Shown here one piece after another: positions 1 through 64,000 of a stretch of 64,000 nt of DNA. The first letter of the stretch is position 1, and every line of letters starts with the position of its first letter. The DNA is from a virus, in the IMG/VR virus record IMGVR_UViG_3300017917_000400, positions 1-64,000 of that record, one strand, 5' to 3'. Below the pieces are notes generated by a model, which saw nothing but the letters and a program-made list of their open reading frames with translations, was not told the DNA's origin and searched no databases. A program made the position numbers and the translations under genes.

Positions 1-763
1 TTTCATTATCACCTTGGTTAGTACGAATGTTTACTGGTGCTGAATAGCCTGGACCTTCACCAGTTGGACCACCACCGTCACCTTCTGTCCAAGCCTTTAC
101 ACTTAGACCACTGTTGTCTTGACGAACTGTAGAATTTGTACCATTGTTTTGTTCAGCACCGTAGTCCCATTCTAAGCCGCGGTTAACTCCGTTGCCCGCA
201 CCATCGCCTTGGAATACAGCGTTACCACTACTGTCTATGGTTAAAGAGTTATCACCGTTGACGATCGCATCTACACTAATACCTACTAAACCAGGTTCTA
301 TTTCTGTAATAGTACCGTTGATTAAAATTTCTGTGACATTTTCGACGCTAGGTCCTTGACCGTCACCGACTGCGATAGATCCACCTCGTATTTCGCTGGT
401 AGCATCTGAATCTTCTGGATCTTCTTCTTCGTTTTCTTCGCCCGGATTAATAACTTTTGTGGCAGTAAACTTACCATTTACGTTTGTAAGTTTAATATTA
501 TCGAGATAGATACTGCCGCCTGCGGTATAAACGTGACGCCATTGATTTGTTGGACTTCCTAGATCGTAGGTGTTATCTGCGCTAGGAACAATATTTGTGC
601 TAGGATCATAAATGCTTGGTAGCAAAGTCCATACTGTAGTGCCATCACCAATTTTCAATACACCGTTAGTTGTATCGTAACCAGGTTCTCCTTCTGCTAA
701 TACAGGATCTTCTAACTCCCAATTAGCCGCTGTATCTCTTCTTAATTTAATTTGGGTTGCCAT
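1..763 (-). CDS. Tail fibre/virion protein with Mtd-N-like N-terminal domain (3' end runs off the window)
   Basis: Not in the ORF track. ATG at 763 reads MATQIKLRRDTAANW...PVLAEGEPGYDTTNGVLKIGDGTT, the major-tropism-determinant N-terminal motif, followed by NIVPSADNTYDLGS. The frame stays open to the window edge. Confidence 0.75.
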   Translation of the reverse strand, partial: MATQIKLRRDTAANWELEDPVLAEGEPGYDTTNGVLKIGDGTTVWTLLPSIYDPSTNIVPSADNTYDLGSPTNQWRHVYTAGGSIYLDNIKLTNVNGKFTATKVINPGEENEEEDPEDSDATSEIRGGSIAVGDGQGPSVENVTEILINGTITEIEPGLVGISVDAIVNGDNSLTIDSSGNAVFQGDGAGNGVNRGLEWDYGAEQNNGTNSTVRQDNSGLSVKAWTEGDGGGPTGEGPGYSAPVNIRTNQGDNE

Positions 764-775
764 TTAATCTATTCC

Positions 776-1054
776 TTAAAATTCTGTACTAGCGTTGCCG
801 CCGTCAATACTGACCACGGCTAAATTCATTTTATTTTGATCGTCAATATAATTAACAGTAATACCACTATGTGTACCAGATGTAAACATACTAGCCGCAT
901 AATCTTGAGCTATTTCTGTTAATTCTGAAACGGTGCTACCTGTTAGTGCATAAAGTTCATTAAAATTACTGTTCACTTTAGCAAACGCATCGCGTACGGT
1001 ATCCCCGTCCTTGGCGTTCAGTGCTGTACCGATGTTAATTGTTTGTTTTGCCAT
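776..1054 (-). CDS. Small virion protein with T4 gp9/gp10-like N-terminal anchor motif
   Basis: MAKQTINIGT...DGDTVRDAFAKVNSNFNELY matches the gp9/gp10-type N-terminal motif; ends in IDGGNASTEF. Confidence 0.65.
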   Translation of the reverse strand: MAKQTINIGTALNAKDGDTVRDAFAKVNSNFNELYALTGSTVSELTEIAQDYAASMFTSGTHSGITVNYIDDQNKMNLAVVSIDGGNASTEF

Positions 1055-1083
1055 GTTTTTTGTCCCGGAAAGCTCGTTATCAG

Positions 1084-1104
1084 TATTTATCGTAGCGATA
1101 AATA
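1084..1104. promoter_or_regulatory. Back-to-back late promoters (GATAAATA on both strands) forming an inverted repeat
   Basis: TATTTATCG-TAG-CGATAAATA lies between divergent genes and resembles the T4 late promoter TATAAATA; gp55 is encoded in the window. Confidence 0.7.
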
Positions 1105-1111
1105 TATTACT

Positions 1112-2719
1112 ATGCCAAGATTAAGCCTTTACCGTCCTGAAAAGGGCGCAGATTACAAGTTTTTTGACCGTACAGTCTACGAGATGTTTCAAGTAGGCGG
1201 TGTTGACGTCTATGTACACAAATACATGGGCACAGACGACGGAACTACAGTCAAAGATCATACACAAATTCAGGATCTGCTGTTCCTAGAAAACAGAGAT
1301 CGCAAATACAGTCAGGACATTTACACTATTCGCGGGCATTATCAGACTCAAGATATTGATTTTAATTTAAGCCAATTTGGTTTATTTCTAAGCAACGACA
1401 CAATTTTTATGACTATACATATTAATAACAGTGTAGATTTACTGGGTCGTAAAATTATGCCCGGCGATGTTATAGAATTGCCTAACTTAAAAGACGAATA
1501 TGCAGCCAACGACTATGCTACAGCACTAAAAAGATTCTACGTTGTAGAAGATGTAAATCGTGCCGCAGAAGGATTTTCAGCAACTTGGTATCCACATTTA
1601 TATCGTGTAAAATTAAAGAGCATTGTTGATAGTCAAGAATACAAGGACATATTAGATCGTCCTACAGAAATTGACAACTATGCTGGAGATTATGATCCCA
1701 CAGTAACTTATTATCCCGGTCAAATTGTAAAATACCAAGGCGTACTCTACGAAGTTACACAAGAAATCACAGGCAACGAACCTGGTGTAACAGAAACTAG
1801 TATAGAACCAACAGTCACAGACGACTGGCAAAGTTATTATGCCGTTAGTACCACAGATACTCTTAGAGATCTAATGAGTACCTACGAAAAAGAAAAATCT
1901 ATAAACGACGCAGTAGTAGCAGAAGCAGAAGCAGATGCTAAGAAAAGTGGTTATGAAACTAGTCATTTTTACACAGTTAAAGTTGATGAAACTGGATCAG
2001 GAACTGTCGATCTTACCTTAGTAACCTATGATCAAGATACATCTGTAGATACATCTGTAGATTCTAGTCCATTGCCATTGCGAGATGGGTATTCGGGATA
2101 TTTGTTAGGTGACGGTATAGCACCTAACGGACCAATAGTAGATGTTGATGACATCACTATTCCAGAAGGGCAAGTTGATGCTCAATTTGGTTTTGGTATT
2201 CAATTTCCCAGTACTGCGTATTCTGGAGATATGTTCCTAAGAACAGATTTTTTACCCAATCGTATGTTTAGATTTGACGGACGCCGCTGGGTCAAACAAG
2301 AAGATAATGTACGCATGACTATGACCAACACAGACGATCGTCAAACACAGAAAACTGGATTTATCAATAACACACAAAAATCAGGAATTCGTCAACTGGC
2401 TGCCGACATCATCTACGTTGATCTATTAGGTGATCCAATTTGGGAAAGCGGCAGTATTACGCAAAATCTAGAATTAACAGCGACATCTGCTGTAGTTACT
2501 ACAAATGTTCCTTATAATAAAGATTATCTAGTTGAAGTTTGGCTTGACGAACAAAGCAAAGCCACAAAAATTACAATGTCAAATTTCAGCGGCGCCATAC
2601 AATTTACAATAGGACATCCTATTGCAGATAACAGTGTAATTAGATACACTATCTATGACAAAGTAGTAGCACAAAGACAGAGTCTAAGCAAGGCTCTTAG
2701 ACCACAGGCGGACAACTAA
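1112..2719 (+). CDS. gp14: Neck/head-completion protein (T4 gp14-like) with C-terminal extension
   Basis: Likely start at ATG 1112 (MPRLSLYRPEKG); LSQFGLF...IFMT and PGDVIELP motifs; sits directly upstream of gp15-like. Confidence 0.6.
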   Translation: MPRLSLYRPEKGADYKFFDRTVYEMFQVGGVDVYVHKYMGTDDGTTVKDHTQIQDLLFLENRDRKYSQDIYTIRGHYQTQDIDFNLSQFGLFLSNDTIFMTIHINNSVDLLGRKIMPGDVIELPNLKDEYAANDYATALKRFYVVEDVNRAAEGFSATWYPHLYRVKLKSIVDSQEYKDILDRPTEIDNYAGDYDPTVTYYPGQIVKYQGVLYEVTQEITGNEPGVTETSIEPTVTDDWQSYYAVSTTDTLRDLMSTYEKEKSINDAVVAEAEADAKKSGYETSHFYTVKVDETGSGTVDLTLVTYDQDTSVDTSVDSSPLPLRDGYSGYLLGDGIAPNGPIVDVDDITIPEGQVDAQFGFGIQFPSTAYSGDMFLRTDFLPNRMFRFDGRRWVKQEDNVRMTMTNTDDRQTQKTGFINNTQKSGIRQLAADIIYVDLLGDPIWESGSITQNLELTATSAVVTTNVPYNKDYLVEVWLDEQSKATKITMSNFSGAIQFTIGHPIADNSVIRYTIYDKVVAQRQSLSKALRPQADN

Positions 2720-4149
2720 TGCAATATTTCTATGACGGTCAAATAAGACGATACATTGGTCAAGTAATTCGTATGTTAAGCGGATTTAAATATCAAGCCG
2801 CCGACGGGACTCAGCGCACAGTTCCTGTAATGTACGGTGACATGACTCGACAAGTTGGTAGTATTATCAAAGACAATTCTGAAAATAAAATTCCATCTGC
2901 ACCTAGAATAGCCGTGTATGTTACAGGCTTGGCTATGGATAAAACTCGATTAGGGGATGCTACTTTTGTTAGCAAAGTTCATATTCGTGAGCGAGAGTTT
3001 AACGAAAATACTGGAGAATACACTACCAAGCAAGGTAACAATTATACAGTTGAACGATTAATGCCAACGCCGTATAAATTAACATTAAAAGCAGATATAT
3101 GGACTACTAATACTGACATGAAATTACAGATCATGGAACAGATATTGATGTTGTTTAATCCAAGTTTAGAAATACAAACCACAGATAATTTTATCGACTG
3201 GACTAGTTTAAGTGTTGTTGACCTAACTGATATAACTTTTAGCAGTCGTAGTATTCCTGTGGGCAACGAAACTGAAATTGATATTGGTACATTAACATTT
3301 GAAACTCCTATATGGATTAGTCCGCCAACAAAGGTTAAAAAATTAGGAGTAGTTACTGATGTGTTAATGAATATTTTTGACGCAACAGGTAATGTTACTC
3401 CAGAGTTTGCCAACGGTAAACCTACTGCTACTGAATATAACAATGCTGGCGGATATGGATTATTAGTTTATAATAATAAACTAAGTCTACTTAAAGGCAG
3501 AGAACCTATTGCAGTAGATGATGCCAGTGATACAGTGTTTACTAAAATAGGCGATGACATTAGTTGGAACTATATTTTTGAACAGTATCCTGGAAAATTT
3601 AGAACTGGTGTTAGTCAGGTATTTTTGATTCAAGACACTGGCAATCAAGTGGTTGGTACACTCAGCGAAGACCAAGACGACAGTACTATTTTGCATGTTA
3701 ACTGGGATCAGGACACGTTTCCAACTAACACGCTGATAGCCAACGATGCAAATACTGTGCTAAGAGGAACAGTAGATGCTATTGTTGATCCTACTAGATT
3801 TAATCCCAGACCAAGATTGCCAGGCGGCGGCCTAGATTGGCCAGATGTAAGCAACGGCCCAATTAGATATATTATACTAGAGAGCATCGGAGATGAAGTA
3901 AACAATGACGGCCCTGATGGTTGGAAAAATCTCAGCGGTACAGATTTTTATGCTAAAGCAAATAGTATCATCGAGTGGGCTGGAACTCATTGGGAGGTGG
4001 TATTAGATCCCGATGATCCAGAGTTGATAGATACACCGGTTTATATTACTAATTTAAGAACCGGGATACAATACAAGTTTTTTGAAGGATCTTGGACTAA
4101 ATCTTTTGAAGGCGAGTATCCTAAAGGCACTTGGCGCTTAATTTTCTAA
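2719..4149 (+). CDS. gp15: Tail terminator / sheath stabiliser (T4 gp15-like), C-terminally extended
   Basis: YFYDGQIRRY...VPVMYG...PRIA...PTPYKLTL...QIMEQILMLFNP are typical gp15 motifs. Confidence 0.75.
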   Translation: MQYFYDGQIRRYIGQVIRMLSGFKYQAADGTQRTVPVMYGDMTRQVGSIIKDNSENKIPSAPRIAVYVTGLAMDKTRLGDATFVSKVHIREREFNENTGEYTTKQGNNYTVERLMPTPYKLTLKADIWTTNTDMKLQIMEQILMLFNPSLEIQTTDNFIDWTSLSVVDLTDITFSSRSIPVGNETEIDIGTLTFETPIWISPPTKVKKLGVVTDVLMNIFDATGNVTPEFANGKPTATEYNNAGGYGLLVYNNKLSLLKGREPIAVDDASDTVFTKIGDDISWNYIFEQYPGKFRTGVSQVFLIQDTGNQVVGTLSEDQDDSTILHVNWDQDTFPTNTLIANDANTVLRGTVDAIVDPTRFNPRPRLPGGGLDWPDVSNGPIRYIILESIGDEVNNDGPDGWKNLSGTDFYAKANSIIEWAGTHWEVVLDPDDPELIDTPVYITNLRTGIQYKFFEGSWTKSFEGEYPKGTWRLIF

Positions 4150-4162
4150 AATAAGTAAGTGC

Positions 4163-4597
4163 ATGAAAGAACAGATTATCTGCTCTGGCGCACTTTTTTA
4201 TGCCAAATCAACCCGACGATTTTTATTGCTACAAAAAGCCAGTGGCAAGCATGCCAACACCTGGGGACTAGTAGGTGGTACAAACATCGAAGGAGAAACT
4301 GCGTGGCAGGGTCTTCAAAGAGAAATTGAAGAAGAAATTGGTTTTATTCCTCAGATTATTAAAACTATCCCCATTGAAAGTTTTGTCAGCAATGACAGTG
4401 TGTTTAACTTTCACACTTATCTTTGTGTAATTGAAGATGAGTTTATTCCAAAATTAAGCGATGAACACAATGGTTGGGCTTGGGCTAACGTTGATTCTGC
4501 ACCTAAACCCTTACACCAGGGTCTGCGCAGTAGTTTTAGTAACAAGATATTACGCACAAAATTGCAGACAGAATTTGATATTGTAGATTTAATATGA
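4163..4597 (+). CDS. NUDIX hydrolase
   Basis: Nudix box GGTNIEGETAWQGLQREIEEEIG; SDEH..WAW near the C-terminus. Confidence 0.9.
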   Translation: MKEQIICSGALFYAKSTRRFLLLQKASGKHANTWGLVGGTNIEGETAWQGLQREIEEEIGFIPQIIKTIPIESFVSNDSVFNFHTYLCVIEDEFIPKLSDEHNGWAWANVDSAPKPLHQGLRSSFSNKILRTKLQTEFDIVDLI

Positions 4598-5181
4598 CAC
4601 CCAATCTTATAGTAATAGACAATTTTTTTGAAGATCCGGATGCTGTAAGAAACTTTGCATTAAGTGTTCCCTATGATTTTGTAGCCAACTATCCGGGTAT
4701 GCGAACCAGGGGAGTACATGAAGTACAAAGTTTAGAATTAAAAACAAAATTTGAAAAAATTCTAAACATGCCTATTACTAGATGGGATATCTTTGATGGC
4801 GATAGTGAAAAACAAATGAATACCTGTTATCAATTGTGTTTAGAACAAGACACTACATGGGTGCATCACGATTTTACACAATGGGCGGCTATAATTTATC
4901 TAACTCCTAATGCTGATCCAGACAGCGGCACTGGTCTGTTTATGCATAAGGAAACCGGAGTTACTGAATGGGAAAAGAATGATCCAAAAACAGAATTTAA
5001 CAGAACTGCCGACATGTATGATTTAGATAAATGGCAGTTGACCGCCGAAGTAAAAAACAAATATAATCGTATGATACTTTACAAAGCCAATCAATATCAC
5101 AGAAGTATGAAACCCGGCTTTGGCAATAATTATATCACAGGAAGATTAACGCAGGTGTTTTTCTTTAATACGCATGAATAA
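4594..5181 (+). CDS. 2OG-Fe(II) oxygenase-like protein (DUF6445-like)
   Basis: IVIDNFFEDPD, YPGMRT, WVHHD, IYLTP, GTGLF, YNRMILY...YHRS, RLTQVFFF; HxD...H...R arrangement. Confidence 0.75.
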   Translation: MTPNLIVIDNFFEDPDAVRNFALSVPYDFVANYPGMRTRGVHEVQSLELKTKFEKILNMPITRWDIFDGDSEKQMNTCYQLCLEQDTTWVHHDFTQWAAIIYLTPNADPDSGTGLFMHKETGVTEWEKNDPKTEFNRTADMYDLDKWQLTAEVKNKYNRMILYKANQYHRSMKPGFGNNYITGRLTQVFFFNTHE

Positions 5182-5758
5182 AGATATCATTGTTATTAAT
5201 AATTTCTACGACGATCCCTGGGCTATTAGAGAACAGGCATTAGAGATGGCTCCGTTTCCTATTGTCAACGAGTTGCCTGGACAAAGGACTTTTGGTATAC
5301 CAGAAGAACAAAGCCTAGAATTAAAACAACAATTTGAAAAAATCTTAGGTGTTAATATAACCGAGTGGAGTTTATTTAAAAAAAGAAATGAAAAAAACAA
5401 CACTGCGTTTCAATTGATCACTGAACAAAATACTAGTTGGATTCATCACGATGATACCGACTGGGCCGGCGTCTTATATCTTACACCAGAGCCTGATATA
5501 ACCAGCGGTACTGGATTCTTTACGCATAAGCAGAGCGGTATATTTGAATGGGATCCAAGTAATCCTACTACTGACTTTAATTTACACGAAGATAGATTTG
5601 ATTTTTCTAAGTGGGATTGTAATTTAGAAGTAAAAAATCAGTTTAACAGATTAGTGCTGTACAATAGCAGATTGTATCACAGTAGCATGAAACCGGGATT
5701 TGGTGTAAATTACATGAACGGTCGTTTAACTCAGGTATTTTTCTTTTTTACATCATGA
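5174..5758 (+). CDS. 2OG-Fe(II) oxygenase-like protein (DUF6445-like), tandem paralogue
   Basis: Same motifs as the upstream gene: WIHHD, YLTP, FNRLVLY...YHSSMKPGFG, RLTQVFFF. Confidence 0.75.
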   Translation: MNKDIIVINNFYDDPWAIREQALEMAPFPIVNELPGQRTFGIPEEQSLELKQQFEKILGVNITEWSLFKKRNEKNNTAFQLITEQNTSWIHHDDTDWAGVLYLTPEPDITSGTGFFTHKQSGIFEWDPSNPTTDFNLHEDRFDFSKWDCNLEVKNQFNRLVLYNSRLYHSSMKPGFGVNYMNGRLTQVFFFFTS

Positions 5759-6447
5759 TAAAACATTTTAACAATCTAATTTCTAATTTTTATTTAGAAG
5801 ATATACAGGATACTGTATTCAGTGCCGACTATACATGGGTGCGACACAACGAAACTGCTGGCGGTTATAATGGAAATTATGCATGGATCGAAGATGAAAA
5901 TACCGAGGAATGTGATCTGTTTACTCACAAGCCATCAAGAAATCCCAATGATAGATCTATAAACTTTGAACCGCTAATTTACACAATTTCTGATTTAATG
6001 GGCTACAAAATAGAAGTTGACAGAATTAAAACTAATCTAATGTTACCACAATTAAAAAATAAAATCAATGGATACAACAGACCTCATATTGATTTTCCTG
6101 ACAAGGGTATGAAAACGTTATTATTATACTTGAATGATGCGGACGGAGATACTTTTATGTTTGATAAGATTTATACAGGAGAAGATCCTGGAAAATTATC
6201 AGTAATTGAGCGTGTTACTCCTAAAGCAAATTCTGCTATTCTGTTTGATAGCGACAGATATCATGCTAGTTCTATCCCAACACAGGGTAAAAGATCCGTT
6301 ATCAACGTAGTATTTTGGGACGGAAATGCAAAGAAAAACTATCAAGACGAACAAGAAAAAAACATCAACTTACCTTTTGAGCCGCTACCTAACGCATTTC
6401 TTGGCACTGGTCACATAAAAAGTTTTTTCAACAAAGAACAAAAATAA
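5755..6447 (+). CDS. 2OG-Fe(II) oxygenase
   Basis: PHID...LLYLNDADGDT...PKANSAILFD...YHASS...RSVIN. Confidence 0.8.
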   Translation: MIKHFNNLISNFYLEDIQDTVFSADYTWVRHNETAGGYNGNYAWIEDENTEECDLFTHKPSRNPNDRSINFEPLIYTISDLMGYKIEVDRIKTNLMLPQLKNKINGYNRPHIDFPDKGMKTLLLYLNDADGDTFMFDKIYTGEDPGKLSVIERVTPKANSAILFDSDRYHASSIPTQGKRSVINVVFWDGNAKKNYQDEQEKNINLPFEPLPNAFLGTGHIKSFFNKEQK

Positions 6448-6491
6448 CTTCAGATCTGTAGTTTTAAAGAATTTTTTAGCATAATTACAGT

Positions 6492-7151
6492 ATGATTCAA
6501 TATATTGAAAATTTTGCTTCTGGATTCCTTCAAAAAGATATTCAAAAAGAAATATTATCGTCACCCCATTGGTTATGGCAATATAGAACCGAAACATCTG
6601 GTCAATATGATGCTCCCGACTTTGCATGGATTGAAGACGAAAACACAAAAGATACCCCCCAACTTATTCATGTAGTTGATGACGGGTCAAAAGATATGCA
6701 AATTATAAGTCCATTGATTTATAAAATTGCAGAGACTGTGGGCTACGAATTACAGTTCCAAAGAATCAAAGCCAACTTATTATGGCCAGACGCTGAAAGA
6801 AAAAATCTAAATTCTTATCACAGACCACATGCAGATCATGGAAGAATCGATGCAAAATCTTTAATTTATTATGTTAATGACAGCGACGGCGACACAGTAA
6901 TTTTTAAAAATCGTTGGACTGGTGAAGACCCCGGAACGTTGGAAATTGCTCAGCGCATTACACCAAAGGCAGGGTCAGCAGTGTTATTTGACAGTACACT
7001 TTATCATGCTAGTTCTAGTCCAACCACAGGAGTGCGTTCTGTGTTAAATTTTATTTTTTGGCCTAAACAAATAGATCCGCTGGATCCGGATGGTCTTGCA
7101 CCGCCAATACCAATTAATATACCAATAGGAAAAGGATTTAATAGAATATGA
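6492..7151 (+). CDS. 2OG-Fe(II) oxygenase, tandem paralogue
   Basis: PHAD...IYYVNDSDGDT...PKAGSAVLFD...YHASS...RSVLN; shares AWIEDENT and TGEDPG with the upstream gene. Confidence 0.8.
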   Translation: MIQYIENFASGFLQKDIQKEILSSPHWLWQYRTETSGQYDAPDFAWIEDENTKDTPQLIHVVDDGSKDMQIISPLIYKIAETVGYELQFQRIKANLLWPDAERKNLNSYHRPHADHGRIDAKSLIYYVNDSDGDTVIFKNRWTGEDPGTLEIAQRITPKAGSAVLFDSTLYHASSSPTTGVRSVLNFIFWPKQIDPLDPDGLAPPIPINIPIGKGFNRI

Positions 7152-8602
7152 AAGTTAAAAGCGTAGGCATCGTTGGCGGTGGCACAGGTGGACTAGTCAC
7201 TGCCCTACTATTAAAGAATTTTTTTCCGTTTTTAAAAGTAGATTTAATAGAATCAAAAGCCATAGGAATCGTAGGCGTCGGTGAAGGATCAACAGAGCAT
7301 TGGGCAAAATTTATGCGCCAGTGTAACATTGATCTAGCAGAATTAGTCAGAGAAACAGATGCAACTTTTAAGTATGGCATTAATTTTGCTAACTGGAACG
7401 GCGACGGGCGTAGTTACATTCAGTCAGTTAATGCAGAAATGAATGCTAACGGACCAACTGGAATTAAATTTGTATATGCAAATCTAATTCAAAGAGGAGT
7501 TGATCCTTTGCATTTAACTAGACCCTATGTTATTAAAAGTGAATTAAGAGAACACAATTATAATATTAATCAGATGCATTTTAACACATTTAAATTAAAT
7601 GAATATTTGCATAAAAAGTGCGAACTTGCAGGCATTGGCTTGATCGAAGCAGAACTAAATGAAGTTCCATTAGATGAAAACGGGTTTATTAAATCTTTAA
7701 AAACTAAAGATGGTCGCACATTTGAATATGATTTTTATGTAGACAGTACCGGCTTTTCAAGATTTATTCTAAACAAGACCATGGGTATTCCATGGAAGAG
7801 CTATTCAAAATATTTGCCGATGAATAGTGCTATTGCATTTCCAACAGAACGTCTCGAAGAAATTCCAGCATGGACTCTTTCACGGGCTATGAAATCTGGA
7901 TGGCTATGGCGTATCCCCACTCAAGAAAGATTTGGCAACGGTTATGTATTCAACGATCAATTTTTAGACTTTGAAGGCGCAAAAAAAGAAGTTGAAGAAC
8001 TGTACGGACACCCTGTTGAAGTTGCAAAACAAATTAAATTTGATGCAGGATGTTTAGAAAAGTCTTGGCATAAAAATTGTTGTGCTATTGGACTTAGCAG
8101 TAGTTTTATAGAACCACTAGAAGCCAGCAGTATTGGTACTAGTATTCAGCAAGCAATTATCTTATGTGAAGTTTTGCCAGACTATGTTCCTGGATATACT
8201 ATGTCTGAACGTATTTTTAATCGACACAGCGATGAAATTTTAGAAAATATTCTGGACTTTGTTGCACTACATTATATCACAAAACGAAACGATACAGAAT
8301 TTTGGAAAAGTACTAAAGAAATACCTAGACCGCCCGGGCTAGAAGAAATGTTAGAAATTTACAAACACAAATTTCCAACCGATCACGACTTTGATAATAA
8401 GCGAGTACTATTCCAAGGTGCAAATTGGATTATTGTTATGCACGGTTTGGGCTTGTTAGATCCTAAAATTGCTGAACAAGAAATACAAAAATTGCCAGAT
8501 TTACTAAAAAATAATATCGATGCACACATGCCTCCTCATTTTACAGATGGCATGATTAGCCATAGACAGGCCATTAATAATCTGTTAAAATTAACAGGAT
8601 GA
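7148..8602 (+). CDS. Flavin-dependent halogenase (tryptophan halogenase family)
   Basis: GGGTGG FAD motif, GVGEGS, ATFKYGI with the catalytic-position Lys, WLWRIP (WxWxIP), FIEPLEASSIG. Confidence 0.88.
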   Translation: MKVKSVGIVGGGTGGLVTALLLKNFFPFLKVDLIESKAIGIVGVGEGSTEHWAKFMRQCNIDLAELVRETDATFKYGINFANWNGDGRSYIQSVNAEMNANGPTGIKFVYANLIQRGVDPLHLTRPYVIKSELREHNYNINQMHFNTFKLNEYLHKKCELAGIGLIEAELNEVPLDENGFIKSLKTKDGRTFEYDFYVDSTGFSRFILNKTMGIPWKSYSKYLPMNSAIAFPTERLEEIPAWTLSRAMKSGWLWRIPTQERFGNGYVFNDQFLDFEGAKKEVEELYGHPVEVAKQIKFDAGCLEKSWHKNCCAIGLSSSFIEPLEASSIGTSIQQAIILCEVLPDYVPGYTMSERIFNRHSDEILENILDFVALHYITKRNDTEFWKSTKEIPRPPGLEEMLEIYKHKFPTDHDFDNKRVLFQGANWIIVMHGLGLLDPKIAEQEIQKLPDLLKNNIDAHMPPHFTDGMISHRQAINNLLKLTG

Positions 8603-9303
8603 TATTTTTTAAAAAACCCACAGTCCAATTAGATTGTTTTATTACAAATAATTCTATTGCCGAATTATTTCCAATCTCACATTTAAACGAAAAACTGCCG
8701 GCATGGTGGAAGTCTATGCCTAAGACAGTGCCATCTCCAAACTTTCCTATAGAGATGAGTACTATTAAACGCTGTCCAGGATTTAAAGATCTTTTTAAAA
8801 ATGCACTGTGCGTGCCTGCATGGAGTGAATATCAACTATTTCAAGATCCTAATTTTGGGCTTAGTCACACGGCTCCTAATAGTTTGGCTTCCGGTAATCA
8901 ACATCAACCTGGACAGATGGAGGGAGCATTTCCAGGATATCAGCATTTTAAATTAATTGCACCCTGGGTTATTCAAGAAAAAACTGGTGTACAATTTATA
9001 ATGACACAGGCCAGTTGGCACGATTCAAACCCTTGCGGATTTCATATTCCTGTTGGTTCATTAGAATTTAAATACCAACACTCGGTTCACATCAATCTTA
9101 TTGCGCCAAAAACTGAAGAATTAAAACAATTTAATATACCCGCAGGTCAACCTTTGGTATATCTAATTCCGTTAACTGATAAAAAAATTAAGATAAACAT
9201 ACAAGTTGTAAGTGATGCAGAGTTTAATAAATTTAGAACATATCATCATAGTTTTTACAATAGTTACGAACTAACTAAAAAGATATTAAAGGAAAAAGAA
9301 TGA
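8599..9303 (+). CDS. Hypothetical protein in the enzyme cassette
   Basis: 234-aa ORF with ATGA-type overlaps to both neighbours; TIKRCPG and IPAGQPLVYLIP motifs; function not recognised. Confidence 0.6.
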   Translation: MIFFKKPTVQLDCFITNNSIAELFPISHLNEKLPAWWKSMPKTVPSPNFPIEMSTIKRCPGFKDLFKNALCVPAWSEYQLFQDPNFGLSHTAPNSLASGNQHQPGQMEGAFPGYQHFKLIAPWVIQEKTGVQFIMTQASWHDSNPCGFHIPVGSLEFKYQHSVHINLIAPKTEELKQFNIPAGQPLVYLIPLTDKKIKINIQVVSDAEFNKFRTYHHSFYNSYELTKKILKEKE

Positions 9304-10004
9304 GTCATCAAGAAGATTATAAAGCCAAAAAAACAGAAGATGAAAATTACGAAGTTCATCCAATATTTCCTATTCCTGTGTATACACGAGAGAATTTTAT
9401 AAAAGATGGCGAGTTTCCAATATTAGATGAAATTGTCAATACTCCCAGAGGACCAACATTTGATTCTAATAGTCTGTATGGTGACCGTAGTGAAAATACT
9501 TACATTTTAAATCAACCCGGTATGTGGGGATTAAAACACAAATTAAACAAATATGTTAATGAATATGCTAATTGTGTATTAGGTCTAGCCGGCGAATACA
9601 CAATTAGCCAAAGTTGGTTGTCTGTTAAAACACCGGGTCAAAAACATATAATGCATACACATGGAAATTCTATTATATCTGGAACATTTTATTTTAATAA
9701 CAAGGATGACGCAGAAGGATTAACATTTATGAAAACAGAGGTATCTAATACCTATCAAATGGTTCCTTTAAAAAATCCTAATGTAAATAATCAGTTTTCG
9801 TTTAATGAAGTAACATTAAAAGTTGAAAATTATATGTTGTGTTTATTTCCTAGTTATCTTGCTCATAAAGTTCAAGGAAATAATACTAAAAACGATAGAT
9901 ATTGTCTGGCCTTTAATGCTGTGCCCAAATATGCGCTAGGAGTAGACACTGAACTAACCGAGTTAGAATTTAAAAGAATTGACAGAGATGCCGATGAGAT
10001 TTGA
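9300..10004 (+). CDS. Putative 2OG-Fe(II) oxygenase (TIGR02466-like)
   Basis: IFPIPVY, SW, HTHGNSIISGTFY, LFPSYLAHKV, RYCLAFN. Confidence 0.8.
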   Translation: MSHQEDYKAKKTEDENYEVHPIFPIPVYTRENFIKDGEFPILDEIVNTPRGPTFDSNSLYGDRSENTYILNQPGMWGLKHKLNKYVNEYANCVLGLAGEYTISQSWLSVKTPGQKHIMHTHGNSIISGTFYFNNKDDAEGLTFMKTEVSNTYQMVPLKNPNVNNQFSFNEVTLKVENYMLCLFPSYLAHKVQGNNTKNDRYCLAFNAVPKYALGVDTELTELEFKRIDRDADEI

Positions 10005-10578
10005 TTTATGGTTCCCTACAGCAATACTATATGATACGGTAGAAAATGCCGACGATCTAAATAAAAAATTGCTGGAGAGAATTGAAGAAATTAGAAATAC
10101 AATTCCAGCCGGTGGAAGAAATTGGTTGGGGAAACCTTACAATACCTGCGGAACATTAGACATTTCAAAAGATCCTAGTTTTGAAATTATAGTAAAAGAA
10201 ATATCTAAACGTGTACATCATTATGCTAATCGGTTAGGTATAGATACTGCTCGACATCGATTTACTGCCGAAGATGGTTGGTTGAACATTTATAAACAGA
10301 GCGATTTTCAAGAATATCATCACCATGCTACATATCAGTTTTCTGCTGTATATTATGTAAAAGTTCCAGAAAATAGCAGTGAGATTATTTTTGAAAGTCC
10401 AGCACCGCCTGATATGAATCCGTTACCTATTACACTACATAGTCATTTAACAGATCAGCGGGCTCGCTATCCCGTTAAAGCAGGGGATATTGTAATATTT
10501 AGAAGCAACATTAGACACTGTGTTCCTGCACACCAAGGCACAGATGAGAGAATTAGTCTAGCGTTTAATTTTAAATGA
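9994..10578 (+). CDS. Putative 2OG-Fe(II) oxygenase (TIGR02466-like)
   Basis: LWFPTAI, WLNIY...QEYHHH...FSAVYYV, IFRSNIRHCV, ERISLAFN. Start is ATG 9994 or 9988. Confidence 0.8.
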   Translation: MRFDLWFPTAILYDTVENADDLNKKLLERIEEIRNTIPAGGRNWLGKPYNTCGTLDISKDPSFEIIVKEISKRVHHYANRLGIDTARHRFTAEDGWLNIYKQSDFQEYHHHATYQFSAVYYVKVPENSSEIIFESPAPPDMNPLPITLHSHLTDQRARYPVKAGDIVIFRSNIRHCVPAHQGTDERISLAFNFK

Positions 10579-10579
10579 T

Positions 10580-12073
10580 ATGAAATTTCTAGGCCTTAGA
10601 CTGTGCGATCATGATTCAAATATAACATATACCGACGGTGTTAATGTTAGGTATATAAAGTCTGAGCGAATTCATCAGATAAAACATCACGGTTATAATA
10701 ATTTTGATGGATACATTGAAGATATTAAAAACTGGAATATTAATTTCGATGAACTAGATGCAGTGGCCATTTGTGTTGATCAGCACAAACTAAATTTTGA
10801 AAAACAAGATGTTTTGTGGCAACTGGCTCCTAATTTTTTGCCTGGCATAACTTGTCCTATTTACATAATTGATCATCACTATGCACATTCATTGAGTTGC
10901 TGGCCTGTTGTTGATGTGGACACAGTCGATACTGCGTTTGTATTCGATGGTGTTGGTGATTTTCAAATTACCAATTCTATTTTTAAAAAAGACGAACGAA
11001 TTTCTAAATCAAACGTTTCAGGTGTTGGCGTATTGCTGTCAATGTGGGGAAACTTTATAGGAATAGAAGGCCATCCGCTAGATGTTAGTGGAAAAGTTAT
11101 GGCGCTAAAGTCTTACGGAAAAGTTAATAAAGAATTTCTTGATAAATTTTCAAATCTAGATATACTAGACGCTTCAAAAGTATTCTATCTTCAAAATTGG
11201 ATACCGTATCTTAGAGCAGATTCGAGTAGCCTCGAAGGAATTAAACCAGGAAGTCTAGATTGGATTGCATCTATACACCAATGGATTGAAGATAAAATTC
11301 CTGAGTATTTTTTAAAGTTTGCAAATCCTAACGATGTAATCACATTTTCGGGCGGTGTTGCACAAAACATTTGTGTAAACAGTCGTCTTAAAAAAGTTTT
11401 TAAAAACTTACACATTATTCCACATAATCCCGACGACGGATTGTCATTAGGGTGTGTAGAATTTCTGCGAAGAAAATTTAATCAACCAAAATTTAACAAT
11501 GATAATTTTCCGTTTTGGCAAGATGAAACAAGTCCTGACATTCCTAGTAACGAAACAATTGAAAAAATTGCAGAGTATCTTGCTGAAGGAAAAATTGTTG
11601 GGTGGTTTCAGGGACAAGGAGAGATTGGTCCAAGAGCATTGGGCAACAGATCAATTCTAATGCGACCAGATATTCCTAATGGAAAAGATATTATTAATAA
11701 AAGAGTAAAATTTAGAGAAAGTTATAGACCGTTTGGTTGTAGTGTTTTAGAAAATAAAACACAAGAATATTTTGAGTGTGATTATTCTAGTCCTTATATG
11801 TTGTATGCTGTTCCAGTAAAAGACCATTTGCTTTTAGAATCTATTACACACGTAGACGGAACTAGCAGAATACAAACAGTTAACGATTCTCAACCTGTAT
11901 TTTTTAATTTGTTGTCCAAATTTTACGAAAAAACTGGATTGCCTGTTTTGTTAAACACATCTTTAAACGTCAATAAAAAACCCATTGCGTCAACTAGTGA
12001 ACATGCAATGGGTGTTTTTGAAACTACAGAATTAGATGTGCTCTGTATTGGAAATAAAATTATTGTTAAATAA
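10580..12073 (+). CDS. O-carbamoyltransferase (NodU/CmcH/TobZ family)
   Basis: HDS, HHYAH, DGVGD, GKVMAL, GGVAQN, EIGPRALGNRSIL, KFRESYRPF, HVDGTSRIQTV, LLNTSLN. Confidence 0.92.
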   Translation: MKFLGLRLCDHDSNITYTDGVNVRYIKSERIHQIKHHGYNNFDGYIEDIKNWNINFDELDAVAICVDQHKLNFEKQDVLWQLAPNFLPGITCPIYIIDHHYAHSLSCWPVVDVDTVDTAFVFDGVGDFQITNSIFKKDERISKSNVSGVGVLLSMWGNFIGIEGHPLDVSGKVMALKSYGKVNKEFLDKFSNLDILDASKVFYLQNWIPYLRADSSSLEGIKPGSLDWIASIHQWIEDKIPEYFLKFANPNDVITFSGGVAQNICVNSRLKKVFKNLHIIPHNPDDGLSLGCVEFLRRKFNQPKFNNDNFPFWQDETSPDIPSNETIEKIAEYLAEGKIVGWFQGQGEIGPRALGNRSILMRPDIPNGKDIINKRVKFRESYRPFGCSVLENKTQEYFECDYSSPYMLYAVPVKDHLLLESITHVDGTSRIQTVNDSQPVFFNLLSKFYEKTGLPVLLNTSLNVNKKPIASTSEHAMGVFETTELDVLCIGNKIIVK

Positions 12074-12569
12074 TTTCTGGTGGCGTGTAAGGGTATGTCT
12101 TAGAAGGCAAACTAATATCTGGGTTTTGCATTATAGTAAAATCTGGAAATGCTCCCTTTAATGTACCTAATGCAGATCCTCTCCAAGGTAATGAGGGATC
12201 CTGTTTAGGAAATTGCTCTTTAATTGCCTTAACATCGTCATACATTGGTTGAATTTTTGGGATTAATCCATCATCCATTGCATGCCATAATGCGTCTAAC
12301 TGAGATTCTAAAGTAGGATATGCTGTTTTTCTCAGCATCTTATATTTGACTTTTTCATCCCACTCTGTTTGTATTTGATTTAAGTAAGACTCAACTTCTT
12401 CTTTAGTTGGTGGAACCCAGTCAGAATCTTCTGGATGTTGCCATACAACATGCTCATAATCATATTCTCCCGTTTCTGGGTTTTGATCGCTTCTAAAACA
12501 CGCACCTGGACACATTAAAGCAAGTGCTTCAATAAGTTGCGGTCTTGTTACAAATGAAAATCCTGGCAT
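12066..12569 (-). CDS. Putative tail-fibre assembly chaperone (XkdW/Tfa-like)
   Basis: ALALMCPGA...W...PPTKEEV...RKTAYPTLESQLDALWH...IKEQFPK; lies immediately after the fibre genes. Confidence 0.6.
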   Translation of the reverse strand: MPGFSFVTRPQLIEALALMCPGACFRSDQNPETGEYDYEHVVWQHPEDSDWVPPTKEEVESYLNQIQTEWDEKVKYKMLRKTAYPTLESQLDALWHAMDDGLIPKIQPMYDDVKAIKEQFPKQDPSLPWRGSALGTLKGAFPDFTIMQNPDISLPSKTYPYTPPEII

Positions 12570-12593
12570 TATTAAATCTCCGTTCTCTGTTAT

Positions 12594-13250
12594 TTATTGT
12601 CTAATTTCTGTGATTCTTCCAAAACAGACACCATTTTCGTGATTGTTTTGTCCGCCTGAACCAGTAATACGGTTCATATTAAATGTTCGTGTACCGCCAT
12701 CGGTACTAGCAAATGCTGGTTCGTAATAAATTGCCGATGTAGTGGCTGGGAAATCATAGAATAAAATCTTTACTGATTTTGGTGTACTATTGTTGTCTGG
12801 ATCATACCATGCGGCATTAATAAAACTATGATTATTTCTACCGCTGTTGTTATTGTATCCGCCACTGCCAAAGTCTACTGATCCGTTACGTGCTACACGA
12901 ACACCCGCATCGTGGTTGTTTGGTTCGCCGTGTATAAACCACTCGCAGATAATAAGACTGTTTGAATACTGTGGTGTTATGTTTAGTCTTAATACTGTGG
13001 CAAGATTTCCTGGATAACTAGTTGGCATACTATATTGTGGTCGTGGGTCATATCGAATAACTGATGTTTGGATTACCGCACCGGTATAATTCATATTAGC
13101 GCGACCGATTGCACCGTCGGCTATAGAAGCATTTGTAATTCCCAGAGCAGATAAACTAGAATTGGGTAAACTATTTAAAGATGCTCCGGATCCACTTAGG
13201 GTAGTAGCCGAAACACTACCATTAATTGTTGTTCCTTGTAACTGTGCCAT
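12594..13250 (-). CDS. Short fibre / receptor-binding tip protein, paralogue 3
   Basis: GAVIQT...RYDPRP...ITPQYSNSLIICEW...HENGV.FGRITEIRQ, shared with the two neighbouring genes. Confidence 0.6.
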   Translation of the reverse strand: MAQLQGTTINGSVSATTLSGSGASLNSLPNSSLSALGITNASIADGAIGRANMNYTGAVIQTSVIRYDPRPQYSMPTSYPGNLATVLRLNITPQYSNSLIICEWFIHGEPNNHDAGVRVARNGSVDFGSGGYNNNSGRNNHSFINAAWYDPDNNSTPKSVKILFYDFPATTSAIYYEPAFASTDGGTRTFNMNRITGSGGQNNHENGVCFGRITEIRQ

Positions 13251-13259
13251 CCTTTATCC

Positions 13260-13931
13260 TTATTGTCTAATCTCTGTAATTCGGCCAAAACTTACACCAT
13301 TTTCATGGTTAACTTGTCCCGAACTTCCTACTGTTCTATTAAGGAAGAATGTTCTAGTACCGCCATCGTTGCTACCGTACACAGGATCATATGTTCTAGT
13401 AGCAGTGCTTCCTGGAACATCATAATATGTTAGTAAAGAACATGTTGGTGTAGAACCTTGATCCTGGTCGTAAAATGTATCTCCTAATAGATATGAGTGA
13501 CTGTTTTGACCTACGTTACTATTATATGTTGGGTATGATCCACCTACTAGGTTACCACTGTTAATAGAAACAAACCAACCCGAATCGTGGTTGCCTGCTT
13601 CGCCGTGTATCCACCACTCGCAGACAATTAAACTATTAGAATATTGTGGAGTGATAGTAAGTCTTAGTTCTTGTATTCTTGTTCCGCCGGTGGTGCCGTT
13701 AGTTGGTCCGCTGTATGTTGGTCTAGGATCATATCTAATTACGTTTGTTTGTAAAACTGCGCCAGCAAAATTTAATTTGCCTCTTGTTACTGCATTAGCG
13801 TTGAATTGAGCATTTGCTAATGTATTGCCGTTAAGATTTGACGAGGTTAAACTAGTTACCCCGTTGCCGTTTCCGCTGAACGTAGTAGCAGATAGTGTAC
13901 CCGAAACCGACGATCCTTGTAGTGTTGCCAT
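13260..13931 (-). CDS. Short fibre / receptor-binding tip protein, paralogue 2
   Basis: Same architecture; ends GRITEIRQ. Confidence 0.6.
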   Translation of the reverse strand: MATLQGSSVSGTLSATTFSGNGNGVTSLTSSNLNGNTLANAQFNANAVTRGKLNFAGAVLQTNVIRYDPRPTYSGPTNGTTGGTRIQELRLTITPQYSNSLIVCEWWIHGEAGNHDSGWFVSINSGNLVGGSYPTYNSNVGQNSHSYLLGDTFYDQDQGSTPTCSLLTYYDVPGSTATRTYDPVYGSNDGGTRTFFLNRTVGSSGQVNHENGVSFGRITEIRQ

Positions 13932-13940
13932 CTTCTATCC

Positions 13941-14600
13941 TTATTGTCTAATCTCTGTAATGCGTCCCCAACTTACACCGTTTTCGTGGTTGTTTTGACC
14001 GCCACTGCTAATTGGTCTATTTTGAAAATATGTTCTTGTATTACCGTCATTGCTGCCTACCTGCGGGTCATAAAAGACCGAAGAGGTAGTTCCTGGAAAA
14101 TCATAAAACAAGAAACTAGGTGATTGCGGTGTTGAGCTATCGTCCGAGTCGTACCACTCTGAGTTGATATAACTGTGATTGTTGTTTCCGGTATCTGTAT
14201 TGTGTCCCGCATAGGTTCCGGTTAATAAAGAACCGTTTCGAGCTACTCTAAATCCACAGTCATGACTGCCTGCTTCGCCGTGCAATCTCCACTCACAGAT
14301 AATAAGACTGTTTGAATAAGTTGGGGTAATAGTTAAACGCATACTTGACACCAGTGTGCCGTTGCCAGTGGGTGCGCTCCATCCTGGTCTAGGATCATAG
14401 CGTATTAGGATAGTCTGTAATACTGCACCAGCATAGCCCATTTTTGTACGACCAATTGTATTGTCTGCAATTTTATCGTTGGTTATTGCACCGCCAACAA
14501 AGGCTGTTCCTGGAATACTGCTTAAACTACCACCAGAACCGCTGATAGTTCCTGTAACTGTTAATGTTCCGTTAACTGATGTTGCTTGCAGTGTTGCCAT
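13941..14600 (-). CDS. Short fibre / receptor-binding tip protein, paralogue 1
   Basis: Same architecture; ends GRITEIRQ. Confidence 0.6.
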   Translation of the reverse strand: MATLQATSVNGTLTVTGTISGSGGSLSSIPGTAFVGGAITNDKIADNTIGRTKMGYAGAVLQTILIRYDPRPGWSAPTGNGTLVSSMRLTITPTYSNSLIICEWRLHGEAGSHDCGFRVARNGSLLTGTYAGHNTDTGNNNHSYINSEWYDSDDSSTPQSPSFLFYDFPGTTSSVFYDPQVGSNDGNTRTYFQNRPISSGGQNNHENGVSWGRITEIRQ

Positions 14601-14602
14601 AT

Positions 14603-15757
14603 TTACTTAATACCCTTTAATTCGTTAATTTCTTGTTTAAGTGACTTAATTGATTCAACCAAGTAGGCTGTTAATTTAGTGTATTTAATACCGTGTGGCT
14701 TACCGTTACTGTCCAAACTGACTAATTCTGGGGCATGTTTATAAACGTGTTCAGCAATTAATCCTGTTTCGTGTTCTTTATTATCTTTACGATCATAAGT
14801 AACACCCATTAATTGTAATACTGTCTCTAAAGCATTTTCTAAAGGATTAATATTTTCTTTAAACTGGATACTAGATGTTTCAACTAGTGTAGTTGCGGTA
14901 ACTTGACCACCTACACCTAATCCTCCAGTAATTGTTAGCGCACCTGTGCCTGTAGTACTCGATGCTGTGTTAGAACTAATACTGTGTGTTCCTGATGCTA
15001 GAGTCAAAGAAAACGTACTATTAGCAGTCAGTGAAGTAAAAGATCCCGAACCTCTAGTACTTGCTCCAATATTCATATTATTAATATTGCCGGTTGAGCC
15101 TGAAGTAATAGTTACAGTGCCTGCAGGATTCAGCGTAACAGTGCCTGAACCTGTTGGCGCAAAGTTAACTGTTTGATTACTAGCAGTGGCACTAATATTA
15201 CCGTTCATAGTAGTAGTTTGGCCAGCAGTTCCCAGTGTCAATGTGCTAGAACCAGTAAGACTGATAGCACCGCCTGGGTTCATTGTTAATGTACTTGCTG
15301 GACTAACAGTTACAGTTCCTGTGCCGCTTGGGCTAATTGTAACGTTGTTACTCGCTGGATTTAGGGTAATTGCACCACCTGAAATGTCTGCACCGCCTTG
15401 AACTGTTAACGAACTACTAAATGTTCCACTAGTAGCAAATAACGGGCCGCCTTGATTATGTACTACTACGTAATTTGATCCGTTTGATTCTAGATAAGCA
15501 GTAGTATTTGTTGGTAGAACATACGTTGTTCCTGGTGTTCCGATCGCTCCAATAATATTGGCAGTGCTACTTAATGTTACTGCACCAGATGCACCGTTGT
15601 AAAACGCAATTTGTTTACCTATATTACCGGGAATACTAGGTAAGGTTACAGTATATGTTGTTCCCGATAATACCACAAACAGATCGTCTATTAAATCTGG
15701 TAATGTAGTAACTCCGGTAACTGAAAATACTGGATTTGTAGTTAAGTATCTTGCCAT
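14603..15757 (-). CDS. Tail fibre with C-terminal intramolecular chaperone (peptidase S74-like)
   Basis: Thr/Gly/Ser-rich shaft, TGALTITGGLGVGG, then TSSIQFKENI...GLIAEHV...PELV...YTKLTAYLVESIKSL coiled coil. Confidence 0.8.
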   Translation of the reverse strand: MARYLTTNPVFSVTGVTTLPDLIDDLFVVLSGTTYTVTLPSIPGNIGKQIAFYNGASGAVTLSSTANIIGAIGTPGTTYVLPTNTTAYLESNGSNYVVVHNQGGPLFATSGTFSSSLTVQGGADISGGAITLNPASNNVTISPSGTGTVTVSPASTLTMNPGGAISLTGSSTLTLGTAGQTTTMNGNISATASNQTVNFAPTGSGTVTLNPAGTVTITSGSTGNINNMNIGASTRGSGSFTSLTANSTFSLTLASGTHSISSNTASSTTGTGALTITGGLGVGGQVTATTLVETSSIQFKENINPLENALETVLQLMGVTYDRKDNKEHETGLIAEHVYKHAPELVSLDSNGKPHGIKYTKLTAYLVESIKSLKQEINELKGIK

Positions 15758-15772
15758 AGTCTATGCTACCTC

Positions 15773-16105
15773 TTATGTAATTGATGTTTCAATACCATAC
15801 ACCATAGCATTAACTTGAGTCGCCGCGCTGGCTACACATACAATGTTTTGGCCTGCCTGTGCTACTAATCCTGTTCTTTCAAACGTCGATTTAGGTGGTA
15901 TAGGCTGATCGTATTCGATGTATTCTGCTGTACTAGGTGTAGTTGTGGTTGCAATAGCCAATCTAACTGTAACTGTTGAAGTTCCAGTGTTGCATAATGA
16001 CACATTGAATACCGAATAATACCCAGTAGGAACAGTATATAGTGTAGTGTTTGTTAAAAGAACGTTGCCAACTTGTATTGGTGACGCTAATCTTCCTGTT
16101 GCCAT
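15773..16105 (-). CDS. Small beta-rich virion protein (110-aa family, copy 1)
   Basis: TLYTVP...VSLCN...IPPKSTF...LV; similar to 33925-34254 and 42826-43164. Confidence 0.6.
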   Translation of the reverse strand: MATGRLASPIQVGNVLLTNTTLYTVPTGYYSVFNVSLCNTGTSTVTVRLAIATTTTPSTAEYIEYDQPIPPKSTFERTGLVAQAGQNIVCVASAATQVNAMVYGIETSIT

Positions 16106-16123
16106 GTTATAATTTCTCCATTT

Positions 16124-19100
16124 TTATCTTTGCATAAAGAATCCAAGTGCAACGGGAGCCCCGTCAATGCCACCTGTAAAATTCATTCTACTTGTAACGC
16201 TAATACCTTCGCCTGTTGTAGTACTTATGCTGTTTCCAGCAATATATATTACACCGGATGTCAGTGTATTTACGTTTAGAGCACTTTGTCCTCCACCAAT
16301 CTGTGCAGTGATATATGCTCTAATTGCTCGTTGTGTTGGCACAACGTTATCGCTATCAGCAGTAAAGAACGGATCTGTACTAAACTGCGTGATAATTGCA
16401 CTGTCAATTCCTAATTCAATTGAGCCTAATTGCAAACTATTCAAACCGCTTAGGTTAAACGCTGAAGCATTTAATGTAGCAGTACCAGTTGCCTGTTGAA
16501 CTCCGAACAAGTTACCAACGTTGAAGTTACCGTCTTGGTCAGTACTTGTAAAGAATACTCGTCCACCATTAGTAAACAGTTCTTGATTAGCCTGTATTGC
16601 TGTTGTGATATCCACATTTGGATAGTTTGTTTGTGTTTGATTACCAGTACCAATGTATAGATAATCGTGACCAGTTAAACGAACCTGTGAATATTTCAAT
16701 CTTGTTGTGATTAAATCTCCGTGTCTCGGAGCATTTAATGTTGTTAGGCTTGGATTGATCTGGAATGTTGCTTTATATGTTCCTTGATTATCTCCATCCT
16801 CAACATAGTTTGTTACTGCAACAAGTTTATAGTATTCGCCAGGAATATTTGCAAACTCTACGTTTGCACCTGCTGTAGGTTCTTCACTTAGTCCAGACAC
16901 GTTAACAAAAGTGCTGACTTGATATAGATCACTATAGCCATCGCCCACTGTATCACTTGTAGCAGTAGCATTGTCTGCACCTCTATTACTGAAACTTGGA
17001 TTACCTAATGCACCGTCACCTAAACGTACACGGAATGCCGCAGTTTTAACCTTGTTAGGATCTGTTACAGTAAAGATTGGACCTGCACGATAAGTCATTC
17101 CTGTGATGGTTGCTGTTGATAATGTAACAGCGGTTGCACTGTACTGTGTAGCACTTACTTTAAACTGTGTACTTGTAATAGTAGATCCAATTACATAATA
17201 TGTTTGTTCTTCAACTAACCCGCCAGCACTAGTACCAAAGAATTCAACTGGTTGTCCGTCAACTAAGTTAGTTGTATCGTCGACAGTAATCAGATTAGTT
17301 GAAGTAGTTGTAGCACTTACTGTACCATATGGATATCCAGAACCTGGATCTACCATTCTGACTTCAATTACAGTACCGCTGGCCACTTTAACACGACCCA
17401 ATGACTGAGCACCAGTTCTAATACTTGCGCCGATTGTGCCAGAAGTATTAGATACAGCAACCCACAATGGGCGGGAATTAATAGTACCAAATTCTAATGC
17501 CTGCCAGTTACTTGAACTAGGCATTGCTCTTAGAGTCCATGTAATACCATCTGGGCTTGTTGCCGCTGTAGTACCTCCGCTGGCTACTGCAAAGAACAAT
17601 CCTTGACCGTATTTGATCTGTGTCCAAGTAGCACTTGCTGGTAATTGACTTGCACTTAGTACCCATGATAGGCCTTTATCATAACTAACTGCAACGTTTC
17701 TTGTACCAGTTGCGATAGCAACAAATCTTCCGTTACCATATGCAACACTGTTCCATGTTGAACTTGTTGGTAGATTACCGCCTGCGGTCCAACTTGTACC
17801 GTTTGTAGAATATGCTGTAGCCACGTTGCCTGTTGAAATAGCAACAAATGTTCCGTTACCATAGGCTACACCACTGTAAGTTCCTGAACCTAAAGTTGGG
17901 ATTGTTCTTGAGGTCCATAAACTACCTGTTGCACTAGATGCCGCGCTGGCTGTTCCGCCAACTATTACATATACTCCGCCACCGTAGGCAATTCCTGCAA
18001 AATCCGTTGCAGGTAGTGCTGTACCGGCTGTCCATGCGCTGGCTCCGGTAACTCCTGATCGTGTAGTATAGGCATTATTCGAACTGCCGCTGGCGATAGC
18101 AACATATCTTGCTCCGCTATCTAATATAGTAATAGCCGGAACAGATGAATAACCTTGTCCGCTATAGTTAATTGCATAACTGCTGACACCATAATTAGTT
18201 CTTGTTGGTGTGACCACTGCGGTAGTACCGATGAACAATAAGGTTGCTGTACCGTTAGCAGCCGATCCAGATGTATGTGTAGGTCCTGTGGTAGTTAATG
18301 TTCCGCCTGTGGTTGCACGATACCAGTTCTTACGGTTCGGTGTAACAGTGGTATTAGTGTAGTAAATGATATCATTTAATGATACAGAACCTCCACTGCT
18401 CCACGCAGTACCAGTAAACGGATCATCAATAGTGACTGTTGGGTCACTAAAGTAATTTTTACCCCAGTCGTTGGCAATGATATCAGTTACTCGATCTGTG
18501 GCCACGCTCACTGTTGGTGCTACGCTATAGCCTGAACCAGGAACTGTAACAGTTACAGTTGCTATAGCGCCGTTTAGTACTGTACAGGTAGCCACTGCTC
18601 CCGATCCACCGCTAACTGGTGTAAACACAATAACAGGAGGTGTTGTGTAGCCAGCACCGCCGTCGACGATTGTTACTGTAGACACTTGGTCTGCTGTTGG
18701 GTTACCTAGTGTATTAGCAACGCCTAAGTTTGCTGTTAATACGGCACCTCTACCGCCGAATCCGCCAACAACTACTGTAGCCACTGCGGCTTCACCACCA
18801 CCATAAACAACATCTATCCAGGTAGCACTTGTTGGCAATGCTCCGGCATTGGCCCAAGTAGTGCCGTTGGTACTATAAGATGTACTTGTTCCGCCATTGG
18901 CTATGGCAACATATTTTCCATCACCAAATGTAACATCTCTCCAAGTTGCTGTTGCACTTAAAGTTCTTGATGTTGCTGTATATCCAGGTGCAGAATAGTT
19001 AATTCTTGGTTCAATAATATAAGTTGTTGTAAGGTCAAGTATGTTATCAATCGCTGTTCCAGGAACAACATGATCCCACCCAGCAGCCAATATATTCATA

Positions 19101-22100
19101 GAACCAGATGCTGTTGACAATGTAACTGCTGTACCGGCAGCACCTGTGGTACTAATTGTAAATTGTGTTGCTGTTAATCCTGCAGTTCTTACATAGTATA
19201 ATGTATTAGCAGAAACACCACCAAACGTTGTGCCAGTGAAGTATATTGGCATGCCAGCATATAATGTGGCTGTGCTGGCTACAGTGATTACGTTAGTAGT
19301 TACTGTGGTATTTGTTGCGGCAAGTGTAGTAAAACTGTCTTTGTATACAGTTGCAATTTTACTACCAGTTTGATATGTTAAGATGTTAGCATATTGACCC
19401 ACGCCAGTACCGGCAGTAATTTGTATACGCATTCCTACGTATGCAGAACTTAATGCTTGATCTGTTGCGGCAATAGTAATATATCCAACATCGCCTGTCT
19501 GTGCGGCATTTGCGGCCGTTACATAACTTGTACCGCCTACACCGTCACCATTGTCTAGATCAATAATACGTGTTTCAAATACTGCGCCGTCGCGGAATTC
19601 GTCTCCAATTGCGGCAGCGTTATAACCTGAACCGTTAATTGTATGCTGTGTATTAGTATAATTTGTACCAGCATTTCCGTATTCAAATCTCAATACTTCA
19701 TTTACGCCGTCTGTAACAGTTTGTGTAATCTGTGCCTGAGCACCACGGTTGTTTAGTGTTGCATATAATGGTGTTTCTTGACTGTCAACACCTTCTGCAA
19801 TAACACCGTATACACCATATGAGCTGTTACCGTTAGTAGCACGGATACGTCCGCCTAGTTCTGCTAGGTAGCCTGCATATGAATAGTATGCGAATACAGA
19901 AACAAGTTCTGTCAGTGAATCGCTACCAGTACACCACACACCGATACCATCGCTAAGAACTGTGGTAAAGTCATTCTTAACCATAGACTTATTACCACCG
20001 GCGTGTAATGCTGAATCAATCTTAGCACCTACGCAACCGTAACCAAACATGGTTACGTTCTGTGAATAGTGTGAACGATTTGTTACCCAAACTTTACTGT
20101 CATTTGGTCCAAATCCTGGATTCAATGCTACATAAGCACCTGCTGTTGGACGTTTAGTTCCATAGTCGTTTTCATCAGATAGGTCGCCTTCTAGTCCTCT
20201 TAGAGTACAGTTGCGTAGACCGGTTGCATTACTTACATGGAACATGTCTGATTTTTCTGAACCTTCTACCGCGTTTTTGTACAATACCGCAGATCTCGCT
20301 GAACGATAATTCCCTGGCCAGTTTAAATCATAGATAATGGAATTGATAAATTCTTCCATATCACGCTTACATGCTGTTTCATCAAATGCGTATGTAACAG
20401 TCATAGTTCCTGAACCGTCTGCTATTGCTTTGGTAGAGCCGCCTAATTCATCACTTATAGTAAATGCAGTATCTGTTACTGATTCTACCCAGTATGTTGT
20501 ACCTGCGGTTATACCACCAAATACTGTGCCTGTAAAGATTACAGGATCGCCTGCTGATAAATTATGATTACTACTGGTTGTAAATACATCAGTACTTGCT
20601 GTAGATGTAGTTACTGTTCCGCCATATTGGTTGGCGATCCAAGCAGTTGATTCGCTTTGTAAGAAGTCACTGTTGACTCTTAGAATCTCGGCAGCGTTAA
20701 TAATACCAACATCATTCATGTATGACAGTGTACCGGTTACATCTGGTGTTTCACCAACGCCAAATTCAATAATGTTGATAATAATTTTCATTAATTTTTT
20801 AACAAATGCTTCTGCATCTGCGTTATTATCAATTACATCGGCTACTAAAGATTTCATGTATCTAAATGCTTGCAGAGTAGCACGTTTTTGTTCGCCTGAA
20901 ACAGCACTAGCCTGTGCTTGCCAGTAACTCATACCTGCTTTGATTGAGCGGAAGTTACTGTTTAACATTAAGTCATAGCGGATTGCGTCAATAATATAAC
21001 CTACATCTCGGCTGCAAGTTGCTGAGTCGTAGTCTAAATTTGGATAATTTGTATTAACGTAGTTGACAACGCTGGTTTGTATGCTTGCCTTGTTTGTTGA
21101 CAACAATGTGTTTTGTCCAATAAGATTTGAACTAACCCAACTTGTTCCTGGCAAGTTAGTTATTTCAACGGCAATACTTAGACCAGTACCGTTGGTAAAT
21201 GATGTTAATGCTGTTCCACCATATGTATCAGTTAGTGTAAATGTTGTTGTTAACGGAGTAGTCTTAACATAGTAAGTTGTTCCTGCAACTAGTCCATTAG
21301 ATGATGTCTGTGCAATTACTTCGTCGCCGATCGCTAATCCGTGTGCAGAGCCAGTAGTAAATGTTGTACCGGATGCGATTGTTGTAATTGTTACTCTTGG
21401 TACACCTGTGGTCAATCCGCTGTTAATGATGTTTGTAATAACATCTATTAATGCACCAACTCGGGTAGCACTGGCAGCGTCGCCTGCTGTACCCGATACA
21501 TAACTTACACCAACTTGTAAAGGTGTGTATGAACTTAATCCACCGTTAGCAATATCTTGCAAGGCAGTTTTTAAATTACCGTAAGCGGCAAGAGTTGCGG
21601 CTTTGTCTGCGGCATCAATTTGTAATACACTAGTTAATCTTGAATAATAAGCAATACCTGCTTGTTTACTTGCAAAGTGTCCTCCATAGGTTAAATCATA
21701 ACGCAGTGCATCAATGATGTAACCAACGTCTCTGGCACACGCACTTTGGCTATAGACTACTGAAGGATAGTTTGTAGTAATATACTGCAAGGTTTCTGCT
21801 TGTAAGAAAGCACTGTTTTCCCAAATTAATTCTGCGGCTGCAAAGTCTTGTGTGTCAACTCCAGTATAATCGGGCCATAAGAATCTTGGTACTGCGCCGC
21901 CTCGAATTGTTCCAATAGTGTCGTCAATGATTGATGCAATTTGATACACTGCTCCGCCGGTTGCTAGTCCTTTAATCTTATATTTCAAGAACTTAATTAA
22001 ACCTAAACTAGCATCTTTTTGGCTGGCTAGTACTACTGCTGTAGAACTTAAACCTCTATAATAACTCTTTCCTGCAATTCCGGAAGCAAAGTTACTGTTA

Positions 22101-25100
22101 AACATGGTATCGTAACCGATTGCGTCGATCATTAATCCAATATCTCGCGAGCAAAGAGTTTCATCAAAACTCAACGATTGGAAATATTTACGGACATACG
22201 CAAGACCATCGGATTGTATTTCTGTTTTTCTATCTTGTATCTCGTTAAATCCTGTAACAAGACTACTGCTCACCCAAGAAGTACATGGTGCTATGGCTGT
22301 TCCAGAAACGCCGTTGTTAATCCAATCAATAACATCCTGTACACGATCTTGTGCAAATGTTCCAGACACTAACGGGCCGCCTGTTCCGCTTAATGATTGC
22401 GGTGTGGTGTTACCGCTCTGAGGAGTAACGCTTGATCTTTGAGCAATCGTAGTAATGATTGATTTTAAATGTGCGTATGCGGCCAATGTAGCAGTTAACT
22501 CGCTGGTATCAATGGTTAAATTTAAACCGCTATAATAAGCACTGCCTGCAATTTCACTTTGTGTATTACCACCGTAGGTGATGTCGTATCTGATCGCATC
22601 TAAAATATATCCAACATCTCGCTGACATGCGGCTTGACCTGTTGCTCCCAATGCAGACCATACAGCAGGATAGGTGTTTTCAATATACTTGCTTACGTCT
22701 GCTTTAATAAATGCATAGTTGTTAGCAATTTGTGTTCTTGCGTTGTTATAACCGGTTGTATCACCTGTAGTGTTACCTGTTGTTGCATAGGCTGTATGTG
22801 TAAGACTAGTTCCCCAGTTAGTTGGATCAGTGATTAATTCGTTTGGTGCAGAATTAATTCCATTGTTTAAAATATCGTAAATTGTATTTGCGCTTCTTTC
22901 AACACGACTTACAGCAACAGAACTACCAACTGATCCTGCATTTAGTGAAGTAACCTGTGTTTCAGTATTACCAGACGTTGGCGTTACTGAAATATTTTGA
23001 ATTAGATTGCTAGTAACTGCTTTAATTCTTGTCAATGCTGAAATAGATTTTTCTGTATCGTTAGACAACAGTGTAATTGCTGGCTGTGGGCTAATTACTG
23101 TAGAACGAAGTTCGTCGCCTACAACCGCAGTATTTTTTGGTATTACAATTGGTAATACTTCAAAGTATGTTCCTGTTTTAACACTAACAGTTGTATTAGA
23201 ATAAACAGGAGTTGGAATCGCTGTGGCTGAACCGGCTTCAATACCGTCTGTGACTACAGTTAATAAGTCTGTTGCGGTGTCTGATGCACCGTCTTCGCCG
23301 ACTAACACAGGTGTTTGAATATAATCTGCTTGATCGCCTGCGGCAACACCATTAGCAACTTGATAATTTGAACTGTCTGCGGTGTTGTCGATAACCGCGG
23401 CTACTAGAGTTTTTAAATAATTATATGCGGCAATGGTCTGAGTAGTCTGTTGACCAAAGTTAGCATTAATATAATCTGATCCTGCTGGTGTGTAATATGC
23501 CTTAGCGGCTTTAGTTGCTTCTTCGTTTCCGCCGTGACCTAAGTCATATATAACTGCATCAACTAGATAACCAACATCGCGTTCGCACAATGTTTGATCA
23601 TAGGATAAAGTTCCTGTCATTGTAGCAGTTTGTGTAGTTAAAGTTCTTACTACACCAACTTCAGGAACATCACTAATTGAAAATTCAGTAGGACTATCTA
23701 TAAATTTAACATAATATGTTGTACCTGCGGTTACTCCGCCAACTGTGCCACTAAATTTAATTGGCATGTTTAGAGATAAATTACTAGTGTCGTCACAGGT
23801 AAAATTATTTGTTGCCGCAGAACTAGAAGTAATATTAACAGTATATGTATAAATTACCCAGTTGGTAATTTCTTTCATTATATATTGTTTGTTTCTAGTT
23901 AGGTTTGCAACAGCATTTCGATTTCTGTAACCCTTTTCAATTTGTTCACAGGCAAATCGAACACTAGCCCATGGTTTATCAATGGTCAGTCCCCAACCAG
24001 GTTCTATACTGTTTGTACCGCTCGGAGCAACATAAACAATGTTATTAACAACACCATAGTAGGCCCACTCTGGGTAACCATTTCTTACACGAAGAACCTG
24101 TCCGTCTGAGCCAAGTGGTAATCTTGTAGGACCATTCTCTCCGTAGTAATAAGTGTCTCCTGCGGTAGTTAGTACAGAAGATTCTGAACCTGCTGAAAAT
24201 AAATTCCAGTAAGTAGCAGATGTATCGTTGTCAGGTCTATTAAGTGTAGCCGCAGTATGTCCAGCCACGCAGATATATGTATTTGCGCCCCAGAATACTA
24301 AATCTCCTAGTACATACACTGTACCAGATGCCCACGATACGGAATTACCTGTGTGACTAACTGCTGTTATTGCGCCGCCACTTTGTCCTGTTACTGTGAT
24401 TAGAATATCGTTGGCTGGACTTACGCCGCCAACATCTGATCCTAAAACTTTTAATGTATTGCCGTTAGAGTAAAGTGTTCCACCTTGCCCAGATGTTACA
24501 GATATTGTATATCTAGTACCTGATCTTGTAACATCAAATTGTGCGCCCGACCCACTGCCTGTTAGTGTTGTACTTGATACAGCACTGTATGATGCTGTGG
24601 TATTAGTCCAACGCATTCCTTGATTTAGTCTAGCCCAATAGGTAAGATTTGGAGGAATATATCCTGTGTTATCTACAATGGCTACATAGGTGTAACCGCC
24701 AAGACGAACTACATCGCCAACTTTATAGGCTGTAGAAATTAACCAATCACCTTGGAAACTAAATCCTGTAGTATAAACTTGCCAGTATGCCGTAGCAGTT
24801 GATGGTGTTTGATTAGAATGATTTTGTAAAGCAACATAAGAGTAACCACCATAGGTTACTACATCGCCTATTTGATAAACTGAACTACTGCTCCAAGAGT
24901 CTTCAAATTCTAAACCTTCGACAAATGTTTCCCATTTAGTTATATCAAAAGATGCACTTGATGTATGTGCGTCTACGCAGATCCAGGTGCTTGCTCCGTA
25001 TTTTACAATGTCATTTATACGATAACGAACAGAACTGCCACTCCAAACACCTAAGTAAACGAATCCTTCGTTGAAAATATCCCACTTTGATTGATCTGCT

Positions 25101-25588
25101 TCTAGACCTGATGCGGTTGTTGATGCTGAAGTATGGTAAGCATTACATACGTAAGTGATACCGCCATATGAAACTACATCGTTGGCCCTGTATCTTGTAG
25201 ATGTTGCCCATGCTCCTGACCAATATAATGATTCTGCAAGTATATCCCATTTGCTTAAATCTGCTTCAAGGCCTAATGCAGTTGTGGCTGCTGATGTATG
25301 AGCATCGTTACAGACATATACGTTACCACCGTACTTAACTTGATCGCTGATATTGTAGTAAGTACTGGTTGCCCAATCTTCTCTCCATGAAAGGCCGCCG
25401 GCCACTAGTTCCCAGTAAGTAGGATTTGCTGTTAGATCTGTTTCAAATAGTGCAGACGATGTGTGATTTTTAACGCAGATATAACTACTTCCGCCGACTC
25501 TAACTACATCATCCACAACATAAGTAGTTGCTGTGGTCCATAGACCTTGCCATACCAGTCTAATTCTACCTAATTTAAATTCTGCCAT
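16124..25588 (-). CDS. Giant virion fibre/appendage protein (3154 aa)
   Basis: Seven N-terminal W..Y..DVV.YGG..Y.C...H (CBM5/12-like) repeats, a split beta-helix, six CxRD repeats, TTYYV repeats and YGNG.FVA propeller-like repeats; preceded by a GATAAATA late promoter. Confidence 0.75.
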   Translation of the reverse strand: MAEFKLGRIRLVWQGLWTTATTYVVDDVVRVGGSSYICVKNHTSSALFETDLTANPTYWELVAGGLSWREDWATSTYYNISDQVKYGGNVYVCNDAHTSAATTALGLEADLSKWDILAESLYWSGAWATSTRYRANDVVSYGGITYVCNAYHTSASTTASGLEADQSKWDIFNEGFVYLGVWSGSSVRYRINDIVKYGASTWICVDAHTSSASFDITKWETFVEGLEFEDSWSSSSVYQIGDVVTYGGYSYVALQNHSNQTPSTATAYWQVYTTGFSFQGDWLISTAYKVGDVVRLGGYTYVAIVDNTGYIPPNLTYWARLNQGMRWTNTTASYSAVSSTTLTGSGSGAQFDVTRSGTRYTISVTSGQGGTLYSNGNTLKVLGSDVGGVSPANDILITVTGQSGGAITAVSHTGNSVSWASGTVYVLGDLVFWGANTYICVAGHTAATLNRPDNDTSATYWNLFSAGSESSVLTTAGDTYYYGENGPTRLPLGSDGQVLRVRNGYPEWAYYGVVNNIVYVAPSGTNSIEPGWGLTIDKPWASVRFACEQIEKGYRNRNAVANLTRNKQYIMKEITNWVIYTYTVNITSSSAATNNFTCDDTSNLSLNMPIKFSGTVGGVTAGTTYYVKFIDSPTEFSISDVPEVGVVRTLTTQTATMTGTLSYDQTLCERDVGYLVDAVIYDLGHGGNEEATKAAKAYYTPAGSDYINANFGQQTTQTIAAYNYLKTLVAAVIDNTADSSNYQVANGVAAGDQADYIQTPVLVGEDGASDTATDLLTVVTDGIEAGSATAIPTPVYSNTTVSVKTGTYFEVLPIVIPKNTAVVGDELRSTVISPQPAITLLSNDTEKSISALTRIKAVTSNLIQNISVTPTSGNTETQVTSLNAGSVGSSVAVSRVERSANTIYDILNNGINSAPNELITDPTNWGTSLTHTAYATTGNTTGDTTGYNNARTQIANNYAFIKADVSKYIENTYPAVWSALGATGQAACQRDVGYILDAIRYDITYGGNTQSEIAGSAYYSGLNLTIDTSELTATLAAYAHLKSIITTIAQRSSVTPQSGNTTPQSLSGTGGPLVSGTFAQDRVQDVIDWINNGVSGTAIAPCTSWVSSSLVTGFNEIQDRKTEIQSDGLAYVRKYFQSLSFDETLCSRDIGLMIDAIGYDTMFNSNFASGIAGKSYYRGLSSTAVVLASQKDASLGLIKFLKYKIKGLATGGAVYQIASIIDDTIGTIRGGAVPRFLWPDYTGVDTQDFAAAELIWENSAFLQAETLQYITTNYPSVVYSQSACARDVGYIIDALRYDLTYGGHFASKQAGIAYYSRLTSVLQIDAADKAATLAAYGNLKTALQDIANGGLSSYTPLQVGVSYVSGTAGDAASATRVGALIDVITNIINSGLTTGVPRVTITTIASGTTFTTGSAHGLAIGDEVIAQTSSNGLVAGTTYYVKTTPLTTTFTLTDTYGGTALTSFTNGTGLSIAVEITNLPGTSWVSSNLIGQNTLLSTNKASIQTSVVNYVNTNYPNLDYDSATCSRDVGYIIDAIRYDLMLNSNFRSIKAGMSYWQAQASAVSGEQKRATLQAFRYMKSLVADVIDNNADAEAFVKKLMKIIINIIEFGVGETPDVTGTLSYMNDVGIINAAEILRVNSDFLQSESTAWIANQYGGTVTTSTASTDVFTTSSNHNLSAGDPVIFTGTVFGGITAGTTYWVESVTDTAFTISDELGGSTKAIADGSGTMTVTYAFDETACKRDMEEFINSIIYDLNWPGNYRSARSAVLYKNAVEGSEKSDMFHVSNATGLRNCTLRGLEGDLSDENDYGTKRPTAGAYVALNPGFGPNDSKVWVTNRSHYSQNVTMFGYGCVGAKIDSALHAGGNKSMVKNDFTTVLSDGIGVWCTGSDSLTELVSVFAYYSYAGYLAELGGRIRATNGNSSYGVYGVIAEGVDSQETPLYATLNNRGAQAQITQTVTDGVNEVLRFEYGNAGTNYTNTQHTINGSGYNAAAIGDEFRDGAVFETRIIDLDNGDGVGGTSYVTAANAAQTGDVGYITIAATDQALSSAYVGMRIQITAGTGVGQYANILTYQTGSKIATVYKDSFTTLAATNTTVTTNVITVASTATLYAGMPIYFTGTTFGGVSANTLYYVRTAGLTATQFTISTTGAAGTAVTLSTASGSMNILAAGWDHVVPGTAIDNILDLTTTYIIEPRINYSAPGYTATSRTLSATATWRDVTFGDGKYVAIANGGTSTSYSTNGTTWANAGALPTSATWIDVVYGGGEAAVATVVVGGFGGRGAVLTANLGVANTLGNPTADQVSTVTIVDGGAGYTTPPVIVFTPVSGGSGAVATCTVLNGAIATVTVTVPGSGYSVAPTVSVATDRVTDIIANDWGKNYFSDPTVTIDDPFTGTAWSSGGSVSLNDIIYYTNTTVTPNRKNWYRATTGGTLTTTGPTHTSGSAANGTATLLFIGTTAVVTPTRTNYGVSSYAINYSGQGYSSVPAITILDSGARYVAIASGSSNNAYTTRSGVTGASAWTAGTALPATDFAGIAYGGGVYVIVGGTASAASSATGSLWTSRTIPTLGSGTYSGVAYGNGTFVAISTGNVATAYSTNGTSWTAGGNLPTSSTWNSVAYGNGRFVAIATGTRNVAVSYDKGLSWVLSASQLPASATWTQIKYGQGLFFAVASGGTTAATSPDGITWTLRAMPSSSNWQALEFGTINSRPLWVAVSNTSGTIGASIRTGAQSLGRVKVASGTVIEVRMVDPGSGYPYGTVSATTTSTNLITVDDTTNLVDGQPVEFFGTSAGGLVEEQTYYVIGSTITSTQFKVSATQYSATAVTLSTATITGMTYRAGPIFTVTDPNKVKTAAFRVRLGDGALGNPSFSNRGADNATATSDTVGDGYSDLYQVSTFVNVSGLSEEPTAGANVEFANIPGEYYKLVAVTNYVEDGDNQGTYKATFQINPSLTTLNAPRHGDLITTRLKYSQVRLTGHDYLYIGTGNQTQTNYPNVDITTAIQANQELFTNGGRVFFTSTDQDGNFNVGNLFGVQQATGTATLNASAFNLSGLNSLQLGSIELGIDSAIITQFSTDPFFTADSDNVVPTQRAIRAYITAQIGGGQSALNVNTLTSGVIYIAGNSISTTTGEGISVTSRMNFTGGIDGAPVALGFFMQR

Positions 25589-25610
25589 TTAATGCTCCAT
25601 CCGTATATGT

Positions 25611-25618
25611 TATTTATC
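25611..25618 (-). promoter_or_regulatory. Late promoter GATAAATA
   Basis: tatttatc on the + strand, about 22 nt upstream of ATG 25588; GGAG Shine-Dalgarno follows. Confidence 0.6.
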
Positions 25619-25635
25619 TTAGTTTATATTTCCGA

Positions 25636-28600
25636 TTAAATGCTGGTTCGACTACCTGGAATTCTTCCAGATTTTACAAACTGCAAGTAAGCGGCACCGT
25701 CTCCATCCCATCCACCAAATTGTCCCTGTACTCTAACTATATTTGGCATGTTTACTACTGCACCTTCTTGTCCTTCGGGTATAGTACTGCTTATTTTATT
25801 AGCGCCACCAACTAATACTGTACCAGCAATTAATTGACCTGTAAATGTATTAGATCCGCCCTGACTTAATCTGTTAGACAAGTAGGCTTTAATTGCTCTC
25901 TGTGTTGGCACTATTTCGTTACTGTTAGCAACAAACGATTGATCTGTACTAAATGATCTAATAACAACACTGGCTGTACCAACTGCAATACCGCCTAATG
26001 ACAATGTTTCTAATCCGCTTAGTCCAAACTGGCTTGCGCTTAGGGTAACAATACCTGTTGCCTGTTCAACTGCAAATAATCCACCAACACGGAAGTTACC
26101 GTCTTGGTCTGTTGAGGTGTAAAATACTCGACCAAAGTTTACTTCGACTGCCTGATCCTGAGGACTTAATACAGTGTCCTCTGGTACGTCTGGATAATTT
26201 GTCTGTTCAATATTACCGTAACCAATACTTAAGAAATCGTGTCCGGTTAATCTTGCTTGACTATATTTTTGACGAATAATAAGATCGGTCTCGTGATCAG
26301 GACTCAATGCTGTGGTCATTTCAGGAGATATTGTAATATTTGCTTGAATGTTTGGTGCTACACTTCCAAATATTGCTTCAGCACTGGTTACCTTATAGAT
26401 AGTATCATTACCGTCTATAACTAAATTGTCGCCAGGTCCGGGTAAACTTGATAGATTTTTCACAGTTATTGATAACCCAACTTGGAAAATATCTGCATAA
26501 CCACCGCCACTGATAATCACTACTGTAGAGTTTGTGTTATAATCTTGGCCGCGATTTACAAAACTTGGATTAGCCAATGTTCCATTACTAATTCTATTAA
26601 GAGTTGTAGCCTCTAATGTGTTGTTAGGATCAAAGAACGAAGTTGTAGGTGCTGAGCTGTACCCAGATCCTGGTTCCCATAAACTAATTGAGCTGATTCT
26701 ACCTGAAGATATAACTGCTCGTCCCTTAGTTGTACAACCTGCTGATATAACACTACCCACTGCTTGTCCCGATGCTGTAAGAAATTTACCAACACCGTCG
26801 CTATCATAACCAAATTCAACAGCAGAATATCCATAGTTACCAACTGAAATCGGTTTCCATTGATGTCCATCTTCTGTTGTCCATGCTGTTCCGGAAGTTG
26901 CATCTAAAGCAATAAACACGCCCTGACCATAACTTATTTTTGCGGCTGGTCCTATGTTAATCTTTGCCTGATACCAATTAATTCCATCTCGACTATATGC
27001 GTTCTTTGCAGATTCGTTAGCCACTGCAACAAATAATCCATTACCAAATGCTACATCGCTCCAGTCCTGTGAACTTGGCAATGATGATGATGACCAATTA
27101 ATCCCGTCAGTACTATATGCTACTGTTACTGCATTAGCAGTTCCTGTGGCTGTAACTGTTTCGATCGCGCCAGGGGTTATTGAACTTATTTGCGAGATTG
27201 TCAATGTCACATCATTGGCCGGTGTTGCGCCGCCTAGGCTTGTTCCTAATATTTTTAATGTCTGTCCTGCTGAATAACCAGTTCCGCCTGCGGCTACTGT
27301 AGCAGTATAGGTAGTTCCTGTTATTGTAACATTAAATGTTGCACTGGAACCAGTTGCCGTAATGTTAGTTGCTCCTAATGCGCTAAATGTTTTTCCATTA
27401 GAAATTGCTACAAATCTTCCAGACCCATAGGCAAGTCCAGTCCATCTATATGTAGGAAGACCTGTACCACTGCTCCATGTTTTTCCAAAATTAGAAGAAT
27501 ATGCAGATGCAGTAGATGATACTGTTACAAATTTACCGTTACCGTATGCTACTTTTGTCCAGTCTGTCTTAGAAGGAAGTTGCCCTGTTCTCCAACCTGC
27601 ACCGTTAGAATTGCTATATGCAAATGTTGACCCTGTTCCTATTGGTGTGTCGTTGGCTACAACTACCCAGTAATTATTTCCGTAGGCTATATCAGTCCAA
27701 GATGTATTAAGCGGAAGTGTTAATGCTGACCATGTTGTTCCATTATTAGTACTTCTTGCTCCAGTGCTAAATGAATCTGGAATTGCAATATATGTATTGT
27801 TTCCATAGGCGATTGCTTGCCATTCACTGCTAACACCTAGTGTAGGTAATGTTGAACTAGCCTCTGTTACAGAGGGTGATGTGTACTGTACTCTTGGTTC
27901 AACATAATAAACTGTTGAATTATCTAAAGGATTTGCTGGCTGAGTTCCTGGATTGATATGATCCCAGCCTACTGCTCCGACTTGCATGCCTCCCGAGTCT
28001 GTGGTTAAACTTGTTGTTGCGCCACCTAAACTAGCACTAACGGTAAATGTAGTACTTGAAGGAATGCTCTTAACATAATAAGTCGTTCCTGAACTAATTC
28101 CGCCAAATAATTTAGTTTTATATGTGGCTACCATACTACCTTGACCAAATGTTAATGTAGATTTAACATTAGTAGATGTTATCGACATTGAACCCGATGC
28201 TGTTGTTAATGTTACCGGTGTGCTTGTAGTTCTTGCTTTGATTTCGCCCGACGCTGTTGATAGTGTAAGTGCAGATCCTCCAGGACTTGTACTAACAGTA
28301 AATGTTGTTTCGTCGTTAATTGCTAGTATGTAATATGTTGTTCCGTTAACTAATCCACCAAATGTGTTGCCTACAAACTGAACGGGATTGTTCACGATAA
28401 ATCCTGTAGTACTGCTGACGGTAATTAAGTTTGAAACTGCTTCGGTTATGGTCGCTGTTACTTCAATTATCGAAGTAGTTACAGTGAATTGACTAGAATT
28501 AATAATCTTATTAATGTAATATTTTGTATTAGCAGACAATCCACCTATAGTTGTTCCTCCAAATAATACTGGATTTAAAGGAACCAAGTTAGTTGTAGAT

Positions 28601-31600
28601 GATGTAGTAATATAGTTTGTTGTTGCTTGTGTAGCAGTGGCTGTCAATTCAATTAGTGTTGTACTAATTGTAAAGGTATCTGAGTCAATAACATCATTTA
28701 CATAATAGGTAGTTCCTACAGAAATACCGCCTAAACTAGTACCTACAAATGTTATAGGCATGTTTGGAATCATGCTAGTAGTTGTGGTACAGTCAATATA
28801 ATTATTGTATGAAGGAAAGCTCATAGTCAACGAACTTGGTGTGGCAGTTGTTAATGCTACTGCTGTTCCTGATGGCTCTGTGCTTATTGAAAATGTTGTG
28901 CCGTCAATAATTTCTTTGATATAATAGGTAAAGTTTGTTGTTATAGCGCCTGCTGGAGTACCCGAAAATTTAACGGTCATGTTTTGAGACAATTTTGCTG
29001 TAGATGATACTGTTATAAAATTGTTTACGCCTCCAGAAACTCCAATTATAGATAAAGTGTCTGTTCCTGTTTTTGTAATATTAGTAGTATAATATGTTGG
29101 TATAAATTGAAGTTTTTGATCAACATATAGTGTGTCCGTAGTACTAGTGCTTAATGTAAATCTATTAGTTGCGCTAGAAGTTGCGGAAATATTCAAAGGA
29201 GTAAACGATTCTTTTAATACGTAGGCAGTTTTACTAAATGCGGCATCATAGGCACTGATATAACCGTACTGGCCTGCGCCTGTACCACTTTGTAAAAATA
29301 CTCTCATTCCTGCATACTCAATTTCAGTTCCAACGTCAGACCCTGATAATATTACAGTATCGTCGTCGCCTCCCTGAGCATTGTTACTGACGATTAGATA
29401 ATTTCTTCCGCCAACACCGTTGCCTGTGTCGGTCATTCTTGTTTGAAAATTAGAGCCTGATCTAATTTCGTCGCCAATAACTTCTACGCCTGTTCCTGAT
29501 CCTGTAATATAAAAATCAGCATAAGCAGTATGACGATTATTCTTAGTATCTAAGTAAAAAGTAGAAGAACTACCAATTTGTAGTTGAGCTCCGTAAAATC
29601 TTGTTGAGCCGGTATTTCCTGTTAATCCTCTAGGATAAATTCTAGTCTGTAATGATGTATTAGTTGCATTATAGTCATTGGCTGTTAGGCTAATTCTATA
29701 CCAACCGTCACCTAAATCTAATTTGTCAGTTATAATATTTGCAGGACTGCTAGTTGCACCAACAACTGCTGTTGTAAATATCTCTGTATCAAAGTTAAAG
29801 TTAAGTCTTGCTGAACATGTACTACTTCCGCTAAAAATCATCATCATATCAAAACTTGAGCTGGTGCTCTTTTTAGCGTGAACGCTAAATGTATAGGTCT
29901 GTGCAGACCCAGTAGGCACTACTCCTGTTGGTGTAACTGTTAATATAGAACTACCTGCCAATGATGCTACTTCTAAGAAGCAGTCGTTTGTTCCGTCAAC
30001 ACCACCAAGTTCACTACCTAAAATTCTTAATTGATTTCCAACAACATAACCAGTTCCGCCATTGTTTACTAATGCACTGTAAGATGTTGCGCCAACAGTG
30101 ATATCAAACGTAGCATCGCTTCCTGAACCAGTGATGTTTAATGCTGACAATCCGGTGTAAGATGCACCAACTGACGGAATTGTATTGTCTTGATAAATGT
30201 AACTGCTATCTGTAGACGATGTTGTACCGTTAAATGTCCAACCTATACTTTGTCCGTTCGGTGCTTCTGTATTTTGTTGTACAGTGACATTACCGTCGGT
30301 GGTCCAGCCAGTTGTAAATGTATTACTATAAGTTAACAAGTTGGTTGTTGATTCTAAATAATCTGAACCAGCATTGTTATATTCCATTGATAGAATTTCT
30401 GCGGCTGTACCAAATGCGCTCTGTACATCGGCTTGTACCTGTGTTGATTGATTATCAATTACGCCTGTAATTGGAACTTCTGTAGAATCAAATCCTTCTG
30501 CAATAACACCATACACACCGTATGAGCTGTTACCATTAGTAGCACGAATTCTTCCACCGTCTTCAGCAAAGTATCCAGCATAGTTATAGTATCCAAACAC
30601 AGAAACACATTCTGTTAATGAATCTGGTCCTGTACACCATACACCAATACCGTCGCTTAATACCTGTGTAAAGTCGTTACACACAATAGATTTATTTCCA
30701 CCATTGTGTAATGTGCCGTCAATTTTTAATCCGGTACATCCTACACCAAAGTTAGTAACGTTTTGAATATATGGGCTACGTCTTAGAATCCAGCAACGTG
30801 TGTCGTCTGGTCCTTCGCCTGGATCTAAACTTACATAGGCTCCGCCAGTTGGTCTCTGAGTACCAAAACTATTCCTAGCACTTAGTGAACCAGCCAATCC
30901 TGTTAAGGTCATATTGCGGATACCTGTGGCGTTACGCACATAGAACATATCTTTTAGACAATCACCTGCATATACAGTTAGGTAACCAGTGCCCGCAGTT
31001 AATTGAAATACTGATCCGCCTACTGTTGTAGAAACTTTAATCTTTTTAGTATCTTGATCAATCGTTTTAATATAGTATGTTTGTCCTAGTGTCACACCAC
31101 CAAACTCGTCAACTGTGTTAGCGGCAGAAAATTGAATTGGCATGTCTTCTGCCATGTCTGCTACACTATAAACTGTAAATTCATCGGTCGCGTCGGATGC
31201 CACTGTGGCGAAAGTTACTATTCGTGTCTTAGGTTGTACCACTGTTCCACGCAATTCGTCACCATTTAGTGCAACGTTGTCAGGAACAACTATCGGTAAT
31301 TCTTCAGAATAGGTTCCTGTCTTAACCATAATGGTTGCTGTAATTCCCTGATTAGGAGAAGGTAGATTTGATTTATCAGCATTTGTTATTGCTGTAATTA
31401 ATAAATCCATTAAACTTTGTATTTCTGTATAAGCACCTGCTTCTGAAACATACGCAGGATCAAAATTTTGAGAAATCTGTTCTTCTACGGGAATTCCGTT
31501 GAGAGTTTGATAATTGCTCGGAGGTGCTGTTTTAGACAGTGCATATCCGATTAGTGTTTCAAGATATGTCAATGAAGCCGCAATATAATCCTGTGCGGCA

Positions 31601-33507
31601 TCTGTGCCTTCAGTTCTAAAAGTAGTATCACTGCCGTCAGCAAAATAGTATTCTGTTGCAAACACTATTCTACTATTGCTGCCGCGAGTAATGTCATATG
31701 ATAGAGCATCTATAATTATTTTTGCATCTCTTCTTGTTGAAAACTCATCAAAAACTGATGCTAATGTAAAAGGAGCATTTTCTTCTTGTACTTGATAAAG
31801 CATCCATTGGTACATTTCTTCAATTAACCATTCTTTGTTGCCCGTTAATAGTGCGTTGGCGTTTTGATAATAACTTCCGGCTGCGATTGTTTCACAGGCA
31901 TACTTAATAGTTTTCCAAGGTTTATCAATAGTATCGCCTCGAGCAATATCATCAACTCCGTCTGGCGCAACATAGTAAACATCAGGAACAACTTGTATTT
32001 TCCTCCACTGAGGTTCACCGTCTGTGCTACGTAACACTTCATCTTGATCACCAATAGGTATAGCAACGTTTTCAGTATTTGTTGTATCACGTGCTACAAT
32101 ATCACCTTGTGTATTACCGGCATTAAACCGATCGTGTAATACATGAACAGTCCAAAAATCATTATTTGTATCTAGATCCGGTCTAATAACTTCGCCTAGA
32201 CTGGTAAATGTTTTGATACAGCGATATGTAGCATTTTGCCAAATTACTAATTCTCCTACGCTGTATAATGTAGCAGACTGCCAAAAACTTCTCCATGCTG
32301 TTCCGGGAACTATCAAACTCCAATAGGTATAATTGACGCCAACAAAATTTAGTGGCTGAGCATCTGCAGGCGAACCGTCAGGTGCTTCGTTTAAAATAAC
32401 TGTAGTTGCGTTGGTCACGGAAACAACAGTCTGCCCTCGACTAAAACCGTTTCCAATTATAATCATGCCTGAAACAATACCAGTAGTAGAGTTTACTTTT
32501 AATGTAGTTCCACTGCTGCCTGTAGCAGTATATGTTTTTGTTAGAGAAACTGCTGAAGGATCTTGTCCTACACTGTCAGTTATCGCAACAAATAAATTGC
32601 CGCCCCTTCTTACTACATCGCCTACTTGATATGATCCGCCAGCCCAGTCACCGCTGACGCTGTATCCTTTGGTTACTAAACTCCATGCACTAGAACTATC
32701 AACTGAATTAGTAGATGGAATATTGTTTAAATTATTGTTTACTAGACTTATGTAAGAATAGCCGCCATAGATAACAACATCGCCTGCCTGATAAGTGGTT
32801 GTTTCGCTCCAACCATTTTCATATTGTTGTCCTGGTAACCATACATTAAATTTAGGATCATCAAATGTAGAAGTAGAAGTATGCCCTAAGATACATACTT
32901 GAATATCTGGGCCAATTCTTACAAGATCGTTTAATTTATATCGTAGCCCAGATGTCCAAGTGCCTTTATATTCATAACCGTTGTGTACTATTTCCCACTT
33001 GGCTTGATCTGATTCTAAGCCTAATGCGGTTGTAGATGCTGATACGTGATTTTCAATACAGCGATAAACAATACCACCGTATTTTACAATATCTCCTAGA
33101 CCATAAACAGTTGATGTAGACCATCCACTATTCCAGTTATCAAACTGGCTATATGTTGTCCACTTGCTTAGATCAATCTGTGTTAACCCGCTGGTATGTT
33201 CGTCTATACAAACATATACTGCACCACCATATCTAACAATATTTCCTAAGGAATAAAATGTACTAGGTGTCCAATCTTCTTTCCATTGCACACCGTCAAG
33301 CATTAACTCCCAGCGAGGCTGTGAAGCCAATTCTGGAGTTATGTAATTTAAATCACTGTAAAAATTGGCCTGCGATGTATGGGGTTCTTTACAAACATAA
33401 CATTTTCCGTTATATTGAACGATAGCATCTCTATTATAAAAAATACCATCGGCCCATTCGCCCTTCCATGTAAATCGCAATCTACCAATCTTAAATTCTG
33501 AAGCCAT
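25636..33507 (-). CDS. Giant virion fibre/appendage protein (2623 aa), paralogue of 16124-25588
   Basis: Shares the EFK.GR.R..W N-terminus, seven CBM-like repeats, GGRIRATNGNSSYGVYGVIAEG and the C-terminal RLTGHD...GRVF.TSTDQDGNF. Confidence 0.75.
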   Translation of the reverse strand: MASEFKIGRLRFTWKGEWADGIFYNRDAIVQYNGKCYVCKEPHTSQANFYSDLNYITPELASQPRWELMLDGVQWKEDWTPSTFYSLGNIVRYGGAVYVCIDEHTSGLTQIDLSKWTTYSQFDNWNSGWSTSTVYGLGDIVKYGGIVYRCIENHVSASTTALGLESDQAKWEIVHNGYEYKGTWTSGLRYKLNDLVRIGPDIQVCILGHTSTSTFDDPKFNVWLPGQQYENGWSETTTYQAGDVVIYGGYSYISLVNNNLNNIPSTNSVDSSSAWSLVTKGYSVSGDWAGGSYQVGDVVRRGGNLFVAITDSVGQDPSAVSLTKTYTATGSSGTTLKVNSTTGIVSGMIIIGNGFSRGQTVVSVTNATTVILNEAPDGSPADAQPLNFVGVNYTYWSLIVPGTAWRSFWQSATLYSVGELVIWQNATYRCIKTFTSLGEVIRPDLDTNNDFWTVHVLHDRFNAGNTQGDIVARDTTNTENVAIPIGDQDEVLRSTDGEPQWRKIQVVPDVYYVAPDGVDDIARGDTIDKPWKTIKYACETIAAGSYYQNANALLTGNKEWLIEEMYQWMLYQVQEENAPFTLASVFDEFSTRRDAKIIIDALSYDITRGSNSRIVFATEYYFADGSDTTFRTEGTDAAQDYIAASLTYLETLIGYALSKTAPPSNYQTLNGIPVEEQISQNFDPAYVSEAGAYTEIQSLMDLLITAITNADKSNLPSPNQGITATIMVKTGTYSEELPIVVPDNVALNGDELRGTVVQPKTRIVTFATVASDATDEFTVYSVADMAEDMPIQFSAANTVDEFGGVTLGQTYYIKTIDQDTKKIKVSTTVGGSVFQLTAGTGYLTVYAGDCLKDMFYVRNATGIRNMTLTGLAGSLSARNSFGTQRPTGGAYVSLDPGEGPDDTRCWILRRSPYIQNVTNFGVGCTGLKIDGTLHNGGNKSIVCNDFTQVLSDGIGVWCTGPDSLTECVSVFGYYNYAGYFAEDGGRIRATNGNSSYGVYGVIAEGFDSTEVPITGVIDNQSTQVQADVQSAFGTAAEILSMEYNNAGSDYLESTTNLLTYSNTFTTGWTTDGNVTVQQNTEAPNGQSIGWTFNGTTSSTDSSYIYQDNTIPSVGASYTGLSALNITGSGSDATFDITVGATSYSALVNNGGTGYVVGNQLRILGSELGGVDGTNDCFLEVASLAGSSILTVTPTGVVPTGSAQTYTFSVHAKKSTSSSFDMMMIFSGSSTCSARLNFNFDTEIFTTAVVGATSSPANIITDKLDLGDGWYRISLTANDYNATNTSLQTRIYPRGLTGNTGSTRFYGAQLQIGSSSTFYLDTKNNRHTAYADFYITGSGTGVEVIGDEIRSGSNFQTRMTDTGNGVGGRNYLIVSNNAQGGDDDTVILSGSDVGTEIEYAGMRVFLQSGTGAGQYGYISAYDAAFSKTAYVLKESFTPLNISATSSATNRFTLSTSTTDTLYVDQKLQFIPTYYTTNITKTGTDTLSIIGVSGGVNNFITVSSTAKLSQNMTVKFSGTPAGAITTNFTYYIKEIIDGTTFSISTEPSGTAVALTTATPSSLTMSFPSYNNYIDCTTTTSMIPNMPITFVGTSLGGISVGTTYYVNDVIDSDTFTISTTLIELTATATQATTNYITTSSTTNLVPLNPVLFGGTTIGGLSANTKYYINKIINSSQFTVTTSIIEVTATITEAVSNLITVSSTTGFIVNNPVQFVGNTFGGLVNGTTYYILAINDETTFTVSTSPGGSALTLSTASGEIKARTTSTPVTLTTASGSMSITSTNVKSTLTFGQGSMVATYKTKLFGGISSGTTYYVKSIPSSTTFTVSASLGGATTSLTTDSGGMQVGAVGWDHINPGTQPANPLDNSTVYYVEPRVQYTSPSVTEASSTLPTLGVSSEWQAIAYGNNTYIAIPDSFSTGARSTNNGTTWSALTLPLNTSWTDIAYGNNYWVVVANDTPIGTGSTFAYSNSNGAGWRTGQLPSKTDWTKVAYGNGKFVTVSSTASAYSSNFGKTWSSGTGLPTYRWTGLAYGSGRFVAISNGKTFSALGATNITATGSSATFNVTITGTTYTATVAAGGTGYSAGQTLKILGTSLGGATPANDVTLTISQISSITPGAIETVTATGTANAVTVAYSTDGINWSSSSLPSSQDWSDVAFGNGLFVAVANESAKNAYSRDGINWYQAKINIGPAAKISYGQGVFIALDATSGTAWTTEDGHQWKPISVGNYGYSAVEFGYDSDGVGKFLTASGQAVGSVISAGCTTKGRAVISSGRISSISLWEPGSGYSSAPTTSFFDPNNTLEATTLNRISNGTLANPSFVNRGQDYNTNSTVVIISGGGYADIFQVGLSITVKNLSSLPGPGDNLVIDGNDTIYKVTSAEAIFGSVAPNIQANITISPEMTTALSPDHETDLIIRQKYSQARLTGHDFLSIGYGNIEQTNYPDVPEDTVLSPQDQAVEVNFGRVFYTSTDQDGNFRVGGLFAVEQATGIVTLSASQFGLSGLETLSLGGIAVGTASVVIRSFSTDQSFVANSNEIVPTQRAIKAYLSNRLSQGGSNTFTGQLIAGTVLVGGANKISSTIPEGQEGAVVNMPNIVRVQGQFGGWDGDGAAYLQFVKSGRIPGSRTSI

Positions 33508-33543
33508 TTTATTTTCCTTATTCCTAGATTATCTCTATACTTA

Positions 33544-33912
33544 TCAGGTTACAATCTGTGTAGGATCGTAAACATATTCTTTGTTAATGCGAACTACAAA
33601 TTCGCCTTGGTCGTTGATATAATAGAACACGCTTCTGTTATCCCAGCGATATTGATCCCACTGTAAATTACTAAAAGGACGACTATGATCTTCTTCTAAG
33701 CGTCCATCAAAAAAATCAACACCATATTCAAATTCTGTATAATCGTTTTCTGTTAAACCTGGATTATTAATTGTGATAGAGTCGTCTGCATCTTTTAATT
33801 GATCAATTTTGACGAAATACAATAATCCGTCGTCTGTGCGTCTGATAGCATAGAAATATCGAGTGTTTGAATCACCAGTGTCTGATGGTTGTGTTCCAAT
33901 ATAATAAGACAT
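33544..33912 (-). CDS. Hypothetical virion-cluster protein
   Basis: 122-aa ORF, co-oriented and tightly packed within the fibre block. Confidence 0.6.
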   Translation of the reverse strand: MSYYIGTQPSDTGDSNTRYFYAIRRTDDGLLYFVKIDQLKDADDSITINNPGLTENDYTEFEYGVDFFDGRLEEDHSRPFSNLQWDQYRWDNRSVFYYINDQGEFVVRINKEYVYDPTQIVT

Positions 33913-33924
33913 TTATTTTTCTCC

Positions 33925-34254
33925 TTATGCTATTTCAACGTAACTTAATACTAGATCTAGCGAATCGTCTTGACTGCAAAATACGTGTAATGAATTTTCT
34001 GGCGCAAGTATTAATTTTTCTCCGCCGTTAACTACACGTAAACTTGAATTTGGTGCAATAATTACATCTTTAATGAAGTAACCAACTGTACTAGCGTCAT
34101 CTGTGATAGTTACACTGGCTAATATATTACTGGCTGTTAAATTTGCTAGGCTTAAGCCAATTACTGTTGCACGAGTTGATGCAGTTGTTTCTAATATTTG
34201 AATAGGTGTTGTTCCTACTTCAGTTACTACTTTGTTCTTAAAAAAGTTTGCCAT
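33925..34254 (-). CDS. Small beta-rich virion protein (110-aa family, copy 2)
   Basis: MANFFKNK...TVIGLSLAN...IAPNSSL...GEKLIL...LDLVLSYVEI. Confidence 0.6.
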   Translation of the reverse strand: MANFFKNKVVTEVGTTPIQILETTASTRATVIGLSLANLTASNILASVTITDDASTVGYFIKDVIIAPNSSLRVVNGGEKLILAPENSLHVFCSQDDSLDLVLSYVEIA

Positions 34255-34260
34255 TTATTC

Positions 34261-37200
34261 TTATCCTAATATTAATGCAAATGTAATTGCAATATCTTCT
34301 GCGGTAGTTGCATTAATGCCACCGCCGGCACCTGCGGCTGAATCCCAAGTTGTACCATTAAACACTTCTAATTGTTTTAATTCTGAATTATAACGAGTCA
34401 TACCAACAACAGCATAGGCAGTAGGACGTTCTGAACTAACTCCAGTAGGAACTACAAATCCGTTAGTACCGGCAATTTTAAAGTAACCAATTCCGGTTTG
34501 TGTAATCTGTGTTACTGCACCTGATACTGTGTTAGTAATGGTATTATCTTTTATTGCAAAGTTTGCTAATTTGATGCTACCTGTACCAGTAGCATTAAAA
34601 ATAATATCTGTGTTTGTTGTACTGCTGATTGTATTGCCATCTATGATAATGTTATCAACTTCAACTCTAGGAACTTGTAATCTAGCACTAGTCAAATCTG
34701 CTGTTAAAACATTATTATTATAAAATCTAATCGTGTCATCGTTAGCGCCCGGTGTTAGCTCTGCGGTAATTCTTGTGGTGTCATCTAAGTCACCAACTCC
34801 ACTTAACTTGATCCAGTTAACACCGTCATAGCCCTCATAGCGGCCAATTTGACTGTTAAAACGAATCATACCAGACTGTGCTGTAGGACGCTCTGCGGTA
34901 TTACCCACAGGAATTATTAAACTTTGGTTAGAGTTGATACTTACTAGTTTATTTGTACCAGGTTGAATTACAATATCGCTGGCGGAATTACTGCTGATAA
35001 CGTTAGCATCAACATTAAATTCTTCTAAAACAATGTATCCAGTGCCGTTGGCACGTAATTCTAAATTACTATTTGAATTAGTTGTTGTGATATAATTGTC
35101 TTTGATAAAAATATCACCGTTGGAAAATTCTTCTGCGGTAATTCTATTGCTGGCTGTTAGATTTGCTGAACTAATGTCACCCGTAACAGACAAATTCTGT
35201 CCCATAGAAACATTATTATAAGGCATTGTGATAATACCTGTGCCTGCGGCACTTAGTTCTAAATTACTGTTTGATAATGTTGTGTATAATCTATTTCCAG
35301 CAATTTTAATATCTTGAAATTGGGCATCGCTGCCAACTGTTAATGTTCCTGTAACAGAATAATTACCCGTTTGTGTTACATCTCCAGTTTGAATTAAATT
35401 ACCAGTATAGGTAACTGTACCTGTAATATTTGTATTACCTAGCGTGGAAGTTCCAAGAACTGTTAAATCATTGTCTATTTGAACATTGTCGTTGGGGACA
35501 TAAATTCTACCAGTTCCATTAGCACGTAATTCTAAGTCTGCATTTGAATCTACAGTCTTAATAACATTGCCATCGATGTTAATGCTGTCAATGTGTAAGT
35601 TGCCGGTGTAGACATTTGCCCATTGTAGACCGTTTGTTCCTAGTGTATAGGTTTCTGTTACACCCGGAGTAATGTTACTAGTAATGCCTGCAACAATATT
35701 AATTGTGTCAGTAGGCTGATTACCGAGTGTAATATTACCACCAATATTAACATTACCAACAACATCAAGATTACCTGCGATGTTTACGTTATTTTGTAAA
35801 TTAATTTCGTCACTGGCAGAAACTATGTTTAGGTCACCGGTAATGCTTTCAACAGTGTTTCCACTGATTTTAATATTTCCAGTGTCAATTTCTGTACCAT
35901 CAATATAGGTAGTATTAACACCATCAGTAAATGTTACCCCTGTTAATGAACTAATATTAAAACTTGTAGTAGTAAACTCTACAGTTCCTGCGGCTTGATT
36001 AACATAGAATAAATCACCAACACGGAAGTCGCCCTTATGGTCTACTGAACTATAATAAATCTTAGCATCATTAAGTTCAACAATTTCGTTGGCTTGTACG
36101 ACATAAGAAGGATCATTATCTACACGCTTACCTGTACCAATATAGGCTAAGTTTTGTCCAATTAGATAAGCAATTACTCCTAGTCCGTCGCCATAGAATC
36201 CATAGTTACCGTAAACACAGGCACTACCAATACTACGAACTTCTGTACCAAAGTCGCTGTGGTCAACTAGAGTAATTGCAGTAGCAGTGCCGCCTGCATT
36301 TGTTCTAATATCTTGTTCTAATAATGTTTCATCAACAAATGTTGTAGAATTGTTTGCACCGTCAAATCTTAAAAGTAATACAGTACTGCTTAAATTAGGA
36401 ACAACAGATGTTGGTGCTGAAAAAGATACGGTATAGAGTCCAGTTCCTTTAGTAACTCTAAAGTCATCAATGTATCCATTCCATCCTGTGCTACCGCTCC
36501 AGGATGCTCCTATGTTCAGAGGTTTTGTAGTTCCATAATTATTAGAATCAGAATAGGTGTTTGTTGAAACCGTTCCGTTGATAAAGAATCTTGTTACGCC
36601 GCCGGATTTAGAAATAGCAACATGAGTCCATGCTCCTGTAGGAACAATATTACTACTAGTTAAAACATAACCGCCATTAACAAATAATCTTAAATTGCCT
36701 GCGGCACTAGATTCTACATACAAACTAAATTGTGCAGTACCAGAAGTTCTTTGATCAAATAATATCATTTGACTGGCTGAGTTTTTATAAACCCAACCTT
36801 CTATAGTAAAGTCCCCTGTTCCAAAACCAAAATCTATATTACTTGCTATTGATGCGTAATCGCCTGTGCCGTCTAATATAAGACTTGCTGTGCCAAATTT
36901 TTTCTGTGCTGTAGATAACTTAGCGTTTCCTACGGCTGTGATTGTTTTGCCGCCGCGTTCAAATTGTGTTTCTAATCCAGAAACTTTACCTGTTAAGTAA
37001 ATTTTTCCGTCTGTGTCAATTTTACTAATTGTACCAGATGCTAGTACTGTAGGATATATTGAGTAATATGTTAATGTATTACCAACATTAAATGTTCCTG
37101 TTTGTCCGCTTAGTCTTAATTCTGTCTTGCCTGCGCCAGCAAACCCTGTGCTACCGCTAACTGCATTAAAACCTTTGTTGGCAAAATATGTAAATGAATT

Positions 37201-38454
37201 TAACCACTCGATGCGTGTACCGTTAGTGGTTACAATCGCATCAACACCCGGTGTGATAAATGTCGCACTGTGGAATAATACACTGGCTTCTTTTGACAGC
37301 ACATTAGCAACACTGCCATCTAAGTATGCTCCACGACCTGCATCGCCAGCATCAAAACCTCTAGGATCTGATACGCTAGTTACAGAGCCGGCAGTAATAA
37401 CAGTGATGTTTCTAACATAAGGACTACGACTAGTTACTGTAAATCCTGGAGCAAATTTAAAAGCATATCCCGGACTGTAAAAGTCTGCAATAGTTAAATC
37501 TTCTACAGTACATTCACCATTTAGTAATATAGCGTCTTGAGTATTAGTTCCTGCTGTTGGTGTAATTTTTACACTGCGTAGACCATAACCTTTAACTGTA
37601 ACGCCTGTAGGCACAGTTAAAGGAAATATTTCTTGATAATCTCCTGGATAGATATAAACAGTATCTCCGCTAGTTGCTTGACTTAGCGCATATTTGATAG
37701 TTAAATATGGATCATTTTGATGTGTACCGCTGTAACTATCACTACCGTTTGTAGCAACATAAAGTATATTGCCTTGTCTTAGATTTAAATTAATTAAATC
37801 AACTACTAGATCGCCGGTGTCAATAACATCTGCGTATAGAGTATTTGTCCATACATCTGCCCAACGCTTTCCGCTTTCACCTAAAGTATACGTGTCATCT
37901 TGATCTGGTACAATATTGCTGACAACTTCTCCGGTAAATGTAATATTATCTGTATTTGCATTACCTAATTGTATGTTGCCGTCCGCAGTAATATTGCCAG
38001 TTGCGTGTATATTACCATTGACAGTTACGTTTGAAAATACTTCAACAGAGCCTGTACCGTTAGGACGCAGTTCTAAGTCTGTATTAGTAGTATGTGTGCG
38101 TATGATGTTGTTTTCTATTTCAACATCATCTACACGTAATTTTTGTTGATAAACAACAGGACTCGATCCTGCTGGAATTAATGAAAGTACATCTTCATTA
38201 GTTGATATAGTTGTGCCGGAAATACTTACATCGGCAATTTCTGCTAGTGTATCTACTAATAGTGATGTTGTTCTTGTTGTGCCGTTAACAGTGAGTGTAT
38301 GAGACGGGGTTGTGGTCTTAATACCAATCTTATGATTAGCGGAGTTTGGATCTGTAACATTTAAGTATATAAGGTCAGTCTCAAATGCTAGATCCACACC
38401 TTGGCGTAGAAGGTTAGCCTTTAAGAGCGGACCGGAAATTCGACCAACGGCCAT
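34261..38454 (-). CDS. Fibre protein (1397 aa) with beta-helix and LamG/ConA-like lectin domain
   Basis: GRISGPLLKANL.R.GVDLAFET start, YVATNGSD beta-helix cap, FGTGDFTIEGWVY...WTHVAI...GYIDDFRVTKG (LamG), repeated NxxLELxxxGTG. Confidence 0.75.
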   Translation of the reverse strand: MAVGRISGPLLKANLLRQGVDLAFETDLIYLNVTDPNSANHKIGIKTTTPSHTLTVNGTTRTTSLLVDTLAEIADVSISGTTISTNEDVLSLIPAGSSPVVYQQKLRVDDVEIENNIIRTHTTNTDLELRPNGTGSVEVFSNVTVNGNIHATGNITADGNIQLGNANTDNITFTGEVVSNIVPDQDDTYTLGESGKRWADVWTNTLYADVIDTGDLVVDLINLNLRQGNILYVATNGSDSYSGTHQNDPYLTIKYALSQATSGDTVYIYPGDYQEIFPLTVPTGVTVKGYGLRSVKITPTAGTNTQDAILLNGECTVEDLTIADFYSPGYAFKFAPGFTVTSRSPYVRNITVITAGSVTSVSDPRGFDAGDAGRGAYLDGSVANVLSKEASVLFHSATFITPGVDAIVTTNGTRIEWLNSFTYFANKGFNAVSGSTGFAGAGKTELRLSGQTGTFNVGNTLTYYSIYPTVLASGTISKIDTDGKIYLTGKVSGLETQFERGGKTITAVGNAKLSTAQKKFGTASLILDGTGDYASIASNIDFGFGTGDFTIEGWVYKNSASQMILFDQRTSGTAQFSLYVESSAAGNLRLFVNGGYVLTSSNIVPTGAWTHVAISKSGGVTRFFINGTVSTNTYSDSNNYGTTKPLNIGASWSGSTGWNGYIDDFRVTKGTGLYTVSFSAPTSVVPNLSSTVLLLRFDGANNSTTFVDETLLEQDIRTNAGGTATAITLVDHSDFGTEVRSIGSACVYGNYGFYGDGLGVIAYLIGQNLAYIGTGKRVDNDPSYVVQANEIVELNDAKIYYSSVDHKGDFRVGDLFYVNQAAGTVEFTTTSFNISSLTGVTFTDGVNTTYIDGTEIDTGNIKISGNTVESITGDLNIVSASDEINLQNNVNIAGNLDVVGNVNIGGNITLGNQPTDTINIVAGITSNITPGVTETYTLGTNGLQWANVYTGNLHIDSINIDGNVIKTVDSNADLELRANGTGRIYVPNDNVQIDNDLTVLGTSTLGNTNITGTVTYTGNLIQTGDVTQTGNYSVTGTLTVGSDAQFQDIKIAGNRLYTTLSNSNLELSAAGTGIITMPYNNVSMGQNLSVTGDISSANLTASNRITAEEFSNGDIFIKDNYITTTNSNSNLELRANGTGYIVLEEFNVDANVISSNSASDIVIQPGTNKLVSINSNQSLIIPVGNTAERPTAQSGMIRFNSQIGRYEGYDGVNWIKLSGVGDLDDTTRITAELTPGANDDTIRFYNNNVLTADLTSARLQVPRVEVDNIIIDGNTISSTTNTDIIFNATGTGSIKLANFAIKDNTITNTVSGAVTQITQTGIGYFKIAGTNGFVVPTGVSSERPTAYAVVGMTRYNSELKQLEVFNGTTWDSAAGAGGGINATTAEDIAITFALILG

Positions 38455-38585
38455 ATATCACTCCTGATAACCCCGTGTTTCACGGTTAACCAATTTTGGA
38501 TTTCTCCGCAGCCGTTTTTACGGCTCTTTGCTGGTTTACCACAGTTTAACCATACAAGGAATTGGTCATCCCTTGTAATCATTAG
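38455..38585 (-). promoter_or_regulatory. Structured 5' leader (candidate cis-regulatory RNA) downstream of a CTAAATA promoter at 38586-38592
   Basis: Hairpins TACAAGG/CCTTGTA, TGGTT/AACCA, AGCCGT-AAAA-ACGGCT, GGA-GAAA-TCC and CCGTG-AAA-CACGG precede the AGGAG Shine-Dalgarno. Confidence 0.55.
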
Positions 38586-38604
38586 TATTTAGCCGTTTGG
38601 ATTT

Positions 38605-41600
38605 TTAACCTAGTATTAGGTTCCAGAGATATGAAATTTCTTCCATGTAATCTGAGGTTACAGTTTCGCCCTCACCGCCCGCATTACCCCATGCAGTACC
38701 TGTCCAGACTTCAACATATCCTTCCTCAATATTGAATCTAGTTTCACCTAATTCAGGAGTTGATCGCTGTTCTGCCGTTGTGCCCGATGGCATTACGAAG
38801 CCGTTATTTCCTGAAATGGCTACGTATCCTAGTCCGGTTGTACTTAAAACAATAGCAGAATTTAAATTATTCTGTACAGTTGATCCAGTAATCGTGGTAT
38901 TTTCTATTTGATTAACGCCCGTGCCGTTTGGCGCAAAAGTAAGATCGTTATTAGTTGTTATAACAGTGTTTGTGTCAAATAGTGTATTATCTACCAGTAA
39001 CCCGTTAGTGCGTAATCGTGTACTGGTAATATCCATAGTTAGAATATTATCTGCTCTAAAATTTAACTCTTCGCTAGATCCTGCTGTTACTGATGTTTGT
39101 CTATCTAAGGAATATACTCCGCCAAAGGCAGCACCAAAGCCTTCAAAAATTCCAGTTATTGTGTTAAATCGAATGTCGCCCTGTGTAGGTATTGGGCGAT
39201 CTGCTGTAGTCCCTTTAGGCACTATTAACGCCGCAGTTGTGTCAAATTTTAAATTTTTGCCTGTGTTTGGCTGTATAAAGATATCGTCAACATTAGATAT
39301 TACATTTGATGTAAATTTTGTAGTTTCTAAAAATACTCCGCCGCCGCCGTTTCCTCGGAGTTCTAAATTGTTGTTTCCTACTGTAGTTGTAATATAGTTG
39401 TCTTTGATTAAAATGTCATTGTTATAAAATTCTTCAGCAGTGACTCTATTTACGGTGTTCTGATTAGTTGTTGTAATATTGCTTGTTACTGATAAGTTTT
39501 GACTAATACTAACATTTTTATTTGGTACAGAAATAATACCTGTACCTGCGGCGCTTAATTCTAAATTGCTGTTTGAATCTGTAGTAAAAAGTCTGTTATC
39601 AACAATATTAATGTTGTCAAAAAACGCATCACCGCCAACTGTTATTGTGCCAGTGTGCGAAGAAAAACCAGTTATTGTTTTATTTCCAGCAAGAACTATA
39701 TTTCCTAACTGATTTAGATTTCCTATAAAATCTGCAGATTGTAGTGTTGTTAGACCAGCAACGGTCATTGTTTGATCAAACTTAGCAGAATCTTTTATGT
39801 TTACAATACCTGCAGAGTTAGCACGTAATTCTAAATCACTGTTTGAAACTGTAGTTTCAATTATGTTATTACGAACACGAATATCGTTTATATTTGCTTC
39901 ACTGACATAGACGTCGCTCCAAACTTTTGATGCAGATCCTAAATCGTAGGTTTCTGTTGCATCTGGTTCAAAGTTTTGATTTAAAGATTGTGCAAATGTA
40001 ACAGTATCAACAGTTTGATTGCCTAGTGTTAATTGCCCATCAAGACTAAAATCTCCGGTAATATCAAGATTTTTAGCAATATTAACATTCTGTGTTAGAT
40101 TAGTACTTGTGCTTGCGGCTAGTAATTTTACGTCTCCTGCTAAACTTTCAATTGTATTGCCTGCAATCTTTAAATTGCCTGTAGTGATAAAATCTTTGTT
40201 AATAACTGTAACTTCTGATCCTGTGGTAACAGTCAGTCCGGTTGCACCAGTAGATGCTAATCCACTAGCATCAAAACTTACTGTACCTTGTTCAAAGTCA
40301 ACATAAAAAATATCGCCCACTCGGAATGTGCCGGTGTGATCTTGACTTTGATAATAAATTTTTCCAGAGTTTAATTCAACTGTTTCGTTGGCCTGTACAA
40401 CTAGGGTTTTATCGTTGCTAACATCTTTGCCTGTGCCTGTATAGGCAAAGTTATGCTGAATAAGATACATTAGCGTGTTTGCGCCGTCTGCTACTGCACC
40501 GTAATTTCCGTAAACGTTTGCGGATCCGATACTGCGAATTTCAGCACCGTATGCTAGTGTACTACCGTCTTGTGTTAATCTTCCAGTACCTTGTGTAGCA
40601 TATAATCCTCTATTGGCAAAATATGTAAATGAGTTTAACCATTCAACTCTAACACCATTTGTCATAGTTAGAGCATCAACACCGGGTGTGATAAATGTTA
40701 CACTATGGAATAACATTGAGGCTTCATTAGTTAGGTAAGTTGCTTCGCTACCGTCTACTAGTGCTCCACGACCTGCATCGCCGCTGGCAAATCCCCTTGG
40801 ATCGTCTACTGTGGTTGTTGTTCCCTGTGTAATAACTGTAACGTTTTGAACATACGGACTACGTGAAGTAACTGTAAATCCAGGAGCAAATCTAAAAGCA
40901 TAACCTTTGTCATTAATACTGTCATAATAAAAATCTTTAATAGTTAAATCTGATACTGTAGTTTCGCCATTCATATGAAACACGTCTTCACTTTGACTAG
41001 CAGTATCTGGAACAATTATAACAGAACGTAAATCGTGTCCACGAACAGCGACGCCTTGTGGTACTACCAGTGGTAGTAGTTCATAATATGTTCCTGGAAA
41101 AATTTTAACCGTGTCGCCCGGTACTGCTACACTTAATGCTTTTTCAATTGTACCAAACGGCCCGTTTTCATGATTGCCTTGATTTGTATTGTCGCCGTTG
41201 GTTGCTACAAACCAAATGTTTCCTGGACGTAGTGCATAATTAACACCGCTAGGTGTTTGCAGAGAAGACGTTGTTATTGAAGAACCATTAACTAAATTAG
41301 TATATAAACTGTTCCACCTTTTTGTAGATGAGGAACCTAATTTATACAAATTATCTTGGTCTGGGATTATATTACTGTTTACATCTGCGTTAAAATCAAT
41401 GTTATCATCAGAGTTACTACCAAATTGTATGTTTCCGTCTAATGTAATATCATTTGTAGAATGTAAGTTTCCAGTGACATTAAAATTGCTATAAACTGTT
41501 AATTGCCCTGTTCCGTTAGGACGTATTTCTAAATTAGTATTAGACAACGTTTCTGTTAAGAATGCATCACCTAAATCAATACTATCAACAAAAGACACAG

Positions 41601-42027
41601 TAGATGCTGAACCTAAATCTAATTCAGACAATGCTGTAATAAATGCATTACCACCGTCGATGTCGTCAAGTAAACTTCCGCTGGTTGTTGATATTACATT
41701 GTTATTGATGCTTATATCGTTTGTCTGTATTTCTGAAGCAAACACACGATCAACTGCGGTAATGTTTAGCGGCCCTAATGCTGTAGTAATTCGAGAAGTA
41801 TCAACAGTAATATCACCGTTGCTATAGGATAAATCAATTAGAAGATTTGTAGTTCTAATTGTACCTGCTACATCTAATGGTACAGTAGGCGACGATGTTT
41901 TAATACCTATTTGATTAGTGTTTACATCAAGGTATATTAAATCAGTTTCAAAGGCAAGATCAACCCCATCTCGTGTGAGGTTATCTTTGAGCATTATACC
42001 TGAAATTCTACCAATATCTGCGGGCAT
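38605..42027 (-). CDS. Fibre protein (~1140 aa), paralogue of 34261-38454 lacking LamG
   Basis: Likely start at ATG 42027 after GGAG (MPADIGRISGIMLKDNL.RDGVDLAFET); colinear with the downstream paralogue. Confidence 0.75.
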   Translation of the reverse strand: MPADIGRISGIMLKDNLTRDGVDLAFETDLIYLDVNTNQIGIKTSSPTVPLDVAGTIRTTNLLIDLSYSNGDITVDTSRITTALGPLNITAVDRVFASEIQTNDISINNNVISTTSGSLLDDIDGGNAFITALSELDLGSASTVSFVDSIDLGDAFLTETLSNTNLEIRPNGTGQLTVYSNFNVTGNLHSTNDITLDGNIQFGSNSDDNIDFNADVNSNIIPDQDNLYKLGSSSTKRWNSLYTNLVNGSSITTSSLQTPSGVNYALRPGNIWFVATNGDNTNQGNHENGPFGTIEKALSVAVPGDTVKIFPGTYYELLPLVVPQGVAVRGHDLRSVIIVPDTASQSEDVFHMNGETTVSDLTIKDFYYDSINDKGYAFRFAPGFTVTSRSPYVQNVTVITQGTTTTVDDPRGFASGDAGRGALVDGSEATYLTNEASMLFHSVTFITPGVDALTMTNGVRVEWLNSFTYFANRGLYATQGTGRLTQDGSTLAYGAEIRSIGSANVYGNYGAVADGANTLMYLIQHNFAYTGTGKDVSNDKTLVVQANETVELNSGKIYYQSQDHTGTFRVGDIFYVDFEQGTVSFDASGLASTGATGLTVTTGSEVTVINKDFITTGNLKIAGNTIESLAGDVKLLAASTSTNLTQNVNIAKNLDITGDFSLDGQLTLGNQTVDTVTFAQSLNQNFEPDATETYDLGSASKVWSDVYVSEANINDIRVRNNIIETTVSNSDLELRANSAGIVNIKDSAKFDQTMTVAGLTTLQSADFIGNLNQLGNIVLAGNKTITGFSSHTGTITVGGDAFFDNINIVDNRLFTTDSNSNLELSAAGTGIISVPNKNVSISQNLSVTSNITTTNQNTVNRVTAEEFYNNDILIKDNYITTTVGNNNLELRGNGGGGVFLETTKFTSNVISNVDDIFIQPNTGKNLKFDTTAALIVPKGTTADRPIPTQGDIRFNTITGIFEGFGAAFGGVYSLDRQTSVTAGSSEELNFRADNILTMDITSTRLRTNGLLVDNTLFDTNTVITTNNDLTFAPNGTGVNQIENTTITGSTVQNNLNSAIVLSTTGLGYVAISGNNGFVMPSGTTAEQRSTPELGETRFNIEEGYVEVWTGTAWGNAGGEGETVTSDYMEEISYLWNLILG

Positions 42028-42045
42028 GTGATTAGTCTCCAATAA

Positions 42046-42052
42046 TATTTAT
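42046..42052 (-). promoter_or_regulatory. Late promoter ATAAATA
   Basis: tatttat on the + strand, upstream of the Shine-Dalgarno and ATG 42027. Confidence 0.55.
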
Positions 42053-42082
42053 TGGATCCTGGAAGATTAAAAGTATGGGTGT

Positions 42083-42826
42083 TTAACGGTCAAAACCGTG
42101 GATTACAGTAACAGGCTTACCGTAGGGAACTGCGCTGGTAAATTCAACAAAGCGACCATCTCTAGTTACTGTAATAGAAACAGTTCCTGTGCCAACGGCA
42201 TTATCAGTAACAGTTAAACTTACACCCGGTATAACACCTGTAACTGTTCCCGATACGCCAGTACCAGACACTGTAGCGCCTATCATACTGTCAGTTGCTT
42301 CACTAGTAATTAGTGTAGGATTTCCGTTTGTCTTTGCCACGGATATAGTACTAACAGGATTATCTGCCAGTGTATAGTTTGTTGTTGATATTTGAAAAAC
42401 GTTTTCAATAAGCACAACAATATTTTGAGGATTTAATAGTTCTGGATATGGGTAATCTGTGTTGCCAGAGTCTAAAGGACCAAAGTAGATTTCGGCAGCA
42501 TCTCCGTTACCTAAATTTTGCTGTTTAATCAATACTGGTTCTTTATATCTAATTCTTCTCCATGCTTCTGCTACAGGCAATCCGGTAGCAGGATCTAAGC
42601 CACCACCTTGACGCACTTCAAATTCTTGATCGTCTGTGTTGTATCGCATGTGTCCAACTTTTGGACTAGTAATAGTTCCCACTTCGCCTGGACGATTTAC
42701 TGTAGGGCCATTAGGTATTAATACTGCATTTAAAGTATCCAACAAAACTTCATCTGTAATTTCAACAGCAATTCGATTGTCTTTGACATTACGATAATTT
42801 AATTGATTACGTTTTAAAAATTTCAT
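42083..42826 (-). CDS. Virion structural protein
   Basis: Likely start at ATG 42826 (TAATG overlap, MKFLKRNQLN). Contains P.G.T..RP...GHMRYN...FEV, also seen at the fibre C-termini. Confidence 0.6.
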   Translation of the reverse strand: MKFLKRNQLNYRNVKDNRIAVEITDEVLLDTLNAVLIPNGPTVNRPGEVGTITSPKVGHMRYNTDDQEFEVRQGGGLDPATGLPVAEAWRRIRYKEPVLIKQQNLGNGDAAEIYFGPLDSGNTDYPYPELLNPQNIVVLIENVFQISTTNYTLADNPVSTISVAKTNGNPTLITSEATDSMIGATVSGTGVSGTVTGVIPGVSLTVTDNAVGTGTVSITVTRDGRFVEFTSAVPYGKPVTVIHGFDR

Positions 42827-43164
42827 TAACTTACTCTCATCGCTGTTACAGATACGCTTAATCTTGTATTTGCACTGGCTTCTGCCCAAACTCTTTCACC
42901 TGTGGCTAACACTAATTTTTCTGTATCAAATGTAAATGTTTCACCTGCAGGTATAGTTAGTTCGTGTATAATTTTAGTTGTGTTAGATATTGTTGCTGGA
43001 AGAGGTGCTAACAGATATAAATCCAATGTTACATCATTAGTTGGATCATAGTTACAGAACATCATACAAGTAACAGCGTATTCTCTGTCGTCTGATCCAA
43101 TAGTGCCGGGAGCAGTATAAATCGCTAGTCCCGCAGTTGTTACTAAGTTACTTGTGATTGCCAT
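42826..43164 (-). CDS. Small beta-rich virion protein (110-aa family, copy 3)
   Basis: IYTAP...MMFCN...IPAGETF...EKLVL..GE. Confidence 0.6.
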   Translation of the reverse strand: MAITSNLVTTAGLAIYTAPGTIGSDDREYAVTCMMFCNYDPTNDVTLDLYLLAPLPATISNTTKIIHELTIPAGETFTFDTEKLVLATGERVWAEASANTRLSVSVTAMRVS

Positions 43165-43173
43165 TTTTTATCC

Positions 43174-44190
43174 TTAAAATATCATGCTATAAGCAAGAGC
43201 TTTACGTCTACTTATAAGCTCGTCTTTGGTGTTTTCTGTATTTACAAAATACAATCCGGTGCCACCTTGTGCTTCGGCTTTAGCATACATTTTAACACCG
43301 TTTGCTACACTTGCCGGATCTGTGGCTTGTACGTATAATTTAAAATGATCGTCTACTCCCACGCATCCGGTACCATCACTGCGTAATACTAAATCTTCAT
43401 TACTTAATCTACTTTCAATTGTAGCATTATAAAATTTTAAATCTTGTACTTCAAAACGATCTGTAAAGAAAGCCGCATTGACAACATTGTCTAATGTTAA
43501 TGTAAGATTACTCGGACCACCGTCTGCTTCAAAATCACTAATTTCTAAATAAGAATCATATAACACAGTAGTACCGCCAATAATAGCACTGTCCTGAATC
43601 TTATATGGAGGATTTAACGTAAAATAATTTCCAACATAGTCAATAACTGCTTTAATGTTAGGTATAATGTCTGGATCAATTGCTGGCAGTCCTGGAGCAG
43701 TATAATCTAGAACTTGTTCTTCGTAGTTAACTGTACCAGTTACATTAACTACTGCTGTGCCGACACCGATTAAATTTAAATCATATCCGTTGGTTGTAAT
43801 AGAGTTAGTCTGCAACCCCATAAGTTCATCGTTTTCATTTCTTAAAACAAATAAACCACTGCGTGTTTCGCCGATCTGAGTGTCATTCCAACTTCTGGCT
43901 TCATCAAATAATAAAAATGCATCCGGTCTTGACCCTCTACTGATCTGTATACCAGAACTGCCTGCTCCGCCGGGAGCAATACCGGCACCAACTTCTCCTC
44001 TGTTTAATAAAATAATTTTATCTTCTATTTCAACGTTGGCTGTTTGTATGCTGGTGGTATTACCTAAGACTGTTAGGTCTCCTGTTATAAGAACCGTACC
44101 AATTTGATCTCCGGTGTTTAGAGTAATCGTTCCGCCAGAGTTAACTGATAATTTATAGGCTGTATCCTGTACTTTTACTATTCTTGCCAT
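43174..44190 (-). CDS. Virion fibre/structural protein
   Basis: GDLTVLGNTT...IEDKIILLN.G...SGIQISRG fibre motif; ends ALAYSMIF. Confidence 0.6.
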   Translation of the reverse strand: MARIVKVQDTAYKLSVNSGGTITLNTGDQIGTVLITGDLTVLGNTTSIQTANVEIEDKIILLNRGEVGAGIAPGGAGSSGIQISRGSRPDAFLLFDEARSWNDTQIGETRSGLFVLRNENDELMGLQTNSITTNGYDLNLIGVGTAVVNVTGTVNYEEQVLDYTAPGLPAIDPDIIPNIKAVIDYVGNYFTLNPPYKIQDSAIIGGTTVLYDSYLEISDFEADGGPSNLTLTLDNVVNAAFFTDRFEVQDLKFYNATIESRLSNEDLVLRSDGTGCVGVDDHFKLYVQATDPASVANGVKMYAKAEAQGGTGLYFVNTENTKDELISRRKALAYSMIF

Positions 44191-44202
44191 TTATAATCCT
44201 TA

Positions 44203-44224
44203 ATAAGGGACCTAAGTCCCTTAT
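44203..44224 (-). other. Intergenic hairpin (RNA stability element or attenuator)
   Basis: ATAAGGGAC-TTAG-GTCCCTTAT is a perfect 9-bp stem between co-oriented genes, with only a weak U tract. Confidence 0.5.
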
Positions 44225-44225
44225 A

Positions 44226-44648
44226 TTATACTGCAATTAAAACTAATACGTCTGCTGACGAATCGTTATCTAAGTACCACTTGTACTTGTTACCGCTGAA
44301 GTCATATGCAAGACGCTTAGTTAGTTTAGCAATAGCAATATCTCCAGGTGTTTGACCTGTTGTAGAACCAAGGATGCGAATTTCTCCGTTGGCTGCTGGC
44401 TCGCCGGAAACTAGTTTACCTGTTTTTAAATTAGTACCAGTAATAGAACTAATGCTTTCTGCTTCTGTAAATGCATCTGTAGAAGTCTTTAGAACAACGT
44501 ATGTGCTTTTACCACGTTGCTTAACAATTTGATAGTCACTGGCTAGTGAGCCGCCAAAGTAACCTTGAACTACGATGCCTGCTTGTGATGTTGTAAATGA
44601 ACGGGTAACTTTAGTACCGTATACATCTTTCTTTAATGGACGTCCCAT
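44226..44648 (-). CDS. Hypothetical virion protein downstream of the major capsid protein
   Basis: 140 aa starting MGRPL; strong AAGGAG Shine-Dalgarno and its own CTAAATA promoter at 44733-44739. Confidence 0.6.
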   Translation of the reverse strand: MGRPLKKDVYGTKVTRSFTTSQAGIVVQGYFGGSLASDYQIVKQRGKSTYVVLKTSTDAFTEAESISSITGTNLKTGKLVSGEPAANGEIRILGSTTGQTPGDIAIAKLTKRLAYDFSGNKYKWYLDNDSSADVLVLIAV

Positions 44649-44743
44649 TTGTTTTCTCCTTATGTTGACGTTTTAGGTCTACGCAGAGGGATTCTGCATA
44701 AGTTCGCTACTGCGAATATAATTTAGACATTGTATTTAGCCGC

Positions 44744-44776
44744 AAAAGAAAAAGGACTCCGAAGAGTCCTTTTCTT
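44744..44776 (-). terminator. Rho-independent terminator after the capsid gene, with C(UUCG)G tetraloop
   Basis: Minus strand AAAAGGACTC-TTCG-GAGTCCTTTTTCTTTT. Confidence 0.9.
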
Positions 44777-44799
44777 AGTTCTAATTTAAGTAATGTTGA

Positions 44800-45966
44800 T
44801 TACTGGAATGTAGCATTAGAAATGCTTACAGTTCCTAGGTAGTCAGCGGCATTACCTAAAGAGCTTGCTGTGTTGCTTAGTTCAACATAACCATAACGTG
44901 TCATGAATGATACGACTGGTTCAAATGTTGCTGGATCTAACACAACGCCAGAGCTCATTAGAGGAATGTATGGGCAATAGAATGCTGCCGCATCACTCTC
45001 GCTTGAACCTTTGTAGCCAACTAAAACGTCTGCATTGTCGGCTGCGTATGTGTTTACATACACCTTCATTGCATTGTTTAGTGTACCAACAAACTTAGTA
45101 TTTGTTGGGGCTTCAAATGTACCTTCTGTTGTACGAGCAAATGCAGAAGTAGTTGCGCTTTGTAGAATTGTCAAAGCGTATGGGCTAACAACTGCCCAGT
45201 TACCTGCACCACGACGTGTACGCTGAGCGATAACGTTTGCGGCACGGTTGATTAGAACTGCCAATGCGGCATGCTCGTCACCAACGAATGTTGCTGTACC
45301 AGATACTGTTGCCTGGTCAAATGCTTGGTTGTTACCGTTAGAACCTGCAAGAGTTGCTAGGGAACCTAGAACTTCTTGGTCGATTTCAGCAGTAATTTCT
45401 TGAGCCAAAGCAGCCATGATTTCTGCTTCGATGTCAATACCTTGTTGGGCTTGTGCATCTTGTGCAGCCTCGAATGTCCAACGTGCAGACAATTTACGAG
45501 TTTTGGCTTCAACTGTTTGTTTCAAGATTTGAATGCTCATCTTCTTACCAGCAACACCTTCTAGTGCGGCTGTAGCGGCAGCGCGAGCTGTGCTAGATGA
45601 TGAGTTAGCAGAATAACCCTGAGCGATTGCAAATGGGCTTAATGCTTCTGTACCAGCGGCAAATTCACCAGCCTCTGCGTAACGAACACGTAGAGTATGG
45701 ATTTGACCAACTGGACCAGTCATTGGTTGTACACCAACCAACTCGTTAGCAATAACGGTTGGCATAACACGACGGATCACTGGGAGGATCACGCGGTTAA
45801 GGGTTGCGACGTTACCGGCAGAAGTAGCACCTGCGCTTGCACTTTCAGAAAGATACTTACGAGTATTCTCTAAAGTAACTCCCATGTTTGTGCGCTTGGT
45901 ACCTTGAAGGCCTTCTAATAGTGCCTCTTTAGTTTCTTGCCAGCGGCTTTCTAGTAGTTCTGACAT
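44800..45966 (-). CDS. gp23: Major capsid protein (T4 gp23-like)
   Basis: LPVIRRVMP...GVQPMTGPVGQI, VEAKTRKLSARWTFEAAQD, EITAEIDQE, FYCPYIPL, FMTRYG. Confidence 0.97.
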   Translation of the reverse strand: MSELLESRWQETKEALLEGLQGTKRTNMGVTLENTRKYLSESASAGATSAGNVATLNRVILPVIRRVMPTVIANELVGVQPMTGPVGQIHTLRVRYAEAGEFAAGTEALSPFAIAQGYSANSSSSTARAAATAALEGVAGKKMSIQILKQTVEAKTRKLSARWTFEAAQDAQAQQGIDIEAEIMAALAQEITAEIDQEVLGSLATLAGSNGNNQAFDQATVSGTATFVGDEHAALAVLINRAANVIAQRTRRGAGNWAVVSPYALTILQSATTSAFARTTEGTFEAPTNTKFVGTLNNAMKVYVNTYAADNADVLVGYKGSSESDAAAFYCPYIPLMSSGVVLDPATFEPVVSFMTRYGYVELSNTASSLGNAADYLGTVSISNATFQ

Positions 45967-45977
45967 TTAAATTCTCC

Positions 45978-47069
45978 TTATTTTATTCCAGCAAGGCGAC
46001 GAATATCAATGACTTCCGCCTGGCTTGTAGCACTACTAATGCTATGAGTTTCTTTATTGCCTGTTATTTCTTTTGCCTCGACAAGTGCCTTCTTCTTCTC
46101 CGGTGTGCTGCCACTCAAAACTGCTGGTAGGTACTTGTCAAAACTAGTACGTAGTTTTGCAGTTTGCACACTTTCTAGTAACTCGCTCATAATTTCTTTT
46201 TGGTCCTTAGATAAAGGATTTAGAAGTTCACTCATTACTTCTTTACGCTCAGCAGTTTCTTGTGCGCGAGCAACTTCTTGCTCTTTGCTTTCAACTAACT
46301 GTTGCTTCTCAGAAATAATGCTCTGTGCTTCTGCGAGTTTTTGATCTTTTTCTGCAATTACCTTTAGAAGTTTACTAGTCTCACTCTTTTCATTGTGTAG
46401 ACTATTTTGGTATTCTGTGGTAAATGCTTCAAAAATCTTGCGACCAAAGTCGTTTTGACGAGCTTGGTCAATATCTTCTTTAAGTTGATTAATTTCTGTT
46501 TCAAGACTTTGTTTAACAGTAGATTCAACAAGTTCTGCTGAAGTCTTGATAAATTTGCTCTTAAGTTGAGCAAATTGTTCTTTTGCTTCTTTGATAAGAC
46601 GAACTTTGGTTTCTGCCAAATCTTTCTTATCTTCGTAAAAGTCTGCAATTTCCTTCGCCAATGCTTCAACGATAAACTGCTCTAACTTAGCGAAATTCTC
46701 AGCCATGACTTTCTGATCTTCGTGAAGTTCAGAAATTTCGTTAGCCAATGAATGTAATACGAACTCGTTTAGTTTGCTTGAGTGTTCGCGAATAGCCACA
46801 GCATAGCGAGCTTTTGCTTCTGCTAACTGTGTACGATCTTCTGCAAATTCTTGGATTTCGATTGACAAACGATCTTCGATCATTGCATCAATTGCTTCGA
46901 TCATTGTTTGTTTGTCGTGTTCGTATTTTTGTGCGAATTCTTCGCGTAGTTGTTGAGTAGCCTGTTCGCGGTTTTCAGCGATTTTGGCATTCCAAGCAGA
47001 TTCGATGTCTGCTTTGATTTCCTCGGAAATCACATTGTTCTCGAATAATGATTTAAGTGCATCCAACAT
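45978..47069 (-). CDS. gp22: Prohead core scaffolding protein (gp22-like)
   Basis: Glu/Lys-rich coiled coil located between the protease and the capsid gene. Confidence 0.8.
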   Translation of the reverse strand: MLDALKSLFENNVISEEIKADIESAWNAKIAENREQATQQLREEFAQKYEHDKQTMIEAIDAMIEDRLSIEIQEFAEDRTQLAEAKARYAVAIREHSSKLNEFVLHSLANEISELHEDQKVMAENFAKLEQFIVEALAKEIADFYEDKKDLAETKVRLIKEAKEQFAQLKSKFIKTSAELVESTVKQSLETEINQLKEDIDQARQNDFGRKIFEAFTTEYQNSLHNEKSETSKLLKVIAEKDQKLAEAQSIISEKQQLVESKEQEVARAQETAERKEVMSELLNPLSKDQKEIMSELLESVQTAKLRTSFDKYLPAVLSGSTPEKKKALVEAKEITGNKETHSISSATSQAEVIDIRRLAGIK

Positions 47070-47081
47070 TGTGATTCTCCC

Positions 47082-47717
47082 TTATGATTGGAGTCCACCT
47101 ATTATTTTTAATAGGCTTTCTTTTAAGTATTGCTGTGCCTTTTTATCGCCTTGTACTTCTTGAGCTATTCTAAATGCCTGGTTACCGCCCCTGGTATTCA
47201 TGAGATGCTCATAAATTGGTGTTGGATATGCACCTGGGGCTGATGGTTGAGCTACTACATCAACTGTAATAATCTCGAAATCGCTCACTTCACCGGAACC
47301 GTCTTCTTTGACGTTTCCGGATCCGCGACTACTAACTCCTAACTTAACACCCGATTCCAACATAGTTTTCACTAATTGTCCCATTGGGGTTGGAAGAATT
47401 TTAAGTTTTCCATAACCGTTTGGACCATCCATCCACATTTCTGTGATCATATGGCTTACACGATCTAGATTAATTTTTAGGTCATCTGGATGATCTACTT
47501 CGCCGAGAATTGAATATCCGCCTTCTTTCTGGTCGTTTAGTGTTTTGACAGCCCTTGCGATTTCGCTCACAGGATACACACGCTGATTTGCGTTACGGAT
47601 ACCACCTTGGATAAAAATACCTTTCATGTAAAGATTTTTACCGTCAGTGCCTTCCGACTCCACAACCATCCGGGCTTGATCGAATGTTAAATTCTCTCTT
47701 AAGTAAAGATTACTCAT
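47082..47717 (-). CDS. gp21: Prohead protease (gp21-like)
   Basis: GIFIQG..RNANQRVYP, LGEVDHP, RVSH, GKLKILPTPMG, LGVSSRGSG, DVVAQPSAPGA. Confidence 0.95.
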   Translation of the reverse strand: MSNLYLRENLTFDQARMVVESEGTDGKNLYMKGIFIQGGIRNANQRVYPVSEIARAVKTLNDQKEGGYSILGEVDHPDDLKINLDRVSHMITEMWMDGPNGYGKLKILPTPMGQLVKTMLESGVKLGVSSRGSGNVKEDGSGEVSDFEIITVDVVAQPSAPGAYPTPIYEHLMNTRGGNQAFRIAQEVQGDKKAQQYLKESLLKIIGGLQS

Positions 47718-47739
47718 CTAGTTAGACCCTATATTAATC

Positions 47740-48510
47740 TTACTTGCTACCAATAATGCTTTTAGTAGCGGCACCGCTTTCGGCGGAACCTTTCTTCTCT
47801 GCGCCATGACCTTTCGCTACGCTACTTAGTTTTGTCGCATTTTTTGAACCTGGTGTATTAACATTACCAGAATTCAAATCCTTTGTTGCTGGGTTTAATA
47901 AACCGCCTTTAGTACCTTCGCCTTTGCTTTCTCCGCCTTTAGCGATGTTAGCAGTTGTACCACCCATATCGTTCTTACCGGCTACAACAGATTTTTTGTT
48001 GTCACCGTCGTCACCCATTTTTGGTGAACCAACTTTTTCTACATATTCTACAACGAAGTCTTCTTTAGTTTCTTCTTCGCCTTCTTCACCTGCTGGCTCT
48101 TCTGGACCTTCTTCGGCACCACCTGCTGGGATTTCTTCACCCTTGTCACCGCCCATCATTTGTTCAAATTCTGCGGTTAATGCATCAATGATGTCTTGTT
48201 TCATTAGGTCTAGGTCGCCTACAGTTGCTGGCTCTTCATCGCCACCTTCCATGTCGCCCATATCGTCCATACCGCCTTCATCGTCGTCGGCTTCAATATC
48301 ACCTAGTAGGTCGTCTGCTGGCTCGTCTGCGGCTTCTAAACCTAGATCTTCTTCTGTTGGTTGATCAAATGTTAGATCATCGTCTAACAAATTTTCATAA
48401 ATTTCGCGAGATTTTGCTACCACTAATTCGTGGAACAATTCTTCGGCTTTTTGTTTGTCTTCATTAATTAGATATTCAAGCATCTGCTCGAACTTTGCGC
48501 GATCAGTCAT
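47740..48510 (-). CDS. Acidic prohead core/internal protein
   Basis: Very acidic N-terminal two-thirds and G/K-rich C-terminus; occupies the position of T4 gp67/68 between portal and protease. Confidence 0.5.
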   Translation of the reverse strand: MTDRAKFEQMLEYLINEDKQKAEELFHELVVAKSREIYENLLDDDLTFDQPTEEDLGLEAADEPADDLLGDIEADDDEGGMDDMGDMEGGDEEPATVGDLDLMKQDIIDALTAEFEQMMGGDKGEEIPAGGAEEGPEEPAGEEGEEETKEDFVVEYVEKVGSPKMGDDGDNKKSVVAGKNDMGGTTANIAKGGESKGEGTKGGLLNPATKDLNSGNVNTPGSKNATKLSSVAKGHGAEKKGSAESGAATKSIIGSK

Positions 48511-48560
48511 GTTATTCTCCTATAAGTTGTGGGGCAATTCTGCCCGCAAGGCTGTCGATG

Positions 48561-48567
48561 TATTTAA
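48561..48567 (-). promoter_or_regulatory. Late promoter TTAAATA for the head operon
   Basis: tatttaa on the + strand, just after a terminator and about 50 nt before ATG 48510. Confidence 0.5.
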
Positions 48568-48576
48568 TATGCACAT

Positions 48577-48600
48577 AAAAAAAACCGGTATAAACCGGTT
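48577..48600 (-). terminator. Rho-independent terminator
   Basis: Minus strand AACCGGT-TTAT-ACCGGTT followed by a T run. Confidence 0.75.
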
Positions 48601-48614
48601 CAAAATACGAAATT

Positions 48615-49190
48615 TTAATAAAATATTACAGATTTAAACTCATCATAAGTGAGTGTACTGTAGTTTTCATATTTCTTCCAACCAAACTCAATACTACCTG
48701 GTTCAGTTACTCTAATGTATTTAGTATTAGGAAATTCTTTTATAACACTTTCGGTCTGTCTTTGCCAGTTTCCGTGAAAGGTTGCAGGTTCTACACTGCG
48801 TCTATAATTGTGTGTATCAGCATAGACATTGTTTAATTTGTTATTAATTCCAACATAATCAAAACCTAAAATATAGATAGTTTCATAACCGTGTGTGCTG
48901 GCTAACCATAGTGCTGTTGGGCCACTACTCCAACCTTTACTTGGTTCAAAAAAGTTTAATCCGTGGATATTTTTTATTTTTGTATTGAGATTAGTGTACA
49001 CAGGAATACGTCTGTGTACTGCATTATCTGTTAATTCTAGAACCATTTTTGGATCTACAGCCACAAGATAATCCGGGTCGCAGTCCCTATATAGTGCGTT
49101 ACAACCGTATAATTTTCCTAGAGATTTTAATCTATTAGGCTCAACGGCCATACGGCTACGTCCGTTGCCTAATACAAAGGCGTGATTCAT
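48615..49190 (-). CDS. DUF115/MptE-like or sialyltransferase-like Rossmann protein
   Basis: AFVLGNGRS...YGCNA.YR...PDYLVAVD...SSGPTAL..A...GYETIYILGFDY. Confidence 0.55.
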   Translation of the reverse strand: MNHAFVLGNGRSRMAVEPNRLKSLGKLYGCNALYRDCDPDYLVAVDPKMVLELTDNAVHRRIPVYTNLNTKIKNIHGLNFFEPSKGWSSGPTALWLASTHGYETIYILGFDYVGINNKLNNVYADTHNYRRSVEPATFHGNWQRQTESVIKEFPNTKYIRVTEPGSIEFGWKKYENYSTLTYDEFKSVIFY

Positions 49191-49201
49191 GTATTAATTT
49201 A

Positions 49202-49441
49202 TCAAGCGGCTGGGGGAGGGGCCGCGTACATTCGAGCAATAAATTCTAGCTCTGCTTGAGTTTCTTTGATGTGTTGATCTGATGCTCTACGCAATTCGTT
49301 AATTTGACCTAAGGTCAAACGAGTTTTGCGTGTATCGTCTAAACCGTCAAGACGATCTGTATCACGATCTGCAATATAGTTGTCATCCTGCTCTAATTCA
49401 GCAGTGTCACGATTAAAATAAAATAATTCACGTAGGATCAT
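49202..49441 (-). CDS. Hypothetical protein
   Basis: 79 aa (MILRELF...DTRKTRLTL.QINELR), directly after the portal gene. Confidence 0.6.
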   Translation of the reverse strand: MILRELFYFNRDTAELEQDDNYIADRDTDRLDGLDDTRKTRLTLGQINELRRASDQHIKETQAELEFIARMYAAPPPAA

Positions 49442-49449
49442 GATATTAT

Positions 49450-51162
49450 TTATGCTGGAGGTGCGCCTGCCGGAGCGGCTGCTCCTGGTTCTGCTGGTGC
49501 TCCACCTTCTGCACCTGCCTCTGGAGCCATACCTTCTGGTGCTGGTTCTGCACCTGCCATTGCTGAAGCATCAGCGGCGATGCCAGTTGGGCTTACGCCG
49601 GCGGTACGTAATTCGCCTGCGGCATCTTGTGATGTGCTCTTAGCCATACCGCTTTCTTCTTTCCACAGGCGTTCGTTTTCTGCTAGGTCTTCGTCTGTCA
49701 TACCTAGGAATCGTTTTAATGCAAAACGTTTAGCAATAAACGGTAATGCAACTACCTGTGCAAATGTTGAAATGCGCTGATTATCTAACTCTGCTTGACG
49801 ATATGCGGCAAAGTTTTGTGGGCTTTGAAAGCGAATATCAAATAAACTAAAGTCAATGTTTACACCTTTGTTATACAAGAATAATTTAAATTCTGTATCA
49901 AAAGTTTCAATCATTGCTGTTTGCAAACGCTCGCAATATTTGTTAAATCTTAGTTCTTGAATATATGCTGTGCCAACACGACCGTCATTAAATGCGGCTT
50001 GACTGTCATCTGCACCTGTAGGCAAATAACTACTAGGAATACGCAGAGCTCGCATTAGTTTGTTGGTAAAATATTTTAAATCGTCAATCTCGCCCAGGTT
50101 AGTGCCGCCTGGTAATGTTTCAACTTTTGATCCACGACCTTCTGCTGTCTGAGGAAAGAAGTAGTCTTCATTGATAGACAACGGATTATAAGCACTATCG
50201 ATAGCACTGCCACCGCCTGTGCTACTAGGAATACGACGTTGATGAATTTCATTTTTTACTCTTTCAACGAACCCCATGGCTAAGTGGCTAGGCATATTAC
50301 CAACATCAATGTAGAAAATTCTACGCTCTGGAGCACGTTGTATGCGATAGATAATGATCGCATCTTCTAATAATTCTTTTTGTTTATAAACTTTGAATAC
50401 AGATTCTAATAAACTGTTACCAAACGGATAATTGTTATCTAAGCCTTCGCTTAGGCTTAGATGCACTACATGTTTGGCTTCAACTGCAAATTCATTTTGA
50501 CTGCGACTAAATCTTGTACCTGACTGTTGAGGATATGCGCCTGTCATGCCTCGTGCGCCACCGCCACCTTGAACATAGGCAGCACCGCCTGGTTGTACAT
50601 TTTGTGTGTTAGGATTGATCTGTGTTACTACTAGATCTTGTAGATTAATGTTTAAATCACGAATAACATACTGCTCAGGTTTTTTACCTTCGCTTTCGTT
50701 GACGATAATCTTAACTACTTTGCCTGGATCAACGTAGTACCATTTTTGTGTTTCTGGATCTCTAACAAAAAACCCGTCGCCATACTTAAACAAGTTACGT
50801 GCAATACGGAACATTCTTTGATCTAATTTCTGTAGTTTACTCCACTGCTGTAGATATTCTTTTAGAATTTTAACTTCAGAATTAGTTGCTCGATTTCTAA
50901 ATTGTAGAGTAAATGGAGTGCCGTTTTCTTTGTTTTTCTGTGTGCAGAATTCTGCTAGAATGTCCAGTGCGGCATTAACTTCACTGTCCCAGTCCATAGT
51001 ATCGTACTGCATATAACGTTCGACACGATTTGGACTACCAGTGTAGACATCTGGAAGATAAGAACTGTAGTTACTGCGAGCTGGTCCGGGTTTACCGCCA
51101 GCACCAGATATTGGGCTAATATTGCCTGTGGTTACCGGTGAAAAGTGTCTTTTCCAACTCAT
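49450..51162 (-). CDS. gp20: Portal protein (gp20-like)
   Basis: LLEDAIIIYRIQRAPERRIFYIDVGNMP, EDYFFP..EGRGSKVETLPGG.NLGEIDD, ELRFNKY..RLQ. Confidence 0.96.
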   Translation of the reverse strand: MSWKRHFSPVTTGNISPISGAGGKPGPARSNYSSYLPDVYTGSPNRVERYMQYDTMDWDSEVNAALDILAEFCTQKNKENGTPFTLQFRNRATNSEVKILKEYLQQWSKLQKLDQRMFRIARNLFKYGDGFFVRDPETQKWYYVDPGKVVKIIVNESEGKKPEQYVIRDLNINLQDLVVTQINPNTQNVQPGGAAYVQGGGGARGMTGAYPQQSGTRFSRSQNEFAVEAKHVVHLSLSEGLDNNYPFGNSLLESVFKVYKQKELLEDAIIIYRIQRAPERRIFYIDVGNMPSHLAMGFVERVKNEIHQRRIPSSTGGGSAIDSAYNPLSINEDYFFPQTAEGRGSKVETLPGGTNLGEIDDLKYFTNKLMRALRIPSSYLPTGADDSQAAFNDGRVGTAYIQELRFNKYCERLQTAMIETFDTEFKLFLYNKGVNIDFSLFDIRFQSPQNFAAYRQAELDNQRISTFAQVVALPFIAKRFALKRFLGMTDEDLAENERLWKEESGMAKSTSQDAAGELRTAGVSPTGIAADASAMAGAEPAPEGMAPEAGAEGGAPAEPGAAAPAGAPPA

Positions 51163-51174
51163 TATTAATTCCTA

Positions 51175-53568
51175 TTATACAATGTTTCCAGTGGCTTGTC
51201 TAGTGTATTTGGCTGTCTTGCTTAAGAAATCATTAGCATCAGATTGATGTGATACTAACTGTCCCATGTTCATATTTAACTGATTTAACAAGGTAACCAT
51301 TTCTTTTTCCATTCCCGGACCAAGTGCTGTTGGTGTTTTTAATTCTGGTTTTGGCTGTGTAGTTTGTTTTTCAACTGCTGAACTTAATTTACTAATGCTG
51401 TCATTTAATGTGTTTAAGTTTACATTATTAAGGTCTTTAAATGCAGATGTAGTTACACTGATAGTATCTTTAAGTGTTTTTAATTTGATTACACTTTGAT
51501 CAATACTAGTTCCTACAGATTCAGGTATGGCTAATTTAGAGAAATCGACACTCTTAAGTGCAGTATTAAGTTCGTTAACATCCTTTGACATTTGACCTGT
51601 AACCGCCTGTGCATTAGACGCTGCCTGCATATTTTGGGGAATATTTGCGCCCGCTGTTGGGGTCGCTGGAGCGACAACAGTGTTAGTTCCGCCTGTTTCA
51701 AATGCTTTTCTTGCTTTTAAGAAATCTGGAGTAACCATATCCATTAGATCGTCTGCAAAATAAACAGCGGCACCCGCGGCAGTAGTTCCCATTAATACAT
51801 ATTTGTTTTTCTTGGCGGCGCCCATAATCTTTTGCCACCAACTTGGCTTTTCACCTATTTCTTCTGCACCTTCTTTTAAAATTTTACCAGGTGTAGTTCC
51901 AGGTTTTTCAGGAGTTCCTGGCTTTTTGCTATCAGGCTTGCTAGGTTCAGTTGTTGGTGCAGTTGTTGGGGCTTTACCGTCTCTGTATTTGTCATAGGCC
52001 ATGCCTGCGGCCTTAGCACCTACATAAGTTGCGGCTGCGGCACCCCCAACCTTAATAAGATCGTTAATTAGTACTTTAGCAGTTTCAGCACCAAATAGAG
52101 TTATCATTCTACGTGAGGGATCAATTTCTGCAAACTTGTCAGCGGCTGCCATACCAGCATCGGCAGCCATTTTCATTCCTTTGGCTGTTAAATCTAATGT
52201 GCCTGTTTCAATAAAAGATTTTTTAAACGAATTTTGAATCTGAGTTAATGTTTGATCTAAACCAGCGGCAGCTCTTGTTGGATCTGTTGATTTTAATTTG
52301 TCTGCTTGTTCTTTGGCAGCGGCATCCATGGCTGCATTAGTATCCTGCATACCCTGCATCACTGCTTTACCTAATGCTGGAGTAAAATTACCCATTGTGG
52401 CCATAGAACCCGCAAGTCTACGTTCACCTTCTGTTAACTGTTCGCCTGCTCGACCTGCTTTAGCAAATCCTTCATTCATTCCTCTTACAGCATCTTTACT
52501 ACCGTTGAACAGATCTCTACCCATTTTACCTGCATCAACACCTGCACTGGCCATGGTCATTGTAAAGTTACGTGCTTCTTTAGTTACTGCAACACCGCCA
52601 GATGCTATTAAATCTTTAAAGCCCGCTGCCATTTGACCGGTTGGATCTAATTGATTTAACTGTGCAATCTTAGCGTTGACTGCGGTACGTTCTTCTTCAC
52701 TAAGTTTACCAAGAGCTAGTTTCATTCTAGCATCTCTCTGTGCGGCTTTGTTCTGTTCGTCTAATTGCTGTCTAGATATACCAGTAGCCTTGGCCATCTT
52801 ATCTAGTTCTTCGTTGTACTTGGCGGCACCTTCTGCAACTTCTGCATCGCTCATTGAGCGAAGTCTTCCACTTCTTTGCAGTTGTTCCATGTAACTAGCA
52901 TTATAGTTAGCCAGTTCGTCCATGCTAAAGCCAAGTGAGGCAAATTTCTGTCCAGACTTATCCATGAATTTGCCTTGTATGGAAGCAAATTTATCAGCAC
53001 CTTGGCTGGCTGTACCAAATGCCATAGATAACGTTGTAGAGTTTTCTTTGATTGTACGTGCAAAGATTTCTAAAGGAAGCCTTGCTTCACCGGCTTTTAA
53101 TTGAGCAGTTAGTAATGAGTCGCCTAGATCAATACCTGACTGAGATAACTGTCTAAAAATCTGTACTTGATCGTCAAGAACTCCGCCAAACTGTGTTATT
53201 ACATCACTGACACCTTTAAGATTAGCCAACGGCATTGAAGCCAAGTAGCCAGTAAAGTCTCTAATAGCCGGTGTTGTGTTAGTAAATGCTTTGCCAAATG
53301 TCTGTGCAGTGCCTTGTAGAGCATCGCCGAATACATTTATAGATTCTGTAAAGCCCTTTTCTGCTTGCGCTCCTTTTGCTCTAGCGTCGTCTGCCGCAGT
53401 TTTTGTAGCACCTGCATCACCACCGGCGGGTATACCACTAGGCTTGGCTCCCGATGTTTGACCTGCACCTTTGTTCAACTGCGCCAATATCTGGCGCATT
53501 GTAGATTCTTCGGCGGCTCCTTCAACTAATACTGTACCGTACTGCGGTATGGTGACTTTTATTGCCAT
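51175..53568 (-). CDS. Putative tape measure protein
   Basis: 797 aa, Ala/Gln/Gly-rich and helical; divergent from the gp26-like gene. Confidence 0.6.
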   Translation of the reverse strand: MAIKVTIPQYGTVLVEGAAEESTMRQILAQLNKGAGQTSGAKPSGIPAGGDAGATKTAADDARAKGAQAEKGFTESINVFGDALQGTAQTFGKAFTNTTPAIRDFTGYLASMPLANLKGVSDVITQFGGVLDDQVQIFRQLSQSGIDLGDSLLTAQLKAGEARLPLEIFARTIKENSTTLSMAFGTASQGADKFASIQGKFMDKSGQKFASLGFSMDELANYNASYMEQLQRSGRLRSMSDAEVAEGAAKYNEELDKMAKATGISRQQLDEQNKAAQRDARMKLALGKLSEEERTAVNAKIAQLNQLDPTGQMAAGFKDLIASGGVAVTKEARNFTMTMASAGVDAGKMGRDLFNGSKDAVRGMNEGFAKAGRAGEQLTEGERRLAGSMATMGNFTPALGKAVMQGMQDTNAAMDAAAKEQADKLKSTDPTRAAAGLDQTLTQIQNSFKKSFIETGTLDLTAKGMKMAADAGMAAADKFAEIDPSRRMITLFGAETAKVLINDLIKVGGAAAATYVGAKAAGMAYDKYRDGKAPTTAPTTEPSKPDSKKPGTPEKPGTTPGKILKEGAEEIGEKPSWWQKIMGAAKKNKYVLMGTTAAGAAVYFADDLMDMVTPDFLKARKAFETGGTNTVVAPATPTAGANIPQNMQAASNAQAVTGQMSKDVNELNTALKSVDFSKLAIPESVGTSIDQSVIKLKTLKDTISVTTSAFKDLNNVNLNTLNDSISKLSSAVEKQTTQPKPELKTPTALGPGMEKEMVTLLNQLNMNMGQLVSHQSDANDFLSKTAKYTRQATGNIV

Positions 53569-53593
53569 TTATTTTTCCATGAAAAACTGCGTA

Positions 53594-53601
53594 TATAAAT
53601 A
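53594..53601 (+). promoter_or_regulatory. T4-type late promoter TATAAATA
   Basis: Exact T4 late consensus upstream of the gp26-like gene. Confidence 0.75.
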
Positions 53602-53619
53602 ATAAGACGAGCAGTATAT

Positions 53620-53626
53620 TATTTAG
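53620..53626 (-). promoter_or_regulatory. Late promoter CTAAATA for the tape measure/portal transcript
   Basis: tatttag on the + strand, about 52 nt upstream of ATG 53568. Confidence 0.5.
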
Positions 53627-53642
53627 TGGAGTTAAAAAACAC

Positions 53643-54509
53643 ATGGAAAACCAAGAACAACAAGGAATGAATCCTTTAAAGAAATATTTCAGACAACCAA
53701 AGATATATCTTAAATTACCTAGTAGCGGTAATTTTTATCCCAAGGGTTCAATTGAATTTACACAAAATATGGAATTTCCTGTGTATGCCATGACTGCTAG
53801 AGATGAAATCGCAATTAAAACTCCAGATGCACTAATGAATGGTCAAAGCACAGTTGACGTTATACAAAGTTGCATTCCAAATATTAAAAATGCTTGGATG
53901 ATTCCAAGTATCGACATTGATGCTATTCTTATCGCTATCCGTATTGCTACCTACGGAGAGCAAATTGATCTTGATATCAGTATTCCAAATACCACTATAA
54001 CTAAGACATATACCACAGATCTAAGATTGGCCTTAGATAAACTACTTACTGCTGTCTACGATTCAGAAATTAAAATAAATGATGAATTAACTGCGTTTAT
54101 ACGCCCTATTAACTATGAAGAATTTACTAAAAATTCAATTAAAACCTTAGAGGAACAAAGAATATTCAGCATAGTTAACAGTCAAGAAATGTCAGAACAC
54201 CAAAAAATTGAGCAGTTTAATAAAAGTTTTAAAATTTTAACAGAAATTAATGTTGGTTCTATTGTTAAAAGTATTGTTAAGATTGTTACTCCTGACGGAG
54301 AAGTAACAAATATTGATCATATTAATGAATTTGTCAACAATTCGGACACAGAGTTTTTTAACAAAGTCACAGATCATTTAGAAAAACAACGTGACAAGTT
54401 TACAATGCCTATGTTTAAAATTGTTACTACTCAAGAAGAGCGCGAACAAGGCGCTCCAGACGAATTTGAAACACCAGTATCGTTGGATGCTTCAAATTTT
54501 TTCGCATAA
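53643..54509 (+). CDS. gp26: Baseplate hub assembly protein / tail chaperone (T4 gp26-like)
   Basis: YLKLPSSG...AMTARDEI...IQSC...IDIDAILIAIRIATYGE; ends in the characteristic ..SNFF. Confidence 0.75.
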   Translation: MENQEQQGMNPLKKYFRQPKIYLKLPSSGNFYPKGSIEFTQNMEFPVYAMTARDEIAIKTPDALMNGQSTVDVIQSCIPNIKNAWMIPSIDIDAILIAIRIATYGEQIDLDISIPNTTITKTYTTDLRLALDKLLTAVYDSEIKINDELTAFIRPINYEEFTKNSIKTLEEQRIFSIVNSQEMSEHQKIEQFNKSFKILTEINVGSIVKSIVKIVTPDGEVTNIDHINEFVNNSDTEFFNKVTDHLEKQRDKFTMPMFKIVTTQEEREQGAPDEFETPVSLDASNFFA

Positions 54510-54733
54510 AGCTCTTCAACCTTAACCTCGAAGACGCACTGCGAGTCGTTGAAGGGCTTGATAAAGAAGTTAAAGCGATTCGTACAGATCTACTAAAAAT
54601 TACCTGGTACATGAGAGGTGGTATCACATTAGATGATGCCTTTGCTCTTACAGTTGAAGATCGTGAGATCATATCAGAGATTATCAAAGATAATCTAGAA
54701 ACTACTAAGAAATCAGGATTACCTTTCTTTTAA
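54497..54733 (+). CDS. gp51-like ORF, probably expressed as a -1 frameshift extension of gp26-like
   Basis: The -1 frame is open from T TTT TTC: FFRIKLFNLNLEDALRVVEGLDKEVKAIRTDLLKITWYMRGGITLDDAFALTVEDREIISEIIKDNLETTKKSGLPFF*. Its only ATG is at 54611. Confidence 0.6.
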   Translation, partial: FFRIKLFNLNLEDALRVVEGLDKEVKAIRTDLLKITWYMRGGITLDDAFALTVEDREIISEIIKDNLETTKKSGLPFF

Positions 54734-54737
54734 TATT

Positions 54738-54765
54738 ATAGATGAACTGCGTTCATCTGTTCTTC
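54738..54765 (+). terminator. Hairpin/terminator after the gp26 unit
   Basis: AGATGAAC-TGC-GTTCATCT followed by GTTCTT. Confidence 0.55.
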
Positions 54766-55176
54766 GCTATCGCTCGAACTATTTGTTTCTTTTTAATAAT
54801 AGAGCATTATTAAGTGCGAAGCACTTTAGCATTATCCAGATTGTTCAGTCACACTTTGCCCGCACAGGGCAAAGAAATGAACATTATCCGAGTTGCACAA
54901 TGTCACACAGCAGTAGAGCATTACAGTGGCGGTTGACCGGTACCACGAGCTCCGTCTTCATTCAACGGCGGCATACATTAATCTGCTATCACTAGTGTAT
55001 GCGTGAGGTTTTTCTCCTCTCTTTGGGCCTTTATTCTTTCAAACAGCAAAACTTGGGCAGTTTCAAGTCGTCGTCCTGTTAAGGATAGTTGCTGAGTACT
55101 CTTTACGGCGAGAGATTTCCGTCCCTGCGACCCGCGGTCCAGGTATAAGGGCGCATGAAGTTAGCCTGCGCGAGCT
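54766..55176 (-). ncRNA. Candidate large structured non-coding RNA (unassigned family)
   Basis: No credible ORF; GC-richer than its flanks; more than 10 helices and two possible pseudoknots. Strand is inferred from the upstream gene. Confidence 0.55.
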
Positions 55177-55620
55177 TTAACCGTTTGATTTGGCCTGTGC
55201 TTGCTCTTGAAGACGTTGCCTTAGAATGTTTGAGCCGCCTACTCTGACGTTAATGATACCATTATAGTAATCATCTGTTTCTAATACTCTGCGTTCAAAC
55301 TGTTCTCTTGCCTCTAGATATGACATTTCTGCCTTGGACTTGCAATAATAAAGTATTTCTCTAGTGAATTTTTCTGGACCTAATGCTTGTACATCTGCAT
55401 TTAATCTGTCAGAAGAACCCCAATAGTCGCGCCAATCGCTTTCTACGGTACTTCTTCTTTTAAGTTTACGGCCTTTGAGTGGTGGTTTAGTGCGTTTAAA
55501 CTGTGCTAGTTTTTTGCCTATGTACTTTTGCCCGGTTGTAAGATTGGTTATAAGATAAACAAAACCTATATAACCTTCGGGAATTTCTTCGACTAAACTG
55601 TTTTGATAGTGCCATGACAT
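55177..55620 (-). CDS. GIY-YIG endonuclease (Seg-like, nuclease domain only)
   Basis: GFVYLITN...KYIGKK, YWGSS, FTREIL, E...F...YYN. Confidence 0.88.
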   Translation of the reverse strand: MSWHYQNSLVEEIPEGYIGFVYLITNLTTGQKYIGKKLAQFKRTKPPLKGRKLKRRSTVESDWRDYWGSSDRLNADVQALGPEKFTREILYYCKSKAEMSYLEAREQFERRVLETDDYYNGIINVRVGGSNILRQRLQEQAQAKSNG

Positions 55621-55654
55621 GCACTTATATACCGGTTAGTCACTGCCTGTGTCT

Positions 55655-55855
55655 TTAGTTTTGGTTTTTTTTACGTGAAGCCTGTATTTCCATTCGCCTT
55701 TTTTTACATAGATCTCTAATTGTTCTTAGATATTCTCTTGCCTGTACGCTAGATCCGTGATAGCCGTAACGTTCATATCGTTCGTTCCAGCGAGAGTACT
55801 CAATAAACGCTTTAACTAAAGAGTCGTGAGTGTCGTCTTTGATATCATCAGTCAT
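55655..55855 (-). CDS. Hypothetical protein
   Basis: 66 aa, overlaps the gp46 stop; basic helical C-terminus. Confidence 0.55.
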   Translation of the reverse strand: MTDDIKDDTHDSLVKAFIEYSRWNERYERYGYHGSSVQAREYLRTIRDLCKKRRMEIQASRKKNQN

Positions 55856-57629
55856 AAACTTCTATATCGTTAGCGTAACTAGTGAACCCGTTTTCTTTTA
55901 TTACCTTGAGCACGTTGTTCACTCGACCCACTAATTCATCCCTATGAGAAATTAGATAGATGTTCTTATTGCGTTCACGGCCCATCTTTTTCAAGATTCC
56001 TAAGGAGTTTTCAACTCCTGCGGCGTCCATGCCCGAATCAATAAGTTCATCTATGAATAAGAGATTGATGTTCTGGTATAACGACTCCCAGACATCGCGG
56101 AATGCCCAACTTAATCCTAAGATTAATCGATTCCTTTCTCCTCGTGACAGGTTATCAAAATCTAAGTCCTGCCCGAGTTGGGTTATTTCTACCGTTAGGT
56201 CATTTTGGAATACAACGGTGTGAGGTAGACCCACCTTATCAAGGTAATAAGTGAGACGATTATTCAAATAAGCAAGATTCTGATCAATAATCTTCTTACG
56301 AATAAACGAATCTTTGTTAGTTAACAGTTTTAATAAGAACTCTTGATGTTCCTTCATAGAATTTAAACTGTTAACTGAATCCCAAGACACTTCTTGTAGA
56401 GCAGTATTTTCTAATTCAACAATCTGTTCTTGATAAGTGTCAACTTCGTCTTGTTTATTTTTTAATTGAACTGCAAGACTTTCTAAATTGCTTCGATGAT
56501 TGTATGCTTCGTTTAAGGTGTCGTAGAACGTTGCGGGTCTGCCGTTGATATCTCCAATACTGTCTAATTCTTTGACAATCAACTCTAGGTCCCCTGTGAC
56601 TTTGGACAAGTATATATCTGCATCAACGAGATTTTTTTCTGCCGCTTTAATCATTTCTCCGTGCTTATGATCGTGCAATTCTTGTTCGCAGGCTGGACAA
56701 GTTTTATTTTCTAGTTGTTCAACTTCTTTACGATATTTTTTTACACTTTTATCTGCTTGCATCACAGCAGTTTCTAATGTTGCACGTTCTTTATTAAGAC
56801 TTTTAATCTTTGCTGATTGCTCGTCATAAATTTTAACTAATTCATGTTGTGCAATTTCTTGATCAATGTCTACTTTAGCCAACTCGTCTATAGCACTTTG
56901 AATTTTTGCAATATCTACATCTTTATTTTTCTGCCACACAGATTGTTTTAATTTTAAACTGTTAATACTCTCTTGAATTTTATCGTTAGATTTTTTAACA
57001 GCATCAATTCTTGCACTTTCCTGTGTAATTTCGTCTTTGGTAATACGAATTTGTTCTTTAAGTTCCTCTGCCTTTTCGCTCAACAGAGTAATACCTAACA
57101 GTTGTTCAATAATAACACGTTGATCGTTAGATTTCATACTTAAAAAAGGTTCAGTATATGTGTTCAATGCTACAACGTGTTTGAACATGTCGTGACTTAG
57201 CCCTAATAATTCGTCAATGTCTTTTTGTGTTTCGCGACTATCGCCTTGGCCTTCGTCGTCAACATCTGCGTTTTCCTGTTCTTGTTCGTCTACATAAAAC
57301 TTTAGTACATTAGGTTTACGACCACGTTCAATTCTATACAGTCTTCCGTCTTTTTCAAACTCAACAGTGACTAACATGTTCTTATTGTTAATTTTATTAA
57401 TAAGATTATCTTTTTTGATGTTAGTCAGTGCTTGTCCGTAAAGCGCATAACTTAATGCGTTTACAATAGTGGTCTTACCCGTGCCGTTTCGAGAGCCGGA
57501 ATCGTCACCTCCTTGGTCCAAGTTCTCGCCTAAGACTAGGGTAAGTTGCTCTTTATTAAAATCTACTGCCTGCGTAGCATTACCTACGCTCATAAAATTT
57601 TTAACTGTTAGATCTTTTATTTTTATCAT
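55848..57629 (-). CDS. gp46: Recombination nuclease ATPase subunit (gp46/Rad50/SbcC)
   Basis: KNFMSVGN, Walker A NGTGKTT, CPAC zinc hook, LSRGE signature, LLFIDE, ISH. Confidence 0.95.
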   Translation of the reverse strand: MIKIKDLTVKNFMSVGNATQAVDFNKEQLTLVLGENLDQGGDDSGSRNGTGKTTIVNALSYALYGQALTNIKKDNLINKINNKNMLVTVEFEKDGRLYRIERGRKPNVLKFYVDEQEQENADVDDEGQGDSRETQKDIDELLGLSHDMFKHVVALNTYTEPFLSMKSNDQRVIIEQLLGITLLSEKAEELKEQIRITKDEITQESARIDAVKKSNDKIQESINSLKLKQSVWQKNKDVDIAKIQSAIDELAKVDIDQEIAQHELVKIYDEQSAKIKSLNKERATLETAVMQADKSVKKYRKEVEQLENKTCPACEQELHDHKHGEMIKAAEKNLVDADIYLSKVTGDLELIVKELDSIGDINGRPATFYDTLNEAYNHRSNLESLAVQLKNKQDEVDTYQEQIVELENTALQEVSWDSVNSLNSMKEHQEFLLKLLTNKDSFIRKKIIDQNLAYLNNRLTYYLDKVGLPHTVVFQNDLTVEITQLGQDLDFDNLSRGERNRLILGLSWAFRDVWESLYQNINLLFIDELIDSGMDAAGVENSLGILKKMGRERNKNIYLISHRDELVGRVNNVLKVIKENGFTSYANDIEVYD

Positions 57630-58630
57630 AGATTATTATAGATAGCCAACAGAACTTTAGGATCGTAACTGTCGCTTTGAATACTGGCAATTTGATTGCT
57701 AACAATTTGATCTACACTTTCAAACTGTTGCACGTCTAAGTTAGTGTTAATTTCTACATCTTTCTTTTCAGGTATCAACGTAAGTTCTCTAATATTTTCT
57801 TGCGCCATATACGTTTCTTTAATAAAACTAGCCTCTTCAAAACTAATATCAATATCAATGCCTACTCGTAGATATGTTTTAGGCAGTATTAGTTTTTCAG
57901 AATTATCAATCAACTCGCTGAGCTTTATAGTCTTAAATTTAGGAGCACCCTCCCATATTTTATAAACAGGAGTCTTGCCGTGTTCTAAAATCATCATACC
58001 CCTATCGTCATCCCACGCATCTGCGTAGTTGTGCGGAAAAGCATTTCCAATATAGACAATATTTTGTTTGGCCTGTCGCTTGTGAAAGTGTCCGCTGAAT
58101 ACATATTCGGGATTTTTAAAATGATGTGCTTGTAATTCTCCATGGTCTGGCATCTGCACCATAGCATTCATCATAAACAACGGAAGTTCAAAGTGTCCAA
58201 ATATGTAACGACTCTTTAATTTCTCCATTTTTTTCCACTCGTCACCTACTAGCCACGGAACCATAGTAACATCATCTATAGTAGTAATGTCGCTGACAAT
58301 AGTGACACCCGGTATATGACGTCCCCAATCAACAGAATGTACATCACGTTTATCTTTGTAATATAAATCGTGATTACCTGGGAAGAAATAAAACTGATCA
58401 AATGCTTTGCCTAATTTTTCTAAACTACGAATGCTACTAACCATAGTCAGCATATTTAGGCTGTTACGATTGTGATGCCAGTCGCCTAGAAATATTCCAG
58501 TGTCACAACCTTCTTTTTTGGCTTCGGCAATAAACCAATCTACGAAATCCTCGCAGTCTTGATTGTGTACAGCAGAATTTGATTTTAGTCCAAAGTGTAT
58601 ATCTGTAAAACAGGCTATCTTTTTAAACAT
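57626..58630 (-). CDS. gp47: Recombination nuclease subunit (gp47/Mre11/SbcD)
   Basis: TDIHFG, LGD, GNHD, GHFE and SGHFH metallophosphoesterase motifs. Confidence 0.95.
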   Translation of the reverse strand: MFKKIACFTDIHFGLKSNSAVHNQDCEDFVDWFIAEAKKEGCDTGIFLGDWHHNRNSLNMLTMVSSIRSLEKLGKAFDQFYFFPGNHDLYYKDKRDVHSVDWGRHIPGVTIVSDITTIDDVTMVPWLVGDEWKKMEKLKSRYIFGHFELPLFMMNAMVQMPDHGELQAHHFKNPEYVFSGHFHKRQAKQNIVYIGNAFPHNYADAWDDDRGMMILEHGKTPVYKIWEGAPKFKTIKLSELIDNSEKLILPKTYLRVGIDIDISFEEASFIKETYMAQENIRELTLIPEKKDVEINTNLDVQQFESVDQIVSNQIASIQSDSYDPKVLLAIYNNL

Positions 58631-58677
58631 TCTTTACCTTTTTGATTGATATAGTGTAACAAATAATTTACTATAGG

Positions 58678-59514
58678 TCAATCTTCTCCGGTGATTGTGG
58701 GCAAATTTTCTCGTTTCATTGCATTATCGTACTCTTGATTAATCATACGAGTATAACTTGGATTCATTCCGTTTTCTTGCAAGATATCGTCTCGAATATT
58801 TTGCATTTTCTTTTCAATATTGATAACTCTAACAAATGAGTTGGTTACTGCGGCAGTAAAGTAGGCAAATGGGTTATCCGATTTACTTTCGTCAAATTGT
58901 AATCCAATTTGTGTAAGTTGCAAAATAGCCTGTCCTTTCATTTCGTCGTTATAGGTATAACCTCGAACGTTGCCACGGGTAGCATAACGCTCACAGAGTT
59001 TGATGTACATGCGAGCCAGTGTGTCTGTGATCTGTCCATGATCCTTACTAAATTTGCCTTTGATCATTCCTCCGCGCCAGTGGCTTTTTCCTACGCAGAC
59101 AAGCTCATCGTTTTCGTCAAATTTCCAATGTTGGAAGGCAGGAAAGTTTATTTTTTCTCTGTGATCTGCTTGACTCTTTGGTGTGCGTTTACGACCCGGT
59201 TCTAAAGGAATGTGATCGTAAGTCATGATGCGAAATACTAAATCTGTTTTTTCAATTTTTTTGTAATCAACTTCAAATTCTGCTAGTTTGACCTTAGTAT
59301 TTTCTGCTTTGGCTACTTCATATGCCTGCTGTGCTAGACGCTTTGCTCTAGATCTTTTTGCTTCTGCTATAGTTCTAATATTAATTTTTTCTAAACTAGG
59401 TAGAATTAGATCGTATTGATGATATTCTGGTTTGACAAAACTACAGTAGGTATTTTTACTTTTGTGTATTTCTGCTAGTAAATCTTTGTTGTTTAAGTAG
59501 TTTACTTTTTTCAT
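58678..59514 (-). CDS. gp55: Late transcription sigma factor (gp55-like)
   Basis: NYLNNKDLL...GYTYNDEM...FDESKSDNPFAYFT...F.R.I..EKK; T4 gene order 55-47-46. Confidence 0.9.
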   Translation of the reverse strand: MKKVNYLNNKDLLAEIHKSKNTYCSFVKPEYHQYDLILPSLEKINIRTIAEAKRSRAKRLAQQAYEVAKAENTKVKLAEFEVDYKKIEKTDLVFRIMTYDHIPLEPGRKRTPKSQADHREKINFPAFQHWKFDENDELVCVGKSHWRGGMIKGKFSKDHGQITDTLARMYIKLCERYATRGNVRGYTYNDEMKGQAILQLTQIGLQFDESKSDNPFAYFTAAVTNSFVRVINIEKKMQNIRDDILQENGMNPSYTRMINQEYDNAMKRENLPTITGED

Positions 59515-59566
59515 TATAATTATGACTCCTCAATATAAATTATAAACTCAGCACTTTATAAAGTCA

Positions 59567-59573
59567 ATAAATA
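59567..59573 (+). promoter_or_regulatory. Late promoter ATAAATA for the baseplate operon
   Basis: Lies upstream of the AAGGA Shine-Dalgarno and ATG 59596. Confidence 0.6.
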
Positions 59574-59595
59574 TGTTTAATAAGGATAACCAAAT

Positions 59596-60489
59596 ATGCC
59601 AGTAGACTTTAATAATTTTGTAAGTGGTGCAAGATCAATTGCCGGGTCAGCCGCTAATACTCTAGGTACAATTACAAACACTGTAAACACATTGAAAACA
59701 CAGGGATTTGGTGCGGCACTACGTAGCATAAATTTAATCCCAGGAGGGGAAACTGGTTCTAGTTCTAATCCAGCATCGGCAATTTTTAGTTCTTCTGCTA
59801 GTAGAGACTGGCGGGTTAAATTAAGTTTACCTAATAACCCGGTGTATAAAAGTAGTGCGATATTGAGACCTCTGGTAGAAACGAATGGTCTAGTGTTTCC
59901 TTACACACCAGCAATTCAGATGACACATACGGCAAACTATCAGCCAATGAATCCTGTACACAATAATTATCCTTTTTTGTCATATGAAAATAGCAAAATT
60001 GACGCTATGACAATTAACGGAACGTTTTACTGCGAAGACAGCACAGAAGCCGCATACTGGATTGCCGCAGTGCATTTTTTAAAATCTGTAACAAAAATGT
60101 CTTTTGGAAAAGATACAAACGCCGGCGCTCCTCCGCCTGTGTTAAAATTAAACGGGTACGGTGACTATGTGTTTAAAGATGTGCCTGTAGTAGTTACAAA
60201 CTTTATGATAGATTTGCCTAACGATGTTGACTACATTTCTACAGGATTGTCAGCCAATGCTCCTACAACTGCTAGTAGAGTTTCTGCCGCAGTGGCCGCA
60301 GTGACAGGCTTTCAAATTCCTGGTTCATCTTTAGGACAGGGCGTAGCATGGGCACCAGTAAAGAGCTCAATAAACGTTACAGTACAGCCTCTATACAGTA
60401 GAGACCAAGTTCGTAATTTCAGTCTTGATAAATTTATCAAAGGAGATTACGTATTAGGCTCTGGCGACAATAAAGCAGGATTTATTTAA
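59596..60489 (+). CDS. Baseplate tail-tube initiator/cap-like protein
   Basis: GLVFPYTP...GAPPPVLKLNGYG.YVF..VPVVV tube-fold motifs; precedes gp53-like. Confidence 0.6.
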   Translation: MPVDFNNFVSGARSIAGSAANTLGTITNTVNTLKTQGFGAALRSINLIPGGETGSSSNPASAIFSSSASRDWRVKLSLPNNPVYKSSAILRPLVETNGLVFPYTPAIQMTHTANYQPMNPVHNNYPFLSYENSKIDAMTINGTFYCEDSTEAAYWIAAVHFLKSVTKMSFGKDTNAGAPPPVLKLNGYGDYVFKDVPVVVTNFMIDLPNDVDYISTGLSANAPTTASRVSAAVAAVTGFQIPGSSLGQGVAWAPVKSSINVTVQPLYSRDQVRNFSLDKFIKGDYVLGSGDNKAGFI

Positions 60490-60788
60490 TGGCAAACTAT
60501 ACTAACAAAAGTCCTTGGTTTAAAACAAAAGAGTTGCCTGGATATTTGGCACCAATCAATGTTAGACCAGTAAGCGCAGAACCCGATGACTGGGTCTATA
60601 CAGTTGAACCTCAGTACAACTACCGGCCAGATCTATTAGCCAATGACTTATACGGATCTTCAAAGTTGTGGTGGGTGTTTATGCAACGCAATATGGACAT
60701 AATCAAAGATCCAGTTTTTGATTTTCGTTCTGGTGTAAAAATTTACATTCCTAAAAAATCTAGTCTTTTCCTTGTGTTAGGATTGTAA
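60489..60788 (+). CDS. gp53: Baseplate wedge LysM-like protein (gp53-like)
   Basis: RPDLLANDLYGSSKLWWVF..RN. Confidence 0.8.
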   Translation: MANYTNKSPWFKTKELPGYLAPINVRPVSAEPDDWVYTVEPQYNYRPDLLANDLYGSSKLWWVFMQRNMDIIKDPVFDFRSGVKIYIPKKSSLFLVLGL

Positions 60789-60789
60789 A

Positions 60790-63087
60790 ATGCCATTAGC
60801 AGACAGCATTGGAATTCAGCCTAACATACTGGAACTATTCACTTCCTATACTACACTGTTTACAGTTAGTGCGCTGACCAGCGATCAAATAAATTTTCCT
60901 GAATCTAGTTATAAAAACAATCAGTTAGGAAAAATAATTTTAAGAAGTGCCGCAGGTAAACCTGATAACAGAATTGCTACCGCTTACAAAACATCTGCTA
61001 ATCCTTCAGGAAAATATGATTTTTATATTGACAATATAGAAATAGGAAGTTTAATAACCTATGATAAAAGAACTAAAGGTACAAATTCAACTAACATTAG
61101 TTTTAATGTATTTGAACCTTATAGTTTAGGTATGTTTTTACAGGCACTACAAATTGCCGCCGCAGAAGTAGCCGACAACGGCATAGCAGTAAATTACACA
61201 GAGATCCCATATCTTCTAACAATAGAATTTATTGGCTATGATAAAAACGGAAATATTATACCTATAGGAGATGTACTGAACAGACATATCCCATTTACCT
61301 TTGGTAACATCGATATGGACATTACCGCGTCTGGTTGTAGGTACAGCGTAACAGCAGTTCCTTATAATGAATCTGCTCTAGCAGATGCAGTAAACATTTT
61401 AAAATCAGATATTAAGATTAGCGGAACAACAGTTCAAGAGATTTTGCAATCTGGCGAAAATAGTTTACAGCGATGGTTAAATGAACGTACAAAGGAGATG
61501 GCTAAACAGGGCAGTGAAACAGGCAAAGAAGAATATGTGCCGGATGAAATTGTTATTATTTTTCCTAAAGACGGCGCTCGTATTTCTTCAACAGAACTAC
61601 CAGATGACTCGGGGCAGTCAGTGACTGAAAACCCAAATAATTCTGGATCGCAGTCAAAAATAGAAAATAAACTTACACTAAACAAAACGTCTGTAGCATC
61701 TGCAAGTTCCATAACCTTATTAGTACAGAATTCTGAATCTTTAAATGCTATTGGCACTTCTAAGATGGGGTTCACTCTTAATACTGGGGGCGAAAGTCAG
61801 TTAAAGCCTAAAGATCAAATACAAAAAGATCCAGATAAGCCAAACTCTAGAAAAGACAATGTCTACGACCCTAAGGATAAAGTTTTTAAATTTGCCAAGG
61901 GTAGTTCTATTATCAATGCTATTACAGAAGTTTTGTTAATGAGTGAATACTGTAAAACTAATGTAACTGCACCGTCAGATAGTTCAGGTTTAAAAAAATG
62001 GTTTAGAGTAGAGACTCAAGTTTATAATTTAAAACCTACGGTTGGTAATAATAATAGAGCAAAAATTCCTAGGTTATATGTTTTTAAAGTAGTAGAATAT
62101 CTAGTACACGAGCATAGATTTAAACCACCTTCATCGCAGCCGCAAGGGTATGAACAATTAAAGAAAAATGCTGTAAAAGAATATAATTATATCTACACTG
62201 GTAAAAATGTAGATATTCTTACTTTTAATATACAATTAAAAGCCGGTATGTTTACCACAGCCTATGCTGATAGAAATGCATTATCTGGTTCAGCATATGG
62301 TCAAATTAATGGTCAAGGATTAGAAAAAACCGGACAGCCAACTAGCGATGAATCTAATAAAGTATCTACTGATAAAGGAATACCTAATCAACCAGTAGGC
62401 GAACTAGCCTCAAGATACAAAAACGCCGGCGGCGGCCCTAACGACGATTATCGAAGTTTAATTGCTAAAAATTTCTATGAAGCATTATTAAACAGCCAGG
62501 GCGATATGTTAACGGCAGAAATTGAGATTATAGGAGATCCTTATTATATTGCTGACAGTGGCATGGGAAATTTTAGCGATATTCCTGTTAACTTTAACGA
62601 AAACGAAAACGGTTCAATGAATTATCAAAGCGGGGAAGTTGACATTATTGTAAATTTTCGAACACCTGTTGACTACAATGGTTTAACAGGTGGTATGGAT
62701 TTTATTAACGGTGTTGAAAATACAGGATTCAGTGGGTTGTATAATGTACAAGAAGTTATTAACAGTTTTAAGAGCGGAAAGTTTACGCAAACATTAAAAG
62801 CAATTAGAAGACCAATTCAGGAACCTTCTAAAGAAGTACAAAATCCGTCAAGTTCTCCAATACGTGATGAAACAGGAAAAATAAGCAACATTAGAAGAAA
62901 TGAGGAAACTGGAGAATTGTATGATGCTACTGGATTATACGAAGATGATGGAAAAACATTGACTAAGAAACCAGGAGAGGCTGATAAGAAATCAATTGAT
63001 TCTGTCAGCAGAGGAACAAGAGAAAGTCAAGTTGAATATACAAACTCAGGAATACCAGTTCCTGGACGTCCTAGAGGTGGTACATAA
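60790..63087 (+). CDS. Putative baseplate hub protein (gp27/VgrG-like)
   Basis: Lies between gp53 and gp5; IIGDPY...SGLYNV..V...F..G.FTQ.L...R C-terminal motif. Confidence 0.6.
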   Translation: MPLADSIGIQPNILELFTSYTTLFTVSALTSDQINFPESSYKNNQLGKIILRSAAGKPDNRIATAYKTSANPSGKYDFYIDNIEIGSLITYDKRTKGTNSTNISFNVFEPYSLGMFLQALQIAAAEVADNGIAVNYTEIPYLLTIEFIGYDKNGNIIPIGDVLNRHIPFTFGNIDMDITASGCRYSVTAVPYNESALADAVNILKSDIKISGTTVQEILQSGENSLQRWLNERTKEMAKQGSETGKEEYVPDEIVIIFPKDGARISSTELPDDSGQSVTENPNNSGSQSKIENKLTLNKTSVASASSITLLVQNSESLNAIGTSKMGFTLNTGGESQLKPKDQIQKDPDKPNSRKDNVYDPKDKVFKFAKGSSIINAITEVLLMSEYCKTNVTAPSDSSGLKKWFRVETQVYNLKPTVGNNNRAKIPRLYVFKVVEYLVHEHRFKPPSSQPQGYEQLKKNAVKEYNYIYTGKNVDILTFNIQLKAGMFTTAYADRNALSGSAYGQINGQGLEKTGQPTSDESNKVSTDKGIPNQPVGELASRYKNAGGGPNDDYRSLIAKNFYEALLNSQGDMLTAEIEIIGDPYYIADSGMGNFSDIPVNFNENENGSMNYQSGEVDIIVNFRTPVDYNGLTGGMDFINGVENTGFSGLYNVQEVINSFKSGKFTQTLKAIRRPIQEPSKEVQNPSSSPIRDETGKISNIRRNEETGELYDATGLYEDDGKTLTKKPGEADKKSIDSVSRGTRESQVEYTNSGIPVPGRPRGGT

Positions 63088-64000
63088 TGGGTATTGAAAA
63101 TAATCGATCAGTTGAAAAAAGTAGTCGAAGCACGATTGATCCAGGGCCGCATCTTGCTCGAGTTATTAGAACAGAAGATAACAAATACATGGGAACTCTC
63201 CATGTACAGTTATTGCGAGACATTGGCAATATTCCTAACAGCGAAGCCAGCACATATCCAGTTCAGTATCTTAGTCCGTTCTATGGTGTAACAAATGTTG
63301 AACTCATAGGTAAAAATAATACATTTAATGATACACAAAAAAGTTATGGTATGTGGATGGTACCGCCAACTGAGGGCGGAGTTGTTGTTGTGATGTTTAT
63401 TAATGGCGATGTTAGTTTAGGTTTTTGGATTGGATGCGTACAAGACGAATACATGAACTTTATGGTACCAGGATTAGCCGCAACAGAAATAAACACAAAA
63501 CTTCCTTCATCTAAACAACCTGTCGCAGAATTTAACAGACTAATAGTTGAAGGAAATCAACCAGACTCTACACAAATTAAAAAACCAGTACATCCATTTT
63601 CTGAAGTGTTGTTGCAACAAGGACTGTTAGAAGACGAGACTAGAGGAATTACAACCAGCAGTGCTCGCCGAGAAAGTCCAAGTAATGTATTTGGAATATC
63701 TACTCCTGGTCCAGTTGATAGAACTCAAGGTGCTCCTCGAGGAAAAACTGGCTCAAAAGAAAATCCGTCTACTGGAACATTTTACAGCAGACTTGGTGGT
63801 ACAACGTTTGTTATGGACGACGGTGATGATAATTTTTTAAGAAAAACACTAGCAAGTGATGGCCCGCCAGAATATGCTAGTGTAGAAAACGATCAAAAGG
63901 GAGGCATTCCTAATATTCCTCATAATGAGTTATTTCGTATTCGTACTAGAACTGGTCATCAAATACTATTACACAACAGCGAAGACTTAATCTATATAGG
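63087..64000 (+). CDS. gp5: Baseplate central spike (gp5-like, OB-fold N-terminus), runs off the window
   Basis: Not in the ORF track. ATG 63087 (TAATG overlap) reads MGIENN...GPHLARV...D.KYMGTLHV...SYGMWMVPP..G..VVVMFINGD...GFWIGC...FVMDDG...IRTRTGHQILLH. Confidence 0.8.
   Translation, partial: MGIENNRSVEKSSRSTIDPGPHLARVIRTEDNKYMGTLHVQLLRDIGNIPNSEASTYPVQYLSPFYGVTNVELIGKNNTFNDTQKSYGMWMVPPTEGGVVVVMFINGDVSLGFWIGCVQDEYMNFMVPGLAATEINTKLPSSKQPVAEFNRLIVEGNQPDSTQIKKPVHPFSEVLLQQGLLEDETRGITTSSARRESPSNVFGISTPGPVDRTQGAPRGKTGSKENPSTGTFYSRLGGTTFVMDDGDDNFLRKTLASDGPPEYASVENDQKGGIPNIPHNELFRIRTRTGHQILLHNSEDLIYI

What the first reader, a model, noticed from the sequence alone, without database searches (positions are those of the whole stretch)
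54734..55176. Large structured non-coding region directly downstream of a minimal GIY-YIG nuclease
Seen: the longest intergenic gap in an otherwise tightly packed window (~440 nt) begins at the nuclease stop codon. On the minus strand it reads as a series of helices: GCGCA/TGCGC (55171-55151); CCTG-GACC/GGTC-CAGG (55143-55124); an H-type pseudoknot ACGG..CTCT..CCGT..AGAG (55122-55099); a three-way junction closed by CAGCAA/TTGCTG containing TCCT/AGGA and ACTTG/CAAGT; GAGG/CCTC; GCATACA/TGTATGC, whose loop (TAGCAG) can pair long-range with CTGCTG near 54910; CCGT/ACGG; GAGC-GTGG/CCAC-GCTC; CTTTGCCC/GGGCAAAG; AAGTG/CACTT. Known: Seg-type homing endonucleases normally carry extra C-terminal DNA-binding modules, whereas this 147-aa protein is essentially the nuclease domain plus a basic insert (KRTKPPLKGRKLKRR). 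Inference: the region may be an RNA partner of the nuclease (ribonucleoprotein, by analogy to IscB/TnpB RNAs), an undescribed ribozyme or large phage ncRNA, or a structured origin/packaging element. I do not recognise it as a known family.
Basis: partly seen in the sequence, partly recalled or inferred. Interest (0 to 1): 0.85.

Follow-up and report, generated by a model that had tools for sequence, protein, structure and literature searches.

The report
Full-length Polynucleobacter-1 twin-box phage RNA
The gene-free gap behind a small nuclease gene of this uncultured T4-like phage encodes a real non-coding RNA of about 440 bases with three pseudoknots; its first third is an orphan motif catalogued in 2010, it does not appear to need the nuclease, and its function is still unknown.

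Summary
Window 55184-54741 (minus strand) is a conserved non-coding RNA of about 444 nt. The remaining 300 nt or so are not in Rfam.

On 106 relatives, 89% of cells pair, against 75% when shuffled and about 40% when slid. 85 of 101 pairs show compensatory changes. Three pseudoknots are supported. Two are not: one pseudoknot strand really lies at 55184-55180, inside the last codons of the nuclease gene, and the CCGT/ACGG hairpin is unsupported.

Two single-stranded 7-nt boxes (GGAUAAU, at 54889-54883 and 54837-54831) are identical within 86 of 88 RNAs but differ between RNAs. I found no partner for them.

The nuclease-partner idea is not supported:
- Two loci carry a PD-(D/E)XK nuclease in the same slot.
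- Seven loci have other genes inserted between the nuclease gene and the RNA.
- Cultured phages have the same 147-aa protein family without the RNA.
- The RNA and the protein barely co-evolve.

This scan has already reported the same RNA family many times on other DNA.

The parts
54741..55184 (-). Whole conserved RNA (about 444 nt): the full-length form of the Polynucleobacter-1 RNA
   Evidence: Conservation across 88-135 relatives runs from the 5' pseudoknot strand to the last hairpin. Non-coding status is shown.
55041..55176 (-). 5' domain, the Rfam RF01718 match (helices P1-P4)
   Evidence: cmscan gives 108.4 bits (gathering score 37), E 1.5e-22, model positions 1-141 of 141.
55180..55184 (-). 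Pseudoknot PK1, 5' strand (ACGGU). It lies in the last two sense codons of the GIY-YIG ORF and pairs with 55109-55105 in the P3 loop.
   Evidence: 88-93% paired. Pair types AU:40, GC:23, UA:7; GC:69, AU:24; GC:84, CG:10.
55151..55171 (-). P1 hairpin (55171-55167 with 55155-55151)
   Evidence: 99.2% paired; 5 of 5 pairs compensated.
55124..55143 (-). P2 hairpin (CCUGGACC / GGUC-CAGG)
   Evidence: Helices 3-4: 91% and 82% paired, all pairs compensated.
55099..55114 (-). P3 hairpin (CUCU/AGAG); its loop 55109-55105 forms PK1
55044..55094 (-). P4 three-way junction: P4 is 55094-55089 with 55049-55044, enclosing P4a (55085-82 with 55077-74) and P4b (55069-64 with 55055-50)
   Evidence: P4 96.8% paired and P4b 97.6% paired, both with compensation.
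55005..55019 (-). P5 hairpin (GAGG/CCUC)
   Evidence: 4 of 4 pairs compensated.
54971..55002 (-). P6 long hairpin (55002-54991 with 54982-54971); its loop 54989-54983 forms PK2
   Evidence: All 12 pairs change on both sides: 9 in the main helix (91% paired) and 3 in the basal helix (72% paired).
54907..54913 (-). Pseudoknot PK2, 3' strand (CUGCUGU); pairs with the P6 loop AUAGCAG at 54989-54983
   Evidence: 95.1% paired; 7 of 7 pairs compensated.
54916..54966 (-). P8 (54952-49 with 54919-16), P9 (54946-42 with 54930-26) and pseudoknot PK3 (54966-62 with the P9 loop 54936-32). Includes the invariant block GGUAC.G...ACCGCC.
   Evidence: PK3 is 97.9% paired (UA:63/CG:42; GC:68/AU:30). P8 is 89% paired with 4 of 4 pairs compensated. 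Invariant columns are listed.
54883..54889 (-). Twin box 1 (GGAUAAU), preceded by CUC; no conserved pairing partner found
   Evidence: Identical to box 2 in 86 of 88 unique RNAs. At least 10 different words occur in the family, of pattern R-N-A-U-R-A-N.
54854..54874 (-). P10 hairpin (CUUUGCCC/GGGCAAAG) between the two boxes
   Evidence: 86% paired; 4 pairs compensated.
54831..54837 (-). Twin box 2 (GGAUAAU), preceded by UCU and the invariant GUGUGAC
54812..54826 (-). P11 small hairpin (AAGUG-CUUCG-CACUU), followed by a length-variable A/U-rich linker (54811-54780)
   Evidence: Inner pairs 83% paired with compensation; the outer pairs are poorly aligned. Linker variability is seen.
54759..54779 (-). 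P12 hairpin: covarying outer stem, tandem G-A pairs, 2-bp stem, GNRA-type tetraloop (GAUA)
   Evidence: Read from the alignment. Inner pairs are 93-95% paired with compensation. The outer stem is misaligned in A1.
54741..54757 (-). P13 terminal hairpin with conserved loop; probable 3' end. It stops 7 nt before the stop codon of the convergent gene.
   Evidence: 98.2% paired; 6 of 6 pairs compensated. No canonical U-tract terminator was found.
55177..55620 (-). 147-aa stand-alone GIY-YIG nuclease gene (neighbour of the RNA, not shown to be part of it)
   Evidence: Pfam PF19835 SegE_GIY-YIG, E 3e-35, residues 3-123. phrog_447. AF2 model with pLDDT 90; best PDB fold match is the I-TevI catalytic domain.

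Best explanation
Shown. The gap is the gene for the full-length Polynucleobacter-1 RNA, a non-coding RNA of about 444 nt read from the minus strand. It has 13 or so helices, three pseudoknots and two exposed, identical 7-nt boxes. It is conserved at a fixed place in a large clade of uncultured T4-like phages: behind the gp55-gp47-gp46-nuclease gene row and against the convergent baseplate-hub gene. Its 5' end overlaps the end of the upstream ORF and no promoter was found, so it is most likely made as the 3' end of that operon's transcript. The last hairpin would be its end.

Inferred. The RNA is a stand-alone RNA that acts in trans. It is neither a subunit nor a guide of the GIY-YIG nuclease. 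The nuclease gene is a long-standing neighbour in a slot that other small nucleases can also occupy. The knotted body most likely serves as a rigid scaffold that presents the two boxes, which lie either side of hairpin P10. The boxes are probably read by base pairing with a variable nucleic acid encoded elsewhere (phage or host), either two copies at once or two sites on one molecule. Lock-step change at four positions through at least 10 words is what a pairing partner would impose. The partner and the biological outcome remain unknown.
For: Identity: RF01718 at 108 bits, full length.

RNA and structure: 89.1% of cells paired, covariation 0.403 against 0.166 shuffled (0 of 500), 85 of 101 pairs compensated, all three pseudoknots supported. 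G-U 796 against A-C 276. No codon periodicity.

Fixed locus: 120 contigs found through an RNA pattern alone share gp46 upstream and the baseplate gene downstream. In a sample seeded with gp46, 61 of 61 loci with room have the RNA.

Independence from the nuclease:
- L065 and L119 have a PF24608 PD-(D/E)XK nuclease in the slot.
- Seven loci have other genes inserted between the nuclease gene and the RNA.
- The protein family occurs without the RNA in Melnitz (67% identical), P-SSM2, S-SRM01 and phiN3.
- Distance correlation between GIY-YIG and RNA is 0.07, against 0.20 for gp46 and RNA.
- The best GIY-YIG residue tracks the boxes less well than gp46 residues do.

Boxes: identical in 86 of 88 RNAs. 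No third covarying column in the RNA. No own-word-specific complement within 6 kb either side, or with G-U allowed from -700 to +560.
Against: There is no expression data, so the transcript, its ends and its abundance are unproven. No terminator-like site was found on the minus strand.

In 108 of 111 loci a GIY-YIG gene still lies within 2 kb upstream. A functional tie that tolerates replacement is therefore not excluded.

The trans-pairing reading of the boxes rests only on their pattern of change. No partner was found. A protein reader, or a contact within the fold, could also keep two boxes alike.

Local folding of the box regions could not be settled.
Confidence: 0.6

Rival explanations
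1. Ribonucleoprotein. The RNA binds the nuclease-domain-only GIY-YIG protein, or whichever small nuclease sits upstream, and gives it target specificity. The twin boxes would act as two short guides, as in IscB or TnpB omega RNAs.
For: The RNA starts inside the last codons of the nuclease ORF in the window. 101 of 111 loci have the GIY-YIG gene directly adjacent. The protein has no separate DNA-binding domain. The only replacement seen directly in the slot is another nuclease-only protein. The boxes vary like guides.
Against: The same RNA follows two unrelated nuclease folds, or unrelated inserted genes. The protein family is widespread without the RNA. Co-evolution is almost absent (0.07). 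No protein residue follows the boxes. The boxes are internal, only 7 nt long, and no matching target was found within 6 kb or in the 104-kb record. No transposon-like ends were seen.
Confidence: 0.07
2. Cis-acting 3' element of the operon mRNA. The structure would protect the gp55-47-46-nuclease transcript from 3' exonucleases, stop transcription running into the convergent baseplate gene, or couple its own folding to termination of translation through PK1.
For: It sits at the 3' end of a gene row, head-on to a convergent gene, and ends in a conserved hairpin 7 nt from that gene's stop. PK1 overlaps the ORF end in the window.
Against: About 440 nt with three pseudoknots, invariant unpaired blocks and co-varying twin boxes is far more than a stabiliser needs. 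In relatives the stop codon lies before or after the PK1 strand, so coupling is not conserved. The RNA stays the same when the upstream gene changes.
Confidence: 0.1
3. Landing pad. The RNA gene is a conserved target next to which free-standing homing nucleases (GIY-YIG, PD-(D/E)XK) settle. This would explain the linkage but not the RNA's own job.
For: Two unrelated nuclease families occupy the same slot. The closest cultured homologue (Melnitz) sits in a different neighbourhood. The nuclease, RNA and gp46 trees are mosaic.
Against: The nuclease is not sporadic: 61 of 61 related loci with room have it. The 147-aa family lacks the DNA-binding module of Seg-type enzymes and looks like a near-core gene of cyanomyoviruses: a named T4-like gene cluster in P-SSM2, and 784 phage records with a match.
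Confidence: 0.12
4. Catalytic RNA. The knotted fold is a ribozyme, for example one that processes itself out of the operon transcript.
For: The size, several pseudoknots and invariant unpaired nucleotides are typical of ribozymes.
Against: No Rfam ribozyme family matches even at E up to 10. No conserved cleavage-site signature was recognised. There is nothing to test it with here.
Confidence: 0.06
5. DNA-level element (origin, packaging site or protein-binding array), with the boxes as protein sites on DNA.
For: On the plus strand box 2 reads TTATCCAGA, which is 8 of 9 to the DnaA-box consensus as I recall it. The boxes themselves show no RNA pairing.
Against: There are hundreds of compensatory changes. 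The strand-specific excess of G-U (796) over A-C (276) fits RNA, not DNA. The box variants break the DnaA-box core.
Confidence: 0.02

Closest known systems
Polynucleobacter-1 RNA motif (Rfam RF01718; Weinberg et al. 2010, Genome Biol 11:R31, PMC2864571)
   Same: The first 136 nt match the whole 141-position model at 108 bits. The helices are the same (P1-P3 and the three-way junction P4). The context is the same: downstream of the GOS11034 / PSSM2_218 gene family, shown here to be a GIY-YIG nuclease family. Both are of unknown function.
   Different: The published and catalogued motif is only the first third. The RNA continues for about 300 nt with two more pseudoknots, an invariant GGUAC.G...ACCGCC block, twin 7-nt boxes, and GNRA and terminal hairpins. 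A further pseudoknot reaches upstream of the model. In 2010 it was 'not detected in any sequenced purified phage'. Here it is on well over 120 IMG/VR viral contigs.
HEARO / IscB and TnpB omega RNAs (OMEGA systems)
   Same: A large structured RNA encoded next to a small nuclease gene.
   Different: In OMEGA systems the RNA and protein are obligate partners that co-evolve. The guide is at one RNA end, matches DNA next to the element, and the pair lies inside a transposon. Here the neighbour can be swapped or separated, co-evolution is near zero, the variable boxes are internal and duplicated, and no element ends were seen.
Large orphan phage-associated RNAs such as GOLLD and ROOL (from my own knowledge)
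   Same: Several hundred nucleotides, ornate pseudoknotted folds, carried by phages or prophages, function unknown.
   Different: No sequence or model similarity (Rfam scan). Different genomic setting: T4-like recombination and late-sigma gene row rather than tRNA clusters. Twin co-varying boxes are not a described feature of those RNAs.
Seg-type free-standing GIY-YIG homing endonucleases of T4 (SegA-G) and I-TevI
   Same: The neighbouring protein has the SegE-type GIY-YIG catalytic domain. Its model superposes best on the I-TevI catalytic domain.
   Different: It is 147 aa with no C-terminal DNA-binding module. It is present in every related locus examined rather than sporadically. It belongs to a family of about 148 aa (phrog_447) that public records mislabel 'NAD synthetase'.

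Membership tests
Rfam RF01718 Polynucleobacter-1 RNA | Covariance-model score at or above the curated gathering score (37 bits) over the whole model | tested here: met
   108.4 bits, E 1.5e-22, model positions 1-141 of 141, window 55176-55041 minus strand.
Rfam RF01718 Polynucleobacter-1 RNA | Consensus helices: two 5' hairpins, a short hairpin, and a closing stem around two hairpins, kept by compensatory changes | tested here: met
   P1 99% paired, P2 82-91%, P3 94%, P4 97%, P4b 98%, nearly all pairs compensated, on 106 relatives.
Rfam RF01718 Polynucleobacter-1 RNA | Position downstream of genes of the GOS11034 family, related to PSSM2_218 of cyanophage P-SSM2 (supplement of PMC2864571) | tested here: met
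   The upstream ORF is 43% identical to PSSM2_218 (E 8e-26). 101 of 111 RNA-bearing loci have this gene directly upstream.
Rfam RF01718 Polynucleobacter-1 RNA | Fresh-water or estuary, Burkholderiales-associated origin | not testable with these tools
   The window is an unnamed IMG/VR record. The only hint is a second Rfam motif named freshwater-2 in the same window.
RNA-guided nuclease systems of the OMEGA kind (IscB/TnpB with omega RNA) | Obligate pairing and co-evolution of the RNA with one nuclease family | tested here: not met
   A PD-(D/E)XK nuclease or other genes replace or separate the GIY-YIG gene in 10 of 111 loci. The protein occurs without the RNA in cultured phages. Distance correlation is 0.07.
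RNA-guided nuclease systems of the OMEGA kind (IscB/TnpB with omega RNA) | A variable guide segment at an RNA end that matches target or flanking DNA | tested here: not met
   The only lock-step variable segments are two internal 7-nt boxes. No matching or complementary site stands out within 6 kb or in the 104-kb record.
RNA-guided nuclease systems of the OMEGA kind (IscB/TnpB with omega RNA) | Physical binding of RNA and protein, and RNA-dependent cleavage | not testable with these tools
   Needs biochemistry.
Free-standing Seg-type GIY-YIG homing endonuclease (for the neighbouring gene) | GIY-YIG catalytic domain | tested here: met
   PF19835, E 3e-35. Motif residues are invariant in 35 homologues. 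AF2 model with pLDDT 90; top PDB match is the I-TevI catalytic domain, probability 0.95.
Free-standing Seg-type GIY-YIG homing endonuclease (for the neighbouring gene) | Separate C-terminal DNA-binding module | tested here: not met
   147 aa. The Pfam domain covers residues 3-123, and only one C-terminal helix (131-146) follows.
Free-standing Seg-type GIY-YIG homing endonuclease (for the neighbouring gene) | Sporadic presence among closely related genomes | tested here: not met
   Present in 61 of 61 gp46-related loci with enough sequence.
T-box riboswitch (considered because of the GGUACCG block and codon-like boxes) | Match to the T-box covariance model, and a regulated gene downstream | tested here: not met
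   No T-box match even at E up to 10. No downstream gene on the same strand in the window.

The most novel reading that the evidence does not exclude
The RNA is a swappable targeting module for domain-only nucleases. Whichever small nuclease is encoded upstream (GIY-YIG in most phages, PD-(D/E)XK in a few) would be recruited by the knotted scaffold. The two identical 7-nt boxes would direct it to a repeated or two-fold-symmetric site in rival phage or host DNA or RNA. That would be an RNA-guided exclusion or homing system outside the Cas, IscB and TnpB families. The fast lock-step change of the boxes would then be an arms-race signature.
Probability: 0.04. Interest if true: 0.95.

Novelty: new member of a known kind. 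Interest (0 to 1): 0.5.

Why it matters
This is one of the larger and more intricate orphan RNAs of phages. It is conserved in hundreds of uncultured T4-like phage contigs. The public catalogue holds only its first third and offers no function.

Two points matter:
- The full extent, the three pseudoknots and the twin co-varying boxes give concrete handles for experiments. One can mutate the boxes, search for a partner by ligation methods, or solve the fold.
- Showing that the RNA does not depend on the neighbouring nuclease removes the most tempting, and probably wrong, analogy to RNA-guided nucleases.

For this window it is one more ordinary member of the family. The scan has already reported the same RNA many times on other DNA.

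Tried and rejected
1. Cultured phages. blastn of the region against 50,697 phage records found no match. The nhmmer profile and Rfam found nothing behind the homologous genes of Melnitz, S-SRM01 and phiN3.

2. Partner of the twin boxes. All of these were negative:
   - mutual information against every RNA column;
   - exact complement within 6 kb either side;
   - complement with G-U allowed from -700 to +560, own word against other words;
   - residues of GIY-YIG, gp46, gp47, gp55, the portal and the baseplate proteins, where GIY-YIG tracked the boxes no better than the other proteins, i.e. phylogenetic background;
   - tRNA genes, of which the 104-kb record has none;
   - word occurrences in the genome, which are at chance level.

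3. Local helices around the boxes. Pairing of the segment after box 1 with spacer 2 equals the shuffled value. Spacer 1 with spacer 2 is weak (z = 2.2), and each spacer with the box equals the shuffled value.

4. Readings of the box sequence.
   - Codon reading: NN-AUR-A-N looks like an AUG or AUA codon plus A, which suggested a T-box-like reading of tRNA. Rejected as a full explanation because positions 1, 2 and 7 also change in step, and the complement puts a pyrimidine where tRNAs carry purine 37.
   - C/D-box, CsrA-site and DnaA-box resemblances fit only some of the words.

5. Cassette co-inheritance of nuclease and RNA: rejected.

6. Group I intron with the ORF in a loop: rejected. gp46 is intact, only 34 nt precede the ORF, and Rfam shows no intron match.

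7. Scan of bacterial genomes with a pattern from the 3' domain. All 120 returned rows were chance hits in high-GC genomes, so the scan was uninformative.

8. Promoter and terminator scan: nothing on the minus strand.

Full report
**What is there.** The window is the first 64 kb of a 104-kb IMG/VR virus record, estimated 28% complete. It is a T4-like phage. Around the finding, on the minus strand, lie:
- a late-sigma gp55-like gene (58678-59514; phrog_12791);
- gp47 (57626-58630; Metallophos) and gp46 (55848-57629; AAA_23/SMC_N);
- a 66-aa ORF with no family match;
- the 147-aa GIY-YIG gene (55177-55620; PF19835, E 3e-35).

A baseplate-hub gene converges on them on the plus strand and ends at 54733. 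Between 55176 and 54734 every frame is closed.

**Known part.** An Rfam scan places RF01718 (Polynucleobacter-1 RNA) at 55176-55041 on the minus strand. The score is 108.4 bits against a gathering score of 37, and the whole model is matched. The only paper in the library that describes the motif is Weinberg et al. 2010 (PMC2864571). Its supplement says that most examples lie downstream of genes of family GOS11034 with possible homology to PSSM2_218 of cyanophage P-SSM2. It also says that the 3' half is not always detected, and that no example was seen in a sequenced purified phage. I fetched PSSM2_218. It is a 145-aa protein 43% identical to the window's nuclease (E 8e-26). The flanks printed in the 2010 seed alignment already hinted that conservation runs on downstream.

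**Full extent.** Aligning 60 nt upstream to 400 nt downstream showed conservation over the whole gap, down to about 54741. There are near-invariant blocks far outside the Rfam model. The region is non-coding. Column variability has no 3-base period (0.89/0.95/0.87, against 0.67/0.47/1.30 in the adjacent ORF), and stop-free runs average about 40 codons in every sense-strand frame.

**Structure.** I derived helices from pairwise covariation and tested them on a tool-made alignment of 106 distinct RNAs (A1).
- 89.1% of cells pair, against 75.0% after shuffling and 36-43% with partners slid.
- The covariation score is 0.403, against 0.166 shuffled (0 of 500 shuffles reach it) and at most 0.095 slid.
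- 85 of 101 pairs change on both sides.

Three pseudoknots are supported:
- PK1: 55184-55180 with the P3 loop 55109-55105.
- PK2: the P6 loop 54989-54983 with 54913-54907, with all seven pairs compensated.
- PK3: 54966-54962 with the P9 loop 54936-54932.

G-U cells (796) far outnumber A-C cells (276), so the functional strand is the minus-strand RNA, not DNA.

AAGTG/CACTT is only weakly supported (51-84% of cells pair) because it sits in a badly aligned stretch. Two items fail. The ACGG at 55122-55119 does not covary with the loop; the real partner lies in the last two sense codons of the nuclease ORF. The CCGT/ACGG hairpin is also not supported. The window sequence folded on its own is not exceptional (z = -1.6). 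The evidence is comparative.

**Twin boxes.** Earlier notes of this scan flagged two identical 7-nt words, and I checked this independently. In the window they are GGAUAAU at 54889-54883 and 54837-54831. Box 1 is preceded by CUC; box 2 is preceded by UCU and the invariant GUGUGAC. The boxes are identical in 86 of 88 unique RNAs, and the two exceptions are alignment offsets. On 152 RNAs there are 11 words of the form R-N-A-U-R-A-N. Position 1 flips often and tracks no neighbouring protein. I found no reader:
- no third covarying RNA column;
- no own-word-specific complement in cis, with or without G-U;
- no tracking residue in GIY-YIG, gp46, gp47, gp55, the portal or the baseplate proteins beyond phylogenetic background;
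- no tRNA genes in the record.

Local pairings of the box flanks are not supported.

**Relation to the nuclease.** Adjacency is the rule. Of 111 loci with enough upstream sequence, 101 have the GIY-YIG gene directly upstream. In a sample seeded with gp46 rather than with the RNA, 61 of 61 loci with room have both. But the tie is not obligate.
- In L065 and L119 the slot is filled by a 172-aa PD-(D/E)XK nuclease (PF24608, E 1e-27; phrog 'RusA-like resolvase').
- L118 has another ORF there.
- Seven loci have one or more unrelated genes between the nuclease gene and the RNA.
- The protein belongs to a family of about 148 aa (phrog_447, mislabelled 'NAD synthetase'). It gives matches in 784 phage records, mostly cyanomyoviruses.
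- In Melnitz (67% identical), S-SRM01, phiN3 and P-SSM2 no such RNA follows the gene.
- Pairwise distances of protein and RNA barely correlate (Spearman 0.07; partial 0.08). gp46 and RNA give 0.20.

The protein itself is a plain GIY-YIG catalytic domain. Its AF2 model has pLDDT 90, its best PDB fold match is the I-TevI catalytic domain, and it has a basic beta-hairpin insert and one C-terminal helix. Being domain-only is therefore a property of a widespread family, not a sign that this copy needs an RNA.

**Interpretation.** What is shown is a real, large, multiply knotted ncRNA gene. It is a member of RF01718 whose true size is about three times the catalogued motif, and it sits at a fixed locus in a big clade of T4-like phages. 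What is inferred is as follows.
- It is made as the tail of the operon transcript. There is no promoter-like site, and its 5' strand lies inside the upstream ORF.
- It works independently of the nuclease.
- Its two boxes are read by something encoded elsewhere. Base pairing with a variable nucleic acid is the simplest account of lock-step change at four positions.

The RNP/guide reading, a pure 3'-UTR role, a ribozyme and a 'landing pad' account of the linkage remain as rivals with low to modest weight. A DNA-level element is essentially excluded.

**Novelty.** For the RNA family this is already partly known (Rfam; 2010). This scan has independently reported the same 'twin-box' RNA on many other genomes. 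The window adds one more typical member. The undescribed parts (3' two-thirds, pseudoknots, boxes) are properties of the whole family rather than of this copy.

Noticed in passing
window 53643-54733 (+), slippery run at about 54496-54502: The baseplate-hub gene (288 aa, PF12322/phrog_150) is followed by a conserved 73-aa coding stretch in the -1 frame. That stretch has no start codon of its own before 54611. In 57 of 57 distinct relatives the second frame is -1 and a TTTTTTC run (often AAATTTTTTC) lies just before the first stop. This looks like a conserved programmed -1 frameshift.
   Followed up: partly
window 44646-44717 (-): A second Rfam hit, the freshwater-2 RNA (RF02980, 53.8 bits against a cut-off of 49.9), sits in one of the few other gene-free gaps of the window.
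   Followed up: no
L065:1669-2184 (-) and L119:13758-14273 (-): In two relatives a 172-aa PD-(D/E)XK nuclease (PF24608; phrog 'RusA-like Holliday junction resolvase') occupies the slot between gp46 and the RNA instead of the GIY-YIG gene. This may be a non-orthologous replacement of a small recombination or repair nuclease.
   Followed up: partly
L009, L022, L033, L039, L045, L048, L094 (between the GIY-YIG gene and the RNA): One or more genes without a clear family (257-334 aa where read) are inserted between the nuclease gene and the RNA. The RNA, including its 5' pseudoknot strand region, is kept.
   Followed up: partly
window 55177-55620 (-); P-SSM2 PSSM2_218 (L205:26712-27149): This GIY-YIG family of about 148 aa is labelled 'NAD synthetase' in PHROGs (phrog_447) and in many GenBank and RefSeq phage records. 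The label looks like a propagated misannotation.
   Followed up: partly
L126, L143, L191, L202 (downstream of their GIY-YIG genes): In these relatives the sequence profile detects only the 3' part of the RNA (from profile position about 260-340 onward), although 230-380 nt lie between the gene and the hit. The 5' domain may be replaced or strongly diverged there.
   Followed up: no
window 55655-55855 (-): A 66-aa ORF between gp46 and the nuclease gene has no Pfam or PHROG match. It has homologues only in a subset of relatives, which are mostly those whose nuclease is 85-92% identical to the window's.
   Followed up: no
window 54926-54946 (-) and 54831-54839 (+): Two resemblances recalled from memory and probably chance. 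The invariant GGUACCG...ACCGCC block resembles the core of the T-box sequence, but there is no Rfam T-box match. Box 2 read on the plus strand (TTATCCAGA) is 8 of 9 to the DnaA-box consensus.
   Followed up: partly
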